A stretch of DNA of 64,000 nucleotides from Pirellulales bacterium (lineage in GTDB: Bacteria; Planctomycetota; Planctomycetia; Pirellulales; S012-138), in assembly GCA_028066245.1 (NCBI GenBank), contig JALCBR010000012.1:635-64634 (forward strand), written 5' to 3'. The position numbers were made by a program, and so were the translations under genes. This document shows positions 1 to 64,000 of this stretch, in pieces. The notes below the pieces were generated by a model, which saw nothing but the letters and a program-made list of their open reading frames with translations, was not told the origin of the DNA and searched no databases. Numbering within the stretch: position 1 is the stretch's first letter; each line of letters starts with the position of its first letter.

Positions 1-64
1 CAAGCATCGTTTGGAAAACATCCAAGACGGCTCTGATGAACGGGTTAATGTATTCAACATTCAT
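1..64 (-). CDS. cheX: Chemotaxis phosphatase CheX, N-terminus only (runs off the window edge)
   Basis: Not in the ORF track. Manual translation from ATG at 64 gives MNVEYINPFIRAVLDVFQTML, the typical CheX N-terminus (YINPF). Same strand as the upstream che cluster. Confidence 0.8.
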   Translation of the reverse strand, partial: MNVEYINPFIRAVLDVFQTML

Positions 65-769
65 GACTTCGCTCTCGCTGCGATGGATCTTTAGGACCAC
101 CAGTCATTCGAACCGTGTCTTCGTTTTTGTTTTGATGACTCAGCTATCGACCTTGCGCAGCGGACGAATCTGACATGTGCCAGATTCGCTCACATTTCAC
201 AAAACTCACATCGCAATCGATCGGTCATCGCCGCGTAGAAGAACGTCGAGCCCCCGGCAAGAAAACTTAGCTCCGCCGGAAATTGCAGGCAAACGGAACG
301 CGGCTGCGACCACCAAGAACTGGTCCCATCACTTCCAATTCATCCGTTAGCATGTATTCTGCAATCAATCGCTATAAAGCAGCCCCCGGGACACTATCGA
401 GGTACTTCTCAACCAAGCGAAATGAGAGAATCGATCAAACACGGCTCGCAAATTGCGGCACTTTCTCGCTGCGGTCGCGAATCCTGTTCCAGGATTGATC
501 CTGTGCGATATGTGTCAATGCGCAGCAGCGACAACGGTTTGGCCTACCGTGTGGTTCCGTCATAACGGCTAAGGCGACCGTATCGCTTGAACCGCTCCTC
601 GGTGTCGTACCAGAATTCCAGGCTGTGCTATCAACTTGTTGGAAATGCCAGCATAGCGTTTCCAACCCGAACCATGCTAAGCGCGTATCGCACACCACCT
701 GCAGATCGCGTTACAATCTTGCCACGGTTTGGAGTCTCATCCTTAGGGATTCACGCAGCGGCTAAGATC

Positions 770-2311
770 TCAGAAATTCTGGTGGATCTGCACGTAGTAG
801 AAATCCGCATCACCGGAAAATGGAACGTTCTGGTGCGTGGTGAAGAAGCCACCGGTCCAAAAATGTGAGTAGCCAAACAAGACGGCAGCTCGTGGCGTAA
901 TCGCGTGTTTCAGGATGACATCAAGCTCTTGGCCCAAGTCGCGATTTCCATTCGCGTTGGCCGCAGCCGTCTGCGCCATAACGACGTTGTAAACACCGTC
1001 ATTGGCATCTTCCTGCTCAAAGTCATGCCACCACAACAGCAGGGTTGTCTTCTCCGCTGGCTTGAGGGTGAGCAGCACATTGAGGTCATTGAGGTTCCGT
1101 CGCCCGAAGAGATCCATATAACCCAGATACTTGTGGGCGAGGGGGAACTGGTGGTGATACCCGTTACCGCTGGCATCGCCACTTGCGGAATCGTAGTAGG
1201 TCCATAACGTTGGCTTCCATGGAGCACATTCGAACTTGCGCCCAAGACCAACAGTGTACGCCCAACCTGACTGGTCGGCCGAACCCACTTCACCAAACTG
1301 ACCTGCGCCCCAGCTGTCCCATAACCATGAACCTGCCGAACCGTGGTAGCGTCCGCCGAAGGTATTGAATTCAAATCCAGCTCCACCGTTTTCCACAAAG
1401 CGGAGGTAGTAGAGGTCAAGAGTTTCATTCTCAACGGCTTTGTATGTTGCCCAAGTGCCGCCGAATTCTTGACTTGTGTTAGTACTTTGAAAATCATCGC
1501 CTGCGGGTGAGACGGGGTGAGTCCAAAACGTGTCCAGGTCCCAGTTTTTTCCTTTCCAGATGAGCGACGCTCCTTCAAACGTCCTGCGTGTATTTGCCCA
1601 GTCTAATGGCGAAACCGAGCGTTGCGCGCCGTAGAGGAGCTCTTGGCGACCGACACGTCCTGTCAGTTCACCACAGCAATCGGCGTATAGCAGGAAATCG
1701 CCGAACAGGTTCTGTAGATTTGCTTTGCTTTCTTCGATAGCGCGGGGAGCGAAATCCTCACCTTGACTGACTGCGGAGAGGCCCTCACCGTAAATACGGA
1801 GGTAAGGATTGACGTCCAAGTTAACGAAGTACCTCAATCGATGAAGCCCGAACTCATCGTCCACACCAGTCAGCGAAGTTCCACGAATGTTGCGTTCGTT
1901 GTGGTAACGGAAACGATACTGACCGCCAGCGTCCATGATGATTCCGTTGTGAATACATCTTTGTTTCAAGCAATCGCCCAGCTGCCAATCACAGAAGCAT
2001 GGATTGTTTACGTAGCTAAAATCGTTGTTGTAAAATAGGCCCTTGTGTGCATTGCCAACAGCGGCTTTGAGAGCCGCCTGCTTCTCCGGATCACAGCAGT
2101 CAATGACGTCTTTCGCGCTGGGCGCCGTCCCGTCAAGTGCCGGACCTTCTCCAACCCCCGGTTGGACATCCAACGGATTGGGCACCGGAGACAAGGGGAC
2201 AGGAGTTTGATCCTGTTCGTACTGCGCCGCGGCAATTTCGCCGATGCAGACTATGGCGCAAAACGAAACCACTGATGACGCAAAACGTTTGACGTGGTTG
2301 AATCCGTTCAT
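770..2311 (-). CDS. Alginate-export-family (AlgE-like) outer-membrane beta-barrel protein
   Basis: Signal peptide after M at 2311 (GAGGGA upstream). Motifs GRVGRQELLYGAQRSVSPLDWANTRR, YDSASGD, FPLAHKYLG, DLGQELD. C-terminal aromatic beta-signal (YYVQIHQNF). Confidence 0.8.
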   Translation of the reverse strand: MNGFNHVKRFASSVVSFCAIVCIGEIAAAQYEQDQTPVPLSPVPNPLDVQPGVGEGPALDGTAPSAKDVIDCCDPEKQAALKAAVGNAHKGLFYNNDFSYVNNPCFCDWQLGDCLKQRCIHNGIIMDAGGQYRFRYHNERNIRGTSLTGVDDEFGLHRLRYFVNLDVNPYLRIYGEGLSAVSQGEDFAPRAIEESKANLQNLFGDFLLYADCCGELTGRVGRQELLYGAQRSVSPLDWANTRRTFEGASLIWKGKNWDLDTFWTHPVSPAGDDFQSTNTSQEFGGTWATYKAVENETLDLYYLRFVENGGAGFEFNTFGGRYHGSAGSWLWDSWGAGQFGEVGSADQSGWAYTVGLGRKFECAPWKPTLWTYYDSASGDASGNGYHHQFPLAHKYLGYMDLFGRRNLNDLNVLLTLKPAEKTTLLLWWHDFEQEDANDGVYNVVMAQTAAANANGNRDLGQELDVILKHAITPRAAVLFGYSHFWTGGFFTTHQNVPFSGDADFYYVQIHQNF

Positions 2312-2899
2312 TGGGTTCCCTCGATGACTAGGGAGTCCGAGCCGCGGGTTGCCGTAATTAGTCACACAGTTGAGAGTTTGTGTCCCTTCAGGGGGGATAC
2401 TTATTTGTTCTCGGTCTTCTTAGCGCTTCTTCACGCTTCTTTCCCTAAAGAAAAGCGAGAACTTGGAGGAAACTGATCGTTATGCGGTTTACAGAGAGGG
2501 TGAGGGTTTCACAGAGGATCGGCTTAGTAAGCTGTTGCAAACGCCATCGTGGCGTTTCAGCCCGAGTCAAGCGCGAGGAAGAATCTCGCACGGCCCGCAA
2601 GCCGCAACATTCGTGCTACAACTCGGGCTCATAGACAAAGCCCTGAGGAAGAAACAATCCATTAATTCGCCCGAAATCGAGCTCTGCGAAACCATTCGCT
2701 AAGAAGCACCGCCTGCAATCAGTGCTAGCACGCAATTCACACCACTAACAACTACCACTCCACCGAACCCGGTAACGGCTTCTCAGCATTCTTCCCGAGT
2801 TGGATCGACATCAAGGGCCGGGTAGCCGACCTTTGATTCGAGTCGACCTGCCGAAAGTCCGATCAGATCCAACAAAATGAGCCGACATTCGCTACAAGG

Positions 2900-4789
2900 C
2901 TACGAGACCGCGAATTGGCCGACTAACTCTTCAAGCTGTGTGGCAACTTGTGTCAGTTGCTCGCCGGCATTGCGTGTCGTGCTCACACCTTCGGCCGTCT
3001 TCTTAAAGCTTGTGTCCATCTTCGTAATGTTTTCCGTGATTTCCCGGCTTGCGGCTCGTGATTCGGCCACACTGCCGCACACGGCCGTGGCCGCCTCGGA
3101 CGTTTGAGTGATGCTCTGCGAGATTTGCAACGTCGTTGTGCTTTGTTGCTCAACGGATGCGGCAATCGTACGGAACACATCGTTGACCTGGCCGATAACC
3201 TCGCTGATTTGGCCAATCGAGTTAACGACTTCGCCGGTTGAGAGCTGAATCCCTTCAATCCGGTTGCGAATATCCTCCGTCGCATTGGCTGTTTGCTTGG
3301 CAAGCTCCTTAACTTCGGTTGCCACAACGGCAAACCCCTTTCCGGATTCACCTGCCCGCGCCGCCTCGATTGTCGCGTTGAGGGCCAATAGGTTGGTCTG
3401 CTCGGCGATGTCTTGGATTGTCTCGATGACATTGCCGATCTCGTCAGCGGCTGAGCGCAGCTTGCTGATTCCTTGGTTGCTTGACTCTGCCAATTCCACA
3501 GCGCTGCTCGCCACACTCGAAGAATGCTCCGCGTTCTTTGCGATCTCCCCGATGCTTTTCGTCATTTCGTCGATAGCAATGGCAACCGTTTTGACGTTGT
3601 CTGTCATCAATTCGCTGGAGGACGCAATCGCAGCCATGTTCGAGGACATTTCCTCGGCAGACGTTGAGACCGATGAAGATTGCATTCCGGTCAACTCTGC
3701 CCCGTGGGACAGCTCAGTTGCCGTGCCTAGCAAGTTGCTCGATGCACCGGAAATATCACTGGCACAGCCTACGATGGTCCGCATCGAACCCTGGAGGTTT
3801 TTCCGAAATTCCTCGACGTCGCGCGCGAGATCACCAATTTCATCGCTGCGAGTGGAGAGAAGCGGTGTCGCCAAATCACCTTCGGCAAGTTGTGCGATTT
3901 TCTGAGCGACCGTGCTGATTGATGCCTTCATTCTGTGTGCGAACCAGAGCGACAAGACAAGGCCAAACGGAACAGAAATCCCCAGCAGCACCCAGATCGC
4001 ATTGCCAAGGCTCTCGTTTCTTGCCACAACCTCTTGTGAGGCTTCCGCAGTCGCTTCCGACAACTCCGCCGCAGTTTTGGCTGCCGCGAGAACTTCTCCC
4101 GAGGCGTTCTTTGCATCCTGAGAAGCTTCCGCCGCCTTTGTTGAGGCAGAAACAGCGGCACCCGCTGATTCCGTCGCATCGTTGACAACTTCAGCCAACA
4201 GAACGGCAATCTCACTCCGCATCTGTGCTGCCTTACGACGTCCGGATGCCGTAATCGAGTTGCCCAGAACGCGATTCTTATCGACGTACGCGTCGACAGC
4301 CGGCATCATCGTGGTGACAAGCTCATCAACTTTGAGTCGTGTTGCTTCAGCGAAATCAGGATCGGTGGCTTGAAGCGAGTCGAGAATCCCATCGATTTCC
4401 TTGCGAACGTGCTCAGCTTGTTCTTCCGATTCGTTGAGCCAACTCAGAGAAAGGTCAGTCATCCAGTACGTCAGCTCTAAGACCTTCTGGTCAAGTGCTT
4501 GGACCGAGGATTGCCGCACCAAGGCTTGCTGCTGTTGATCAAAGATGGACGCGGTTTCCTGGACAGCCATTGTTGCCGATTCGACGGCAGCCGTGGCTGC
4601 ACCGGCACTGGTGGAAGCACCGGCGACAGAACCGGCGAGCTCCTCAACATACGTCAGTGCGTTTCCGGTCGTCTTTGTGGATTCGTTGATCTTGGCCAGA
4701 CTGTACAGCAAACAGGCACTGAAGGCAGTGATCAGGACGCCGCACATGGCAAAGGTTTTCAACGCCAATCCAATTCTTGCGTTCTTCAT
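2900..4789 (-). CDS. Methyl-accepting chemotaxis protein (TM, helical sensor, TM, HAMP, signalling domain)
   Basis: [37 protein letters not shown] hairpin motif; HAMP (RSDEIGDLA); two TM helices. Confidence 0.95.
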
Positions 4790-4819
4790 CAGATATCTCC
4801 AGCACGGCTCACGTCCGAG

Positions 4820-5614
4820 TTAGTCGAAAATCACAACGCTGATGGCTCCACCCAATTCACCGAGCACGCCACCTTCTTTTTTGCCACCGGTGACATCCAA
4901 CTCTCCCTTGGGACCACCATGGCACTTGAGGCAAGACTCTTTGTAGTATTCCGGCAGGATAAACCGGAACGCGCCGGTGCCCTCATAATCGACTTGCTCA
5001 AAGTGCGGCTCACCATTCACCCAGTCAGGCGATTTGAAGTTCTGTTCCAGAACATCATGCTCCCAGCTGTCAGGTCGGTTCGCACGATTTCGAACGTATG
5101 ACTTAGGGGCGGTGAGTTTGATAGCCATGGAACCTTTCATCTTGGTTGTGAACGTATCGGCCACCTGCTTCGCAAAGATGGCCGGCAAGAATCCCTTGAA
5201 CCCTTTGCCCTTCTCATTGATCAAGGGTTGGGCATCGTTCATGACGGATTCAACGGACTCAAGCATCGCGGCAACTGCCCTTCCGCTCAGGGAGTCATCT
5301 GCCGTATTCAGAGCGGTCCCGGCTGCCTTCGCGTAGTTCTCTTTTGTTCTTTCGACGACGAATTCCCCTGTCAGTCCCTTGTCGCCCTTGGTTTCGTCGT
5401 TAATGAGTGCCTGATTTTCCGAGATCACCGCACGTGCAGATCGAAAGAGAGTCGCAAGCTGTGCCGCAACTTCCTGCTTCTCATTCTCCGTCACACGATC
5501 TGTAGCACTCGCATTCCGTCCATCGGCTGGAAGGGCTACAGAAAGGACTGCGAGAACGAATGACACCAAGATGCCGGTGATCGCAACCTGACGGTATTTG
5601 AATGAAGTCACCAT
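4820..5614 (-). CDS. Exported c-type haem-binding protein, DUF3365/Tll0287-like
   Basis: N-terminal signal/TM; RNRANRPDSWE; FRFILPEYYKESCLKCHG (CxxCH); GELGGAISV C-terminus; AGGAG upstream of ATG 5614. Confidence 0.85.
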   Translation of the reverse strand: MVTSFKYRQVAITGILVSFVLAVLSVALPADGRNASATDRVTENEKQEVAAQLATLFRSARAVISENQALINDETKGDKGLTGEFVVERTKENYAKAAGTALNTADDSLSGRAVAAMLESVESVMNDAQPLINEKGKGFKGFLPAIFAKQVADTFTTKMKGSMAIKLTAPKSYVRNRANRPDSWEHDVLEQNFKSPDWVNGEPHFEQVDYEGTGAFRFILPEYYKESCLKCHGGPKGELDVTGGKKEGGVLGELGGAISVVIFD

Positions 5615-6039
5615 CGAAACGCTTCTCCTATGAAGAGTTACCGCGCCATGCCAAAAGGACGGGTGATTTATATGTCCACTCTGCGGGGTGGTATGCAAAC
5701 CGTAGATTAAGCCTCAGCGCCTCCCCCCAAAAAGTCATGTTTGATGTGTGAGTTTTTGATGAAAAATGCCAGCCGCCAAGGACATTTCGGATAGTCGTTG
5801 TAACCAGTAATCCCAGCTCAAGCTGCCGTGGACAACCGCCCTCACGGCGTTCTCAGCTGGGCCCATGACGAGAGAGAATCTCGCACAGTTCACACGCGGT
5901 GTATTCGGCAGCGATTGAAAGCCCGGGGATTCTCACTGCCGGGCGATCGTCAACAGCATGCCATTGAGCGGAAAGTGGCGAGCGGGCTTGCGCTTTCTGC
6001 AGCAACGGTAGAGAACAAAGGCTCACCGAGCGTGCCTCA

Positions 6040-6861
6040 TCATCGGTAGAGCGTTGCCCGGCAGTGCTCTTCCGGCGTGAAGGCGCCGTCGCAGTCCAAG
6101 AGTGATTCCGCGGACCCAACAAAGATCGCGGCAGACTGGTTTCGCATTCGCTGACGTAATCGCAAGAACAAATCTCTGCGCGCCTCAGGAGTGAAATAGA
6201 TGGCAACATTGCGGCACATAATGATGTCGAACACGCCTAGGTGTTCAAACGATTCAAGCAAGTTCGCACGCTTGAATGCAACAAGTCCGCGCAACTCATC
6301 TCGCACCTGCCATCCGCCAGTCGTTCGGGTGAAGTGCCGGTCCAACAGCCGGTTATCAAGACCTCTGCCCACGACATGATCCGAGTAGCACCCCCGACTC
6401 GCAGCTTGAATCGCAGCATCTGAGACATCAGTTCCCAAAATCGTGACGCGGCCAAATTCACTTTCTGACAACAAATCACGAACAATCATTGCCAAGCTAT
6501 AGGCCTCTTGGCCGGTGCTGCAAGCGGCAGACCAAATCCGTATCGGACCTGAAAACACCCCCTCTTCTTGCGCATCCAATAACTCAGGGAGCAGTTTGTG
6601 TTTAATCGCCTCGAAGGGCGCCATGTCGCGAAAAAAGAGTGTCTCATTGGTTGTCAGCGCGTCAATGAGCTGGGTTCGCAAGTGCCCCTGGTTCGGCTGT
6701 CGCGCGCTTTGCACGAGTTCGCCATAGCTCTTACCTGGGAACGCTTCGAGGATCTCCTGCAGACGAGAATCCAATAGGTACTTCTTGTCCAAGTTAAGTG
6801 AGATCCCACACAACGTTTGGACAAGATCACAAAGTTCCAAGATGTCAGCTTCTCTGTTCAT
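6040..6861 (-). CDS. cheR: Chemotaxis methyltransferase CheR
   Basis: LTTNETLFFRD, IWSAACSTGQEAYS, FDIIMCRNVAIYF motifs; start overlaps cheB stop. Confidence 0.95.
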   Translation of the reverse strand: MNREADILELCDLVQTLCGISLNLDKKYLLDSRLQEILEAFPGKSYGELVQSARQPNQGHLRTQLIDALTTNETLFFRDMAPFEAIKHKLLPELLDAQEEGVFSGPIRIWSAACSTGQEAYSLAMIVRDLLSESEFGRVTILGTDVSDAAIQAASRGCYSDHVVGRGLDNRLLDRHFTRTTGGWQVRDELRGLVAFKRANLLESFEHLGVFDIIMCRNVAIYFTPEARRDLFLRLRQRMRNQSAAIFVGSAESLLDCDGAFTPEEHCRATLYR

Positions 6862-7943
6862 GCCATTTGACCTCCCCTGCAGTATGACACGATCAGACTT
6901 GGCAGCTTTTCAAGCGGGCAAATGTCATTGGCAAGCCCCGCCGCCACGACTTGACCTGGCATACCGAAAACCGTGCTCGATTGCTCGTCCTGTGCGATGA
7001 CCGTTGCCCCATAGCTCGACAACGTTTTGCAACTCGCGGTGCCATCACAGCCCATTCCCGTCATCACAACTGCCAGGATTTGACCGCCAAAAATGCCGGG
7101 GAGAGAGTCAAACAGGTAATCAACCGCTGGGCGGCAATTCCCAACAGGTGCATCATCAGTAATGCGAACTTGCCCATATGCTCCCCCTGCGACGATCTTC
7201 ATTTGTCGCCCACCAGGAGCCACATAAGCCCAGCCAGGTGTAACGGCCATACCATTTTCTGCTTCCACAACTCGGATGTTGCTGAGCCCGTCAAGTTCTT
7301 CCGCCAGCGACCGCGTAAAATACGCTGGCATGTGCTGAACAATAACGAGAGGAGTCGGGAAGTCCGCTGGCAATTTTGGCAATATGCTTGCCAGCGCTTT
7401 GGGCCCGCCCGTCGATGTTCCGATCGCGACAATCCGTGGAGGCAAGGTTTCCCGGTTAGCGGGAGAAGTCTCCAAATGCCTCGCCGGCGGTGTCAATGTT
7501 GCAGGTTGTGTACTCCCATCAGGATGCAGTGCAGGAACTCGCCGGCTTTCAAGGCAGCATTTGATCACCGGCAAGAGCTTGCTCTTAAGCTTCGCGGCGC
7601 CGGCGGTGGCGCTGTCAGCACTTGGCTTGACAATGAAGTCGAAAGCTCCGAGCCGGAGGGCCGTGGCTGTCAGTGATGCGTTAATTGATGAACAACTGCT
7701 AAGCAGCACAACGCCAGGAGCGTCCTCGGTCGCTCTCAACGCGCGGAGAACCCCCAGTCCGTCAAGGATGGGCATTTCGATGTCGAGCGTGATGACATCG
7801 GGGCGAAGCACGGGGATCTTCTGCAAGCAGGCCGCTCCGTCAGCCGCCATGCCAATAACCTCGAGATCGGGATCCCCCGATAGGGCATCACGAACGATCT
7901 TTCGGTACAAGAGCGAATCATCGACGACAAGTATTCGGTTCAA
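6858..7943 (-). CDS. cheB: Chemotaxis response regulator methylesterase CheB
   Basis: REC domain (ILVVDDS...ITLDIEMP), GTSTGGP, VQHMP, VMTGMGCDG. Probable TTG start at 7943; the ORF-track start at 8129 looks over-extended. Confidence 0.95.
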   Translation of the reverse strand: MNRILVVDDSLLYRKIVRDALSGDPDLEVIGMAADGAACLQKIPVLRPDVITLDIEMPILDGLGVLRALRATEDAPGVVLLSSCSSINASLTATALRLGAFDFIVKPSADSATAGAAKLKSKLLPVIKCCLESRRVPALHPDGSTQPATLTPPARHLETSPANRETLPPRIVAIGTSTGGPKALASILPKLPADFPTPLVIVQHMPAYFTRSLAEELDGLSNIRVVEAENGMAVTPGWAYVAPGGRQMKIVAGGAYGQVRITDDAPVGNCRPAVDYLFDSLPGIFGGQILAVVMTGMGCDGTASCKTLSSYGATVIAQDEQSSTVFGMPGQVVAAGLANDICPLEKLPSLIVSYCRGGQMA

Positions 7944-8134
7944 GGGGACACGCTCAACGAAAAAGGCAATGAGTTGGTCAATCTTGGTGCACTTGGAGCT
8001 GTTGCTCCCCCCCAGCCAAAGCACTCTTCTGTCAAAGTAACCCGTGGTGCATTCGCCTTGGCGTACCGCATCTCCGAAAAAGGTTCCCAGCCGCGAAATG
8101 CGCGGCTGGGAACACACAACAGCAAACATGTCAT

Positions 8135-10534
8135 CTAGCAGGCAAGCGCTGCATCTGGATCAGCCGCATGCAACTCACCGGAAATGTCAGCCACATTGAA
8201 TTGACTGACCAGTGCGTTGATGGAGCTTGCCAGCGCGTTGAGTTCATCGCTTGCATTTTGAGTTTTGTTGGCGCCACGGCTTGTCAACTTGGCCGACTCA
8301 TCGACACCAAAAATATTTTTCGTGATCTCTTCACTGGCGACGGCAGACTCGCTGACACCTCGTGCGACAACATCCGCCGCATCCGCAACCTCTTGGACGT
8401 TCTTCGAGATATCCTTCGTCATACCGCTTTGCTCGTCAACGGAAGCCGCAATCGTACGGGCAACGCTGTTGACGTTGTTGATAGCTTCGCTGATTTCAGC
8501 AATCGCGTTCACTGTATCCGACGTAGACGATTGAATGGCTTCAATGCGGTTGCGGATATCATCCGTGGCTGCGGCAGTTTGTTTCGCGAGTTCTTTGACT
8601 TCCGTGGCCACGACAGCGAATCCTTTCCCCGCTTCTCCAGCTCGGGCGGCCTCGATGGTGGCGTTGAGTGCCAGGAGGTTAGTTTGTTCCGCGATGTCCT
8701 GAATCACCTCAATGACCTTGCCAATCTCGTCGGCAGCAGACCCCAGGCTATTGATTTTCTCATTGCTGACTTCAGCCAACTGAGCTGCTTCAGCTGCTAC
8801 GGATGCTGATTTCTCAGCGCTGTGGGCGATTTCCGAGATTGTCGCAGTCACTTGATCGATCGAACTTGAAACAGACTGCATCCCTTGCGACATCTGGCCG
8901 GTTGACTGCGCCATGTTTTTCATGTTGATGGAAAGCTCTTCTGCGGAAGAGGAAACAGTCGCCGACTGTGTTTCCGAGTTCTTGGCACCGGAGGTCAATT
9001 CGCCGGCGGTCTTTGAAAGTTCCGTCGAGGAGTTTTCCAACGTGGCGGCGTCCTTCGCAGTTCTCGCCACAATCGTGTGGATCTGATCAAGGCACGAGTT
9101 GAATGCTGTGGCCATCTGGCCAAACTCATCCTTGCCACCTGCTTGCAGCCGTTTGGTGAGGTCGCCGTCACCAACCTGCCCTAAGACATCCACAGCCTGA
9201 CGAATCGGCCTCACGATTCGGCCAGCCATGAACACGGCAAGCACTACTAGCGCGACTCCCATCCCAAACGCGATACCAACTGCCCAGATAACAAAGTTGG
9301 ATGTCGCTTCAGATGTTGAGCGTTGAATCTGGGCCACAGCCGCATGCGCCTCTTGCAACTCTTGCTCTGCAAGCAAAGCCCATTGCGATCCCAAGAGATC
9401 GACAGGTGCGTACGCGGAGAGAACGCGCTTGCCCAGATAGTTCGTGGTCTCGGTGACGCCGGCATCTCCGTTGAACGCTGCTGTTACGGTCGATGTATCA
9501 ACCTTCCCATTTTCTTGATTCCGGAACGATGCGATGATCGAACGATGCTCAGCATCGCGGTAAGAATCGCTTCGCATCAGGCGATCACTTCCCACCAAAA
9601 ACGTCTCCCCCGTCTCCCCCATTCCCGTCCGTAACCCCATGACTTGATTGATTCTGTCAATAGGCATTTGGAACATGGCGACCCCGATCTTCTCTTCACC
9701 ATCAAAGATCGGTGTCGCTATGAAGCTTGCTGGGGCTTCGTATGACGGCGCATACTGCTGAAAATCGACCAACACGAATTCATTGGGCGACTCCAGCGCG
9801 TTGGCCTTACGGAATGCCTCAGCGAAATTGGTTTGTGCATACGGCCCATCTTTTAACGATGTCCCAAAATCAAGCTCCTTGAAGACGGAGTAGACGATGT
9901 CTCCCGATTGGGTATCGACGAGAAAGATGTCGTAGTAGCCAAACTTGCTTAGATACTCACGAATTGGCACGTGGTATTTTGCGTGCAGGCCATCATAAGT
10001 TGTGTTGTTGGGGCTTGCCGTCAGGGCGTCTTTGCTACCCAATGGGTTTGGGTTCGCCCAGATGTAGGCATGCTGAAGCACGAGCGCCTCGCTGTCCAAC
10101 CCGTCAAGAAAGAGCTGCGCATCCGGCGACGCGCCCTTGTTTTGCGCTCGATACTCTTCGCTGAAGGCACCCATGTAGTAGCCCGCGAGTTCACTCTTCA
10201 TCTGCGCGAGTTGCTCTTCCGTAAACTGCCGCTCACTGCGGTAGCTTGCGAACGCGCTACTGAATTCGCGCATTGCTTCGACAATCATCCGATCGTGCGC
10301 GAACGTTAGGTTCTGGTCGCGAATCGTATTGAAGTAATCCTCGATCTGCTTCTTCTTGACGTCGCGCAACGCAACCAGTTGGTCTGTTGCTTTTTTGGCC
10401 AGGTCAATCGTGACCTCCGCTTCGACAGCAGCAATATTTTGCTGAGACACGTAATATCCAATAATGGCTATGACCACCAACGGGACGAGCCCACAGCCCA
10501 GGAACAACAACGTGAGACGGGTGCGCAGTGTCAT
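8135..10534 (-). CDS. Methyl-accepting chemotaxis protein with Cache-type periplasmic sensor
   Basis: GYYDIFLVD...[17 protein letters not shown] Cache-like sensor; [12 protein letters not shown]; HAMP; MCP signalling motif. Start at 10534 (MTLRTRL). Confidence 0.95.
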
Positions 10535-10565
10535 GGAACAGCCTTCGCGAGAATGCCAATTTGTG

Positions 10566-11021
10566 TCAGTTGATGTAAGAAGCGAACAAGTCATCGAGTT
10601 TCACGATGACTACAATGTGGTTTTCCGTTGTGTAGACGCCACGAAAACGTCGCCCATCCGCTCCATTGATGTTCGATGGCGGCGGCGTGATTTCCGAGTG
10701 CGGGATCGAGATGATGTCCGCAATGCTGTCGACTGTCAGGCCGACTTGATCACCATCCCAATTGACAATAACAGTGCGTGACTTTGCCGTGATGTCACTT
10801 TGCGGTAAATCCAACAATGTGGCATGGTCCACGACAGTAACAACTTCACCGCGCAGGTTGATGACTCCCCGCACAAACGGCGGCGCATGGGGCACGGCCG
10901 TCACGTCTTGATGGTTGATGATCTCGCGAACTTGAGACAACGGCAGCCCTAGCAGGAGATCGGCGACGTAGAAAGTCGCGTACTGTGTCTCCGTAGAACT
11001 CAGCGTAGCTGTTGTGGACAT
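10566..11021 (-). CDS. cheW: Chemotaxis coupling protein CheW
   Basis: VREII...[23 protein letters not shown] motif. Confidence 0.95.
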
Positions 11022-11039
11022 TGGTACCTCTTGTGCTCG

Positions 11040-13754
11040 TCACACGGCAACTTGATCGCGCGCGCTTGCGAATTTGCGAATTGACGTGAGTAGACGCTCT
11101 TGGTCCATCTTCACTTGGTAATCGTCAACGCCGCTGGCCATTCCGGCCTCGATATCAGCGTCGCCCGCCCGCGATGTCAGGGTGATGACAGGCAAATGAG
11201 CGAACCGCTCTGACTGCTTGATGTTGCGGCAAAGCTCCAGGCCAGTCATGTGCGGCATCTCGACATCGGTAAGCACCAGATCAACGGGGCGCTCGAGCTC
11301 GTGTAAGCCTTCCCATGCCTTTAGGCCGTCGGGAAACGCCACGATCTCATATCCCGCGCCGACAAGCACGGTCGACACTTGCTTGCGGAAAAAGGAGGAA
11401 TCTTCCGCGAAGAGAATCCTGAATGGGAGTTCTTCGCTTTCCGATCTTGCTGGCTCCCAATCATCTTCGTGTTGTCGGGACGGCAGTGGGATCGCGGCGT
11501 TGGCGAGTTCTTGAATATCGAGTAATCGTGTTGTGTGGCCGTTAATGGGAAGAATACCAGCGACGCCAGATTCTGCCGCCGTTGACGTGTCAAGTGCCAA
11601 GTCCACATCGTGGATGTCTTCTAAAGTCGGCGCGATCAGGCCGATCTCTCGTCCGGAGAACGCAAAGACAATCACAAACACCGTCGAAGGCAAATTCGGC
11701 GGATCCGCTTGAATGCACTCTTCGAGTGCGATCAACGGGAGAGTGTTGCCACGGTATTGAATAAGCTTTCGGCCTCCGATCGACTCGATGCGATTCGTGT
11801 CGACGCGCTCAATTCTGGCGATGCGCGGCATGGGCACGGCGAACCTGTCCTCTGGTGCGTTCGCAAACAACAGCACGGTTTGCAGTTCATCGAGATGAGA
11901 TGTCCCTCCCTCGTTTTCATGCGAAGCTTCTTCTTGGAGCGGATTCAGCTCGCTCATCGCGGCAATCCCAGAGATATCCAAGATCAGAGCGATTTCGCCA
12001 TCACCCAGAATCGTGGCCCCCGAAAGACACGTGCACTTTTTCAACAGGCTGCTAAGCGGCTTGACGACAATCTCTTCGGAATCTTGCAGGCTCTCAACAG
12101 CGATCCCAAACTGCTGCTGACCAGATTCGACGACGAGAATATTCAAACGAGAGTCACACTCACGTGCGGGAGCGTCACTTTCAGTGGTGTGCGCATTGCC
12201 TTGCCGCAAGAGCTTGTCCAAGCGGATCAGCGGCAGAAGTTTGCCCCGTAGCCTCAGTACCTCATTCCCTTTGATAACGCCAAGACGCTTCTTAAAGTCG
12301 TCAGGGCGGACGCGTACCAATTCCAAAATGTTGACTTGGGGAATCGCGAAGCGACTGTTGCCGTTCCTGACAATCAACGATGGAATGATTGCCAACGTGA
12401 GCGGAAGGGTAATTTGGAGCGACGTTCCTTTGCCAGGCTGCGACTCGATGTCAACGACCCCGCCCAGGCGTTCAATATTTGAGCGAACGACATCCATTCC
12501 CACGCCGCGGCCGCTCACATCACTGACCGTCTCCGCCGTAGAAAATCCTGGATGGAAGATCAGTCGATAGGCGTCTCGATCTGAGATATTGTTGGCGATC
12601 TCTGGCGTGATGAGCCCTTTGTCGAGCGCTTTCTGCTTGAGCCGTTCCACGTTGATTCCGGCGCCATCATCCTTCACCTCGATGGCAACTTGCCCCGATA
12701 GGTGCGCGGCCCTCAAATGGACCTGACCCGTCTCGGGTTTGCCATTGCGCTCACGTTCATCGGGGGATTCAACGCCGTGGTCAACAGAGTTCCGTATGAG
12801 ATGAGTCAATGGATCAGCAATGGCTTCAATGATCGTCTTATCGACTTCGACCTCATGGCCTTCGATATGCAGCGCGCATTTCTTGCCCAACTGCTGGCTC
12901 AGATCGCGCACGACGCGAGTGAAGCGATTGAACACTGATCCGATCGGCTGCATGCGAGTCTGCATGATGGCATCTTGCATCTCGCTCGTGACCTGACTGA
13001 TACGTGCGGCAACGGATTCGAGTCCTTCAACTGGTGATGCATTGATCTGCTGCAGAAACTGATTGCGACTGAGCACCAGTTCGCCGGCAAGATTCATCAA
13101 CTGGTCAAGCAGCTCAACGGAAACGCGGATGTTGCTTTCCTTTGATGATTTCACCGCACCATCCCTGGCTGTGGATGAGTTGTTGCCAGCCGGTGCTGCA
13201 CTAGATTGAGGGCCCACAGCTTCTGGCGAATCAGATTTTTCTGTCATAGATGATGCGGACGCAGTCGGTTTTGAAGTCGGTTGGTTCGGCACATCTGACT
13301 TGGCCGTTTCAACTGCAATGACATCGGAAGCTTTGTCACCACCTGTCGCCTGCGGACGTTCGGCAGCAGCCGCGAGTTCGTCTAGCTCAGCAACCAAATC
13401 CTTAACACAAACGTCATTTGAACCTTCGATGTCACCCACCAAGTCTCGCAACTTGTCAGCCGCTCGCAGCATGGAATCAGTCAGCGGACCGGATGGCTCA
13501 ACTTGCTTTTCCCGCAACAGGTTGAGGACGTTTTCCAGAGAGTGCGACAGGCTCTTGATCGCCTGAAGGCCAAAGAAACCAGCCGCTCCTTTGATGGAAT
13601 GCACCGCACGAAAGACGTCATTGACAATGGTGCCATCCGCGTCTTCACCAGCATTTTCCATCGCCAGGATTTGGTGTTCAATCCCCGCTAAGTGCTCGGT
13701 TGATTCGACCGCAAACTCACGCAACAGATCTGCGTCTTCAAAACTTGCTGTCAT
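11040..13754 (-). CDS. cheA: Hybrid chemotaxis histidine kinase CheA (Hpt, dimerisation, HATPase, two CheW-like domains, REC)
   Basis: FRAVHSIKGAAGF Hpt; HLIRNSVDHG; FHPGFST; SGRGVGMDVV; two CheW-like regions; C-terminal receiver (LVLTDVEMP). Confidence 0.95.
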   Translation of the reverse strand: MTASFEDADLLREFAVESTEHLAGIEHQILAMENAGEDADGTIVNDVFRAVHSIKGAAGFFGLQAIKSLSHSLENVLNLLREKQVEPSGPLTDSMLRAADKLRDLVGDIEGSNDVCVKDLVAELDELAAAAERPQATGGDKASDVIAVETAKSDVPNQPTSKPTASASSMTEKSDSPEAVGPQSSAAPAGNNSSTARDGAVKSSKESNIRVSVELLDQLMNLAGELVLSRNQFLQQINASPVEGLESVAARISQVTSEMQDAIMQTRMQPIGSVFNRFTRVVRDLSQQLGKKCALHIEGHEVEVDKTIIEAIADPLTHLIRNSVDHGVESPDERERNGKPETGQVHLRAAHLSGQVAIEVKDDGAGINVERLKQKALDKGLITPEIANNISDRDAYRLIFHPGFSTAETVSDVSGRGVGMDVVRSNIERLGGVVDIESQPGKGTSLQITLPLTLAIIPSLIVRNGNSRFAIPQVNILELVRVRPDDFKKRLGVIKGNEVLRLRGKLLPLIRLDKLLRQGNAHTTESDAPARECDSRLNILVVESGQQQFGIAVESLQDSEEIVVKPLSSLLKKCTCLSGATILGDGEIALILDISGIAAMSELNPLQEEASHENEGGTSHLDELQTVLLFANAPEDRFAVPMPRIARIERVDTNRIESIGGRKLIQYRGNTLPLIALEECIQADPPNLPSTVFVIVFAFSGREIGLIAPTLEDIHDVDLALDTSTAAESGVAGILPINGHTTRLLDIQELANAAIPLPSRQHEDDWEPARSESEELPFRILFAEDSSFFRKQVSTVLVGAGYEIVAFPDGLKAWEGLHELERPVDLVLTDVEMPHMTGLELCRNIKQSERFAHLPVITLTSRAGDADIEAGMASGVDDYQVKMDQERLLTSIRKFASARDQVAV

Positions 13755-14336
13755 TTTCTTCACCACCGAATCGTCAAGATCGAGCTTTGACCGAAACGGC
13801 CATGGGTCGATTGCATTTTTGCGCAATCATTGGTCCAAGACCGCATCGATATTGCCCGTATTTGATAGGCGAAATGGCGCGCCGTGCAGAGTCAACTGAC
13901 TTCGCGCCTGGTGGTATGTAGTTCACAGCAATCGATTGGCAAACGGATTGTTAAGAATCATGGGATGTCACATCCAAGCGAACAGATACATCCGATTTCA
14001 CAGATGATTGATCGCCACAAGACATGGTGCAAACAGGCTGCTGAAACGCCCCGCTATGGTGTACTCAGCGCGGGTGGAATGGATCGCGTACCGTTCGTAG
14101 ATCGAGTTACGATTCTGGAATTTCATCCACGGGATTAGCGCGGCCCGTTGAACAACCAGCGGCACCAAGTTATCGCACCGGTCAACGACTGGATCGAGAA
14201 CAACGATTCTCTTGGATTTCCGGACCACGGCATGCCGATGATTTGAAAGCGCTTCACTCCAGTTGCTCAACTTCGACATTGTTGACCCGTAACACGATGT
14301 CCGTTCATCATCCACTTGTTTTTCGGAGACGCGCGA

Positions 14337-15647
14337 ATGTCCAGAATCTTGCTGAGCGCGGCAGTCGTCTCTCTCGCACTGATCAACTCTCGTGCTTGCT
14401 GGGCGCAGGGCGAAACCGCAGTAACCCATGACAGGCTGTTGCACGAATCTGCATTATTGGAAGAGACTGCAGGTTGGGATGACTTGGAAGCTCAGGGCTT
14501 GGCACCCTGCGAGCCGGTTGGCGAATGTTGCTGCAGCTCGTGTGTGCTGGGGGAGCCTTGGCAGCTCTTCCCAGAGCGCTGCGGTTGGATCGCCGGTGGA
14601 TGGCTATCGGCAGGCATCTTCGAAAATGAATTCGGTGATCGAACAAACGGCCCCCTCGGTTTTAATGACTACGCAAACGGATTCTTGTCCCACCAAAACT
14701 GGCTCTTCATTGAGCGGACAAGACAATCTGAATGTGGGTGTTGGGATTGGGGTCTCCGCGCGGATTTTGTGCACGGAGCCGATGGTCCAGACACGCAGGC
14801 TTTTGGAGATGAAGGCTGGGATTTTGGATGGAACACATCCAACAACAACGTCTATGGCGCGGCGATCCCTCAGCTCTATCTGGAATTGGGAAATGAAGAC
14901 CTGAGCATCAAGCTGGGCCATTTTTACACGATCATTGGTTATGAAGTTGTGCAGGCTCCCGACAACTTCTTCTTCAGCCACTCCTATACGATGTACTATG
15001 GCGAACCTTTCACGCACACCGGAGCCTTGGCAACCTATAACGTAAGTGATGATGTCGCGTTTATGGGTGGTTGGACTGCCGGCTGGGATAGCGGCTGGGA
15101 AAACCGCTTCGACGCGTCAACTTTCCTGGGCGGCGTCGCTTTAAATCTGACAGAAGAAACGTCAATGACGTATGCGCTCGTGGCAGGTGATTTCGGGAAC
15201 GGCGCTCCGAATAATGCCGGCGATATCTACATGCACAGTGTTGTTCTCTCGCGCCAAATCAGCGATCGCCTAACGCATATCTTGCAAAGCGATGTCGGGA
15301 ACAACTCTGGCCTGGGCCCAGGAGATAGCGAGTGGTACGGCGTCAACTCCTATCTCCTGTATATGGTCAATGATTGTTGGAGCATCGGGCAAAGGTCAGA
15401 ATGGTTCCGTGATGACGATGGCGCGCGCGTGTCATCCCCCAACGGCGGGTTCAACGGAGCTGCAGGAAGCTACTACGAGCTGACAGTCGGAATCAACTAT
15501 CGCCCAAATGCCAACGTCTTGTTCCGGCCTGAAATACGGTGGGATTGGTTTGAGGCCGATAGGAACGTTGCCGCTTTGCCGTGGAGCGATTTGAACAACC
15601 AAGATCGCCAATTCGCGTACGGCTTTGATGCGATCTTGACCTATTGA
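14337..15647 (+). CDS. Putative beta-barrel porin, BBP2/OmpL-like family
   Basis: Signal peptide; GHFYTIIGYEVVQAPDNFFFSHSY...GEPFTHTG; RPEIRWDW; C-terminal aromatic residue (DAILTY). Confidence 0.8.
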   Translation: MSRILLSAAVVSLALINSRACWAQGETAVTHDRLLHESALLEETAGWDDLEAQGLAPCEPVGECCCSSCVLGEPWQLFPERCGWIAGGWLSAGIFENEFGDRTNGPLGFNDYANGFLSHQNWLFIERTRQSECGCWDWGLRADFVHGADGPDTQAFGDEGWDFGWNTSNNNVYGAAIPQLYLELGNEDLSIKLGHFYTIIGYEVVQAPDNFFFSHSYTMYYGEPFTHTGALATYNVSDDVAFMGGWTAGWDSGWENRFDASTFLGGVALNLTEETSMTYALVAGDFGNGAPNNAGDIYMHSVVLSRQISDRLTHILQSDVGNNSGLGPGDSEWYGVNSYLLYMVNDCWSIGQRSEWFRDDDGARVSSPNGGFNGAAGSYYELTVGINYRPNANVLFRPEIRWDWFEADRNVAALPWSDLNNQDRQFAYGFDAILTY

Positions 15648-16083
15648 CGCATTACGAGGCCGCGTGACATCAGAGCTGGGAGGATGGTCGTCAAGCTCTT
15701 CTGCCGTGCCCGCAGCTTGATCGCCAGCTGTTTGGCGACGGTCTGTAAACCCGTCTGGGACTGTGCGCAAGCGCGCGAAATCCGGCCGCCATCCGGTCTA
15801 TCGTGCAACTGAGAGTCTGGAAGTTCGGGCGACATTTCGGCACCAGCTCTTTGGCGAGCCAGGGATGTGTCGCCTAGGAGAGCCCAGTCATCGGGCAAGA
15901 GAAACGGGCGCGATTTGGCCGGAGATCTCAGATCGCAAACGCCTGATTCACAATCGCTTACAACAAGGCACGCCTTCGTGGTGTCGTGAACCTGAGGTGT
16001 TCGGCTCCTTTCCGCAGTCAGGCCATTCTGGTACCATAGCTCAGGTCGGCGTTTGCCGGAATCGATCCGCTAGCTGCGAGACC

Positions 16084-16102
16084 AACTGCCATAATGGCAG
16101 TT
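16084..16102. promoter_or_regulatory. Perfect 9-1-9 dyad AACTGCCAT-A-ATGGCAGTT, candidate operator
   Basis: Exact palindrome read from the sequence; contains a CATAAT -10-like hexamer; lies upstream of the small-protein/RRM pair. Confidence 0.4.
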
Positions 16103-16341
16103 TCGCGTTCCCCTCGTTTTGAGAGCGACGCCAAACGCCTGGCTTGCAGAAGTTATCCCGGACAGTTGCACGCCTAGGCAGTGGGCCTTTGCGGCGTCCG
16201 GAGTTTGTGAATCTGAGCATCCAACACTCTCCGTCGATTCTAAACGAGGAGGTTGCAAGACCGCCCAGAGACAGAATTCGGCATCGGCGAGATGTTGTGG
16301 CAGCGGTTCAGAGAACAAAGGCGCGCGGGAGGATTCCAGCA

Positions 16342-16554
16342 ATGAGCACAACGATGATTCAGCACCTCGACGATCGTACACGCCGCAAGGCGTTCAGATT
16401 GCTGGTGACACGGCAGGATCGAGGCGAGACGGTGGCGACGTCCCGGCTTCGGATCTCTCAGCAATTCAATATTGGATACCGACAGCTTCTCGGAATCGAA
16501 CGTGAGGGGTTGGAGAAGCAATGGCCTCCCCTAAGTAAGAAGGACACTCGATGA
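16342..16554 (+). CDS. Small hypothetical protein (70 aa), possibly helix-turn-helix
   Basis: GGGAGG RBS before ATG 16342; RRKAFRLLVTRQD...SRLRISQQFNI...IEREGLEKQWPPL resembles a small planctomycete family; ATGA overlap with the RRM gene. Confidence 0.7.
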   Translation: MSTTMIQHLDDRTRRKAFRLLVTRQDRGETVATSRLRISQQFNIGYRQLLGIEREGLEKQWPPLSKKDTR

Positions 16555-16835
16555 CGAACATCTATGTCGGCAACCTGTCGTACGAGGCTTCGCAAGAAGA
16601 ACTGATGGAGGCCTTTGGTCGATACGGCGCCGTTTCTAACGTAAATCTGATCGTAGACCGAATGACCGGCCGTTCGCGTGGATTTGCTTTCGTGGAAATG
16701 CCCAACTCGGCGGAAGCCAAGAAAGCCATTGAAGAGTTAAACCTGACGAAAGTTGCAGGACGCGCGATGACCGTTAACGAAGCTCGCCCCAAGCAATCGC
16801 GTTCCGGCGGTGGCGGTCGTGGTGGCCGCTGGTAG
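16551..16835 (+). CDS. RNA-recognition-motif (RRM) RNA-binding protein with Gly/Arg tail
   Basis: RNP2 IYVGNL and RNP1 RGFAFVEM; VNEARPK; GGGGRGGRW tail. Confidence 0.95.
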   Translation: MTNIYVGNLSYEASQEELMEAFGRYGAVSNVNLIVDRMTGRSRGFAFVEMPNSAEAKKAIEELNLTKVAGRAMTVNEARPKQSRSGGGGRGGRW

Positions 16836-16861
16836 TTGGCGGTCGGCAACACATTTCAATC

Positions 16862-16892
16862 AAGCCCGACGTAAATCGTCGGGCTTTTTTTT
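16862..16892 (+). terminator. Rho-independent terminator
   Basis: AAGCCCGAC-loop-GTCGGGCTT followed by a T run, just after the RRM stop. Confidence 0.9.
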
Positions 16893-17016
16893 GCACACCT
16901 GGGCACCCTGCGGGGCAGAGACTCGAAATTGGAAATCAGGATCGAATCGGTCAGGTAGATTCCCACGCTGTGTTTTCCGCCACTGAAGGAGAATTTCTTC
17001 GAAAATGCCGATCTAG

Positions 17017-17048
17017 AATTGATATTGATACCCATTCTCAATACAATT
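17017..17048. promoter_or_regulatory. Fur-box-like iron-regulatory operator upstream of feoA
   Basis: GATATTGATACCCATTCTC (17021-17039) matches the Fur consensus GATAATGATAATCATTATC at 15 of 19 positions, inside a larger AT-rich dyad. Confidence 0.75.
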
Positions 17049-17160
17049 CGGCAGTCGCGGGGAGCGGTTGGTCAAACGCAAGTCCGCGAGATTGCCGTAA
17101 GTTGTTTGAAAGAAAAACCTTATCGTCCTAGTTCCTCGCCACAGATACTTGGTTCCTCCC

Positions 17161-17424
17161 ATGGCTACCGTAGCATTGTCGCTGGATCAACTGGAATGCG
17201 GTCGTCGCGCTCGGGTGGTTTCCATGGATGAAAGGGATTCGACGTCCGTTCGACTGATGGAAATGGGGATCACACCGGGCGAAGTCGTCGAGTCTTTGGG
17301 GTTTGCACCATTTGGGGACCCATTGGCCATTCACGTTCGTGGTTCACGGCTGGCCCTTCGATCGCACCAAGCGCGCAAGATTCAAGTGGAGCTTGAGGAG
17401 TGCGAGTTGCGATCATCCGTGTGA
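17161..17424 (+). CDS. feoA: Ferrous iron transport protein A
   Basis: RLMEMGITPG...APFGDPLAIHVRGSRLALR. Confidence 0.95.
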   Translation: MATVALSLDQLECGRRARVVSMDERDSTSVRLMEMGITPGEVVESLGFAPFGDPLAIHVRGSRLALRSHQARKIQVELEECELRSSV

Positions 17425-17535
17425 AACCAAACACCGCAACTGATAACCGCCCCGCAAGTTTTTAAGGCATCGCTTCGGCGCCCTCTCGGCGAAATATCAA
17501 ACGCCAGAGTCCTGCTGGGGATGTGACCAGGCCTA

Positions 17536-19761
17536 GTGGTGATGACTGCTTCAAGCGTCGCGAAAACGTCGCAGTTTGGCACGCGAACGTTGCAGTTCGC
17601 GCTGGTGGGCAATCCCAACACCGGCAAAAGCACGCTCTTTAATGCGCTTGTCGGCGGCAAAGCCCACACAGGCAACTTCCCCGGCGTCACGGTGGAGAAG
17701 AAAACCGGCCAATTGCAGCATGCCGGTCAAACCGTGCAACTGATTGACTTGCCGGGGACGTACAGTCTTTCACCACGGTCTTTGGATGAGCTGTTGACTG
17801 TGGATGTGCTGCTTGGCCGGCAGCCAGAGATCGGGCAGATTGATGGCATCATCTGTATCGCCAACGCGGTCAACCTGGAGCGGCAGCTCTATCTCTTCAG
17901 CCAATTGGCCGAATGCGGACTTCCGCTGGTGCTGGTGCTGAATATGTGGGATACAGCGCAGGCGCGCGAGCTGAAGATCGATCTGGAGGCCTTGCGATCG
18001 AAGCTGGGCGTGCCGGTCATTGCTACTGAAGCCCATCGTGGACGGGGTGTGGAAGGCGTCAAGGACGCCATCCTTCAAGCCGCAGCAGCGGGAGTTGCTC
18101 CGGCGTATGGTGTGGAATTCCCCGGCGATTTCCAGCAAGCTTGCCGGGATGTGAGCGCATTTGTTACTGAGAACCTTAGGGCCGATGCTGCCTATCCCGA
18201 GTTCCTCTGCGCACGACTGATCTTGGATGTTGACGGTGCTGCGGAAGCTAGGCTGGCTCCGCAAGTCCCTGACTTGAAACAACGCCTACAAGATGTGCGT
18301 GCAGCGTTGCGGCAAGTCGGTCACGAATTACCGGCCTTGGAATCTCAACAACGCTACGCCTGGTGCCGACAGCTCGCTTCTGCCGTCGTTCAGTCGCCAA
18401 CAGTTCGCAAACGCAGCTGGACAGACCGGTTAGACGCAGTGCTCACACATCGGCTATGGGGCTTGCTGATCTGTACGGGGCTCATGTTCCTGGTCTTTCA
18501 GGCTCTGTTTTCTTGGGCTGAGCCTCTGATGGGCTACTGCGAAACGGGGCAAGAGTGGGTATCAGGTGTTGTGACAGCCAGCATGAGCCCTGGCTCGCTA
18601 CGCAGCTTGTTGACAGACGGTGTGATTGCGGGTGTGGGAGGCGTGCTGATCTTTCTGCCGCAGATCATGCTGCTATTTCTCTTCATCGCTATCCTGGAAG
18701 ACTCCGGTTATATGGCCAGGGCAGCTTACATGGTTGATCGGTTGCTGTCCGTCTTTGGACTCAACGGCAAGTCCTTCTTGCCGTTGATGTCTTCGTTTGC
18801 TTGTGCAGTGCCTGGCATCATGGCAACCCGAGTGATTGAGGATCGCAAGGATCGGATGGTCACAATCTTGATTGCCCCTTTGATGAGTTGTTCTGCCCGC
18901 CTGCCAGTCTATCTCCTATTGATTGCGGCCTTTGTTCCGCAACAGCACGTCCTGGGCGGGTTCTTGTCCGTACAGGGAATGGTGCTGTTTGGAATGTCCG
19001 CCTTGGGTGCGGTGGTGGCTATCCCTGTGGCATGGCTGTTTCGCAAAACTCTGTTCCGCGGCGCGCCATCATCCTTTGTGATGGAATTGCCTGACTACAA
19101 AATCCCTTCGCTCAAATTGGTGCTGCTGAGATCGTATCGTTGTGGCAAGACCTTCGTGCTGCGGGCGGGAACGCTGATCTTCGCCACCACCATCGTGGTT
19201 TGGGCGGCGGCGTACTTCCCTGGCGATCACACTCTCATTCACGAACTCGATGCGCAGATTGAAGCACTTGCTGATGAAACATCCGCGGCGGAAGAGGTCT
19301 CCAAGCTGCAAAGCGAACGCAACGAAATCTCGGGAAAGCTCATCAGCGAAAGCGTCCTTGGCCAAGCTGGCCGGGCCGTGGAACCGGTCGTCAAGCCACT
19401 GGGGTGGGATTGGAAAATCGGTATGGGCGTGCTTGCTTCCTTCCCGGCGCGCGAAGTCGTCATCGCCACCTTGGGCACCATCTACAGCCTGGGCGGTGAC
19501 CAGCACGAAGAGTCCGAGTCACTGCAGGATGCCATGCGAGACAGCAAATGGCCGGATGGAACGCCGGTGTACAACCTCCCGGTCGCGCTATCGTTGATGG
19601 TGTTCTTCGCGCTGTGCGCCCAATGTGCGTCTACGTTGGTCATCATGAAGAGGGAAACCAATAGTTGGCGATGGCCAGCCTTGTGTTTTATTTATATGAC
19701 AGGCTTGGCCTACGTCGGTAGTTTGTTGACGTATCAGGTTTCCCGTTGGATCATGACGTAG
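17536..19761 (+). CDS. feoB: Ferrous iron transport protein B
   Basis: G1 GNPNTGKS, GNFPGVTVE, DLPGTYSL, LEDSGYMARAA, PLMSCSARLPVY, gate TM regions. Confidence 0.97.
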   Translation: MVMTASSVAKTSQFGTRTLQFALVGNPNTGKSTLFNALVGGKAHTGNFPGVTVEKKTGQLQHAGQTVQLIDLPGTYSLSPRSLDELLTVDVLLGRQPEIGQIDGIICIANAVNLERQLYLFSQLAECGLPLVLVLNMWDTAQARELKIDLEALRSKLGVPVIATEAHRGRGVEGVKDAILQAAAAGVAPAYGVEFPGDFQQACRDVSAFVTENLRADAAYPEFLCARLILDVDGAAEARLAPQVPDLKQRLQDVRAALRQVGHELPALESQQRYAWCRQLASAVVQSPTVRKRSWTDRLDAVLTHRLWGLLICTGLMFLVFQALFSWAEPLMGYCETGQEWVSGVVTASMSPGSLRSLLTDGVIAGVGGVLIFLPQIMLLFLFIAILEDSGYMARAAYMVDRLLSVFGLNGKSFLPLMSSFACAVPGIMATRVIEDRKDRMVTILIAPLMSCSARLPVYLLLIAAFVPQQHVLGGFLSVQGMVLFGMSALGAVVAIPVAWLFRKTLFRGAPSSFVMELPDYKIPSLKLVLLRSYRCGKTFVLRAGTLIFATTIVVWAAAYFPGDHTLIHELDAQIEALADETSAAEEVSKLQSERNEISGKLISESVLGQAGRAVEPVVKPLGWDWKIGMGVLASFPAREVVIATLGTIYSLGGDQHEESESLQDAMRDSKWPDGTPVYNLPVALSLMVFFALCAQCASTLVIMKRETNSWRWPALCFIYMTGLAYVGSLLTYQVSRWIMT

Positions 19762-19887
19762 ATGCCCGGGCGACGTGGAATGTAGCGCCACCATTGCCTT
19801 GGCAAAAGCAGATGAGAATTCTGCGTTAACCGAAACTCGTCGCGAGTTACCCGTAGCGTTCGTTCTCAACCTTTCGTCAGTGGCAAG

Positions 19888-20127
19888 ATGTCAAATCTGC
19901 TCGACAACTTGATCGATCCGCAATCGGCCTTCACGGTTGCGCTGGTCGTCGTAGCTATCGGCTACCTGATCCTGCGGACAGTTCGTTTTGTCCACAAGGC
20001 GAGGTCCTCCGACAAGTCAAACGCTTGCGGCGGCTGCGCCGGCGATTGTTCTGCTTCAACCAGCAGCACGCCCCAGCCGCTGGTCACGTTGGATGTCACT
20101 GGCGTCAGCCGGCATGCGCGCGGCTAA
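19888..20127 (+). CDS. FeoB-associated Cys-rich small membrane protein
   Basis: One TM helix followed by CGGCAGDC; directly downstream of feoB. Confidence 0.8.
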   Translation: MSNLLDNLIDPQSAFTVALVVVAIGYLILRTVRFVHKARSSDKSNACGGCAGDCSASTSSTPQPLVTLDVTGVSRHARG

Positions 20128-20205
20128 CGCGGACAAACTGCATATTCATGCCGGAAACCAACACGGATGCATACACGGAGCATCCCACATGAATGGTGAA
20201 GGGGA

Positions 20206-20729
20206 GTGCCATGGTCGAACAGCGAGAGTCCGAAGTCGCGTTGGCAACTTAGTTTGACGGCGCTGCTTGGCGTTATCAGTGTAGTAGCTGGTACTCTCGC
20301 CTACTTGAAAGTGATGGGATTTGGGTGGATCGTTTTCGTCGCGTGGGGATGGATATGCATCGCGGCGATGTGGATCCGCATGAATTCCGGAAGCGCGCGC
20401 TGGAGTTTGTCTCTCGTGCTGGTGTTGGTGGCGCCATCGGAACCTATGTCGCGATGCATGTCCTGTCGATCTCAGAGTTGAGTTCAAGTGAGGAAGGACC
20501 ACAACTCGACCCGGCGGATTTCGCGGGCATGGCCGTCGTGCTGGGAGCGACAGGGGGATCGATTGTTGGCATGCTTGCCTACGCCAATGCGGCCGCAGCG
20601 ATGCGAGTGCGCGACGCTAACTCAAACGAAGGAGTAGCAACCCCTTCAAAAGGCCACATCGCCGTTGCAACAGGTGGCTTGCTGATCGGCCTCTTGTGGT
20701 TGATTTTTCTCGTGCTGAACCTTCTGTAG
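20206..20729 (+). pseudogene. Membrane protein apparently split by a frameshift near 20390 (or a sequencing error)
   Basis: Frame 1 starts with RBS, WQLSLTALLGVISVVA and a second TM; the overlapping frame continues with further TM helices to 20729 and lacks a convincing start of its own. Confidence 0.45.
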
Positions 20730-21183
20730 CCGCGGACTTATTGGGGGTTTTCAGTCCAAGTGGAAAGCTAGTTTTTTGAATTTTCGTCATCGACAGTATG
20801 GTGAGCGGAGCGCGCTTCTTTAACGCCCTGGCAAACTCCCGAGACTTCTCCCCCGATCAAATTCGTTGCAGCAATTTGTCTCGCACGAATGTTTCTCGCG
20901 TAGCGGCTAGGTAAACCTGACAGCCTTGTGAAGGTCTCACTCCAGGTATTCATCGCCACAGGGTTGGAATAATCGCGCATATTCCGTCTTATGCGTGATC
21001 GCCTCAAGTTCGCAAAAGAAAAACGCCGCTGCTGAATGCCTAATGCCCGTAGATTACCGGGTCCGATAGCTCTTCTACACACCTTAAGCAGCATTGATGC
21101 ATCATGGATGACGCGTCCTTCCGGAGCTGCCGGTTGCCGAAAAAAATCCCACCTCGACACCATCTCGCCGTCCGGAGGAGATT

Positions 21184-23121
21184 TTGATGTTACGCCTGCG
21201 CATAGCGCTTCTGGCATCCGCCGTTTGCCTTTGTTGGATTGTCGCCGGAAGCGAACGCCCCGTAAACGGCCAGATTATCTACCCGCTTCCCAGTCGCGAA
21301 CCGGTGGTTCTCACCTCTGACAACGCAACCTCGATTCATACATGCGCGCTGCCGCCTGGCTACGCGCTGGCAGTCAAGAACAATTCGCTGGAATTGTTGA
21401 GCAACGGAACGCGACGGATTGTCAAGCGGGTTAATAAGGCCGCATTGGCGGCGTGGGAGACGGTAGCCAAGATGTGGTCTCCGGACATCACTCAGACTGA
21501 CGTGGCAATGAGCTCGCCCAAACAGCCGGCTACATTTCGCAGCGTCGCGGCCACGTTTGAGCCGGTGGAAAGCTCGCAACCTACGCCGACAAAGTCAAAC
21601 TGCCCATTGTCGTTCTTGCTAGACATGCCGGCTTTGACCACTCCCGCCATCAGCATGGGCCAGGACTCTGCGTCACTGTCATCCACAGCGGACGACCTAC
21701 CAAAACTGAGCTTCTTCTGGCCCAGCATCGCTGAACCACCCGTCAGCCTGAGGCCGAAAGATCGCTCGGTGTTTTCATTCCGGACCGTGACAGGGCCACG
21801 ACAGGTGTCGCCGCGTCGAAGTCCCACAGTTGGTCCGATGCCGCTTCGGCCGTCAAGCGGTAGCTCGCCGAGTTCCTGGGAAGTGATCCGCGAGAACTTG
21901 GAAACAGCCACGGAGAATCTTGCCTCTAATTGGGGGGCCGCTCAACTTTGGCTCACCGACCAAACGGATCGCCTGGAGAACTGGGGGAGGGAAATTGTTG
22001 CCGGCTTGGCCATCAACAACGGCGTTCTCACCGCGCCGCCTCAAAGCGACCCGGGGCCACCTCACCGGATCGCTGCCGGAGCTCCCTCCATGGTCAGCAC
22101 GCCATTTGGTCCGGTTTATCTACGGAAGAAGGAATCAAACTCGGCCCAGTCTATCGCACGAGGCAACCCCCTTCGGAATGGCAACCCTGGTGTCATCGAG
22201 ATAACTCGTCACGTGACTCGCATCGCCATCTCTGCCAATCCACTCCAGGCGTGGCAGGATCTGGCCACTGCCACCAGTCGCGAACTGACCCTACATGGCG
22301 ACATCTTGAACGTGGCGATTGACCGCTGGCGGGAAACACGGCCCTCCCAAATCCCACCGCTTCCAGAAATCGACCGTCCCAAGATCATCAGTGTCAACGC
22401 AACGCGCGAAGCTGAGGAGACCAAAGGCGAAGAGCCCGAAAACAGCGATCCGCAGGATGCCTCGCCACAGAGTCAAGACGCGGCTTTCAGTCCGACAGTC
22501 AACCCAGGGTGGACAGAAGTTGACCCTTGGTGGTGGGATGCTGATTGCCCATGCGAGCGGGCGGTTGATGACTACGAACAGATCGAGCAAACAACTGAGG
22601 CTGAAGTTTCTTCCGTCAGCGCATGGCGAAGTGTTCCAGCCCAGTCATTAGGAAACATCGCGCGGATCTTGGCCGACCCTTGTCTTCAATTCGATGACAG
22701 CCTGGCGATCTCGATCAACCAGCAGCAAGATGGACTGACTGAGCCCAGTGCAAGCCCCACCGACAACCGGCTGCGCTTGCGAACTTCCGATGAGAGTGGT
22801 CGCCTGGACCTGGGAGCGGGGTATCGCCCCGGACAACCACGATCTGAAAAGTCAACAAAGTTAACTCTAGCCGAATTGGAATTCGTCAATCAAGCCGCAA
22901 AACGAATCGGCTTCGCAACCAGTCGTGTCGCACTCGGCTTCCAAGAGGCCGCAGGCATCTTAATCAACCAAGCTTCGAGCATTGTCGAAGTCGAATCCGG
23001 TAACGAGCGCGCAATCGCTACAATCGATCTCCCAAGCAACGGTCAAGACACTGCCGCAGAAGCTAATGCATCACCCCGCATCAGCGCCGTGGATGGTCAT
23101 CACGAAACATCAGAGCGTTAG
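21184..23121 (+). CDS. Hypothetical secreted, Ser/Pro-rich, probably largely disordered protein
   Basis: 645-codon ORF with GGAGG RBS and signal peptide; no family motif recognised. Confidence 0.7.
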   Translation: MMLRLRIALLASAVCLCWIVAGSERPVNGQIIYPLPSREPVVLTSDNATSIHTCALPPGYALAVKNNSLELLSNGTRRIVKRVNKAALAAWETVAKMWSPDITQTDVAMSSPKQPATFRSVAATFEPVESSQPTPTKSNCPLSFLLDMPALTTPAISMGQDSASLSSTADDLPKLSFFWPSIAEPPVSLRPKDRSVFSFRTVTGPRQVSPRRSPTVGPMPLRPSSGSSPSSWEVIRENLETATENLASNWGAAQLWLTDQTDRLENWGREIVAGLAINNGVLTAPPQSDPGPPHRIAAGAPSMVSTPFGPVYLRKKESNSAQSIARGNPLRNGNPGVIEITRHVTRIAISANPLQAWQDLATATSRELTLHGDILNVAIDRWRETRPSQIPPLPEIDRPKIISVNATREAEETKGEEPENSDPQDASPQSQDAAFSPTVNPGWTEVDPWWWDADCPCERAVDDYEQIEQTTEAEVSSVSAWRSVPAQSLGNIARILADPCLQFDDSLAISINQQQDGLTEPSASPTDNRLRLRTSDESGRLDLGAGYRPGQPRSEKSTKLTLAELEFVNQAAKRIGFATSRVALGFQEAAGILINQASSIVEVESGNERAIATIDLPSNGQDTAAEANASPRISAVDGHHETSER

Positions 23122-23216
23122 CTTGCACCGCAGGCGATCCTATCGCAGATGCCTGATGCGATGGCAAAGCTCTTGATACAATCCTCGCAAAGAAATTCCG
23201 AAATAACGCGGCATAG

Positions 23217-23248
23217 AGCCTGCCCGGACTCTTCCGGGTGGGTTTTTT
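23217..23248 (+). terminator. Probable rho-independent terminator
   Basis: GCCTGCCCGGA-CTCT-TCCGGGTGGGT followed by a T run. Confidence 0.65.
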
Positions 23249-23559
23249 GCAATTTACAAAATGCTGAGAGATAATGATGATATCAGGTTGCTTCTGAACG
23301 CTGACGAGGAACAATGGCGACGGAAGTTGGACCAGTGAGCCAAGCGAAAATGGTGGGGAGCGGAAGAGGCGCGTCGGAGACCGCAGTCACCCGCCAAAAA
23401 GCTCGAAATTTGTTTGGCATGCGTGGATAGGGCCGAATAAAATCGGCGTATCCACGTTCGTGGTATCTCTTTTTGTGAATTTACGGACGCTGCGCAATGC
23501 CGGCATGCGGAACAGGCCGGTTCGCTTTGCACGCATTTCCTGAGTGGGAGTCTCCAACT

Positions 23560-26500
23560 ATGTTCAGACCACGTCATTTGGTACGGGTCTCGCTTCCAGT
23601 CGCGGCATTGGCTGTCGCCGTTGTGGTCGCCGCCAATCTGCCGGCAGATAAGCCGGGCGAAGAGGCCGCCAGGCTTGACGTCTTTGACAAGTATTTCGCC
23701 TTGTCATTGCAGCCTGGGCTGCACGCGGAACGTGCAGAATCACATGACATTACGGTGCTGTTTGACACTTCCGCCACTCACATGGCTGACTTCCGTGCCA
23801 AATCACTGGCAACGTTGGACGTGATGCTCAACGCTTTGGGTCCCCAGGATCGTGTTCGATTGGTCGCTGTGGACATCAATTCCGTCCCCCTGACCGAAGG
23901 ATTTATCTCGATTTCTGACACAGACGCCGTGCGCGCTGCAGTGGCAAAGTTGGAAGAGCGAGCTCCGCTGGGAGCAACGGACATGGCTGCCGCCTTGACC
24001 GAAGCGGCCCAGGCATATGGTGACGATGCCAGCGAACATCCCCGCTCGGTCGTTTACATCGGCGATGGATTGAGCATGGCCTCGATTCTTGGTGAGCCTG
24101 AAATGGCCGAAATCACCGAGACAATGACGAGCCACAAAATTGCGATCAGTAGTCTGGCGATTGGATCTCGCGTTAATGGTCAAATGCTGGCCGCGTTGGC
24201 CAACCACACCGGCGGCATGATGTTTATCGATTTTGAAGGAGCCACCACCGACGAGATGGGGCACTTCTTGGCTGACAGCGCTGCTCAAAGTGTTTTCTGG
24301 GCAGACTCTGTCGAACTGCCTGATTCCTTCGACCACGCTTATCCAGAACGCATTCCGCCGTTCCGTGCAGATCGTGACACAGTGCTGGTCGGTGTCGGCG
24401 TTGCCCGCCGTCCTTTTGAGGTTCGGGTCCGCGGAACGTTCAATGGTCAGCCACAGGAATTGACCTGGAATGTCAAACCCTCTGTTGCGAATGAAGATCA
24501 CGCTTATCTGGCTTCGCTGGTTGATTCCGCCGAAGAAAACGGCGGCGTGTTGTTGGCCACACTGGGAACGCCGGGACTCAATGAAATCCGTCGCGGGACA
24601 ATGCTGGCAACCAAGAACCTGAACGCGATTGCTGGTCAAGCCTTGCAAATGGATCCGGCCAACGCCGGTCGCTTGGCCAAAGGCGCGCTGGCATTGGATC
24701 CCAACAACGAACAGGCCGAAGCGATCGCTAAGCTAGCTTCCACTGCTGATGCCAGCGGTGAAATGCTGATTGATCTGCAAGATCCTCCGGCTGCTGGTGG
24801 CCAGCAGCAGCCCCCAGCCACGCAGCAGAGCCAGGACGATCTCCTGGATCAATTCACTCAAGATCAGCGCATCCTCAGTCAGCGGCTGACAGCTGAGGTG
24901 GTCAACACAATCAGTGAAGCTCGTAGCGACATGTCGCGTAATCCAGAAAAGGCGATCAATGATTTGCGCTTCGCTCTGGACGCGGTCAAGGCTTCGACGG
25001 TGTTATCCGAAGGTGGTCGCGCACAACTTATCGGCCAGATTGAAGCCGCCCTGCGCGCCGCCCGGGTCAGCCAACAGGAATTCGACGCGATCGAAGCTGA
25101 ACGCCAGGCGCGTCGAGCCCAGGCTGACGCCGTTCAGCAAATGCTCAGCCAACAGCAAAGGGATGAGGATAAGTTGGATCAATATATGGAATTGTTCCAC
25201 GCCCGCATGGAAGATAAAGATTTCGCTCAAGCTGAGTTGCAAGCTGACAAAGCCACTCAATTGAACCCCCGCAATCCGTCCATCGCGGCTGCCGATCTGG
25301 GGGCCACGATGCAAGGTTCGATCTACAATTTTCAACTTTGGCGCCGTGCTCGCATCCGTGGCGTGCTGGAAACCTTGGCCTCGGTGGAAAGATCTCACGT
25401 CCCTACGCCGGATGAGCCCCCCGTCATTTACCCGCCAGCAGATGTTTGGCGAAGTCTGACGGAACGCAGACGCCAGTACGCCTCGGTTGACCTTTCCAAC
25501 CCCAACGAAAACGAGCGTCAGATCCAGGCCGCGTTGGACGAGCCAACCGAGTTTGCATTCGTTGACGTGCCGTTGAGCACTTTTGCTCGAGCCGTTGAAG
25601 ATCAGCACGGCATGAACGTCGTCCTAGATGATCAAGAGTTGCAACTGGTTGGTCTTGATCCCGACGTGACAACAGTCACCAAGCAGCTCACCAACATCAC
25701 CTTGCGTTCAGCACTCCGGTTGACGCTCCCACAGTTGGAGATGGGCTACTACATCAACAATGAAGTTTTGGTTCTCACCAGCAAAGAAAAGGCCGAAACT
25801 CAGTTGCAAACGAAAGTCTACCCAGTCGCTGACTTGGCCGTGCCGATCCAGCCACCCGGCGGTGGTTTTGGCGGCGGCGGATTCGGCGGATTCGGCGGTG
25901 GCGGCTTTGGCGGCGGACAGTTCGGCGGTGGCGGCTTTGGTGGCGGACAGTTCGGCGGTGGCGGCTTTGGTGGCCAATTTGGTGGTGGCGGTCGAGGTCT
26001 TGGTGGCGGACAGTTCAACGTCCCTTCGCAAGCGCAGGATGCCGGTGGAAATCAATCGCCTGTGAAAATTGGCGATGTCCAGCAGCCACAAATTCGCCAA
26101 CGGACGGGCCCTGTTGAGCCAATTCAACTAACCATTGAAGATGGCGCAGACGCGGATCAAGCCTGGGATGTCTACCTGGCTGCCAACGAGGTCGATGATG
26201 CAACGGTTCGCGCGACGACCAAGAGCTTGATGAACGCCCACGAGTTCGATCAAGTAGCGGCCCTGCTGAATGCTTCTCTCAAGCGTGGCAACGCCGAGCC
26301 TTGGATGTACGAAGCCCTGTCCCTGGCATTGATGGCGGCGGACCGGCGTGATGAAGTCGAGAGAGTATTGATGTCCGCCCTGGCGTTTTCATCCGATATT
26401 GAAGACAAGCTTTATTTGGCTCAATACATGTCCCGGTTTGAGTTCCGGGAAAGGGCGTTGCAGATTTATCAACAGGTTGCTCGCGTAGCGCCAACTCGGC

Positions 26501-27726
26501 ATGAACCGTATGTGCTGGGATTGGAATTGGCGAAGCAACTTGGCGACATCGACGGCATCCGTTGGGCTATTGTCGGCATCGCTGGTCAGGCATGGGGCCA
26601 AGACCAGAAGTATATTTGGGAGAACGCCGTCAACGTGGCGGAAGCGACCCATAAGGAACTCAAAGAGGCCGGTCGTGAAGCGGAAGCGAACACTTTTGGT
26701 ATCGCAATTGCCGATGCCCTGCAGCGCGACCTGTTGATTGAGGTCATGTACACGGGCGATGCTCAAGTGGACCTGATGGTGGAAGAACCAGCAGGAACGA
26801 TCTGCTCTTTCCGGGCCCCCCGCAGCACGTCCGGCGGAGTGCTCGTCAGCAATCAGCTGGACGGTCCAATCAAGGGCGCTCGTTCAGAAGTTTATGTTTG
26901 CCCGGAAGGTTTTGACGGTCGCTATCGCGCCCGTATTCGCCGCGTGTTCGGACAGCCCAATGGCGGCCAAGTCAAGGTCACGGTTATCAAGAACTTCCGT
27001 GGTGAGAGCCCCGTGATTGAAACCAAGTTGGTGACTGTGGATGACAAGGATGCCATGGTGGTGGTGGATCTGGAATCTGGCCGCCGCAAGGAGTCTTTGC
27101 AAGATCATCAGGTGCAAAACGCGGTTGTCAAGCACACGGTGGGCCGACACGTGCTGGCACAGCAATTGGCCGGCATGGCGGCAAACCCCAATTCCGATGA
27201 TTTCAATTTCGCTCGCCGACGAAACATGGTTGGCAATCCGTTTGGTCGCGGCGGCAACCGTGCGGTTGGCTTCCAACCGGTCATTGAAACATTGCCCGAA
27301 GGTGCCAGCACGACGGTCAACGCGGTGATCTCCGCAGATCGCCGCTATGTGCGGATTGGCGCCACACCAACGTTCTCCGGAATTGCTGAGGTCAACACGT
27401 TCAATTTGGCTGGTGGAGCGACCAACCAGACAAATCAAGGTGGATTTGGCGGCGGCGGATTTGGCGGCGGTCTCGGTGGCGGCGGCGGCCAGTTTGGCGG
27501 CGGCCAGTTTGGTGGCGGGGGATTCGGCGGCGGCCAGTTTGGTGGCGGGGGATTCGGCGGCGGCCAGTTTGGTGGGGGCGGGTTCGGCGGCGGCCAATTT
27601 GGCGGCGGTGGATTCGGCGGCGGCCAATTTGGCGGGGGCGGGTTCGGCGGCGGCCAATTTGGTGGGGGCGGCGGCTTCGGTGGAGGGGGCTTCGGTGGCG
27701 GTGGATTGGGTGGAGGCGTGTTCTAA
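23560..27726 (+). CDS. Large exported VWA-domain protein with TPR-like region, secretin-like segments and Gly/Phe repeats
   Basis: Signal peptide; VWA MIDAS-like LFDTSATH...GATD...VVYIGDG; TKVYPVADL and VISADRRYVRI motifs seen in planctomycete secretin-like proteins; two GGGF/GGGQF blocks. Confidence 0.8.
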   Translation: MFRPRHLVRVSLPVAALAVAVVVAANLPADKPGEEAARLDVFDKYFALSLQPGLHAERAESHDITVLFDTSATHMADFRAKSLATLDVMLNALGPQDRVRLVAVDINSVPLTEGFISISDTDAVRAAVAKLEERAPLGATDMAAALTEAAQAYGDDASEHPRSVVYIGDGLSMASILGEPEMAEITETMTSHKIAISSLAIGSRVNGQMLAALANHTGGMMFIDFEGATTDEMGHFLADSAAQSVFWADSVELPDSFDHAYPERIPPFRADRDTVLVGVGVARRPFEVRVRGTFNGQPQELTWNVKPSVANEDHAYLASLVDSAEENGGVLLATLGTPGLNEIRRGTMLATKNLNAIAGQALQMDPANAGRLAKGALALDPNNEQAEAIAKLASTADASGEMLIDLQDPPAAGGQQQPPATQQSQDDLLDQFTQDQRILSQRLTAEVVNTISEARSDMSRNPEKAINDLRFALDAVKASTVLSEGGRAQLIGQIEAALRAARVSQQEFDAIEAERQARRAQADAVQQMLSQQQRDEDKLDQYMELFHARMEDKDFAQAELQADKATQLNPRNPSIAAADLGATMQGSIYNFQLWRRARIRGVLETLASVERSHVPTPDEPPVIYPPADVWRSLTERRRQYASVDLSNPNENERQIQAALDEPTEFAFVDVPLSTFARAVEDQHGMNVVLDDQELQLVGLDPDVTTVTKQLTNITLRSALRLTLPQLEMGYYINNEVLVLTSKEKAETQLQTKVYPVADLAVPIQPPGGGFGGGGFGGFGGGGFGGGQFGGGGFGGGQFGGGGFGGQFGGGGRGLGGGQFNVPSQAQDAGGNQSPVKIGDVQQPQIRQRTGPVEPIQLTIEDGADADQAWDVYLAANEVDDATVRATTKSLMNAHEFDQVAALLNASLKRGNAEPWMYEALSLALMAADRRDEVERVLMSALAFSSDIEDKLYLAQYMSRFEFRERALQIYQQVARVAPTRHEPYVLGLELAKQLGDIDGIRWAIVGIAGQAWGQDQKYIWENAVNVAEATHKELKEAGREAEANTFGIAIADALQRDLLIEVMYTGDAQVDLMVEEPAGTICSFRAPRSTSGGVLVSNQLDGPIKGARSEVYVCPEGFDGRYRARIRRVFGQPNGGQVKVTVIKNFRGESPVIETKLVTVDDKDAMVVVDLESGRRKESLQDHQVQNAVVKHTVGRHVLAQQLAGMAANPNSDDFNFARRRNMVGNPFGRGGNRAVGFQPVIETLPEGASTTVNAVISADRRYVRIGATPTFSGIAEVNTFNLAGGATNQTNQGGFGGGGFGGGLGGGGGQFGGGQFGGGGFGGGQFGGGGFGGGQFGGGGFGGGQFGGGGFGGGQFGGGGFGGGQFGGGGGFGGGGFGGGGLGGGVF
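25858..26016 (+). repeat. Internal Gly/Phe low-complexity repeat (GGGF/GGGQF)
   Basis: In-frame degenerate repeats within the VWA gene. Confidence 0.9.
27439..27723 (+). repeat. C-terminal 30-nt tandem repeat encoding GGGQFGGGGF (five full units from 27496)
   Basis: Units differ only at synonymous third positions. Confidence 0.95.
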
Positions 27727-27812
27727 CAGAGTTGCTGAAACGCCCTAGCGTTTCCAATCCAACCAGGTGCAAGCTAGCTTGCAAAACAAACAAGCGATTT
27801 GCACAACACTGA

Positions 27813-28337
<525 letters not shown>

Positions 28338-28361
28338 TTCCTCAAGATCCGTTCCCATTGC

Positions 28362-31010
28362 GTGTCAGATTCTCATCGCGATCAGACTGAGTTCCTTCTT
28401 ATAGCTAAGCAAAAGCTTCGGGCAGGCCGCGAAGGGATTGCTGGCCAGCACGCACACGGCCAGGACGGTTGGACAACGTCTGCCGCACTGTGCGATCTCT
28501 TCTTTGGGATGCTGCTTGACTTTTGGGATGATGCGTTTTCGGCCGCGTGCGACGCGCACCCATCACGAGACAACAGAATCACGCTGGCCCCTACCGGTGG
28601 CTTGGGACGCCGCGATATCGCACCGTATTCTGATCTGGACGTGACCATTCTGCATGAGCCCGGTGACGAAAAGCGGGTGACCGTTCTCTCACAGCGATTG
28701 CTGCAAAGCGTATTCGACTGTGGACTACAGCTGTCCCTGACCGTCAGAACGATTAAGCAAGCTTGTAGTTTGGCGACCAAGGACGCGGAAATTCTGTCGT
28801 CACTAACTGACGCGCGCTTCCTGGCCGGATCTGTCAGCCTCTTCCAGGAGTTCCTCGAGACTTTCAAGTCCCGTCTGCGCCGGCGCCGCCGTGTCCTGCG
28901 TCAAATGGTTTTGGATGCCAGAGGAGCAGAACGGATGCGATTTGGCGAAACAGTTCACCTGCTTGAACCTGATGTCAAGCGCTCCCGCGGGGGCTTGCGT
29001 GACGTGCAGTTATTACGCTGGGTTGCCGGAGTTTGGCACGGGATTGCCGAGCCAAAGGATTTGGTCCACGAGGGCTTGCTTGAAGCAGACGTCCGGTCCG
29101 CCCTCTCTGAGTCCACGGAGTTTTTGCTGCGGGTCCGGCATGATATGCACTTTCATGGGAGATCTGAGCACAACTTCCTGCACCGAGCAGAACAACTCCG
29201 ACTGGCGGATGAGCGGGGTATCACGGGAACAAAAGGGCTGTTGCCGGTCGAAGTTTTCATGCAGACATACTTCTTTCACACAAATCGCGTCGGCCAATTG
29301 GTCAGTCAATTTGTAGAGAAGGCGGGCCCTATCCCCAAGACTCCGTCCATGTTGGCGCGCATCTTCAGGCAACAAGTGGAAGGTGACTACCGCATTGAGG
29401 CCACACAGATTACTGTCACTCCTCAAGGCACGACAAAGTTACAGCAAGGATTAGCGGAGGTGATTCGCCTCAGCCAGATTTCAGCCACATACGGCAAGAA
29501 GATCTCCCTGCAAACTGGCGCTGCAGTGCGAGAGTGCCTGGAGAACGCGGAGGAAACGTTGAGCGAAACTGCCGCCAAGGCGTTTATCTCTCTGCTGGAC
29601 CAGTCCGTCCGGCTGGGACAAGCACTGCGATTGCTGCACGACCTGGGAGCGCTTGAGCGCGTCATTCCTGAATTCGCCTACGCTCGCGGTCTGTTGCAGT
29701 TCAATGCCTACCATAAGTATACCGTGGATGAACATTGCCTACGTGCGGTCGAGGCAGCGACAGAGTTTACCTCCGATTCTTCAACACTCGGACGCACGTA
29801 CCGTGCGCTGCCTCGCAAATACTTACTGCACCTGGCGCTTTTAATACACGACCTTGGTAAAGGCCGCGGTGAAGATCACAGCGAGATTGGAGCAGCCATT
29901 GCCGACGATGTCTCGAAACGACTGCGGCTCAGTCAAGCGGACGCTGACGCACTGCAATTGCTGGTTCGAAAACACCTTCTGATGTCTCACACTGCCTTGC
30001 GCCGAGATACAAGCGACCCTCAATTGGAATTACAGTTTGCGTTTGAGGTCGGCAGCCCTGACGTTTTGCAGATGCTGTTTGTGTTGACTGCCGCGGATTT
30101 TCAGGCCGTTGGTCCAGGCGTGCTCAACGATTGGAAGATTGACGTGTTGACATCACTCTATGTCCGCACAATGAATCACTTAACAGGCAACAGCCCAACG
30201 CCCATCGATCGGCTACGCGAAGCTCGGGCAGCCGTCCGCGCGGTTTTCGAAGATCGCGCCGCGGACATCTGGATTGATCGCCAGATTGACGTCCTGCCGT
30301 CGGCATATCTCAACGCGTTCTCGGCAGAACAGATTGGCGATGACCTTTCACTACTCTTGCACCTGGAACCTCACGAACTGTTTACCAGGGGAGCCTACCG
30401 CGAAGATTCTAATGTCTTGGAAGTGACGGTTGGTGTGCGGAAACCGCAGCCGGAGGACGCTCTTTCTCGGCTCGCGGGAGCTCTTTCTGGTAAGGGGATC
30501 CAGATTTACACCGTTGATTCCTATCCATTGCTCGATGATCGGGTTGTCTATCGCTTTTCACTACAAGACCCGGAACTCCACGAAATGCCAGCCGAGGCAA
30601 GGATGAAGGAGATTGAGCATGAGTTGCACCGGGCGTTAACGCTGAAAGTTTATCGCCCAGCCGCGGCGCGGCGCGTGTGGCAAACAGCCGCGGTGAGGCG
30701 GGAAGAAGCCATGAAGACATTGCCGGTACAGGTTCGTGCTGACAACGATACATCACCTGACTACACGATCCTGGATGTATTCGCACCTGACCAAATGGCT
30801 TTGCTGTACCAGATGGCACGCACGTTGGAGCTTGCCAAGCTGCGTGTAGGATTTGCCAAGATGTCCGCTCATCTTGATCAGGCACTGGGCGTTTTTTACG
30901 TGAGCGACCAAAACGGCGCGAAGATCGAAGATGCGCTGCGGCTGCAATCGATTCGCACGGCCTTGGTGAAACGACTCGAAGATCGCAAGAAGACCAATAA
31001 GGAGCCGTAG
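28362..31010 (+). CDS. glnD: [Protein-PII] uridylyltransferase / uridylyl-removing enzyme
   Basis: GGLGRRDIAPYSDLD nucleotidyltransferase motif; LEPDVKRSRGGLRD; YHKYTVDEH; HDLGKG; C-terminal ACT-like domains; follows glnB. Confidence 0.95.
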   Translation: MSDSHRDQTEFLLIAKQKLRAGREGIAGQHAHGQDGWTTSAALCDLFFGMLLDFWDDAFSAACDAHPSRDNRITLAPTGGLGRRDIAPYSDLDVTILHEPGDEKRVTVLSQRLLQSVFDCGLQLSLTVRTIKQACSLATKDAEILSSLTDARFLAGSVSLFQEFLETFKSRLRRRRRVLRQMVLDARGAERMRFGETVHLLEPDVKRSRGGLRDVQLLRWVAGVWHGIAEPKDLVHEGLLEADVRSALSESTEFLLRVRHDMHFHGRSEHNFLHRAEQLRLADERGITGTKGLLPVEVFMQTYFFHTNRVGQLVSQFVEKAGPIPKTPSMLARIFRQQVEGDYRIEATQITVTPQGTTKLQQGLAEVIRLSQISATYGKKISLQTGAAVRECLENAEETLSETAAKAFISLLDQSVRLGQALRLLHDLGALERVIPEFAYARGLLQFNAYHKYTVDEHCLRAVEAATEFTSDSSTLGRTYRALPRKYLLHLALLIHDLGKGRGEDHSEIGAAIADDVSKRLRLSQADADALQLLVRKHLLMSHTALRRDTSDPQLELQFAFEVGSPDVLQMLFVLTAADFQAVGPGVLNDWKIDVLTSLYVRTMNHLTGNSPTPIDRLREARAAVRAVFEDRAADIWIDRQIDVLPSAYLNAFSAEQIGDDLSLLLHLEPHELFTRGAYREDSNVLEVTVGVRKPQPEDALSRLAGALSGKGIQIYTVDSYPLLDDRVVYRFSLQDPELHEMPAEARMKEIEHELHRALTLKVYRPAAARRVWQTAAVRREEAMKTLPVQVRADNDTSPDYTILDVFAPDQMALLYQMARTLELAKLRVGFAKMSAHLDQALGVFYVSDQNGAKIEDALRLQSIRTALVKRLEDRKKTNKEP

Positions 31011-31054
31011 TCATTTGAAACGTCACCGAGGCGTTTCAAATGAGCCAGATGCTC

Positions 31055-31978
31055 CTAGCCGGAAGCAAGCATGTATGCGTTGTCTTCGGCTGTTTCTTCA
31101 TAGACGTGAACCTTGTTTCGCCCCACATTTTTCGAGCGATACATTGCGTGGTCGGCCTTTTCGATAAGCCGATTGGCATCGTCTTCGCCTTCAGGTGTGG
31201 CCACACCGATACTAAAGGTCACGCTGGCCCTCTGCCCAGCGGCGACATTGAAAACAGCCGCCGCTACGCGGGCGCGGATCCGCTCCGCAATGTCTGCCCC
31301 TCGTTTGAGTTCACAGCCAGTGATCAGGATGGCAAACTCGTCGCCTCCATACCTGGCAATAAAGTCAATCTCTCGAAGAAACGTTTTCAAAAACTCTCCG
31401 AGCTTCCCGACGACGTGATCGCCGGCCTGGTGCCCATGGGTATCATTAATCCACTTGAAGTGATCAATGTCCGCAAGCACAAGCACGAAGGGAGATGCAT
31501 GTTTGCGCCAATCGCGAACGCACATCTCCAGCTTTTCGTCAAAGGCCTTGCGGTTAGCCACGCCGGAAAGTGCATCGGTCCGCGCTTCTTTTCTCGTGCG
31601 GTCAATCTCCTGAGCTTGCTCCTCCATGCGGTAGCGGGCGTAAGTCAAGTCGTCTTCAAGTTTTCGATTTGATTCCAAGACCGATGCAATTTGCTTCAGA
31701 AGACGCTGTTGCACGCTGGTCATTTCACCCTCAACGACCGTATCAACGACATCTTGTCCAACCTGACGAATCTCCATGTTATGCGTGTCAACGTCAGCCG
31801 TGAGCTCTTCCGTCGTAGAGAGTAAGTTTGACAAAACCTTGACGGAAGCGTTTCGTTGCTTCGACAGCTCTTCGCGATCACGAAGCGAACGGCGCGTCCA
31901 CCCCATGTAGTAGCCTGCGCCGAGGCCGATGACCACGCTCGTCAGCACAAACGGCAGTACGTATTGCAATGAGTTCAC
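31055..31978 (-). CDS. Membrane-anchored diguanylate cyclase (TM, coiled coil, GGDEF)
   Basis: DIDHFKWINDTHGH, REID I-site, RYGGDEF. Confidence 0.93.
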   Translation of the reverse strand: MNSLQYVLPFVLTSVVIGLGAGYYMGWTRRSLRDREELSKQRNASVKVLSNLLSTTEELTADVDTHNMEIRQVGQDVVDTVVEGEMTSVQQRLLKQIASVLESNRKLEDDLTYARYRMEEQAQEIDRTRKEARTDALSGVANRKAFDEKLEMCVRDWRKHASPFVLVLADIDHFKWINDTHGHQAGDHVVGKLGEFLKTFLREIDFIARYGGDEFAILITGCELKRGADIAERIRARVAAAVFNVAAGQRASVTFSIGVATPEGEDDANRLIEKADHAMYRSKNVGRNKVHVYEETAEDNAYMLASG

Positions 31979-32413
31979 TTTATCGAACTTTCTGCTTCAC
32001 TGGCCAGTTAGCGGCAACTTGGTTGGGCAACAAACGTGTTGTCTCGTATCGACCGAGACAGCACGGCGGAGCGGTGCGTTTGGTTTGTTTATGAAGGAAA
32101 GCCCCTTTATTCCAGTTGTTCCTGTTGCTCATGACATCCACTGGAAATGCAGGGCAACATAAGGTTCACAAGCATAGGCCATGGCCAGGTACGCACAACG
32201 GAAATCAGCTGTTGAAATTCTCCCGCAAAGCCACCGGTGACACAAATATCTGACGTAGTGTTAAGTTGATTCGCCCAGGCTTGGCCAGAGCCGGCTGCAA
32301 TATGGGAAGGCAGGCCATAGCTTCGCTGTGAAGTCTTATCGCGCCTGGGGTACTTCCTCACCTAACAACCGAGCATTATTGACGCGAGACTTGGTCTCGT
32401 CACACGACCGACG

Positions 32414-33541
32414 ATGCAACCTCAGCACAGCACAGTCCTCATGGTGGCGGATGCGCCCGAGCGTATTGAAAACGTTCGGCAAGCCATGGACTGTTCGCGC
32501 GGTGCCATTGAATTGCTTTGGGGAACATTTGAGTTGCGCGTGTGCAACTGCCTGGCCGACGCCACCAAACTGCTGGAAGGACGACTGTATGACGTCGTTC
32601 TGCTAGACCCAACGTTGGGAGTCAGGGATGGTGTTGACTCGTTGGACTCGCTGTTGATTGCGTCACCGCATTCCGCCGTGGTCGTGTTGGTCAGTGAGCA
32701 TGAAGACGGGGCAGCGTTGGACGCGCTGCGTCGTGGAGCCCAGGACTACCTCATGCTGGAAGAGATCCATGGCCGCATGCTTTCCCGCACATTGCGCGGA
32801 GCAATCGAACGGAAGTCAACAGAACTAAGAATCGCCGAGAGCCGTGCGGAACTCATCTGGCGGTTGGCCAAAGCCGCCGAATACCGAGACAACGAAACCG
32901 GCAACCACGTCATCCGAGTTGGCTGCTACGCGCGCGAAATCGGCATTGCGATGGGCCTTGATCGTAAGGAGATCGAGACGCTCTTCCTCGCCGCGCCGCT
33001 GCACGATATCGGCAAGATCAGCATCCCAGATGCCATCTTGCAGAAGCCGGGCCCACTGGATGCCGAAGAGATGCGGACCATGCAACAGCATTGTGTTATT
33101 GGGGCGAAAATTTTGGGCGACAGCGCCGAAGCCGAACAATTCCCCTACACACGGCGAGTGGTCTCATCTGGATGTCTCGGGCAGTATGATGATCCCGTTC
33201 GCACGGTCGCTCAGCGAATTGCCATGAGCCATCATGAACGATGGGACGGCACAGGCTATCCTGGCCGTCTGACAGGTGATCAGATTCCGCTGGAGGCGCG
33301 AATTGTCGCTATTTGCGATGTGTTCGACGCGCTACTTTCCCCTCGCCCTTATAAGGAAGCCTTCACACTTGAGATGTCTTTGGACATCGTTCGAGAAGGC
33401 CGGGGGACCCACTTCGATCCTGCGGTCTTTGACGCGTTTGAGCGGAGCCTGCCGGCACTCATTGAGATTCGTGATGATCTCAAAGACGTTCGCAACCACG
33501 AACGCGAAAAAGAACTCCTTCATGGGGCACACTCTTCCTAG
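32414..33541 (+). CDS. Response regulator REC + HD-GYP c-di-GMP phosphodiesterase
   Basis: REC (VVLLD...GAQDYL); ETGNH; LHDIGK; HHERWDGTGYP. Confidence 0.93.
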   Translation: MQPQHSTVLMVADAPERIENVRQAMDCSRGAIELLWGTFELRVCNCLADATKLLEGRLYDVVLLDPTLGVRDGVDSLDSLLIASPHSAVVVLVSEHEDGAALDALRRGAQDYLMLEEIHGRMLSRTLRGAIERKSTELRIAESRAELIWRLAKAAEYRDNETGNHVIRVGCYAREIGIAMGLDRKEIETLFLAAPLHDIGKISIPDAILQKPGPLDAEEMRTMQQHCVIGAKILGDSAEAEQFPYTRRVVSSGCLGQYDDPVRTVAQRIAMSHHERWDGTGYPGRLTGDQIPLEARIVAICDVFDALLSPRPYKEAFTLEMSLDIVREGRGTHFDPAVFDAFERSLPALIEIRDDLKDVRNHEREKELLHGAHSS

Positions 33542-33565
33542 ATACGTGACGGCGAGCGTGCATGC

Positions 33566-34672
33566 ATGTGGCATCCAACCGTGAACCTGATCGAAGCGAG
33601 CCTACAAGGCTGGGTGATTCCCTTATCGCTGGCATCTGCCGCGTGGTGGTCAACGGCAACGATTGCCACGCATGTCATCATCGCCGTCGCCATGTTTTGG
33701 TGGTTGCTGGATAGTCGACGGCAACGGAAAACTCAACAACAATTGCACTCCGCGGTCGCCGTCTTTGATCGCCTGTTTGAAGCGAGTTCTGATCTCGTCG
33801 ACGAGGTCGAGTGGCATCAGCAAGAAGTTCGTGTGCTGCACGAGCAAATCAAGGCTTGCAAGGAAGATCAGAACAAGGCGGATCGCAATCAATTTGTGGT
33901 TCTGACCGAACGGTTGCTCGAGACCAATGCGCGGTTGATTCAACGGTTGGCCAACGCAGAGGCTCAACTTTCTGATCAGAAATGCGAGATTCAAAAACGG
34001 GCGTCTGTGGTCAAGCGTGACGCTCAAACAGGGCTATGGAACCGGCGAACCTTTGAGGTAGATTTACGCCGCCATCTTCACACCGCCTTGGATAATCAAA
34101 GCCCACTTGCGTTGCTGTTGCTGGACATTGACTCTCTCCGGCAGATCAATGATGGACTGGGACACCCCGCGGGCGACCGTGTTATCCAATCGGTCGTGCA
34201 GGCAATCGCCCGCGCGATCCGTAGCAGTGACCCGCTCTACCGCTACGGTGGTGACGAGTTGGCGCTGATTCTTCCCGGGGCGTCTCTGGAAAGCGCTCGG
34301 CACGTCGCTGAAAAGATTCGCGCTGCCGTTTGCCGGATGAGTGACATTGCCGATCTGGAAATAACCGTCTCTGTCAGCAGTGGTCTAGCGGTCGTTCAAA
34401 CCGGAGATGACAGCGCCACATTGATGCGACGAGCGGACCACGCCCTGTCCGCAAGCAAAGAGAATGGTCGGAATCGCGTCAGCCTGCACGATGGCCAACG
34501 CTGCCTGGCCAGCGCGACCGAAACCGTCTGTAGTGGCACAGCTCTACCATCTTCGAGGGAAGCGGGAAATCTCGCGACGATGGAAGCACCGCCACAGCAG
34601 GGAACGATGGAAGCGCTTGATGCGGCATGTGATGCCTTACAGCAAAAGCTCGACGAATTCACCAACGGCTGA
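33566..34672 (+). CDS. Membrane-anchored GGDEF-domain protein (GGDEL variant)
   Basis: TM, coiled coil, DIDSLRQINDGLGH, RSSD I-site, RYGGDEL. Confidence 0.9.
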   Translation: MWHPTVNLIEASLQGWVIPLSLASAAWWSTATIATHVIIAVAMFWWLLDSRRQRKTQQQLHSAVAVFDRLFEASSDLVDEVEWHQQEVRVLHEQIKACKEDQNKADRNQFVVLTERLLETNARLIQRLANAEAQLSDQKCEIQKRASVVKRDAQTGLWNRRTFEVDLRRHLHTALDNQSPLALLLLDIDSLRQINDGLGHPAGDRVIQSVVQAIARAIRSSDPLYRYGGDELALILPGASLESARHVAEKIRAAVCRMSDIADLEITVSVSSGLAVVQTGDDSATLMRRADHALSASKENGRNRVSLHDGQRCLASATETVCSGTALPSSREAGNLATMEAPPQQGTMEALDAACDALQQKLDEFTNG

Positions 34673-34817
34673 ATTCTCCTAAATCGAGTCGGTCTTCGGT
34701 GAGTCGTGTTCACCGATATCGATTGACCATGGCGCAGAGATTTTGACTCGTTTAGCGCCGGTGCACATCTAGAATGGCGGAAACGCCCATCTTGACACCC
34801 ACCGAATTTCTATCGCG

Positions 34818-35210
34818 ATGCGCTTTTCAGCCCGTAACTTGATTCTGCTCATCACTGCGTATTCGGTCATCATAGGTAGTGCAGTCTGGGGGGTGTTCGC
34901 AGCCAGAAGTTGGGCCATCGCGACGTTGGACAACCCCGCAGAACAGGAAAAATGGAGAGAGTGGCAGGAAGACACAAAGGCACGACAAGATGCTCAGGGG
35001 ATCCCTGCCAACCGCCGTGGCCACTCTTCTGATGAGCCGCCCGTCTTAATCCTGCTGCGAGATCATCTCACCGCGCTATTGGCAACTGCGATCTTGCTGA
35101 GCACCTTCTTGTTTGCGTTCTTTGTGTTTGTCCTTTGTGGCGCGACGCGCGCGAACACCGTAATCGTCACGGAAGACCAAGCTTTGCCTAAGTTACCGAT
35201 GAGCCACTAG
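34818..35210 (+). CDS. Hypothetical two-TM membrane protein
   Basis: Two hydrophobic helices; W..W...SDEPP.L.L.RDH pattern. Confidence 0.75.
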   Translation: MRFSARNLILLITAYSVIIGSAVWGVFAARSWAIATLDNPAEQEKWREWQEDTKARQDAQGIPANRRGHSSDEPPVLILLRDHLTALLATAILLSTFLFAFFVFVLCGATRANTVIVTEDQALPKLPMSH

Positions 35211-35411
35211 CTTTCTGCGTGTTGTAGTCTAACAACTCGAACGAAGTGTGAGCCGCGCTGGGCCAAGCGTTGGTAATTCCTCTTGCTTCCTCTCTGCCCA
35301 AGCCCGCGACATTTCTTGTCGGATCAAACACCGAGGACTACGCTGACCAATGAGGGTGTCGCCACCGGGCTCGACAGCTCACATCGTGCCTCTCCCGGAA
35401 CGGAGGAATTC

Positions 35412-36833
35412 ATGTCCAATTTCCGAACGCGATTACTTCTCCTCTGTCGACCTGTTGGGATTGTGCTGGTCGTCATCTGTATGGGCCTAACTCAAAGGCC
35501 CGAGGCGCGCGGACAATCGTCGATCTTCTCTGGGCAAGTGCGACCCTTTGTCGTTGGGATCAATCCGGTGGTGGGTAACGGCGCCGTCGGCGGAGTCTCC
35601 ATTGACGCCAACGGCCTGCTGGACCGCGCCACCATTGACGCGGTGGGAAATCTTGCCGAAGCTCGCGCCCAAGCGGTTGAATCACAAGTGCCGGCGGATG
35701 TGGCAGTCACGAGCAAGTTGCGCAAAGTCTCGTTGCGCCGTTTGGAACTGGCGATTTACGAGCGGCTTAAAGCAGGCGAGCCATTGGAAGAAGAGATGTT
35801 GATGCTGGCCGGACTGCAGAATGTCCAGTTCATTTTTCTCAACCCGGAAGAGAATGACGTGATCGTCGCCGGCACCGCTGGAGGCTGGACACTGGATGAA
35901 CACGGAACTGTTGTGGGACTTGAGACCCGGTCGCCCGTGCTGCAGTTGGAGGATCTGCTGGTCGTTTTGCGGAGTATCCACTCAGCTCATGAATCGGGGA
36001 TCACGTGCTCAATTGATCCATCCGCCGAAGGCCTCGCCCGGTTACAAGATTATTTCAGTGCCGGTCCCCGCATGGGTGAAATGGCATTGCGGCGTATGGA
36101 AAAACTTGTGGGTTCGCAATCTGTTACCGTGACAGGCGTTCCCGCTGACAGCCATTTTGCCCGCGTGATGGTGGCGGCGGACTTCATCATGAAGCGGATT
36201 GCGATGGGGCTGGAGAAATCCCCTACGCGCAGAGTCCCCAGCTACATGCAAATGCTCCGGAGCGCTCGCGTGCCCGTGCCCAAGACGGCGATGCCCCGCT
36301 GGTGGTTGGCGCCCGATTATTCCGCCCCGCTTCGTGATGTGGACGGCTTGGCCTTCGCGCTACCTTCCTCAGGCGTCAAGGTCATGACAGAAGATAGCTA
36401 TCTCAACGAGGATGGCACGCTCGAACGGGTGGAGGATGCCAATCCGGCGGCTGTGGATTGGGCCAACCGGTTTAGCGAGCACTACGTCGAACTGGCAAAA
36501 AGGCTGCCTGTCTTAGCCGAACTTCGCAACCTGATGGATTTGGCGATTGTGGCCGCCATCGTTCGCAATCCTCAGTTGGGCGACAAAGTCGGCCACGACT
36601 TTCCGCTGTTGTCCAACGAAGAAATCTTGCCTGTGGTGAGCTACCACGTGCCGAAGACCGTGTCATCGCGATCGTCCTTCGTCAAGAAGGGAAACCAGTA
36701 CATCATCAGCATCTCGGGCGGAGTTGATTTAGCTCCAGGTGCCGTGTTGGGCACGGCAACCTTGGATGACAAAGTCCTTTCGAATCGCGAACAGGCAATC
36801 GCAGGAACTCAGCAAAACTGGTGGTGGGATTGA
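35412..36833 (+). CDS. DUF1598-family exported protein
   Basis: GGVSIDANG, LRKVSLRRLE, ITCSIDPS, HFARVMVAADFIMKRIAMG, SGGV, C-terminal WWWD. Confidence 0.8.
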   Translation: MSNFRTRLLLLCRPVGIVLVVICMGLTQRPEARGQSSIFSGQVRPFVVGINPVVGNGAVGGVSIDANGLLDRATIDAVGNLAEARAQAVESQVPADVAVTSKLRKVSLRRLELAIYERLKAGEPLEEEMLMLAGLQNVQFIFLNPEENDVIVAGTAGGWTLDEHGTVVGLETRSPVLQLEDLLVVLRSIHSAHESGITCSIDPSAEGLARLQDYFSAGPRMGEMALRRMEKLVGSQSVTVTGVPADSHFARVMVAADFIMKRIAMGLEKSPTRRVPSYMQMLRSARVPVPKTAMPRWWLAPDYSAPLRDVDGLAFALPSSGVKVMTEDSYLNEDGTLERVEDANPAAVDWANRFSEHYVELAKRLPVLAELRNLMDLAIVAAIVRNPQLGDKVGHDFPLLSNEEILPVVSYHVPKTVSSRSSFVKKGNQYIISISGGVDLAPGAVLGTATLDDKVLSNREQAIAGTQQNWWWD

Positions 36834-37109
36834 TCTACTAGGCGATCGACGCTTTTTTTGATGGACCTCGAATGAAAGCCTGACTTTGCTTCGCGCGGTG
36901 GCACCATGAAACGGCGCATTTGCTGATCATTCGCCGCCAGTCAGGGTACGTCTGCGAGCCCTGTGTAGCCACAGGCAGCATCAACCCATACAAGTGATAC
37001 AGCTTACCCAACGCAATTGCTGGCGTTGCCCCTCACTCCTCACGCTCCGGCTGCCGATGCCAATCAGGTAAGGCATGCTGAGTCAGCCGATTCTAATGAG
37101 GAGGAAGAG

Positions 37110-37598
37110 ATGTCCGTGAAAAGTAGCTTTGCCGCACTGCTCTTGGTGGCAATCATGCTGGCTCCGGCAAGCGCCTACGCCCAGCAGTCCAATCAGCAAA
37201 ACACAATGACCGAGCGTGAAGCTCAGCAAGCCGCCCAGCAGGCGGAGCGAGCCGCTCGTGCTCAGGAAGCAGCCATCCAAGCCCGGATGCGCCAGATCGA
37301 AACCCGCATTGCCCAAGAAGAGAAGCTGCTGGAACGCAGGATGGCGGAAGCCAACCAGATCCGCCAGGCAGCTCTGTCCAAGAACGACCAGCGCGGACTT
37401 GATCGTGCGGCCCAATTGGAAAAGCAAGCCATCGCCGCCTACGAAGCTTCGATCAACAAACTGATCCAGGCGATCAACGCACCGGTGCAACCACAGCAAG
37501 CCAACCAGGGCGGCAATCAGAAACGCAACAACGGCCAGCCGCCACGCCGCCGCCAACCACCTAAGCGTTCCGGCTGGAGTTGGTGGCCATTTGGCTAG
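37110..37598 (+). CDS. Secreted Gln/Ala-rich coiled-coil hypothetical protein
   Basis: GAGGAGG RBS; signal peptide ending AYA; basic/Trp-rich tail (KRSGWSWWPFG). Confidence 0.75.
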   Translation: MSVKSSFAALLLVAIMLAPASAYAQQSNQQNTMTEREAQQAAQQAERAARAQEAAIQARMRQIETRIAQEEKLLERRMAEANQIRQAALSKNDQRGLDRAAQLEKQAIAAYEASINKLIQAINAPVQPQQANQGGNQKRNNGQPPRRRQPPKRSGWSWWPFG

Positions 37599-37725
37599 CC
37601 GCTCGCTATCGCACAATTTTGCACAGCTTCCAGAACCAGCTGTCAACAAGTCAGGCTTGAGGACTCGGATCCTCAGGCCTGATTTCGTTTCACAGAGATA
37701 CAAGTGGTTACTGGACGCAATGCTT

Positions 37726-38670
37726 TCACAGCCTGTCCAACATCGTCTTGAGGTGTGCCTCGACCGACTCAGCCAGCATCTGCGGGTGATATCCACCCTC
37801 TAAGATGCTCACAATGCGTCCACGACAATGATCATCGGCCAGATCACAGACTGTTTCGGTCATCAAGACGAAGTCTTCGACTTCAAGCCCTAGCGAACCG
37901 ACAGGATCCGCGGCATGAGCATCAAAGCCGGCACTGAGCAAGATCAGTTCAGGCTTGGTCTTTGCCGCAAACTCCTCAAGCTCACTGGCAAACTGCGCCA
38001 AGATGTCCTCCCTTGACGTTCCAAACCGAATAGGCAGGTTGTGTGTGGTGCCACTCCCTGCAGCCAAGCCTGTTTCGTCGCGCCGCCCCGAACCTGGATA
38101 GAAGGGAAAACGATGGGCGGAGAAGAAAGCCACCTGCGGGTCGCTCCAGAACAAGTCTTGCGTGCCATTGCCATGATGGACGTCCCAATCAACGATCAGC
38201 ACTCGGTTCAATCCGAGCTCGCGCACGGCGAACGCAGCCGCGACGGCCACGCTGCCAAATAAACAGAATCCCATTGCTCGGTCTTTCAACGCGTGATGGC
38301 CCGGTGGGCGGACAAGGCATAGCGCCTGGCGGTCTTCATCAGTGACGACTCGCCGCACCGCATCCACGGCCGCACCCGCGGCCAACGCGGCCACTTCAAA
38401 CGATCGCTCTGAGATCACCGTGTCACTGTCCAGGCGATCAACCCCTTGACGGAAAGCGGATCGCACAGAGGCCGCATACTCGACGTCATGCACCAGCCCG
38501 AGTTGGGCATCGGTCGATGGCTCCCACTGTGGCTGTTCACAACGTGGCAACAGTTGAGAAGACTGCAATTGTTTGGAAATGGCCTCCAGCCGGGCCGGGC
38601 ATTCTGGATGCTGGCCGGTCTGGTGCTGGAGGAAGAAGTCGTTGCGATAGAGAAGCATTTCAGAACTCAT
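37726..38670 (-). CDS. Histone deacetylase-family (acetylpolyamine/protein) amidohydrolase
   Basis: HPECPARL, RPPGHHA, GFC, DWDVHHGNGTQ, SAGFDAH, LEGGY. Confidence 0.95.
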   Translation of the reverse strand: MSSEMLLYRNDFFLQHQTGQHPECPARLEAISKQLQSSQLLPRCEQPQWEPSTDAQLGLVHDVEYAASVRSAFRQGVDRLDSDTVISERSFEVAALAAGAAVDAVRRVVTDEDRQALCLVRPPGHHALKDRAMGFCLFGSVAVAAAFAVRELGLNRVLIVDWDVHHGNGTQDLFWSDPQVAFFSAHRFPFYPGSGRRDETGLAAGSGTTHNLPIRFGTSREDILAQFASELEEFAAKTKPELILLSAGFDAHAADPVGSLGLEVEDFVLMTETVCDLADDHCRGRIVSILEGGYHPQMLAESVEAHLKTMLDRL

Positions 38671-38819
38671 GTGGCTTTGAACAAGGTAGTTCGCATTTGC
38701 AGAAACGTTCTCAGCCGCATTGTGCCTTTCGCGGATTCAACGAAGCGGGTTACGCGGGGGACTCGGGAGTTTGTTATGCTATGGAAACGTCAAGACTTCA
38801 AGGCTGGATGACAAACACG

Positions 38820-40481
38820 ATGTACCTCCGGGAAAATCCCGTTCTGCAACGCGAGATGCTGATTAACCTCCGCATGAAGCGGGCGTTCATCACGTTAGCG
38901 GCTTTCATCCTTCTGCTTGGCGCGATGGTCTACGCGGCTTGGCCGGCGTATGAAGATGTTGACATGATCAACCCCGTGGCGTCCAAACGGTTGGTCGATC
39001 TCTTCTTTCTCGGTCAGTACATTTTGACATCGTTGATGGCGCCTACTTTTGCGGCGGGAGCGATCACGGGAGAAAAAGAGCGCAAGTCATACGAGATGCT
39101 CTTGGCCAGCCCTTTGCGCCCCACGGCGATTGTCGTCGGCAAGCTGTTGTCTTCTCTGGCACACCTAGGATTGTTGATCTTTTCGTCACTGCCGATTGTG
39201 ATGCTGTGCCTGCCACTGGGAGGGGTCAACTTCTATGAAGTGCTGGCAGTCTATTTGTCTATCATCCTAGTGACAACGACGTTCGGACTGATCAGTCTTT
39301 GGTGTAGTAGTTTCTTCAGCCGGACCGCGTCATCTTTGGTCGTGTCTTACTTGATCATCCTCCCGCTCGCCCTAGTCGGGTTGTTGATGTGGAACGCGTT
39401 GGAAGGCGGCGCGGTGGCCGGTGTGAGGTTGTTGATTGCTGCGGTGCTGTTGCCGGTGATCTGCGGGTTAGCCTGGGTGGGATTAATCACGACGATCAGC
39501 GCGCGCTTGCTGCATCCACCGGATGTCGGTAGTGAAGGCAAGGAAGTGATCGATGAAGAGCGTGAACAAGACAAGGCAGTCGGCTTGGTAATTCGCCGTG
39601 ATCAGTTTCCGGATAAACTTTTTGCACCACCGAAACGTACGGGGCTATTGCCGGATGGCGCCAACCCCGTCTACGACAAGGAAATGCGCTCAGAAATCTT
39701 CAGCCAAGGCACGCTCATGCTGCGCGTGGTGATCCAGGTCAGCATGTTTCTGGCCATCCCCATCATGGCTTGGTGCTTGTATCTGCGACCGGAATTGGCA
39801 GCTTGGTATGTTGGCTACGTCATTTTGTTCAACCTGATGGTTGGGCCTGTTTTTTCCGCCGGCAGCGTGACGAGCGAGCGCGAACGGGAAACCCTCGACC
39901 TCCTGTTGACGACGCTGATCACACCGTTGCAAATTCTGGTGGGTAAACTCATCTCCGGCCTGCGCGTCTCCAGCGTGTTGACAATGTTCTTGCTATGGCC
40001 GCTGGTTCTGGCATGTGTGATGGTGGGAGATTTGCGCAGCCATTTCCTGACAATGCTCGCCTATGTCGCAATCGTCCTCATGACGTGCCTGACAACGGCC
40101 AACATCGCGTTGTTCACATCCGTCATTTCAAAGAAGTCGTCCTTCGCGTTGATCTTTTCATACGTCGCGATCGGCACATTATTCATTGCACCCTTGGGCG
40201 TCGAACGATTCGTGGAGACGTTCTTCCCGGAGCAGGAGATTACATTTCAGGTCAAACAGCAGGCGTATTTGAGTCCAATCTCGGCAGCATTCGCGTTGCC
40301 GCTTGACGTCAAAGGCCGCGGGGACGACGTCGGTCGCGGACTAAGTCAAGAAAGGGAAGCCAGCTCGCGCTATGGATGGCGACAGTTTGGGCTATTTTCC
40401 CTGGTTTACTCTCTGCTCAACTTAAGTCTGGTTGGCGTTATGGCCTGGCTGTTCAGCACACGATGGCGTGTCGCTTATTGA
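38820..40481 (+). CDS. ABC-2-type transporter permease with two tandem permease halves
   Basis: ENPVLQRE and ANPVYDKE; ITGEKERKSYEMLLASPL and VTSERERETLDLLLTTLI; about 12 TM helices. Confidence 0.85.
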   Translation: MYLRENPVLQREMLINLRMKRAFITLAAFILLLGAMVYAAWPAYEDVDMINPVASKRLVDLFFLGQYILTSLMAPTFAAGAITGEKERKSYEMLLASPLRPTAIVVGKLLSSLAHLGLLIFSSLPIVMLCLPLGGVNFYEVLAVYLSIILVTTTFGLISLWCSSFFSRTASSLVVSYLIILPLALVGLLMWNALEGGAVAGVRLLIAAVLLPVICGLAWVGLITTISARLLHPPDVGSEGKEVIDEEREQDKAVGLVIRRDQFPDKLFAPPKRTGLLPDGANPVYDKEMRSEIFSQGTLMLRVVIQVSMFLAIPIMAWCLYLRPELAAWYVGYVILFNLMVGPVFSAGSVTSERERETLDLLLTTLITPLQILVGKLISGLRVSSVLTMFLLWPLVLACVMVGDLRSHFLTMLAYVAIVLMTCLTTANIALFTSVISKKSSFALIFSYVAIGTLFIAPLGVERFVETFFPEQEITFQVKQQAYLSPISAAFALPLDVKGRGDDVGRGLSQEREASSRYGWRQFGLFSLVYSLLNLSLVGVMAWLFSTRWRVAY

Positions 40482-40536
40482 CCTGAGTTTATTGATTTTC
40501 ATCAATTCCTCCGCAATTTCACAACTAAGCCCGAAC

Positions 40537-41076
40537 ATGAACTGGCTCTACGAACAACAACTTCCTGCGGTTGTCATCAGCCTGTCCATCGTGGTGGCAT
40601 CTGTCATCTTATTCGTTCGCTCGCGACGACCAGTCTTCTTGTGGGGAATCCTCGTCGGGCTGATTGTTTTGGGGCTGGGGCTCTGGATTGAATCGGCTGT
40701 CGTCACAGAAGAGGAGGAAATCGAAGCAACGCTGCTGGCGGTCGCAAGTGCAATGGAGGAAGGCGATATGGAGACTGTCTCGAGTTATATCGATCCTTCA
40801 GCCGTTTCTAGTTGGCGACTCAAGGGGATCAGCCTAACACATTTTGAGAACCGGAAATTTTCAGACGTAAACGGGTCTATCGAACGGGTTGACTTCAATC
40901 GCTCATCCAACCCAATCAGCGCCCGAGTCAGAGTCTTTGGCAAAGCCACTGGTCAAAGTCTTTCCAATCCGCCAAACGAAGATCCAAACTTCAATTGGAT
41001 GGGGCGAGTTGTCTTTGGGATGTATAAAGGCGAAGATGGCTGGATCATTCAGAAAGTGGAAGGATTTGCGCGATAG
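40537..41076 (+). CDS. Hypothetical membrane protein (2 TM plus possible NTF2-like domain)
   Basis: Two TM helices, then VVTEEEEIEATL and a beta-rich C-terminus. Confidence 0.7.
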   Translation: MNWLYEQQLPAVVISLSIVVASVILFVRSRRPVFLWGILVGLIVLGLGLWIESAVVTEEEEIEATLLAVASAMEEGDMETVSSYIDPSAVSSWRLKGISLTHFENRKFSDVNGSIERVDFNRSSNPISARVRVFGKATGQSLSNPPNEDPNFNWMGRVVFGMYKGEDGWIIQKVEGFAR

Positions 41077-41200
41077 TCTTGGTGGCCGCCATTCCCGCTA
41101 CCAAGACTTTGGCCTACAATACGATTGAATATTTGAGTCTCTTTTCGCGGTAGGCCGACGCTGGCACCGCATTTTCTCACATTGATGCTTTCTCTTGCTC

Positions 41201-42305
41201 ATGGCTACGGTTGCTGAACTTCACGAAACCACCAATGAGATTCGTACTCGGATTACCCAATTGCGAGACTCTCTTTGACTGCGAAGCCAAGCAACAAGAC
41301 ATCGACCGACTGGAACGGCAGATGTCCGAGCCCGACTTCTGGAACGACCAGGAAGCTGCCCAAGAAACTATCGGTCAACTCAAGCAATTGACCGCCGTGG
41401 TTAAGCCGGTGGGCGAGTTGGTCGCGGCAGTTGAGGATTTGGAAGCGATGCTGGAAATGGCGGCCGAGGATGAGAGCTTTGCCATGGAGGTTGAAGCCGA
41501 GTTGCCGAAGCTACAGCAGCGTCTGGATGACCTCGAACTCAAGGCGCTGCTTTCCGGTCCCCATGATGCCGGCAACGCCATCGTCTCGATCAACGCGCGA
41601 GACGGAGGTACGGACGCCAATGATTGGGCCGAGATGCTGCTGCGAATGTATACGGCCTGGTCTCAGAAGAACGACTACAAGGTTGAACTTCTTGATCGCC
41701 AGGACAATCTCGAAGCCGGCATCAACAGCGCCGTGATCGCGGTGAGAGGGCCCTACGCCTATGGATACCTTCGCGGTGAGACGGGGATTCATCGGCTGGT
41801 GCGGATCAGCCCTTTCAATGCTGATGGCAAGCGACAAACCAGCTTCAGCGCCGTGGATGTCTCACCAGACATTGCGGACTCCGTCGAGATTGAGATCAAG
41901 GATCAGGACGTCCGTGAAGATACATATTCCGCCAGTGGTCCCGGCGGACAACATGTCAACAAGACCTCTAGCGCCGTCCGACTGACGCACCTGCCCACGA
42001 ATATTGTTGTGCAGTGCCAGAACGAGCGTAGCCAGCACAAGAACCGCGCGGCCGCCTACAAGATGTTGCGCGCCAGGCTGGCACGGCTGGAAGAAGAGAA
42101 GCGCGAAGCCGAGCAGGCAGCCAAATATGATCAGCAGGCGAGGACTGGATTTGGCGCGCAAATCCGCAATTACTTTCTGCACCCGGATCAGCGAGTGAAG
42201 GACGCACGGACGGGCTATCTCGAGCACAACTTTCAGGATGTGCTGGACGGCAACATCGGCGGATTTCTGGATTCTGTGCTGCGTTGGCGAGTGGGAAAAG
42301 ATTAG
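41201..42305 (+). CDS. prfB: Peptide chain release factor 2 with programmed +1 frameshift
   Basis: ATG 41201 gives MATVAELHETTNEIRTRITQLRDSL, then CTT TGA C at 41273-41279; the +1 frame carries SPF and GGQ motifs. Confidence 0.97.
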
Positions 42306-42431
42306 CTCGGTGAGCGTCCCGTGCTCCAACATGCGAAGTCGAAATCGCGCGGCCATTGTTGACCATGGCAACTCCTCTTACGGCACGTACCGTATCCCTG
42401 CTTTACGACACGAACGCCACACAGTAGCGGC

Positions 42432-42989
42432 ATGGCCCATTCTTCTGACGCTCAACCACCGGCTCTCAGTGCGGGACCGCTGCGATTGGAGTTTCACAGA
42501 TCAGCCGATCGATATGCCCACAGCTTGAAGTGCGTGAATGATGGCGTGCCGTGTGAGTTGATGGCAAGTATCGAAGGTCAAGGAACTGAACGTTTTCCAC
42601 CAAGTCCTCCCCTTCAGCAGCTTCATTTTGAAGAACACGGCGGAAAACAAGTTGCTATGTTGGTCGGCATGGCTGAGGGAAACCATTGGTCGGCGGCTAT
42701 CTCGGCAGAGAATGAATCACTTGAATTCGACATCGCTTGTCACACTAGTGCCCGTCTCGTCGCCCACGAGTATTCCTCGTTGGGAAGTACTTACCACGCC
42801 ATCCCAACAGCCAAGTTGAAAAAGACCGACAACGGTATCTTGCTCCAACTTGCGGCAGCACGCGTACTGGTTCAAACGAGTCAGTTCACCGAGGTTGATC
42901 TCACCCGGGGCACCCTTTGTTTGCGTCCATTAGCTGGCAGCCCTCACCCAACTTCCACGCTACGTTGGCGGTATCTCATCAACTCGTAG
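42432..42989 (+). CDS. Hypothetical protein
   Basis: 185-aa ORF with PPSPPLQQL...LVGMA..NHWS pattern; no function recognised. Confidence 0.7.
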   Translation: MAHSSDAQPPALSAGPLRLEFHRSADRYAHSLKCVNDGVPCELMASIEGQGTERFPPSPPLQQLHFEEHGGKQVAMLVGMAEGNHWSAAISAENESLEFDIACHTSARLVAHEYSSLGSTYHAIPTAKLKKTDNGILLQLAAARVLVQTSQFTEVDLTRGTLCLRPLAGSPHPTSTLRWRYLINS

Positions 42990-43108
42990 CCGGGCCAGCC
43001 ATTGCGAGCGGGTTTCCGCAAGTACGCAGATGCTATCAACCCGGAGATAAAAACGGCCGAGCGCGTATTCGCGTTCGGCCGTTTGAAACTCAGGCTTGTT
43101 GATCGGTC

Positions 43109-45616
43109 TTACTTGTCGGTTTCCTCAGTCTCCGAAACCGACATTTCCTGTTTGATCAACCGTTGTGCTTCTATGAGCAGGAAATCAGGATCCATGAACG
43201 GCTCATAGCTGACATCCTGCCAGCGGATTTTTCCGTCGCCATCAATCAAGAACGTGCCGTGCAGCGGCAGGTTTTCAAAGTCATCAAAGACACGGTACTT
43301 ACGGAACACTTCATAGTCCGGGTCAGCAACGAGAGGGAAGGGGAATTCCAAGGCATCTTCTTCGATGTCTTCCCCTTCGGCCGCGCGCGTTTCCATTTCG
43401 CGACGGTAAGCATCGAAGGACTTCTGCAAATTCTCAACGCTGTCCGTGCTGATGCCGACGATCTCAATCCCTGCCTCACGGAAACGTTCTGTCTTGGGAC
43501 CAAAAAGCTCCAATTGCTGAGCGCAATGCAGGCAACCATAGCCCAGATAGAAGATCACGATCACGGGGCGACCTTCATAATCATCCAATGAAACCTTGTT
43601 GCCGCTGGTGGACGGGAGCGCCCATTTATCCGCCGCTACCGGCTGCCAACGAAACGGACCAATGGAACTCAGTTCCGGCCGTTCACCCAAGTCATCGGGC
43701 ATTTCCCGCGAGGCGCGCCAATCTGCGGAGTAACCGCAATCGGCCGCCACGGACGCCAAACGACCAAAGACCGGAGCGCTCAGATCGATCTCGCTGGAGA
43801 TCTTGCGGAGATCCGAGAACGCCGCCTGGGCTTCCTCCTGTTGCCCACATTCGTCGGCGATGTAGATATAGTTCGCCAACGGATAGACTTCATTTTTCTT
43901 GCGGGCGGACTTGGCCGTCTTCAGGGCCAATTCCTGGTCACCAGCTTCCAGATAGAGCATGGCAAGGTGCTCTTTGGGAATCCCCCGTACCTTGGCAAGT
44001 TTCTTGAGGGCTTTCTCCTGGTCCCCCTCCAGAAACTCCAACCTGGATTCCAGCTCGCTAATGGCTGACTTATAGGATCGCTCACCACCACGGAACTTAC
44101 GCTTGGCAGCGGTGGTGGCTTTGGACTTTGTGAGCCCCACAAAAGCAGGCGTTTCTGCGGCCCTCTCCACAGCTTCCTCGATTGCCTTTTCCTGGCGGGC
44201 ATCGAGAGATGCCGCCTGGCTCTTCAATTCCTCGATCTGCCGCTTGAGGTTTTCCGCATCCCGCAAGCCAAAGTAAGCGACGCCCTTGGCCTTGAGGCGC
44301 TTGATCTGTTCGGAGGTGATGTCCGTAGGATCCAAGTAGGGCCCTTCGCACAATTCCAGTGTTTGCTCCCACAGCTCATAGCGATTGAGAACTTCCAGCA
44401 ACCGAGTACGCCCATAGCCGGCGCTACTGCCACGGCTGCCAGCGGAGTTGTATTTCGGGTGCCTGGGCTGCTCGACCATGTTCTTGGCCAGTTCTACGGC
44501 ATCCTGAACACGACCAACGTGGGAAAGACTCCGCGTGAGCCATTCATTGTTGTGGGCGTAGTTGTGGATCCGGTAGGGCATGACGCGATCATTCATCATC
44601 GCGATGTGATCAGCCCGAGCGGAGGCTTCCTGCTGCCAAGCAGAATCATGGTATCTCTTGAGACGCCAGTAAATGTGGCCGGGCATGTGCCACATATGAG
44701 CAATGATGGGGGAAGATGGGCCGCACATGGCGGAGGATTCAAGTGCCTTGGCTGGTCCTTTGTAGTCCCACAGGTGAATCTTGTAGTGATGGACGGGGTG
44801 CAGAGGGTTGGCGGCCAGCACCTCCTCAATCCCCTCATCAACTTCCTTGGAAGCCCTATTGCCGCCGCGTCCTCCTGAGTTCATTCCGCTCCAAGCGGCA
44901 AAACACCAAAACGCCTTGGCTTCAAGCTCATCCGGATACTCTTCGTAGATCTCAGCCAGTCCTTCCTTGAAGTTTTTCCACCGACTCTTGCGGTTTGATG
45001 TCGTGAGATATTCATTGAGAGAATCAATCCACATCTGTTCCCGTGGCGAAGCCTTGTCACGGAGTTCTACGGCTTTCTCGATGAAACCCTTCGCGCGGCT
45101 TTTGTTGTTGTAGTTGGCCATGGCCATGCCCCAGTACGCCATAGCACACTCAGGCTCAATGGCGGCGGCCTGTCGAAAAGAGCGCTCGGCCTCCAAATAC
45201 CAAAACCCGTGCAACTGCCCCACGCCCTGATCAAAGAACTTCTGAACCGTCTCGTCGTTGTGCGTGACCTCAAGATGCACGTTACCGGTGCCGCCCATCA
45301 AGTACGCGGCTTGACGCGGCCCTTCATTGAAAGCTTCACCGTGGTAGGAATGTCCGGCTGCCGGATCAATCTCACGTTGCTCGTCAAGCTCGTCATCTTC
45401 AGCGTCTTGATCATCCTGGCGTTGCCCTTGCTGGGCTTTACCATCTTGGGTCTTAGCATCCTGGGTTTTGCCATTGGATTGGTCTGACCGTTGGTCATCC
45501 TGAGCAACTGCCTGACTGGTGATGACTTGCGTGGCAATGGCCAGGAGACCACAAATCACCCACGCGGTTGTTGTCAGTACCCACCGTTGCATGATGGAAT
45601 CCTGTTTCACTTGCAT
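43109..45616 (-). CDS. Exported TPR-like protein fused to a C-terminal AhpC/TSA redoxin domain
   Basis: Signal peptide; GHSYHGEAFNEGPRQAAY; FDQG..QLHGFWY.EAERSF; HMWHMPGHIY; FYLGYGCLHC (CxxC); PLHGTFLID. Confidence 0.85.
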   Translation of the reverse strand: MQVKQDSIMQRWVLTTTAWVICGLLAIATQVITSQAVAQDDQRSDQSNGKTQDAKTQDGKAQQGQRQDDQDAEDDELDEQREIDPAAGHSYHGEAFNEGPRQAAYLMGGTGNVHLEVTHNDETVQKFFDQGVGQLHGFWYLEAERSFRQAAAIEPECAMAYWGMAMANYNNKSRAKGFIEKAVELRDKASPREQMWIDSLNEYLTTSNRKSRWKNFKEGLAEIYEEYPDELEAKAFWCFAAWSGMNSGGRGGNRASKEVDEGIEEVLAANPLHPVHHYKIHLWDYKGPAKALESSAMCGPSSPIIAHMWHMPGHIYWRLKRYHDSAWQQEASARADHIAMMNDRVMPYRIHNYAHNNEWLTRSLSHVGRVQDAVELAKNMVEQPRHPKYNSAGSRGSSAGYGRTRLLEVLNRYELWEQTLELCEGPYLDPTDITSEQIKRLKAKGVAYFGLRDAENLKRQIEELKSQAASLDARQEKAIEEAVERAAETPAFVGLTKSKATTAAKRKFRGGERSYKSAISELESRLEFLEGDQEKALKKLAKVRGIPKEHLAMLYLEAGDQELALKTAKSARKKNEVYPLANYIYIADECGQQEEAQAAFSDLRKISSEIDLSAPVFGRLASVAADCGYSADWRASREMPDDLGERPELSSIGPFRWQPVAADKWALPSTSGNKVSLDDYEGRPVIVIFYLGYGCLHCAQQLELFGPKTERFREAGIEIVGISTDSVENLQKSFDAYRREMETRAAEGEDIEEDALEFPFPLVADPDYEVFRKYRVFDDFENLPLHGTFLIDGDGKIRWQDVSYEPFMDPDFLLIEAQRLIKQEMSVSETEETDK

Positions 45617-45946
45617 CCTGATGACCCTAGAGAAAGGAACGCGCGGTGCGATAGTTCGAGCGGTGATTTGCAGCTTGCACGTTATCCGCAGAAGTAGGCA
45701 GGGTCAAGCAATTGGCGCATTATTTGGAGCGGTGTAACATCAGTTACTTGATAAAGTTACGGCGATTATGTGGCGTGCGTAGGCTTTGCGGCGGGAAGCC
45801 GCGCCTAGGCAAAAAATCGACGTGCTGCGCTCGAAAAATCGCAAGTACTTCGCTTGGCATATTCTCGATCCAAGGCCCCTGGACTCGGCAGTTCAATTGC
45901 TTCGCGAACGTGTGATTGAATTGCCGCAGCGTTCCCCGCACGCCCT

Positions 45947-46188
45947 GCTTTCACGCGTACGGGCGAAATTGACATTGGTCAAATTTGGGGGGTGTTTCGT
46001 GCCGCCCTGCGCGCTGCTGAGCACCATAGGGGGTTGACGGTTAACAAGCTATTGAACGTAACGTCAGGGTTGTCGGTAATGGTCTCGGTGCCGTTGCTGG
46101 TCCATTGCATACGCGTGAAGCGTTTGCGCAACCCCCTGGAGGCGGGAGGGATTTGACCAATGTCACTTTCGCCCGTACGCATGAGAGC
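45947..46188. repeat. 242-bp element bounded by 38-bp inverted repeats (MITE-like, invertible segment or structured RNA)
   Basis: 45947-45984 is the reverse complement of 46151-46188 at 35 of 38 positions; nested AGGGGGTTG/CAACCCCCT stem inside. Confidence 0.85.
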
Positions 46189-46374
46189 GTGTTGTGTGGA
46201 CTCCCATCGGGGAATGATTTGACGGCGTCCGTCAGGGCGAACTGACCAGCAATCAGACTGGTGCTCTCGCCTGCGTCTCCCAGAAGGCGTTGCGGTACGG
46301 CGAACAGGAGACGCTCTTTTTTCGGACAGCTGCTCTGTAGGGCAAGCCGAAGTAAGCGTCTGGGGGGTCGGAGA

Positions 46375-46884
46375 CTACTTGCTGACCCCAACGGCTTCTG
46401 GCCCTTGAAAACCTGCCTCGCGGAAAGGTTCATCTCTCACGACTTCGACGATCTTGATTGCCTTGATCTCGTCAAAGCCAATCAGCACCCGCCGAGCTCC
46501 GTTGGTATCCGGGTTGCGACGCTCGAACATCACCAGATCAGTTGTTGTAAGAAAGGACGAAAACGGAATCTGCTCGTCCCAACTGGCCATCAGTACGCCT
46601 TGCCGCTGGAGTCCTTGTGGCCAATCGTGCAAGAACCGTTTCCAGCAGTTCTGATGGGCCTCAGCAGTTGGTGGGGGCGATTGGACAACCACCACTTGTT
46701 GCTCTCCGGTGTTTCCCTGCGCTGTTGGTGGACTCCCGCCCCGCGAGCCGCTTTCGGCTTCCAGCTTTCCGTTCTGGGGCGACCTCGCAGCCGCCGGTTT
46801 TCCCAAAGAGTTTCCGTTTTTTCCAGCCGGTGAAAGGCTCTTCAGCCGCGGCAAGATTCGCTTGTTTTCCGGTGCGTCAGACAT
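46375..46884 (-). CDS. Hypothetical protein, planctomycete type
   Basis: W..F..WP....R.GVL...EQIPF..F...ERRNPDTNGARRV pattern after a disordered N-terminus; GGAG RBS. Confidence 0.75.
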   Translation of the reverse strand: MSDAPENKRILPRLKSLSPAGKNGNSLGKPAAARSPQNGKLEAESGSRGGSPPTAQGNTGEQQVVVVQSPPPTAEAHQNCWKRFLHDWPQGLQRQGVLMASWDEQIPFSSFLTTTDLVMFERRNPDTNGARRVLIGFDEIKAIKIVEVVRDEPFREAGFQGPEAVGVSK

Positions 46885-47067
46885 CGCCAGCTTTCTCCCA
46901 AAGGCCACCCGCAGCAATATGCGGAAGTCTAGCTCATGGAGCTTGAGGCGGGCGATGACCCTCCGGGAGTACTAACGAAGCGCCTCCGCATTCAGGGAAA
47001 CCAGCAAAATCGTTGCAGGGCAGGCCGACGTTCAGAGAAAACGTTGCTCGCCGTGGAGGCATCGGCG

Positions 47068-49431
47068 TCACGGCTGGCGGTCATTGACCGTGGTGCTCTC
47101 GGAAATCTCCAATGGGTGGCGCAGACTCCCACCACTGACAACAGCTCGCACCCGGTTTTCACCAGGCTGGCTGACCCGGGCGCGAATCGTATACCGCAAC
47201 GTTTCTTGTGGGCGCAATTCCGGCATAGGATTGAACCGAATAACGTCGCCGTCCAGTTGATGATCGCGCGTACCTCGTGGGCTGCGTGTCGCGATCTCGT
47301 TAAGCGTCATGCCAGTCGCAAGATCGAAATCAAGCTGAATCTGGGTCTCCGTGACCGAAGACTCGTTCTTGATGGAAACTTCGTACGTGACATCCGTACC
47401 AACGACAACCGGGTCCCTCGTTTCGACGATGGTGACTGTCATGGGAAGTTTGTCCGGACGAACGTTGAGGCACAACTCATCATTGTCTTTCGTTCCATCT
47501 TCTGACTCGACGGTGACACGGCCACAGATGTCGGTCGCCACTCGCTCGCAAGCGCACTGCACGTCAAAACGAGCGAACTGCCCAGGCCCTAATTCGTCGA
47601 CAATCCAGGTGAGACGGTATTCGCCCGGCGGCTCCGTGAAATCATTTCCTTCTGACGCCTGGATTGGCCGAAGCCCGGTCTCATAGGAGTCAACGACACG
47701 GACGTTCCGCAACGTCGCCTCGCCGGTGTTGGTCACCTCGATTCGGAAAGTGGGTGTATCGCCAACCTTCGCCGTCAATGGCCCAGTCTTGCGGACAGCC
47801 AACTCGCGACGCGCAGGAGTTACGGCGCGGGCGATCTGCACACAGTCCCGACCTTCACCGAAGAGTTCACCAGTCTCTTCGTTGGAGACCGTTACATGCT
47901 GGCAGGCTTGTCCCACAGCAACCGCGGTGAACGTCACGGGGAATGTGACTAACTTTCCAGGCACAATCGGATCGAGGTCTCGGGCGATTGGATTCTGGCC
48001 AATTTCGTGCTGCAATCCGGCATCGTAGGTATCGGTAATCACTAAGCCTGAAGGAGTTGCCGCATTTCCTCGATTGAGCACAGTAATTTCCCAGGTGACT
48101 TGGTCTCCGACACTGACACCGCCCCTGGGTTGAGTGCGGCGCAACGTCACGTCCAAAGCGGCGGACGCCACGGATGTTCGCAGGCAATCGCGGATTGTCG
48201 CCCCGTTGGTGGAGTTCAACTCCGCACACAACTCTGCCGTCAGGTTTGACGCAACCTGAAATCTCACGACCAAGCTCTGTGAACTGCCTGCCGCGAGATC
48301 TCCTAGGTCAAAACTGATTTCATTGCCGGATTGCATGGCGACCGGATCGGTCCCAACGATGGTCCAGCCTTCGGGCACGTTCAAGGTGACGCGAGAGCCG
48401 GGCACGGCTTCATCACCGGGGTTGGCAATATCGATTGTGAAATCGGACTCTGCTCCGGCGGCCACCTGTGAAGGTCCTGAAAGATTGATCGTCACATCAG
48501 AGGTCCACGTCACGCTCAAAGAACTTCGGCCCAAGATGACGCGGGGCGAAGGCTGCTGTGCTCCCTCCGAAGTTGGCGGCTGCGGAACATCCCGCACGAT
48601 TTGGATCTGCACGTTTGTTGTGCCCATGGCGGGCTGCCCTTGAATCAGGTCGACAGTCGCCGCGCCGTTGGAGTCGGTAACCACTTCACGAACCTGTGCG
48701 CCATCGGGGGCAAACCCGGCAGCCGATCCGCCGCTGATCTCATACCGAACCAGATAGCCCCGCGCAGGCGCTCCTGTACTGGGTTGGATTACGGTTGTCG
48801 TCAACGGCACGCTGGCCCCCAAGCCCGCGGTCGTGGATTGCGGAAAAGCCCATTGGGCATCAATCCAATGAACGCGAGCGATCGCCTGACCCGATGACGG
48901 GTCCAAGAGACTCGGGGCGGACGTCGTTACAACGGAGGTCCCTTCTTGCTGCGAAGATAGACTCATCCATGTTTGGCCCTTTTGGATCAGAAAGTCATCG
49001 CCCGTCTGTTGTGTTCCTCGGGTGACGACGGCGCTCTGCGGAAACGTTGTGCTTTGGCCGACTGTGGAGCTAGTGATCTGCGGCCAAAGCAGCGGATTGA
49101 GCGCGTTGGATTCTCCGAATCCCCCAGCACCGCGCAGCTCACCCACGCCCTCCAGCGTCCAGTTGACGGGCTGGTTGGAAGCCATTTGTCCAGCAATACA
49201 GACACTGGCCACAAGCGCGACTTCACTTCCAACGGGCACAACCTGTTCGGCGGGGTTGACGACAATCCGCACGTCACGGGCTGCGCTCCCTGTCACCAGC
49301 GGGCCCGGTGGGGAGACGTAGGTTGGCACACCTTGGGTGGTATCCCACAGCGGGAACCGCGCGCAGCCCCCCAACACAGACACGCTTAGCGCGAGTCCTA
49401 ACAGCCAAACAAGTTGGGCTTGGCGTCGCAT
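47068..49431 (-). CDS. Lipoprotein with multiple DUF11/Ig-like repeats, OmcB-like
   Basis: Lipobox VLGG-C; repeats such as KTGPLTAKVGDTPTFRIEVTNTG and RDPVVVGTDVTYEVSIKN; paired Cys in most repeats. Confidence 0.8.
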   Translation of the reverse strand: MRRQAQLVWLLGLALSVSVLGGCARFPLWDTTQGVPTYVSPPGPLVTGSAARDVRIVVNPAEQVVPVGSEVALVASVCIAGQMASNQPVNWTLEGVGELRGAGGFGESNALNPLLWPQITSSTVGQSTTFPQSAVVTRGTQQTGDDFLIQKGQTWMSLSSQQEGTSVVTTSAPSLLDPSSGQAIARVHWIDAQWAFPQSTTAGLGASVPLTTTVIQPSTGAPARGYLVRYEISGGSAAGFAPDGAQVREVVTDSNGAATVDLIQGQPAMGTTNVQIQIVRDVPQPPTSEGAQQPSPRVILGRSSLSVTWTSDVTINLSGPSQVAAGAESDFTIDIANPGDEAVPGSRVTLNVPEGWTIVGTDPVAMQSGNEISFDLGDLAAGSSQSLVVRFQVASNLTAELCAELNSTNGATIRDCLRTSVASAALDVTLRRTQPRGGVSVGDQVTWEITVLNRGNAATPSGLVITDTYDAGLQHEIGQNPIARDLDPIVPGKLVTFPVTFTAVAVGQACQHVTVSNEETGELFGEGRDCVQIARAVTPARRELAVRKTGPLTAKVGDTPTFRIEVTNTGEATLRNVRVVDSYETGLRPIQASEGNDFTEPPGEYRLTWIVDELGPGQFARFDVQCACERVATDICGRVTVESEDGTKDNDELCLNVRPDKLPMTVTIVETRDPVVVGTDVTYEVSIKNESSVTETQIQLDFDLATGMTLNEIATRSPRGTRDHQLDGDVIRFNPMPELRPQETLRYTIRARVSQPGENRVRAVVSGGSLRHPLEISESTTVNDRQP

Positions 49432-49833
49432 GGTTCTGCAGCCAACCTCTTGGTTCAAGTCCAGCACAAAAATCAGGGCGGGTGCGATTCGCTCGCCTGA
49501 TCGGTGCGCACCGAGGGCGCAGCTCCTTGAAACGTACCACGCCCTCTGCGGCATGTTGCCGTTTTTCAACACCCTCATTCCGTGTGAGTAGGCGGGCTAC
49601 CGGCAAATTCGTTACAACCGGACCATCTTGATTTGCCACGCCGAGTTCTTACCCATCCACAAAAGTGATCGCATGCCGCTGGTCACAGAAGAGGTGTCTT
49701 GGCATTCTTTGCCGCCGCGCGCAAAAAACAATCGCGCGGATCGAAACTGTTCGATCACGCGCGATGCTGAAACTGTGTGCTGACCTGGGAAACGCTGACG
49801 ATGGTTGCGAAACCGCTTTCAACCATCGCGGGG

Positions 49834-50724
49834 TCATCCGCCGCGATTGCCGAAGATTCCGGTTGCGTACCAGATCCCGTTGCGGCCCCGTTTGATGTCA
49901 TATCCAAACAACGGTTGACGCCGGCGAACCGCGCCCCAATGTCCTGACGAATATCGCCAGCTATCGACACAATCGATGCAAGCATCGACGAGATTCTTGC
50001 CAGGCCAACTTTCGGCCACGACCTCTTGCGAACGCAACCCGCCTGGCAGCCGGGCATTGATCCGGTGAAAGCGTGAATCCCAGGAATGGTGGCCTTGCAC
50101 GCCGATTTGCGCCTGGTAGCGCGATTGCGATTCGGCCTCGGCCAACAAAACTTCGCTCTGTTCGCCCAACGTGCTTTGAGGGCTTTCCGGATGGATCCGC
50201 ACGGCGAAGGTCATCGTCCGCTGCGTGAGGGTCCCCGGCGGTAAATTGAGAATCACTCTCGTCTTGTGCCGGCCGTAGTACGTGCCGGGTCGGAAGGGGA
50301 ATTGGCTGACAACGTAACCATAGTACTTGGCTTCCGTGTTCTCCAAGTCAATGATGGCAACACCCTCACGCCCTTGCATATCTGCAAACGCGGCATGATT
50401 GAGTAAGACCGTTCGTTCGCCATCGACTTCAATGGCGGCGTCGGTGTCGAGCCGCAGCCAGACGTATTTCTCGCGCAACTCCGGTGTAAGTTCCTCGGCC
50501 AGAGAGTTTTCAAGATACGCCTCCGCAACGTTGGCATTGGCGGGATCTGAAAACAAAACAAACAACATTTTCTGTTGCTCGCGCGCGGATCGCATCGCCA
50601 CGCGATAGTCCGTCTTCCAACGGATCGTTTCTTTGACATCTTCCGATGCTTCCATGCGGCTGGTTGACAGGGCGATCATCGCCACACCCAATAGGCCCAA
50701 CCAGGCCGTGGCCCGACGCATCAT
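49834..50724 (-). CDS. Exported thioredoxin-like + CAP/SCP-like domain protein
   Basis: Signal peptide; IRWKTDY..AM..A....K.LFVLF (thioredoxin-like, no CxxC); C-terminal GHH...EVVAESW...CVDSWRYSSGHW...WYATGIF. Confidence 0.65.
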   Translation of the reverse strand: MMRRATAWLGLLGVAMIALSTSRMEASEDVKETIRWKTDYRVAMRSAREQQKMLFVLFSDPANANVAEAYLENSLAEELTPELREKYVWLRLDTDAAIEVDGERTVLLNHAAFADMQGREGVAIIDLENTEAKYYGYVVSQFPFRPGTYYGRHKTRVILNLPPGTLTQRTMTFAVRIHPESPQSTLGEQSEVLLAEAESQSRYQAQIGVQGHHSWDSRFHRINARLPGGLRSQEVVAESWPGKNLVDACIDCVDSWRYSSGHWGAVRRRQPLFGYDIKRGRNGIWYATGIFGNRGG

Positions 50725-51217
50725 TAACGACATCTCCTCGATGGAATTCACCCCTATGGCCCGGCAACACACCGAGCACAAACACGACGTTGAAGTGACT
50801 GCCGTTCCCAGCGCTCAACACGCCCAACCTCCAATGATTCGCGAACGCCAATCATTGGAGGGAAAGCTTCTGCTGCAAACGAAATGACAGTGGCGCGGTG
50901 CTTGGCGACGCTGACGAATGTCAGCGATAAGAGAGTCCATTCCCAGCTCCCCTGGGCAGGCGGCAGTTTCAAGCCACGTCCAAGGGGTTGGAGCACACAA
51001 AACTGCGTCCCCGGAAGGCAACTAATGTAGTCGCTGGCATCATCAGGAAAAACAGTCTGACTGGATAAAATGATCCAAATGGCAAGATCAGCTAAGATAA
51101 CTGCCCTTTAGCGTTTGAGGTAACTACGCTGCTTGCCCGAATTCGCCATTTCGTGGTAAGAATTTAGCAGCGCGAGCCGCGTATTCTCTGCGCAAAACCC
51201 ACTATTTCCTGGAGTTC

Positions 51218-53398
51218 TTGATGAAGGGTCGCCTGAATCGGACTGCGATCACCTTTGTGCTTTTTGCTTTGGCGCTTCCTGCAACGGCCGTTCACGGCCA
51301 GGGAATTGGAACCGCGCTGGAAGTCAGACAAGCCCTGGCTGAGCTGCGAGGATGGCTGGCAGGCTCAGGGCATGGTGAAGGCTGGAACGCCCACTTGGGC
51401 AATGAAACCCTGGCTCGACAGCTCGATTTGGCCTCAAATCCGGCCACGCCCGTGGACGTTGCCGCGTTGCAAGATGTCTTGAGTCGCTACTCGACAGGCT
51501 CGCGAGAATTAGAGTTACGACGTTTCGTCGCCGTGCGTGAAAAACTGGCCGCCTGGATCCATGAGTTGAATCAACCAGGCATTGATCAGCTGCCGGAGAT
51601 GCTCCGCACTGCTGCCGGAGACTTTGCGGAGCCGGACGAAGCGTCGCTCGCTGATGCGAAAGCACAAGTCAATGCCGCCTCCCAGCCGCTCCGACGCTTT
51701 CTCAACGGCAGTCACGGCGCCGCTTGGAGCAGCTATCTGAATTGGGAAGCATTGGACGTTGAGTTGAGCGCCGCGCTTCCGGACGTTGAAATCCTGAACA
51801 ATTCGGCCGACCAATTTGAAAGCGGATATGCTGGATTAGAGTTGCCGATGTTCGCCAAAACCGCGGCAGCCCTACGACGTTACACGCAACTCTGTCTCGT
51901 TCACCAAGATCCGAACGCTCAGGCTGAGTATCAGACACGGATGAATGCTCTGGCAGACGCAATTGATGCGTTTGCCGGTACGCAAAACCGTACGTCACTT
52001 CAAGTCGTTTCAGATCACGTAACCTGGCTGGAGAGCCGAGGCCTGGCTTCAGAACTGACGGCCAAGGTCCGCGAACGCTTGTGGCGGCCAAATCTGATCA
52101 TTCAGATTGCGCCACAGTTTGCCACCGCCGGTTTCCATGAGAGCGTCCACGAGATCTCCGATGTCACGGATGTGATCTTGGGGACGGACATCCGCGGCAA
52201 AGCACGCACGATTGGAGATGTTCACGCCAGACTCCTGCCAGGCGAGAACAAAGCTGTCTTCGAGAATGTGTTTGTCGGTACGACGTATTCCCGCACGCTG
52301 GGATACAACCGGGGCATCGTGATTAGCACAGAGGGAACCACGAAGTTCACCGCCACTAAGCAATTCAGCTTTGATCAATATGGATTCACCGGCTATTCCA
52401 GCAAAGCGCAAGCGACAACTTATAGTGACACCAACTGGATCGACGTCGGCAAAAAACATCCGCTAATTCGCCGGTTGGTGGAACGCGTGGCCGAACGCAA
52501 AGTCCACCAATCAAGGCCGGAAGCGGACGCGATCGCTGGGCAACATGCGGAGGATCGCATCGAAGAACAGATGGATCTCAACGCAGACGAACGCCTCGCT
52601 CAGGCCAACAAGAACTACTACGAGAAGTTCCGCAAGCCGCTGCTCGACAAAGGGCTCTTTCCGCAGTCGTTTGACACTCACAGCTCGGTAGCAGGCTTAT
52701 TGTTTGTTGTCCGCCAGTACTCGGATGGCGGAATCGCCGCCACAACGACGCCACCGGACTTGGCAACTTCCGATGATATCACCGTTTCCGCGCACCAAAG
52801 CGCGATCAACAACATGATGTCAGCCATGCTGGCGGGACGTACGATCAACCGTGACGAGTTCCTCGTCGAGATTGGCGAGTTGCTGGGAGAATTGCCCGAG
52901 CAAATGGAACCGCCGGAGGATGAACCAAACTGGACGATCGAATTCGCCGCGCAAGATCCTGTTACGGTCAGCGTTGACGGCGATCTGGTGACCCTAGTGA
53001 TTCGCGCCTTGAGCTTTCACACACAAGGGCGTGAGCCGAACAACGACCCCTTGAACATCACCGTGAGATACCGCTTCCTGCAGCAAGAAGGTGGTTTTGC
53101 GGCGGGTGACGTTGTCGCGCGGCGCGAAGGGGATATCGAGGCACTCCCACCCGACTATCAGCCTGGCCAGATCTTGCCTTCGAGGATCATCGCGGTGATT
53201 CGCAGAGTGCGATCGAACTTTGCCAAATTCTTTGGCGAGGAACTCGTTTCTGAGAGCCGCCCCCTACCTGATAAATGGGCGCAAGCCGGCGATATGTGGC
53301 TTCGCAATGTCAAAGTCACCCCGGGCTGGCTGGTCTTCGGATGGCAAGCGGCACCGCAGCCAAAACCGGATGTGCCTCTCGGCACATCTACGGACTAA
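51218..53398 (+). CDS. Hypothetical secreted protein
   Basis: 726-aa ORF with GGAG RBS and signal peptide; helical N-half, beta-rich C-half (DVILGTDIRG). Confidence 0.8.
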   Translation: MMKGRLNRTAITFVLFALALPATAVHGQGIGTALEVRQALAELRGWLAGSGHGEGWNAHLGNETLARQLDLASNPATPVDVAALQDVLSRYSTGSRELELRRFVAVREKLAAWIHELNQPGIDQLPEMLRTAAGDFAEPDEASLADAKAQVNAASQPLRRFLNGSHGAAWSSYLNWEALDVELSAALPDVEILNNSADQFESGYAGLELPMFAKTAAALRRYTQLCLVHQDPNAQAEYQTRMNALADAIDAFAGTQNRTSLQVVSDHVTWLESRGLASELTAKVRERLWRPNLIIQIAPQFATAGFHESVHEISDVTDVILGTDIRGKARTIGDVHARLLPGENKAVFENVFVGTTYSRTLGYNRGIVISTEGTTKFTATKQFSFDQYGFTGYSSKAQATTYSDTNWIDVGKKHPLIRRLVERVAERKVHQSRPEADAIAGQHAEDRIEEQMDLNADERLAQANKNYYEKFRKPLLDKGLFPQSFDTHSSVAGLLFVVRQYSDGGIAATTTPPDLATSDDITVSAHQSAINNMMSAMLAGRTINRDEFLVEIGELLGELPEQMEPPEDEPNWTIEFAAQDPVTVSVDGDLVTLVIRALSFHTQGREPNNDPLNITVRYRFLQQEGGFAAGDVVARREGDIEALPPDYQPGQILPSRIIAVIRRVRSNFAKFFGEELVSESRPLPDKWAQAGDMWLRNVKVTPGWLVFGWQAAPQPKPDVPLGTSTD

Positions 53399-53424
53399 CG
53401 GCTTTTGCGGTATCACTCGCTGGG

Positions 53425-54768
53425 CTATCGAGTCCTGTCCAAGCTTGTATCCGCGTCTTCGTGGGAAGCCGTTTCGCGTCGGGGCTGCGGTTTTCCCCAG
53501 ACGCGTTGCTGGTAGAGAGCCAGAGCGTGCAGAGCGTGTCCCAAGGGGCCAACTTCCCAATTGCGGTTTGGCGACTGCTCCAGAATTTGCGTCAGGTATT
53601 CCACCGATTCAACGATTTCCGGGTCACGAAGGGTGTCGTCAGAAACGGCGAATGCCAGCCATTCGAGAATGTGGCCCGTCGTGCGCAGGCGCACAGACAA
53701 GTCCGGGTTCATGGCACGGTGTTCCAGGAATGACGTGCTGAAGCTGCCATCGGGGTTGCGAAGTTTGAGCGCGTAGTCGATGTACTCGTTGATATAGGTT
53801 GCGGCTCGCGCAAAATCTCCGGTAAGCTCTAACCCCTGCTGTTTGCGCCTGACCACGGCATAGGTCAGCCCCATTAGTCGATGCGTTCCGCCACAGGTTC
53901 CGCCCTGGATTCGCTGTGAGATTTCCTCACGAACGAGCCGTTCAATGGACCAAGCCTGACCATCGTCAGACTTCCATGTGGTGTCAGACGGAAGATAGTG
54001 GGCAAGCCCGATCAACTTGAAAGTCAGCTCTGTTCTGGCACGGCATGTCCGCTGTTCCGAGCGAATGAGATCTTCGACAGAGAATTCTTGCTCGCCAACT
54101 CGGATCGGATAATCACGCTGCAATTTACTTTGTGCCAGGATGGCCAAGAGTTGTCCTCCGTGTCCCTGCAACCCTCGGCCTTCTTTGCCATACACGGAGT
54201 TGTTGCGAGCAACCAAAAGCCTTTGCCCACGGAACGGTTGATTAAACAGTAACCATCCGATCGCCGACTGATGCACTCCACCGGGACGTCCAACTTCAAT
54301 TTGCGTCTCGACTCCGTAGGCGACGATGCGATGCATCACCTGCCAAGGACTATTCTCACCAGAATTGAGTGGCCGGTTCTCATAGCGATCCAACACGGTC
54401 GCAATGCGTGAGCGAAGTTCTAGCGGCGGCAGAGCCTTCTCAGCCGATTTTTCGACATCGCCGTTTCCTTCGTCAGCATCCGGAGCTCGAATGGGAAGCG
54501 CGCGGGCCGAGGCTTGCCTGGAGGTGCTAGCAACACGCTCACTGCCCCCCTCAATAACTTGGGACAATGGCGCATGCGATGCTGCCCCGTCCGGTGCAAT
54601 CAAACGAAGCGCTGAGCCATCATCAGGTTTGGCATTCTGCGCCTTCACTGCTGACGTGGCGCAAATCACCAAAATCACAAGAAACAAGCCGGCCGCGATG
54701 CAAGATCCGGAAACGCGATGAAACATGGAAGAACCACTCAGAGAACCAAGGGTATTCAGACTAATCAT
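53425..54768 (-). CDS. Hypothetical exported alpha-helical protein, planctomycete type
   Basis: Signal/TM; SPWQVMH, QGHGGQLLAILAQ, ELTFKLIGL, CGGTHRLMGL, TTGHILEWL, GPLGHALHAL. Confidence 0.8.
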   Translation of the reverse strand: MISLNTLGSLSGSSMFHRVSGSCIAAGLFLVILVICATSAVKAQNAKPDDGSALRLIAPDGAASHAPLSQVIEGGSERVASTSRQASARALPIRAPDADEGNGDVEKSAEKALPPLELRSRIATVLDRYENRPLNSGENSPWQVMHRIVAYGVETQIEVGRPGGVHQSAIGWLLFNQPFRGQRLLVARNNSVYGKEGRGLQGHGGQLLAILAQSKLQRDYPIRVGEQEFSVEDLIRSEQRTCRARTELTFKLIGLAHYLPSDTTWKSDDGQAWSIERLVREEISQRIQGGTCGGTHRLMGLTYAVVRRKQQGLELTGDFARAATYINEYIDYALKLRNPDGSFSTSFLEHRAMNPDLSVRLRTTGHILEWLAFAVSDDTLRDPEIVESVEYLTQILEQSPNRNWEVGPLGHALHALALYQQRVWGKPQPRRETASHEDADTSLDRTR

Positions 54769-54968
54769 CGACTTGGCGCAGCCAGAATATTGACGCCATC
54801 CCCTGACTCATCACATCGCCTTGCAAGCGACGATATCACTATCACTTGCCGGCAATCAGCGTGTGACCAAATGCTATCGTGGTATTTTCCACCAGAGCCA
54901 AGCGCGAGAGCGAGTCGCCCATCGCTCGCAAATCGCGCTCATTGTGCCCTGATTGAGTCACTCCTTGC

Positions 54969-55259
54969 TCAAGCGAAAACACGCTGTGGCGGCTGTAGCA
55001 GTCGGGTGGTCAGATATCGCTCTCCGTTGGCCCCGTAAAACAGGACGATGTTTCGCAGCGAGTCCCAAACAGCCGAGAATTTGACTGACCGTGGGCCGTG
55101 CAGGCAAAAGTAGATTCCGATCGGCTGTTGTCGCTGACGCAAAACACGCTCAGTCAACGGAAACGCCCCAATTTCTAGTTGTTCTCTCTCGCAAAGTGTT
55201 TCGGTGATGAAGTTCCGCAGGTCATTGAGATCCTCAAATCGCACGGGACAATTCGTCAT
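54969..55259 (-). CDS. Small hypothetical protein
   Basis: AGGAG RBS; LC....L....FP...L...G.YFCLHGPRSVKFSAVWD...LFY...GER pattern. Confidence 0.8.
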   Translation of the reverse strand: MTNCPVRFEDLNDLRNFITETLCEREQLEIGAFPLTERVLRQRQQPIGIYFCLHGPRSVKFSAVWDSLRNIVLFYGANGERYLTTRLLQPPQRVFA

Positions 55260-55696
55260 CGTATGTGATTCTCCTGTGGGCGCAGACCGCGAACGCCAAT
55301 CATCGATTGCTGCACATCAGGTTTGACGTGCCATGCTGTCCGGGCTTGAGTCGCTTCTTACCTGATCCCGGTGCTGTCACGCGGTCTTTGCGCGTGTGAG
55401 TGGTGTGCTGGTGGGTCAACGTTTTGTTGACAAATACATCCATCGGCAATCCCGGTCTGTGGGATTGGTCCTAGCGGCCGCTCACTTGGGCATTCCAGGT
55501 TGAGAATTGGTCGGCAGGTTGTCAGTCGCGCCAGTCAGGTTGACCTTTCGGGCAGCGAAACACTGCTGTCACACTGTTTGGTTTGCGCTCGTTTCCCATC
55601 TTACAAGATTGCCAACGTTTGCCGGGGATTCGCCACAAAGACAATCATCTTTCCGCCAGCAACATCCGATATTGCGTCTGAGGTTGAGTTTGCCGG

Positions 55697-56755
55697 TTGG
55701 CGAAACATTTCAAGCCTGCAGTGATAGCGGGAATCTCCATGTCCTCTTCTAACAAAGACACGACACAAGAAAAGACGAGCTCCTCGTCCACGAGGAAAAG
55801 TCCTGTGCCTCCGCCCCAAACGCCGCGGGTAGACCAAGCGCATGCCACGCGACCAAATCATGACAGGATCCAAGCAAGCACAACTGCCGACGGTTCCATT
55901 GTCTCACAACAACTCAAGCAGCAAGCACTCGACCTGGAGCAACATCTCCAAAACCGGCAGCGAGAGTTAGACCATCGTGAATCTCAACTCAATGCTCGGC
56001 TGGCGGAATTCGAACGTGAATCGAGGGCTACCAGGCTTGCCCTGCTGGAACGCGAACGACAGCTAGCCGCCGAGCAAACAGCTTTCGCACGCTCAGAGGG
56101 TGTCAAGCCGGACGGATCCTCCAAAGAAACAAAGGCTGCTGGGACTTCGCAGCAGAACAACCACGATTCTCAACTGAAACGCGAGCTGCTGCTCGACCAG
56201 AGAGAGCAATCCGTAACGGAGCGGGAACGAGAGATACGGCGATTGCGGGACGAACTCTTCGCTGCTCGGGAGGAGACTTTGGAAATCCGCCTGGCGACCG
56301 AAGAGCTGTGGCGGCAACTATGCGATGCGTTGCCACCGGACGCTGTTAACCGGTCGGTGGGGCGGATTCGTGAACGGCTGGCGGAGCACTATCGGCTGGT
56401 TCGCGAGGACCTGAATGACTACCGTGGCCAGTTGGAAACGCTGCGATGCGATCTGGACGAAAAACTCGAGCACTGGTCCCGTCGCAAAGGTGAGCTGGCA
56501 AGTTGGGCTCAGCAGAGAATGCTTGAAGTTGATAACTATCACAACGCCGTGTCAGAACGAGCCGCCGCGATTGACCAGCGCCAGTCCGAACTCACCCTGC
56601 TGCAAACCGCATGGCGACAAGATCGACAGGAATTGGAGTCCCGCATCCAGCGGCTGCAGAAACGGCTGGACCAGGCGGCAGGTGCAAACACATCCGCTGT
56701 ACCGGCTCCGCATAGGACGGCAAGCCAAGACCGGGCGGCTGTAAGAAACTCATAG
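55697..56755 (+). CDS. Long coiled-coil hypothetical protein
   Basis: Heptad-rich Glu/Arg/Gln/Leu sequence (RQRELDHRESQLNA; ETLEIRLATEELW). Start may be ATG 55739. Confidence 0.8.
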   Translation: MAKHFKPAVIAGISMSSSNKDTTQEKTSSSSTRKSPVPPPQTPRVDQAHATRPNHDRIQASTTADGSIVSQQLKQQALDLEQHLQNRQRELDHRESQLNARLAEFERESRATRLALLERERQLAAEQTAFARSEGVKPDGSSKETKAAGTSQQNNHDSQLKRELLLDQREQSVTEREREIRRLRDELFAAREETLEIRLATEELWRQLCDALPPDAVNRSVGRIRERLAEHYRLVREDLNDYRGQLETLRCDLDEKLEHWSRRKGELASWAQQRMLEVDNYHNAVSERAAAIDQRQSELTLLQTAWRQDRQELESRIQRLQKRLDQAAGANTSAVPAPHRTASQDRAAVRNS

Positions 56756-57465
56756 CAGCCAGTTGACTCAACCGACTGTGTGAATGCAGGATCAACTCGA
56801 AATCGCGTTTTGAGCATGATCGCGGTGTGGTCGAACCGTTGCTGCACTGGCTCCCCTGTGGCCTGCTGTTGAAAAACTGGTCAGCTCCGCTTTCCACTGT
56901 TTGATATCCTCTAGCGTTCCGCGTCCCACCAAAGTGGAACTGCCCGAGCTCGGACTCCTTTGGCCGCGCCGGAGTGGATGGCCAATGAGGTCGCGCCACA
57001 TCCACGCGAACGTCGAGCCGGCGGCGGAGCGGCGGATTCTTCAGGTGGCGGACCGATCAATACAGCCACGTAGGGCATCCCTTGTTCCGTCTTAAACTCT
57101 TCGACTGCCGCAATCGCGCGGCTCCGCCGGGAGCACTTGGCTCTCGGCGTTCTGCGTTAACCGGATAGTCGGTGAATTTCGCTCACCGAAGAAAAGCTCC
57201 CCGGGCACAACCCTTTTCATAACTCTTCTCTGTTGGCCGAAATCCAGAAGCAGAGTTGAGGCAATGACTTAGCGATTCCGAGTCCGTTTCGGTCCCTGTC
57301 GCGCGAAAGCAACCCTTTACGGAAAATCAGAGCTTGGTTAACAGCGGATGCAATTTAATAGAGAGCGCGAGAATGTTCTCTGTTTGGGAACTGAGAGCGC
57401 GGTCGCATTCTGGATGCGAATCAGAGACGACGAGTGGGCCCTGAAATGATGTCGTGCAGGCCACG

Positions 57466-58905
57466 TTGCGGGGTGCAATAATAGCGCCATCTTCATGATG
57501 ATTCACAACTTGCGCATCTTACCCTAATTCAGCCGTGGCCAACATCTATCGCTCGCTTCTCCTCGTTATCGCAGGCGCTACGCAGAAGGAACTGGCGCGT
57601 CAGATCAAGTATCTCAAGGTTGAGAACGAGATCCTTCGGACAAGGATTCCCGGCAGGGTGTACGTCACACCCAAGGAGCGTCGGAGGCTGGTGAAGTTCG
57701 CAATGGGACTGTCGGCCAAAGCCATCAAACACCTTGTCTCGATCGTTCATCCCGAAACGGTGCTACGTTGGGTCCGCGAGAGCCGCAAAGAATGCAAGCC
57801 TCGTCAGAAAGCCAATCGTGGCCGCAGGCAGACGCCTGAGCAACTGCGACGATTGATCCGCAAGATGGCGAGAGAGAATGATTGGGGCTACACCCGAATC
57901 ATGGGCGAACTCAAGAAGCTGGGCATCAAGCCTCCGTCACGAAACACCGTCAAGAACATCCTGAAGCAATCCGGCTTCGATCCTGGTCCGAAGCGAGGTG
58001 AAGGAACCTGGGACGACTTCTTGAAACGGCACGCACATTCACTGTGGCAGTGTGATTTCCTCAGCCGTCGCGTGGTAACCTGGAAGGGATTTCGCCAAGT
58101 GTTTGTGCTGGCGTTTCTGCATGTGGAAACGCGGCGCGTGATTCTCTCACCGGCGACCTTCAAACATGACGCTGCTTGGGCTGAAGTACAGGCCAACGTT
58201 TTCGTGAATCAGGCCAGGGCCGACGGCTTGCGCGTTGCAAGAATAATGCACGACCGAGACAAGATGTTCTCAATCGCCTTCGATGCAACTTTGAATCGCA
58301 AGCGAGTGAAGATTCTGCGTTCGCCGTTTTGTTCACCAAACATCAACGCCTACGTCGAAAGGTTCGTGCAATCGATCAAGCAGGAGTGCCTGGACCACTT
58401 CATCGTGTTCGGCACGCAGCACATGGATTACCTGTGCGGCCAGTATCTCGAATACTATCACACCGAGCGACCGCATCAGGACAAAGAAAACGAGCTGCTG
58501 CTTCGGCCCGAAAGGGCCTCGCCCGCCGACAGAGATGATGCAGGGCTGCCGATGCTGCGTGAAGTTCGCTGCCGCTCACGGCTTGGCGGTCTGCTGAACT
58601 CGTACTCGCGAAGAGCCGCGTAGAGTCCCGTAAAGCAATGGCCTTTGCCAGTCGGAACTCGCATACGGACGTGCTGCGCACTCTCGGCACAGCAGAGGCG
58701 GGCTCATGCCCTCAATCGCCTGCGGAATCCGCGCTACTGCATGGTGAGCCGCGGCAACTTGCTCCCCTATCCTCAACCAGGCACCCGCGACAACATTTTT
58801 GCACGGGACGGTGCAAAAAGTTCACGCTGCAAGGCAAAACGCCCTGGCAACTTGCTCCCATCAACAGCGACCAAATCTCGCAACAACATTTTTGCACAGG
58901 ACGGT
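57466..58905 (+). mobile_element. IS-like element with integrase-core transposase, plus a 93-bp miniature end duplication
   Basis: Candidate left end GGGGTGCAATAAT near 57470-57482; right-end motif TTTTTGCAC(G/A)GGACGG twice (58790-58812 and 58883-58905). Boundaries are approximate. Confidence 0.65.
57535..58623 (+). CDS. DDE transposase, integrase core (rve) domain with N-terminal HTH
   Basis: YLKVENEILR; WGYTRIMGELKKLG; LWQCDF; MHDRD; PNINAYVERFVQSIKQECLD; YYHTERPHQ; RLGGLL. Confidence 0.92.
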   Translation: MANIYRSLLLVIAGATQKELARQIKYLKVENEILRTRIPGRVYVTPKERRRLVKFAMGLSAKAIKHLVSIVHPETVLRWVRESRKECKPRQKANRGRRQTPEQLRRLIRKMARENDWGYTRIMGELKKLGIKPPSRNTVKNILKQSGFDPGPKRGEGTWDDFLKRHAHSLWQCDFLSRRVVTWKGFRQVFVLAFLHVETRRVILSPATFKHDAAWAEVQANVFVNQARADGLRVARIMHDRDKMFSIAFDATLNRKRVKILRSPFCSPNINAYVERFVQSIKQECLDHFIVFGTQHMDYLCGQYLEYYHTERPHQDKENELLLRPERASPADRDDAGLPMLREVRCRSRLGGLLNSYSRRAA

Positions 58906-59144
58906 CGGCAAATCTCTTCAAGCGTTTGCGGAGATCCGCTGTCCGCGTGAAGCTCGAACGCGCGCCACAAGACTTCACGAAAGACAATGCGCTGCAGTCG
59001 AGTTTCTACCAGGGCGACTTCGTCGTGAATGCTGGGAGGCGAACCGGCACGGAACGCCGCCTCGAACCGATCGCAAACGGAATCCACAAGGCACAAATCG
59101 GCATAGGCCATGGAGTCCAAAACAGAAATTGAATCGCCAGTCAT
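58905..59144 (-). pseudogene. 5' remnant of an ECF-associated Ser/Thr protein kinase, truncated at the IS end
   Basis: VDSVCDRFEAAFRAG...REVL...EL resembles the planctomycete kinase N-terminal domain; the frame then runs into the IS-end repeat and no kinase domain follows. Confidence 0.7.
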
Positions 59145-59183
59145 ACTACCCCTCCACATTTCTTGTGCGTCAATGCCGAGTTT

Positions 59184-59792
59184 CTAATCAGTTGGCCGGG
59201 CGCGCTTCCAAAGCTCCTTGATCCTCTTGAGTTTGTATTCAACGGTTCTGACTGTCTTGCCGATGCACTTGGCAATTTCGGCGTTCGAATGATTTTCAAG
59301 TTTCAACATCGCAACGCGATAGAGTTGATCATGTTTCTTCAACAGTCCAATGAGGTATTTGAACTCATCCGTGACGGCCACAACAAAATCGGGGAGAGGC
59401 TCCGCATCGGCGATGTCCATTGGAGATCCGCCATCCTCTGGAGAATCAAATTCCGAGATGTTGCGGACGCGAAAGGCACCGCGCTTTAGACGGCTATGGT
59501 AGCGAACCGCATTGACAGCTTTACGTTCCGCCAGCACCAATAGAATCTGCCACACATCACTCCGATCGTTCAATTGTGAGAACTTTTGCTGCTCGGCGCC
59601 ACGACAGAAACTCTCAAAAGCTGAGATTGCTATGTCCTCTTCATCCATGATCCCGCGCGAAACGCGGTCACGCAACTTGAGGCGGCATTGTTCTACCAGC
59701 CTTGTGAAAAACCGATTCCAGATCTCTTGAGCGGCGACGCTGTCCCCTTTCGCTAGACCTTCCAGCCAAACTGTAATCGATGATGTCGACAT
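59184..59792 (-). CDS. ECF-type sigma factor, planctomycete kinase-associated type
   Basis: SITVWL...GD..AAQEIWNRFF; DEEDIAISAFESF; LNDRSDVWQIL; region 4 SNAEIA......RTVEYKLKRI. Confidence 0.9.
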   Translation of the reverse strand: MSTSSITVWLEGLAKGDSVAAQEIWNRFFTRLVEQCRLKLRDRVSRGIMDEEDIAISAFESFCRGAEQQKFSQLNDRSDVWQILLVLAERKAVNAVRYHSRLKRGAFRVRNISEFDSPEDGGSPMDIADAEPLPDFVVAVTDEFKYLIGLLKKHDQLYRVAMLKLENHSNAEIAKCIGKTVRTVEYKLKRIKELWKRARPTD

Positions 59793-60006
59793 GAGGTGTG
59801 TTGGGGGGCGGCTAGGCAATGCATAGGATATTCAGACGCTCAAACGCGATTCTGGTTCGCCGTGCAGCGCTGGTCAAATAGAAGCCGCCAATTTTGTCGA
59901 AGGACTCCTATTGCACCGTCAGGTCGCACGATCCGTCCATTTCCTGACCAGACATGATTTCTTGTGCAAACTGCTATGAGGATTGGGGGGCCCTTTGGAC
60001 CTGCTG

Positions 60007-60244
60007 GCAGTTCGGCGTCAGCCAGCAACCGCTTCAGCCGGACGTTCTCTTTCTCGAGTTCCTTAAGACGCTTGGCCTGATCGTTGCGGATGCCACCGTA
60101 TTCTTTGCGCCAACGATAATACGTCTGCTCTGTTACTACCAGCTTCTTGCAGACTCGGCCTACCGTCAGGCCTTTGGACAATTCAACCTCCGCTTCGCGG
60201 AGCTTGGAGATAATCTGATCGATCGTGAATGGCTTTCGTGCCAT
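60007..60244 (-). pseudogene. IS3-family transposase OrfA remnant (no OrfB)
   Basis: MARKPFTIDQIISKLREAE...EQTYYRWRKEYGG...KRLKELEKENVRLKRLLAD; the similarity stops after ADAEL. Confidence 0.85.
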
Positions 60245-60385
60245 GGACGCGGTTAAAGGGCAAGCCACGTCAGCAACAGATAAACTCTTGACAATCTGTA
60301 CACGCAGCAATAGAACGGTAGCGTTTGTCGCGGCGGACGTTCCTATTTGGTTTGACCAACCTCGTGGTAGACGCACTGCGAAAGA

Positions 60386-61318
60386 GTGGGCAGGCTAGTG
60401 GTCTCTGCAAAAGAAAAAACAGCCCCGAGCCAAAGCTGGAGAGGCTTTGGTGTTTTGTGTGCTGCCTTGGGATGCTTTTTGGTGTTGGCGGCGTTTTTGA
60501 AGGGCCAACAGCTCGCGGGCGGCAGCTTTAGAGGGGATTTCCTTTTGGCTTCCCCTTGGCTCCAGGTAGTTTCTATTCAAACAGAAATCTTGCTCGGATG
60601 TTGGCTGCTCTCTGGCATTGCACCACGGGCGTCTTGGATTGCTACCCTGGCGTTTTTTGTTGCAATGAGTTCCATGAGCGCAGTGATTGCGGTTCAAGGG
60701 CAAGCAACTTGCGACTGCCTTGGTGCAATTCCCGTTAGTCCATGGCTGATGACAGTCGTGGATGGTGCCATCGTCTTGTTGCTACTTGTGCTCCGTCCGC
60801 CGCTTCGCGGACCGCTTCGAAAGGCTCGCTGGTCTCGGCAATTTGGAAGGCTGGCGCTAACGTCTGGCGTAATGTTTGTCGCTATCACCAGCGTGTTTCT
60901 AGCGGTAAACCACGATCCACTGCAAGCGTTTGCTCGCATGCGCGGTGAAGCACTGATTGTTTCACCAGCTCTTACGCGAGTTGGTGCAGGGGTGGTTGGT
61001 GAGCAACGAAGCATATCCGTGCGAGTACAGAATATTAGCGACCGAAGCATTACTGTCATATCAGGGGACAGGAGTTGCAACTGTTTGACCCTAGGGAAAC
61101 TGCCACTCCGATTAGCACCGCAGGAATCCTGTGGGCTAGAATTGAGGATGTTTTACAAAGGTGAGCTTGGTGATTTTCAGCACCATGTCAGGTTTTCGAC
61201 GGATGACCCGCTTCATCCTAATTTCGTAGTGTGGTTTTCGGGTGAGGTTGTGGCAGCCGATTCGTTGCAAGCTTGTTTGGCGAACAGCCCACAAAAGGCA
61301 GTTGTCGACGGACGATAG
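60386..61318 (+). CDS. MauE/DoxX-family membrane protein fused to a DUF1573-like Ig-fold domain
   Basis: LAAFLK, EILLGCWLLSG, GQATCDCLGAI (MauE-type CxC); C-terminal VQNISDRSITV...SCNC...LAPQES. Confidence 0.8.
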   Translation: MGRLVVSAKEKTAPSQSWRGFGVLCAALGCFLVLAAFLKGQQLAGGSFRGDFLLASPWLQVVSIQTEILLGCWLLSGIAPRASWIATLAFFVAMSSMSAVIAVQGQATCDCLGAIPVSPWLMTVVDGAIVLLLLVLRPPLRGPLRKARWSRQFGRLALTSGVMFVAITSVFLAVNHDPLQAFARMRGEALIVSPALTRVGAGVVGEQRSISVRVQNISDRSITVISGDRSCNCLTLGKLPLRLAPQESCGLELRMFYKGELGDFQHHVRFSTDDPLHPNFVVWFSGEVVAADSLQACLANSPQKAVVDGR

Positions 61319-61369
61319 TAGTCCATTGATTTGATTGACTGCGAATACGTACTTTGAAAGGAGAATTCA

Positions 61370-61654
61370 ATGCGACAAACTTATCATTCGGCCAGTTTTG
61401 CTTTTGGAAGCCTGGGTATTGCCTTGCTGCTTTGTTGTTTGGTGCTAATGCCGAACACGGCACTAGCAGGGATAGGAGGTGGTGGTGAGGAGTTTGAGGA
61501 AGATCAGTGCCCAACAGCTTTTCGAGGGGGATTTGCAGTCGGTTGTGCCGTTCCACTTACTACGGTGTGCGATTTCGGAGGCGTGCCGAAGAATTGCGTG
61601 ATACTCCCACTGGGCGGTGCCCAATTCGGATGCACATGCCATATGATGCCTTAA
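61370..61654 (+). CDS. Small secreted Cys-rich peptide (six Cys in the predicted mature part)
   Basis: AAGGAG RBS; signal peptide ending ALA; mature GIGGGGEEFEEDQC...C...C...C...CTCHMMP. Confidence 0.8.
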   Translation: MRQTYHSASFAFGSLGIALLLCCLVLMPNTALAGIGGGGEEFEEDQCPTAFRGGFAVGCAVPLTTVCDFGGVPKNCVILPLGGAQFGCTCHMMP

Positions 61655-62126
61655 CCGGTGAGGCTGCCCTCTCGCGTCGCCCAAAAATCCACCTTGAAGG
61701 CTAGGCATAAGTACCAACGTTCAGCAGTTAACTGAATGTGTGATTGCCAATTCGCTCTTTTCTTGAGCGTAAAGTGATAGTCCCAGTAAAGCAGAACCGA
61801 TGGCTACGGCTCTTCGAATGGCAACTGGGCAGCTTGGTGTTGCGTTGTTTCGCTCGTCTTTAGACAGTAGTTCACTTGCCAGAGTCAGTTTGAAAACCGG
61901 TGGTGCAGCATTGCAAACACTGGATTCGCAGAGAAATGATGGTTTCCCTCCGAAGAACAGGTTTTGAAACTGCCTCTAGCGTTTGGTCGGTGTATTGAAA
62001 CTTCGTGCCAGCAATTCTTGGTACGGAGCTTGGACAGCGTCGTGCGCGTGCAGCTACTCATTTCAATTGCAAGGTTCCCTCGTGTGTAGTGCCTGCAAAA
62101 AGAGAGAAAACCAAAGAGCAATCTTG

Positions 62127-63146
62127 GTGAATTGTCTTGCCATTGGCTTAGTATCCCTTTCTTGCTTTCCGGCGAATGCTGTCGCAAGCAAACCCAATGA
62201 TGTACGCGATGAGTTCATTGAACGCTATTCACCTTACGCTCGGTCGTTGAGGGAGTTTTATGGACAATTTGAAGCAACCCTTGTTATGGGTGTTGCACCT
62301 GCTCTGAGTTCCACCGGTTCAACAACAAAGACAGTTGCGGAGGGCCGAGGCTTTCATGAGTCTCACTTGTTTGAGCAGAAGTCGTTCTTACTAAAGCCTG
62401 GCCAGGACCTCGCCGATTCGACGCCCGGCAGGATTCATACTTCCGTCAGAAACTCAAAGTACGGCTTTGAATTAGTTACAGACGCAGAGGGCAATCGAAC
62501 TCCGGAAAATATCATTGTCCATGCAACTGGAGGCCATTCACCTCTTTGTGTTCTGACGGTGCCATATGCCGACACCACACGAGGGATGACGATTTTAGCT
62601 GTCGCGCAAGATCCTAGTACGGAAATCATTTCGCTAAAGCCGATTTCTTGGAATGGCACAAGCCTAGAATGTTTGACGACTCGGCATCGATCAATCAATC
62701 GCCGGACACACAAAGAGGAAGGCGTTACCGTTCGCTACTACCTCGATCCGGGACGTGATTGGATTTGCATGCGCCAAACTATTGAGACCATGGAAGGGGG
62801 CATTCGAGGCTGGATCGAACTTACTTGCAAGTACAACGAAAGCAGCGAAGGATTGCCACCACTGCTGGAAGTTGTGACGTCGATGGGCGATACAAGCGAT
62901 AATCCCGCGACGAACCGAGTACTCGGATCTACAACTGTGACGAGTTTTAGGCACACCGACGACCCAATCACGGAAGGGGAATGTCGACTGATAGCATTCG
63001 GATTTCCTGAACCAGGGGGTGTGAAGTGGGGTGAGCCTGTATCGTGGTGGGTGTGGCTTGGCTATGTCGGTGGCGGTTGTTTGCTGTTGGCGTTTTTCTT
63101 CTTCCTAATGAAGCAGCGGGTCGCATCCAAAGCCGGGACGAACTAG
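62127..63146 (+). CDS. Exported beta-rich protein with C-terminal membrane anchor
   Basis: Signal-like N-terminus; LDPGRDW; C.L.AFGFPEP followed by a TM helix and basic tail. Start uncertain (ORF track gives 61983). Confidence 0.75.
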   Translation: MNCLAIGLVSLSCFPANAVASKPNDVRDEFIERYSPYARSLREFYGQFEATLVMGVAPALSSTGSTTKTVAEGRGFHESHLFEQKSFLLKPGQDLADSTPGRIHTSVRNSKYGFELVTDAEGNRTPENIIVHATGGHSPLCVLTVPYADTTRGMTILAVAQDPSTEIISLKPISWNGTSLECLTTRHRSINRRTHKEEGVTVRYYLDPGRDWICMRQTIETMEGGIRGWIELTCKYNESSEGLPPLLEVVTSMGDTSDNPATNRVLGSTTVTSFRHTDDPITEGECRLIAFGFPEPGGVKWGEPVSWWVWLGYVGGGCLLLAFFFFLMKQRVASKAGTN

Positions 63147-63153
63147 GCTATGT

Positions 63154-63696
63154 TTGAGCGACTATAGCACACACAAAAAAGCGCAGGATTTAGCCCGATT
63201 AAGCTCGCAGAAGAGATTCGCTGACATGGCCAAGGTGCTCACCGTAGTCGGAATCTTGGCTCTTGGGGCTGCTGGATGGGGATATTGCGTAGCTGCTCAG
63301 ACTCGTAGTTCGGTCTTGGAGATCAACGATTCTGCTCTTCAGGCATTGGCTTCAAGGCCCTTACGGCCAGGTGAATATGAGGTCATCGTCTACGTCCGCA
63401 ACATTTCAGCTCAACCACAGCGCGTGCTTAGCGTGACTTCAAGTTGCTTTGATGGTTGCTGCTTTGCAGCTGCGCAACCACTTCCCATTGGCATCCCTGC
63501 CGACTCATCTGTCAGAGTTACGGTCAAAGTTGAGATATCCGCACACTCTGGCGAAGAATTCCACGGTGCACCAAAGCTGTTATTGGATGACAATGGTGTA
63601 ATACGAGAACACCAATTGGCATTCGATGGTCGTATTGCCCTTGACGATCAGGTGCCCAAAGTGCTTACGGAATCAAATGCTCACTCTGTCAAATGA
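63154..63696 (+). CDS. Membrane-anchored DUF1573-like Ig-fold protein with Cys cluster
   Basis: TM helix, then VRNISAQPQRVLSVTSSCFDGCC...PIGIPA. Start may be ATG 63226. Confidence 0.65.
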   Translation: MSDYSTHKKAQDLARLSSQKRFADMAKVLTVVGILALGAAGWGYCVAAQTRSSVLEINDSALQALASRPLRPGEYEVIVYVRNISAQPQRVLSVTSSCFDGCCFAAAQPLPIGIPADSSVRVTVKVEISAHSGEEFHGAPKLLLDDNGVIREHQLAFDGRIALDDQVPKVLTESNAHSVK

Positions 63697-64000
63697 GAGA
63701 TGTAACGGCTTGTCTTTCCAGGATGTTGCGTCGCCGCCGCTTAGTACTTGGCTGTCTTGCAATTCTACATGTACTGCTAGTAGCATTCTGCGCTTTGCGA
63801 AGTGCGCCCACGATTGATGAGCCGGGACACTTAGTAGCTGGCCTTAGCAATTGGAAATTCGCGAACTTCGACCTTTACCAGGTAAATCCACCACTAGTTC
63901 GCACTGTGGCATCACTTCCTTTTTTTCTCACGGAGCCGAGGACCGATTGGTCGCAGTTCAAGCCGGGTAAGGACCGTAGAGAATTCGTGTGTGGCAATGC
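63693..64000 (+). CDS. GT-C fold glycosyltransferase (ArnT/PMT, GT39/GT83-like), N-terminus only
   Basis: Not in the ORF track (open at the edge). Manual translation: TM, SAPTIDEPGHLVAGLSNW.F..F.LYQVNPPLVRTVASLP, with the DE catalytic motif; ATGA overlap with the upstream gene. Confidence 0.85.
   Translation, partial: MRDVTACLSRMLRRRRLVLGCLAILHVLLVAFCALRSAPTIDEPGHLVAGLSNWKFANFDLYQVNPPLVRTVASLPFFLTEPRTDWSQFKPGKDRREFVCGN

Follow-up and report, generated by a model that had tools for sequence, protein, structure and literature searches.

A putative periplasmic oxidative-folding cassette for secreted disulfide-rich peptides in planctomycetes

The window, a stretch of 64,000 nucleotides from contig JALCBR010000012.1 of a Pirellulales bacterium (GCA_028066245.1), ends in an island (60386-64000) which holds five co-oriented ORFs on the + strand. 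These are, in order, a MauE-DUF1573 fusion (p1, MD), a signal-peptide ORF (p2, c), an exported and anchored protein (p3, A), a DUF1573 protein (p4, D) and a GT-C glycosyltransferase (p5, G). An earlier note on this DNA had described five co-oriented genes in visibly AT-richer DNA, preceded by transposon debris and cut by the window edge, that encode a MauE-like protein with a CxC motif joined to an Ig domain with another, a signal-peptide-bearing 6-Cys peptide, a C-terminally anchored exported protein, a second Cys-bearing Ig protein and a translationally coupled GT-C enzyme, and all of these descriptions are borne out here. The GC content of the island is 51.0% compared with 56.0% for the whole genome, and the GC3 of the five genes lies at 0.44-0.54 compared with 0.63 across the 799 long ORFs of the genome. 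Directly upstream of p1 lies a lone IS3 OrfA-type ORF (59840-60376, - strand; HTH_Tnp_1, 53.6 bits), debris that marks the island border, and it is preceded by an intact-looking rve_3/HTH_32 transposase (57535-58623, + strand) of a multi-copy IS, a stretch which matches at least six contigs of the same-genus genome G001. Beyond the transposase no further match to that genome occurs: in a DNA comparison the matches to the window stop at 58627, and neither the IS3 OrfA-type ORF nor the cassette has a DNA counterpart in G001. The last gene, p5, starts at 63693, is cut by the window end at 64000 and is whole on the contig, where it reaches window-equivalent position 65540 (L002:3693-5540); the contig stops 415 nt after p5, so that no further downstream genes can be read. 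The comparisons below draw on 40 loci from 30 genomes chosen on a match to the A profile alone, 38 of them with a full A gene, and on a wider set of 55 loci.

[quoted passage not shown] The MauE match scores 26.0 bits by hmmscan, 1 bit under the Pfam cut-off of 27, and 29 bits, over the cut-off, in a six-frame search, and the DUF1573 match scores 18.3 bits (Pfam cut-off 26.1); among relatives the Pfam cut-offs are exceeded in 7/10 cases for MauE and in 4/8 for DUF1573. All conserved K, E, F, CxC, G and P residues of the cassette MauE domains are kept in p1, which reads CDCLG where most of the others read CGCFG. Across these domains the helix-1 K is kept in 92%, the helix-2 E in 96%, the CxC in 25/25 and the G that follows it in 100%, in agreement with the MauE features given in a 2026 preprint (bioRxiv 10.64898/2026.03.05.709764). 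There MauE is described as a DsbB-like enzyme that forms disulfides at a CxC active site, replaces DsbB in E. coli and is inactivated by mutation of either Cys, with activity and CxC site shown in two other phyla, and an earlier study is cited which took MauE for a reductase. The preprint also argues that MauE is a generalist, which would suit an alternative explanation that we regard as unlikely, namely that p1 is a general disulfide oxidase and the GT-C protein a general envelope or lipid enzyme, with the peptide and A being unrelated neighbours or envelope proteins. No MauE, DsbB or VKOR match other than p1 is found in this genome (97.5% complete), so a general folding role is possible for p1; MauE, present in 164/301 genomes of the order, is much more widespread than A, and cysteine-rich YTV proteins occur in planctomycete cell-wall preparations (PMC8567305). 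However, the peptides have no consistent Pfam match and hence none to the YTV model, a low-GC island without a same-genus counterpart is an odd place for a housekeeping gene, and the parts of the cassette are tied together by the MauE-DUF1573 fusion and by an A+DUF1573 fusion protein (P0074).

The small ORF p2 (61370-61654, + strand) encodes a 94-aa protein with a single hydrophobic N-terminal segment, a Sec-type signal with likely cleavage at ALA|G (after ...NTALA), and a mature part of 61 aa with 6 Cys that ends in CTCHMMP. Its codon composition (GC1>GC2) is like that of the neighbouring genes, it belongs to no Pfam or NCBIfam family, and a database search with its sequence alone returns only p2 itself. 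The 55 loci contain 3784 ORFs of 55-140 aa, of which 32 combine a hydrophobic N-terminus with six or more later Cys; 22 of these share the strand of an A gene and lie no more than 400 nt upstream of it, and of the remaining 10, 7 are about 100 nt or less from some other gene of the cassette. In 19 other loci a peptide ORF occupies the position that p2 has here. A leave-one-out model built from 28 peptide ORFs of other loci, with p2 excluded, matches p2 only among the 46,483 genome ORFs of at least 40 aa (E 0.013, 17.3 bits), a score that makes p2 a weak member of the family; it has one C-terminal CxC where most family peptides have two, and its Cys count is the lowest in the set. The peptide profile matches 10 database proteins of 74-94 aa, one of which is p2 from another gene-calling pipeline. 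The weak leave-one-out score and the lone self-match are what would be expected if p2 were not a gene and the peptide ORFs were chance frames in intergenic DNA, but this is extremely improbable in view of the database proteins and of the recurrence of position, strand, signal, even Cys count and C-terminal CxC.

The peptide ORFs share related signal peptides followed by hypervariable tails, the mature parts being 12.5% identical once Cys-Cys columns are set aside. In the 29 peptides these parts have a median of 8 Cys in 53 aa and contain 16% Cys, 15% Ser+Thr, 5% aromatic residues and 0.9% His, and a CxC lies inside the last nine residues in 22/29. The mature Cys count is even in 26/29 (binomial p=1.5e-5), as would be expected for paired disulfides and not for thiolate clusters. 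The Cys content, the CxC motifs and the 5% of aromatic residues are compatible with metal handling, in which the peptides would be metallothionein-like and the CxC motifs of DUF1573 and MauE would bind or pass on metal without disulfide exchange, and the DUF1573 profile has a non-significant match (E 0.17) to a protein that binds Cu(I). This explanation appears very unlikely: the even Cys counts argue against it, as do the oxidising nature of the periplasmic compartment and the fact that no metal transporter or sensor recurs near the cassette. The CxC of MauE has, furthermore, been shown experimentally to form disulfides (bioRxiv 10.64898/2026.03.05.709764).

The third gene (p3, 61983-63146, + strand) encodes 387 aa from its first start, with a signal-like segment at ORF residues 46-64 (beginning near 62097), a domain of about 290 aa with a conserved ...AFGFPEP... 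motif and, by hydropathy, a C-terminal transmembrane helix (357-375) with a basic tail behind it. It matches the iterated A model at 3e-87. A is a large uncatalogued family whose fold is probably LolA-like: 6553 cluster representatives are matched at E<=0.001, no Pfam or NCBIfam family was found for the 50 members tested, and the fold is taken from a stored Atlas model (pTM 0.71) of the cassette A protein of locus L020, which is 20% identical to p3. The structural matches of this model to LolA-like/TP_0789-like, DUF4292 and DUF6503 clusters span 208-221 residues with TM values of 0.60-0.63 by target. Unlike LolA, LolB and TP_0789, which the modelled fold resembles, the A proteins do not belong to these families by sequence (neither Pfam LolA_like nor MucB_RseB matches) and are tethered by their C-terminal helix, with their gene beside a peptide or DUF1573 gene.

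The 180 aa protein p4 (63154-63696, + strand, with an alternative start ATG at 63226) combines an N-terminal membrane anchor with a DUF1573-like Ig domain. It has no Pfam domain match and is recognised at 5e-12 by a DUF1573 model built from cassette relatives. Its conserved Cys pair is spaced CFDGCC instead of CxC, and a wider-spaced subclass of this kind accounts for 7/53 DUF1573 domains. The two Cys of the pair are kept in 92% and 91% of the 53 domains, and the pair is invariant in 20/20 small D proteins. The D profile matches ASH/HYDIN-type Ig domains in the PDB (1.8e-7), and DUF1573 has been tabled as a selenoprotein family with UGC (PMC9312934, PMC13188914). The conserved Cys pair, the fusion to MauE and the selenoprotein listing together suggest that DUF1573 may have a redox role.

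The p4 and p5 reading frames overlap by ATGA. p5 (615 aa, + strand) matches PMT_2 at 39.7 bits (cut-off 26.1) and PMT at 25.8 bits (cut-off 22.7) and is 36-42% identical to cassette GT-C proteins from nine other loci, in which E43 is nearly invariant and D170 and K210 are invariant. The subfamily occurs in 13/55 loci and in 82/301 genomes, compared with 39/301 for A. Most of its genes are located away from A genes, so that the peptide is no more than a candidate for the sugar acceptor. The chance is close to even that the GT-C protein acts on A, on other exported proteins or on lipid, and travels with MauE for an unrelated reason. It is found within 5 kb of A in just 8/38 loci, MauE-GT-C pairs occur without A (L022, L027), at least 15 of the 150 MauE matches listed for the order have a GT-C match no more than 5 kb away (cross-checked by eye), and a cassette on a plasmid of Planctomyces sp. 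SH-PL62 carries a GT2 gene instead. This genome contains a second, solitary copy that has no cassette genes next to it, and this, like the location of the subfamily mostly away from A, would also suit a general envelope or lipid enzyme. The peptide as acceptor is favoured by the ATGA overlap and the A>D>G order (4/55 loci), which imply that the genes form one operon here, by the 15% Ser+Thr of the mature peptides and by the recurrence of some kind of glycosyltransferase with the cassette.

The A profile is matched in 38/300 other genomes of the order, across 13 of its 30 families, and in 1/400 genomes sampled across the phylum. The (M)D>c>A arrangement is present in 17/40 loci chosen on A and in 20/55 of all loci, with the reservation that their genomes are related and the loci not independent. 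The clustering of the peptide ORFs at one cassette position, like this arrangement, argues against an assembly of unrelated neighbours. Within 5 kb of A in the 38 loci, and with MauE, DUF1573 and GT-C models that were built from the same loci, DUF1573 is found in 27, a peptide ORF in 21 and both in 20, and MauE in just 9, which would imply that the oxidase is often supplied in trans or is dispensable. The conserved core consists of DUF1573, the peptide and the anchored protein, with MauE and GT-C as optional members. The earlier note had let its proposal depend on the co-occurrence of Cys-rich ORFs with MauE-DUF1573 and GT-C genes; such co-occurrence does recur, with the peptide, DUF1573 and A as its core and MauE and GT-C as occasional additions. 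The same uncatalogued gene set, with a different peptide each time, is present in many planctomycete genomes, and neither a dedicated protease nor an exporter recurs in the cassette loci. The plasmid of the cultured SH-PL62 carries the order GT2 > DUF1573 > IS5 > 8-Cys peptide > A > DUF1559 > MauE-like > TlpA-family gene, in which the 8-Cys peptide is without annotation.

No characterised system with this layout was found in literature and database searches, and the earlier note had known of none. In glycocin clusters such as that of sublancin (sunA, sunT, bdbA, sunS, bdbB, sunI), a precursor, an immunity protein, a glycosyltransferase and a dedicated DsbA/DsbB-like pair yield a disulfide-bonded, glycosylated bacteriocin, which is glycosylated in the cytoplasm by a GT2 enzyme from nucleotide sugar and exported through a double-glycine leader and a C39-ABC transporter. 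The cassette likewise unites precursor, glycosyltransferase and putative disulfide enzymes in one cluster but differs in its Sec signal, extracytoplasmic GT-C, MauE and DUF1573 and in having no dedicated exporter. DsbB-DsbA pairs and VKOR/MauE fusions are similar in that a four-helix membrane oxidase serves a periplasmic carrier to which it is sometimes fused, whereas the fused domain of the cassette is an Ig-like DUF1573 domain with a CxC, a fold that to our knowledge has not been described as a disulfide carrier. Fusions to thioredoxin-superfamily domains make up 8.2% of MauE entries, and the accessible portions of the same preprint mention neither DUF1573 nor planctomycetes (bioRxiv 10.64898/2026.03.05.709764). 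In the mau cluster MauE is needed for the maturation of a small disulfide-rich exported polypeptide (bioRxiv 10.64898/2026.03.05.709764, PMC7794033), and there too the gene of a CxC MauE-family membrane protein adjoins that of the polypeptide. The cassette differs in its partner protein, which is a DUF1573 Ig domain and not the thioredoxin-like MauD, in its candidate substrates, which are hypervariable peptides of 34-97 aa, and in the addition of a LolA-like anchored protein and GT-C. A search of this genome for the MADH light chain gave no match, as did the positive control in the same search. Candidate RiPP families predicted in Streptomyces by decRiPPter have mauE and mauD near small precursor genes without a mau cluster, with mauE adjoining the predicted precursor gene and a peptide-modifying role proposed; they are candidates only, from another phylum, and DUF1573, the A family and GT-C are not described in the accessible text (PMC7794033). 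The mau and glycocin clusters can be regarded as functional analogues of the cassette.

The explanation that we prefer, with moderate confidence, is that the genes form a cassette dedicated to the oxidative folding, in the periplasm, of a secreted mini-protein that is rich in disulfides and has a tethered partner. The membrane proteins encoded beside p2 probably form its disulfide bonds, and an extracytoplasmic folding line, as proposed in the earlier note, is supported by the hydropathy-based prediction that all soluble cassette domains face outward and by the disulfide-forming CxC site of MauE that p1 retains. The term 'RiPP-like' used there is a loose one, since peptide and maturation genes do recur together but the leader is a Sec-type signal of the ordinary kind, which neither a dedicated protease nor an exporter accompanies. 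The 94-aa precursor would be exported and its signal cut after the AxA-type site. On the outer side of the cytoplasmic membrane, to which they are tethered, the DUF1573 Ig domains would then oxidise its six Cys so that three disulfides form, and their Cys pair may act as the disulfide carrier in the place held elsewhere by DsbA or MauD. The DUF1573 domain of p1 would in turn be re-oxidised by the fused MauE domain, acting like DsbB through its periplasmic CxC and probably linked to quinone. The LolA-like cradle of p3 may bind the peptide as its dedicated partner, be it as a holder, a chaperone or an immunity protein, and the GT-C protein could take sugar from a lipid-linked donor and attach it to an acceptor of the same pathway in the periplasm, perhaps the peptide.

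A possible, though clearly less likely, explanation of the biological role is that the peptide is a secreted antimicrobial or toxin, matured by MD, D and GT-C, and that A confers immunity; this can be combined with the oxidative-folding mechanism. LolA-like folds are carriers of hydrophobic ligands and we know of none that acts as an immunity protein, which counts against this role, as does the fact that no outer-membrane exporter recurs in the cassette. The peptides do not resemble solved toxins or bacteriocins by sequence, and they match no family in PADLOC, Pfam or NCBIfam. In favour of this role, the mature peptides are hypervariable behind related signals, and among the large proteins A evolves fastest, with a mean pairwise identity of 18% compared with 31% for MauE and 43% for GT-C. 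The spread of the cassette is patchy and island-like, with IS flanks, absence from the same-genus genome and a plasmid copy, and the A genes also occur in arrays (A A A c A A in L091, A A in L097 and c A A in L083) in which the copies without a peptide resemble orphan immunity genes.

The cassette at the end of the window comprises five co-oriented genes on the plus strand, which encode a putative fusion of a MauE and a DUF1573 domain (p1, 60386-61318), the precursor of a cysteine-rich peptide (p2, 61370-61654), a C-terminally anchored exported protein (p3, 61983-63146), a membrane-tethered DUF1573 protein (p4, 63154-63696) and a glycosyltransferase of the GT-C type (p5). The p5 gene starts at 63693 and, as the earlier note had recognised, is cut by the window edge; it is complete on the contig, which extends a further 1955 nt, where it encodes 615 aa and leaves 415 nt on its 3' side. 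An ATGA overlap joins the p4 stop to the p5 start, in keeping with the translational coupling suggested for this gene pair. The arrangement had been described as lying in AT-richer DNA behind transposon debris, and every part of that description is borne out: the cassette stretch has a GC content of 51.0% against 56.0% for the genome, its genes have GC3 values of 0.44-0.54 against 0.63 in 799 long ORFs of the genome, and upstream lie a transposase gene of the rve_3/HTH_32 type (57535-58623) and a lone IS3 OrfA-type ORF (59840-60376, minus strand). Furthermore, DNA of a second genome of the same genus (G001) matches the window up to 58627 only. The low GC and GC3, the IS-type flanks and the end of this match together argue that the cassette is an accessory island.

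The flanking DNA has some features of its own. The transposase element (57025-58626) is present in multiple copies in G001, on at least six contigs and with 83-91% identity, and just 3' of the transposase gene (58748-58905) a 93-nt unit occurs twice in tandem, with two blocks of 19 and 27 nt that are 89-93% identical. Flanked by the IS remnants is a planctomycete-type ECF sigma factor gene (59184-59819, minus strand; PF07638, 85.6 bits), next to which no anti-sigma gene is recognised; the other loci show no recurrence of ECF genes close to the cassette. A scan for promoters and terminators remained at chance level, with no terminator seen 3' of p2, no Rfam family was detected within the window, and PADLOC gave no match among the five cassette proteins. 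The sole dataset listed for the stretch is a DNA run, which may derive from the source sample, with no RNA datasets.

The distribution of the cassette was traced through the p3 protein. A profile of four sequences of its family, here termed A, finds a single genome among 400 sampled over the phylum and, within the order, 38 of 300 genomes, which represent 13 of its 30 families. An initial set of loci already had MauE genes next to a p5-like GT-C gene and to the gene of a p3-like protein that ends in the same type of anchor. The main sample takes in 40 places in 30 genomes, each with flanks of about 9 kb to either side and all chosen with an A match as the only criterion, the 12 weaker of 63 A matches (E of 4.6e-8 and worse) being left out; in these and the other fetched loci, 55 in all, MauE, DUF1573, A and GT-C genes were mapped with iterated models. 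The order (MauE-)DUF1573, peptide, A is found in 17 of the 40 A-chosen loci and in 20 of the 55 overall, and with MauE also in named MAGs of Gemmataceae and Gemmatales. An A gene is followed by a DUF1573 gene in 9 of the 55 loci and, as in the window, by DUF1573 and GT-C genes in four. Among the 38 loci with a full A gene, a DUF1573 gene lies within 5 kb of it in 27, a peptide gene in 21, a MauE gene in nine and a GT-C gene in eight. All of these loci come from related genomes, several from one genome, and the figures are thus counts and not independent trials. The earlier note had made its case depend on recurrent linkage of a variable cysteine-rich signal-peptide ORF, a (MauE-)DUF1573 gene and a GT-C gene; the outcome supports it, as the first two co-occur repeatedly, in the same 17 A-chosen loci, and a GT-C gene is on the map of 13 of the 55 loci. 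Near A, both MauE and GT-C are optional parts.

Other gene families also recur within 6 kb of A genes, namely a DUF1559-like family (14 loci), a TAT-signal family (7 loci) and an ABC ATPase (4 loci). The DUF1559-type, pseudopilin-like genes are the commonest extra neighbours, with 16 genes in the 14 loci (for example L017:11457-12311 and L066:11676-12794). This family is very abundant in planctomycetes and its adjacency to A genes may therefore be due to chance.

Directly 5' of the A gene, and on its strand, there is typically an ORF of 65-125 aa with a hydrophobic N-terminus, an AxA-like end to it and a cysteine-rich tail. Such ORFs can be recognised independently of homology as proteins of 55-140 aa with one hydrophobic stretch followed by at least six cysteines. 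Only 32 of the 3784 ORFs in the 55 loci fit this description, 22 of them no more than 400 nt 5' of an A gene; seven of the other ten are at most about 100 nt away from another cassette gene, and three look spurious. When the peptides are aligned the signal peptides prove to be related, whereas the mature parts are hypervariable and, with Cys-Cys columns excluded, only 12.5% identical. The mature peptides have medians of 53 aa and 8 Cys, contain 0.9% histidine and commonly close with the framework C-x-C, 5-12 residues, C-x-C, and the number of mature cysteines is even in 26 of 29 peptides (p=1.5e-5). These features fit a fully disulfide-bonded mini-protein. Cysteine-rich peptides could instead bind metal through their thiolates, but the same features speak against this, and metal binding is regarded as very improbable.

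The p2 precursor itself has 6 Cys and a single terminal CxC. It is the sole match, at an E value of 0.013, among the 46,483 ORFs of the genome to a family model built without it, and is thus a member of the peptide family, though a divergent one, which agrees with its earlier description as a signal-peptide-bearing 6-Cys peptide. Pfam and NCBIfam hold no family for the 27 aligned peptides and gave no match for p2; a word-based search with the peptides returned ten short proteins labelled 'hypothetical', and a sequence search of the PDB returned nothing meaningful. The precursors begin with a Sec-type signal that closes in an AxA-like site, and around A genes, within 6 kb, there is no recurrent family of proteases or ABC exporters. 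The cluster therefore does not fit a strict definition of a RiPP cluster, which asks for a leader that tailoring enzymes recognise and that a dedicated protease or exporter removes, and the term 'RiPP-like' of the earlier note is a loose one.

The p1 protein combines a MauE part, with a CxC motif (C109-D-C111-L-G) between its third and fourth helices (85-103 and 117-135), with a fifth helix (156-174) and an Ig domain that carries a second CxC at 231-233. Its MauE match reaches 26.0 bits in hmmscan, with a cut-off of 27, and 29 bits in a six-frame family search, above the cut-off, while its DUF1573 match (PF07610) of 18.3 bits is below the cut-off of 26.1. Cassette relatives exceed the cut-offs (7 of 10 for MauE, 4 of 8 fusions for DUF1573), which strengthens both domain assignments, and p1 is predicted to be a MauE-DUF1573 fusion, much as had been read from the sequence at the outset. 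In a 2026 preprint two MauE proteins, from two other phyla, are reported to substitute for DsbB in E. coli, with both cysteines of the periplasmic CxC between helices 3 and 4 individually needed, F and G conserved after the CxC, and K and E conserved on helices 1 and 2 (bioRxiv, 10.64898/2026.03.05.709764). The p1 protein keeps the K of helix 1, the E of helix 2, the F, the CxC, G and P, with L after the CxC where F is usual, and across the MauE domains of the cassettes the CxC is present in 25 of 25, the G in 100%, the K in 92% and the E in 96%. Fusions to the thioredoxin superfamily account for 8.2% of MauE entries according to the same preprint, which also cites an earlier study that took MauE to be a reductase, and makes no mention of DUF1573 or planctomycetes (10.64898/2026.03.05.709764). 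Homologues of p1 were found in 9 of 40 related genomes, none from the same genus, and searches of plasmids with p1 and of the PDB by sequence gave no match and nothing meaningful, respectively. Within the source genome, rated 97.5% complete, searches for DsbB, VKOR or a further MauE returned p1 only, which leaves the sole recognisable disulfide-generating membrane enzyme of this genome encoded within an accessory island.

The assignment of p1 and p4 to DUF1573 rests on homology to their cassette relatives. The p4 protein has no Pfam match at E<=0.01, but it matches a DUF1573 model built from these relatives at 5e-12 and is accordingly predicted to be a membrane-tethered DUF1573 relative. Among ten small DUF1573 proteins of other cassettes two exceed the Pfam cut-off, and DUF1573 is the top family for nine. 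Across 53 domains the two columns of the cysteine pair are conserved to 92% and 91%; p1 carries CNC, and p4 has CFDGCC, a wider spacing that is seen in 7 of the 53, so that p4 was rightly described as a second cysteine-bearing Ig protein. The DUF1573 profile also matches ASH/HYDIN Ig domains. Tables in two reviews place DUF1573 among the selenoprotein families, with UGC as its motif (PMC9312934, PMC13188914), which would mark the first cysteine of the pair as chemically active. One database protein, P0074 (524 aa), has an A-family domain at 8-321 followed by a DUF1573 domain at 399-487 (31.6 bits); it may be a natural fusion or result from read-through of an A gene into the DUF1573 gene that commonly follows.

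The A family is large: among 1.84 billion, it counts 6553 cluster representatives at E<=0.001 and, at the stricter E<=1e-10, 5032. Members that bear a name are hypothetical proteins from Planctomycetia or Pirellulales. Neither p3 nor any of 50 A members has a match among Pfam or NCBIfam models, so that the A family, like the peptide family, is uncatalogued by this measure; p3 alone found no homologue in a word-based search, and the PDB held nothing meaningful by sequence. The family lacks conserved cysteines and has a conserved end consisting of EF.L.AFG[FL]PEP, about eight residues, W, a helix and a basic tail (62990-63146 in p3), which upholds the view of p3 as a C-terminally anchored exported protein. 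The G[FL]PEP, which precedes the anchor helix and the basic tail by about eight residues, recalls PEP-CTERM, and the genome encodes an exosortase (C45:55412-56176, 197 bits). The tail was nevertheless rejected as an exosortase substrate, as the PF07589 model matches six places at E<=1 and p3 is not among them.

A structural model offers a clue to the fold of A. The ESM Atlas model of P0152 (pTM 0.71), which is identical in sequence to the A protein of locus L020, matches TP_0789-like, DUF4292 and DUF6503 clusters with TM scores of 0.47-0.49 by query and 0.60-0.63 by target, and these LolA-like/DUF4292/DUF6503 matches span 208-221 residues. A LolA-like fold is thus probable for the family and, through homology at 20% identity to the L020 protein, for p3. 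At the sequence level none of 50 A proteins matches LolA-like families (PF17131 and its clan) at E<=0.01, and searches of the relatives' genomes with Pfam LolA_like and MucB_RseB did not land on A genes. Another neighbour of the model is a planctomycete cluster of 263 members, with a 475-aa representative, part of which is similar in fold to A (TM 0.65 by query); 48% of the cluster has an AhpC-TSA thioredoxin-fold domain, and it is possibly an A-like/thioredoxin fusion. A search of much longer proteins with the A alignment gave no match.

The p5 protein exceeds the cut-offs of both PMT_2 (PF13231, 39.7 bits against 26.1) and PMT (PF02366, 25.8 against 22.7), contains at least six hydrophobic segments and is a GT-C enzyme, as first proposed. 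Its D42-E43 is taken here to be the DE motif, the acidic residue in the first outward loop of GT-C enzymes, and E43 is nearly invariant across 11 relatives. The PDB holds no solved relative by sequence. The p5 subfamily is wider than the cassette, being found in 82 of 301 genomes. A second member in the source genome (C70:9168-11054, 678 bits to the cassette model) adjoins a DUF1559-like gene and nuo genes in the absence of a cassette, and G001 also has a copy. Among 150 listed MauE matches, inspected by eye, at least 15 from 12 genomes lie within 5 kb of a listed GT-C match, as does p1, where chance would give about one by a rough, uncomputed estimate; on this basis MauE and this GT-C make up a separate module. 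Such pairs often occur without an A gene (G504:C318:10978-12817, G455:C2:52792-55051, G549:C26:77025-82502). In locus L020 a stand-alone ORF of 163 aa (10577-11068), whose only homology is to the outward-facing C-terminal part of the GT-C, is placed between an A gene and a second MauE-DUF1573 gene.

The logic of the cassette resembles that of MauE/MauD with MauA and that of DsbB-DsbA, and also that of glycocin clusters, which have their own Bdb proteins. It belongs to none of these systems, since there are no mau dehydrogenase genes, no thioredoxin-fold carrier in the window and no leader protease or exporter, and two of its five families are uncatalogued. The reported lack of mau dehydrogenase genes holds among the cassette neighbours, and the genome has no Me-amine-dh_L (MADH light chain) match, a weak test as control genomes likewise gave none. 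Literature searches found no paper describing the cassette, in agreement with the earlier note, which knew of no characterised system arranged in this way, and none on DUF1573 function. For MauE, precursor peptides and cysteine the only relevant work was decRiPPter, in which candidate peptide clusters of Streptomyces with mauE/mauD are reported (PMC7794033).

It is proposed that the five genes probably form a cassette dedicated to the oxidative folding, outside the cytoplasm, of a secreted and disulfide-rich mini-protein. Disulfides would be generated by MauE and carried by the cysteine pair of DUF1573, the LolA-like A protein would act as a tethered partner of the peptide, and the GT-C would provide a linked, optional step. 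A toxin-immunity role, which is compatible with this mechanism, is a lesser possibility to which the fast divergence of both peptide and A, the arrays of A genes without peptides and the island-like spread all point. A purely housekeeping role is unlikely beside the oxidative-folding cassette. More speculatively, DUF1573 may be a new, Ig-like and non-thioredoxin disulfide carrier (CxC/UxC) that is re-oxidised by MauE and serves a very large planctomycete family of hypervariable, knottin-like secreted peptides, each with its own LolA-like, membrane-tethered immunity or receptor partner and some O-glycosylated extracytoplasmically by the GT-C.

If so, bacteria would have an equivalent of the diversification known from conotoxins or defensins, equipped with folding machinery of its own. 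Should the proposed folding role hold, it would provide a first function for DUF1573, a widespread domain listed as a selenoprotein family, and a partner and natural substrates for MauE, recognised as a major disulfide-forming enzyme only in 2026. It would also define two large uncatalogued families, A and the peptides, most of the latter having escaped annotation through their shortness and hypervariability. It would further point to Planctomycetota, which are of natural-product interest, as a reservoir of disulfide-rich mini-proteins, and would offer a test case for the coupling of extracytoplasmic glycosylation to oxidative folding. The cassette is amenable to testing at the bench because a copy is present on plasmid pPL62-2 of the cultured strain Planctomyces sp. 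SH-PL62 (L109, NZ_CP011275.1:36260-48913). Here the order is GT2, DUF1573, IS5, peptide ORF, A, DUF1559, MauE-like and TlpA-family gene. The IS5 element separates the DUF1573 gene from the unannotated peptide ORF (L109:5324-5569), which encodes 81 aa with 8 Cys, and the gene next to the TlpA-family gene (L109:7823-8761), MauE-like with a match at 1.7e-29, is annotated as 'hypothetical'.
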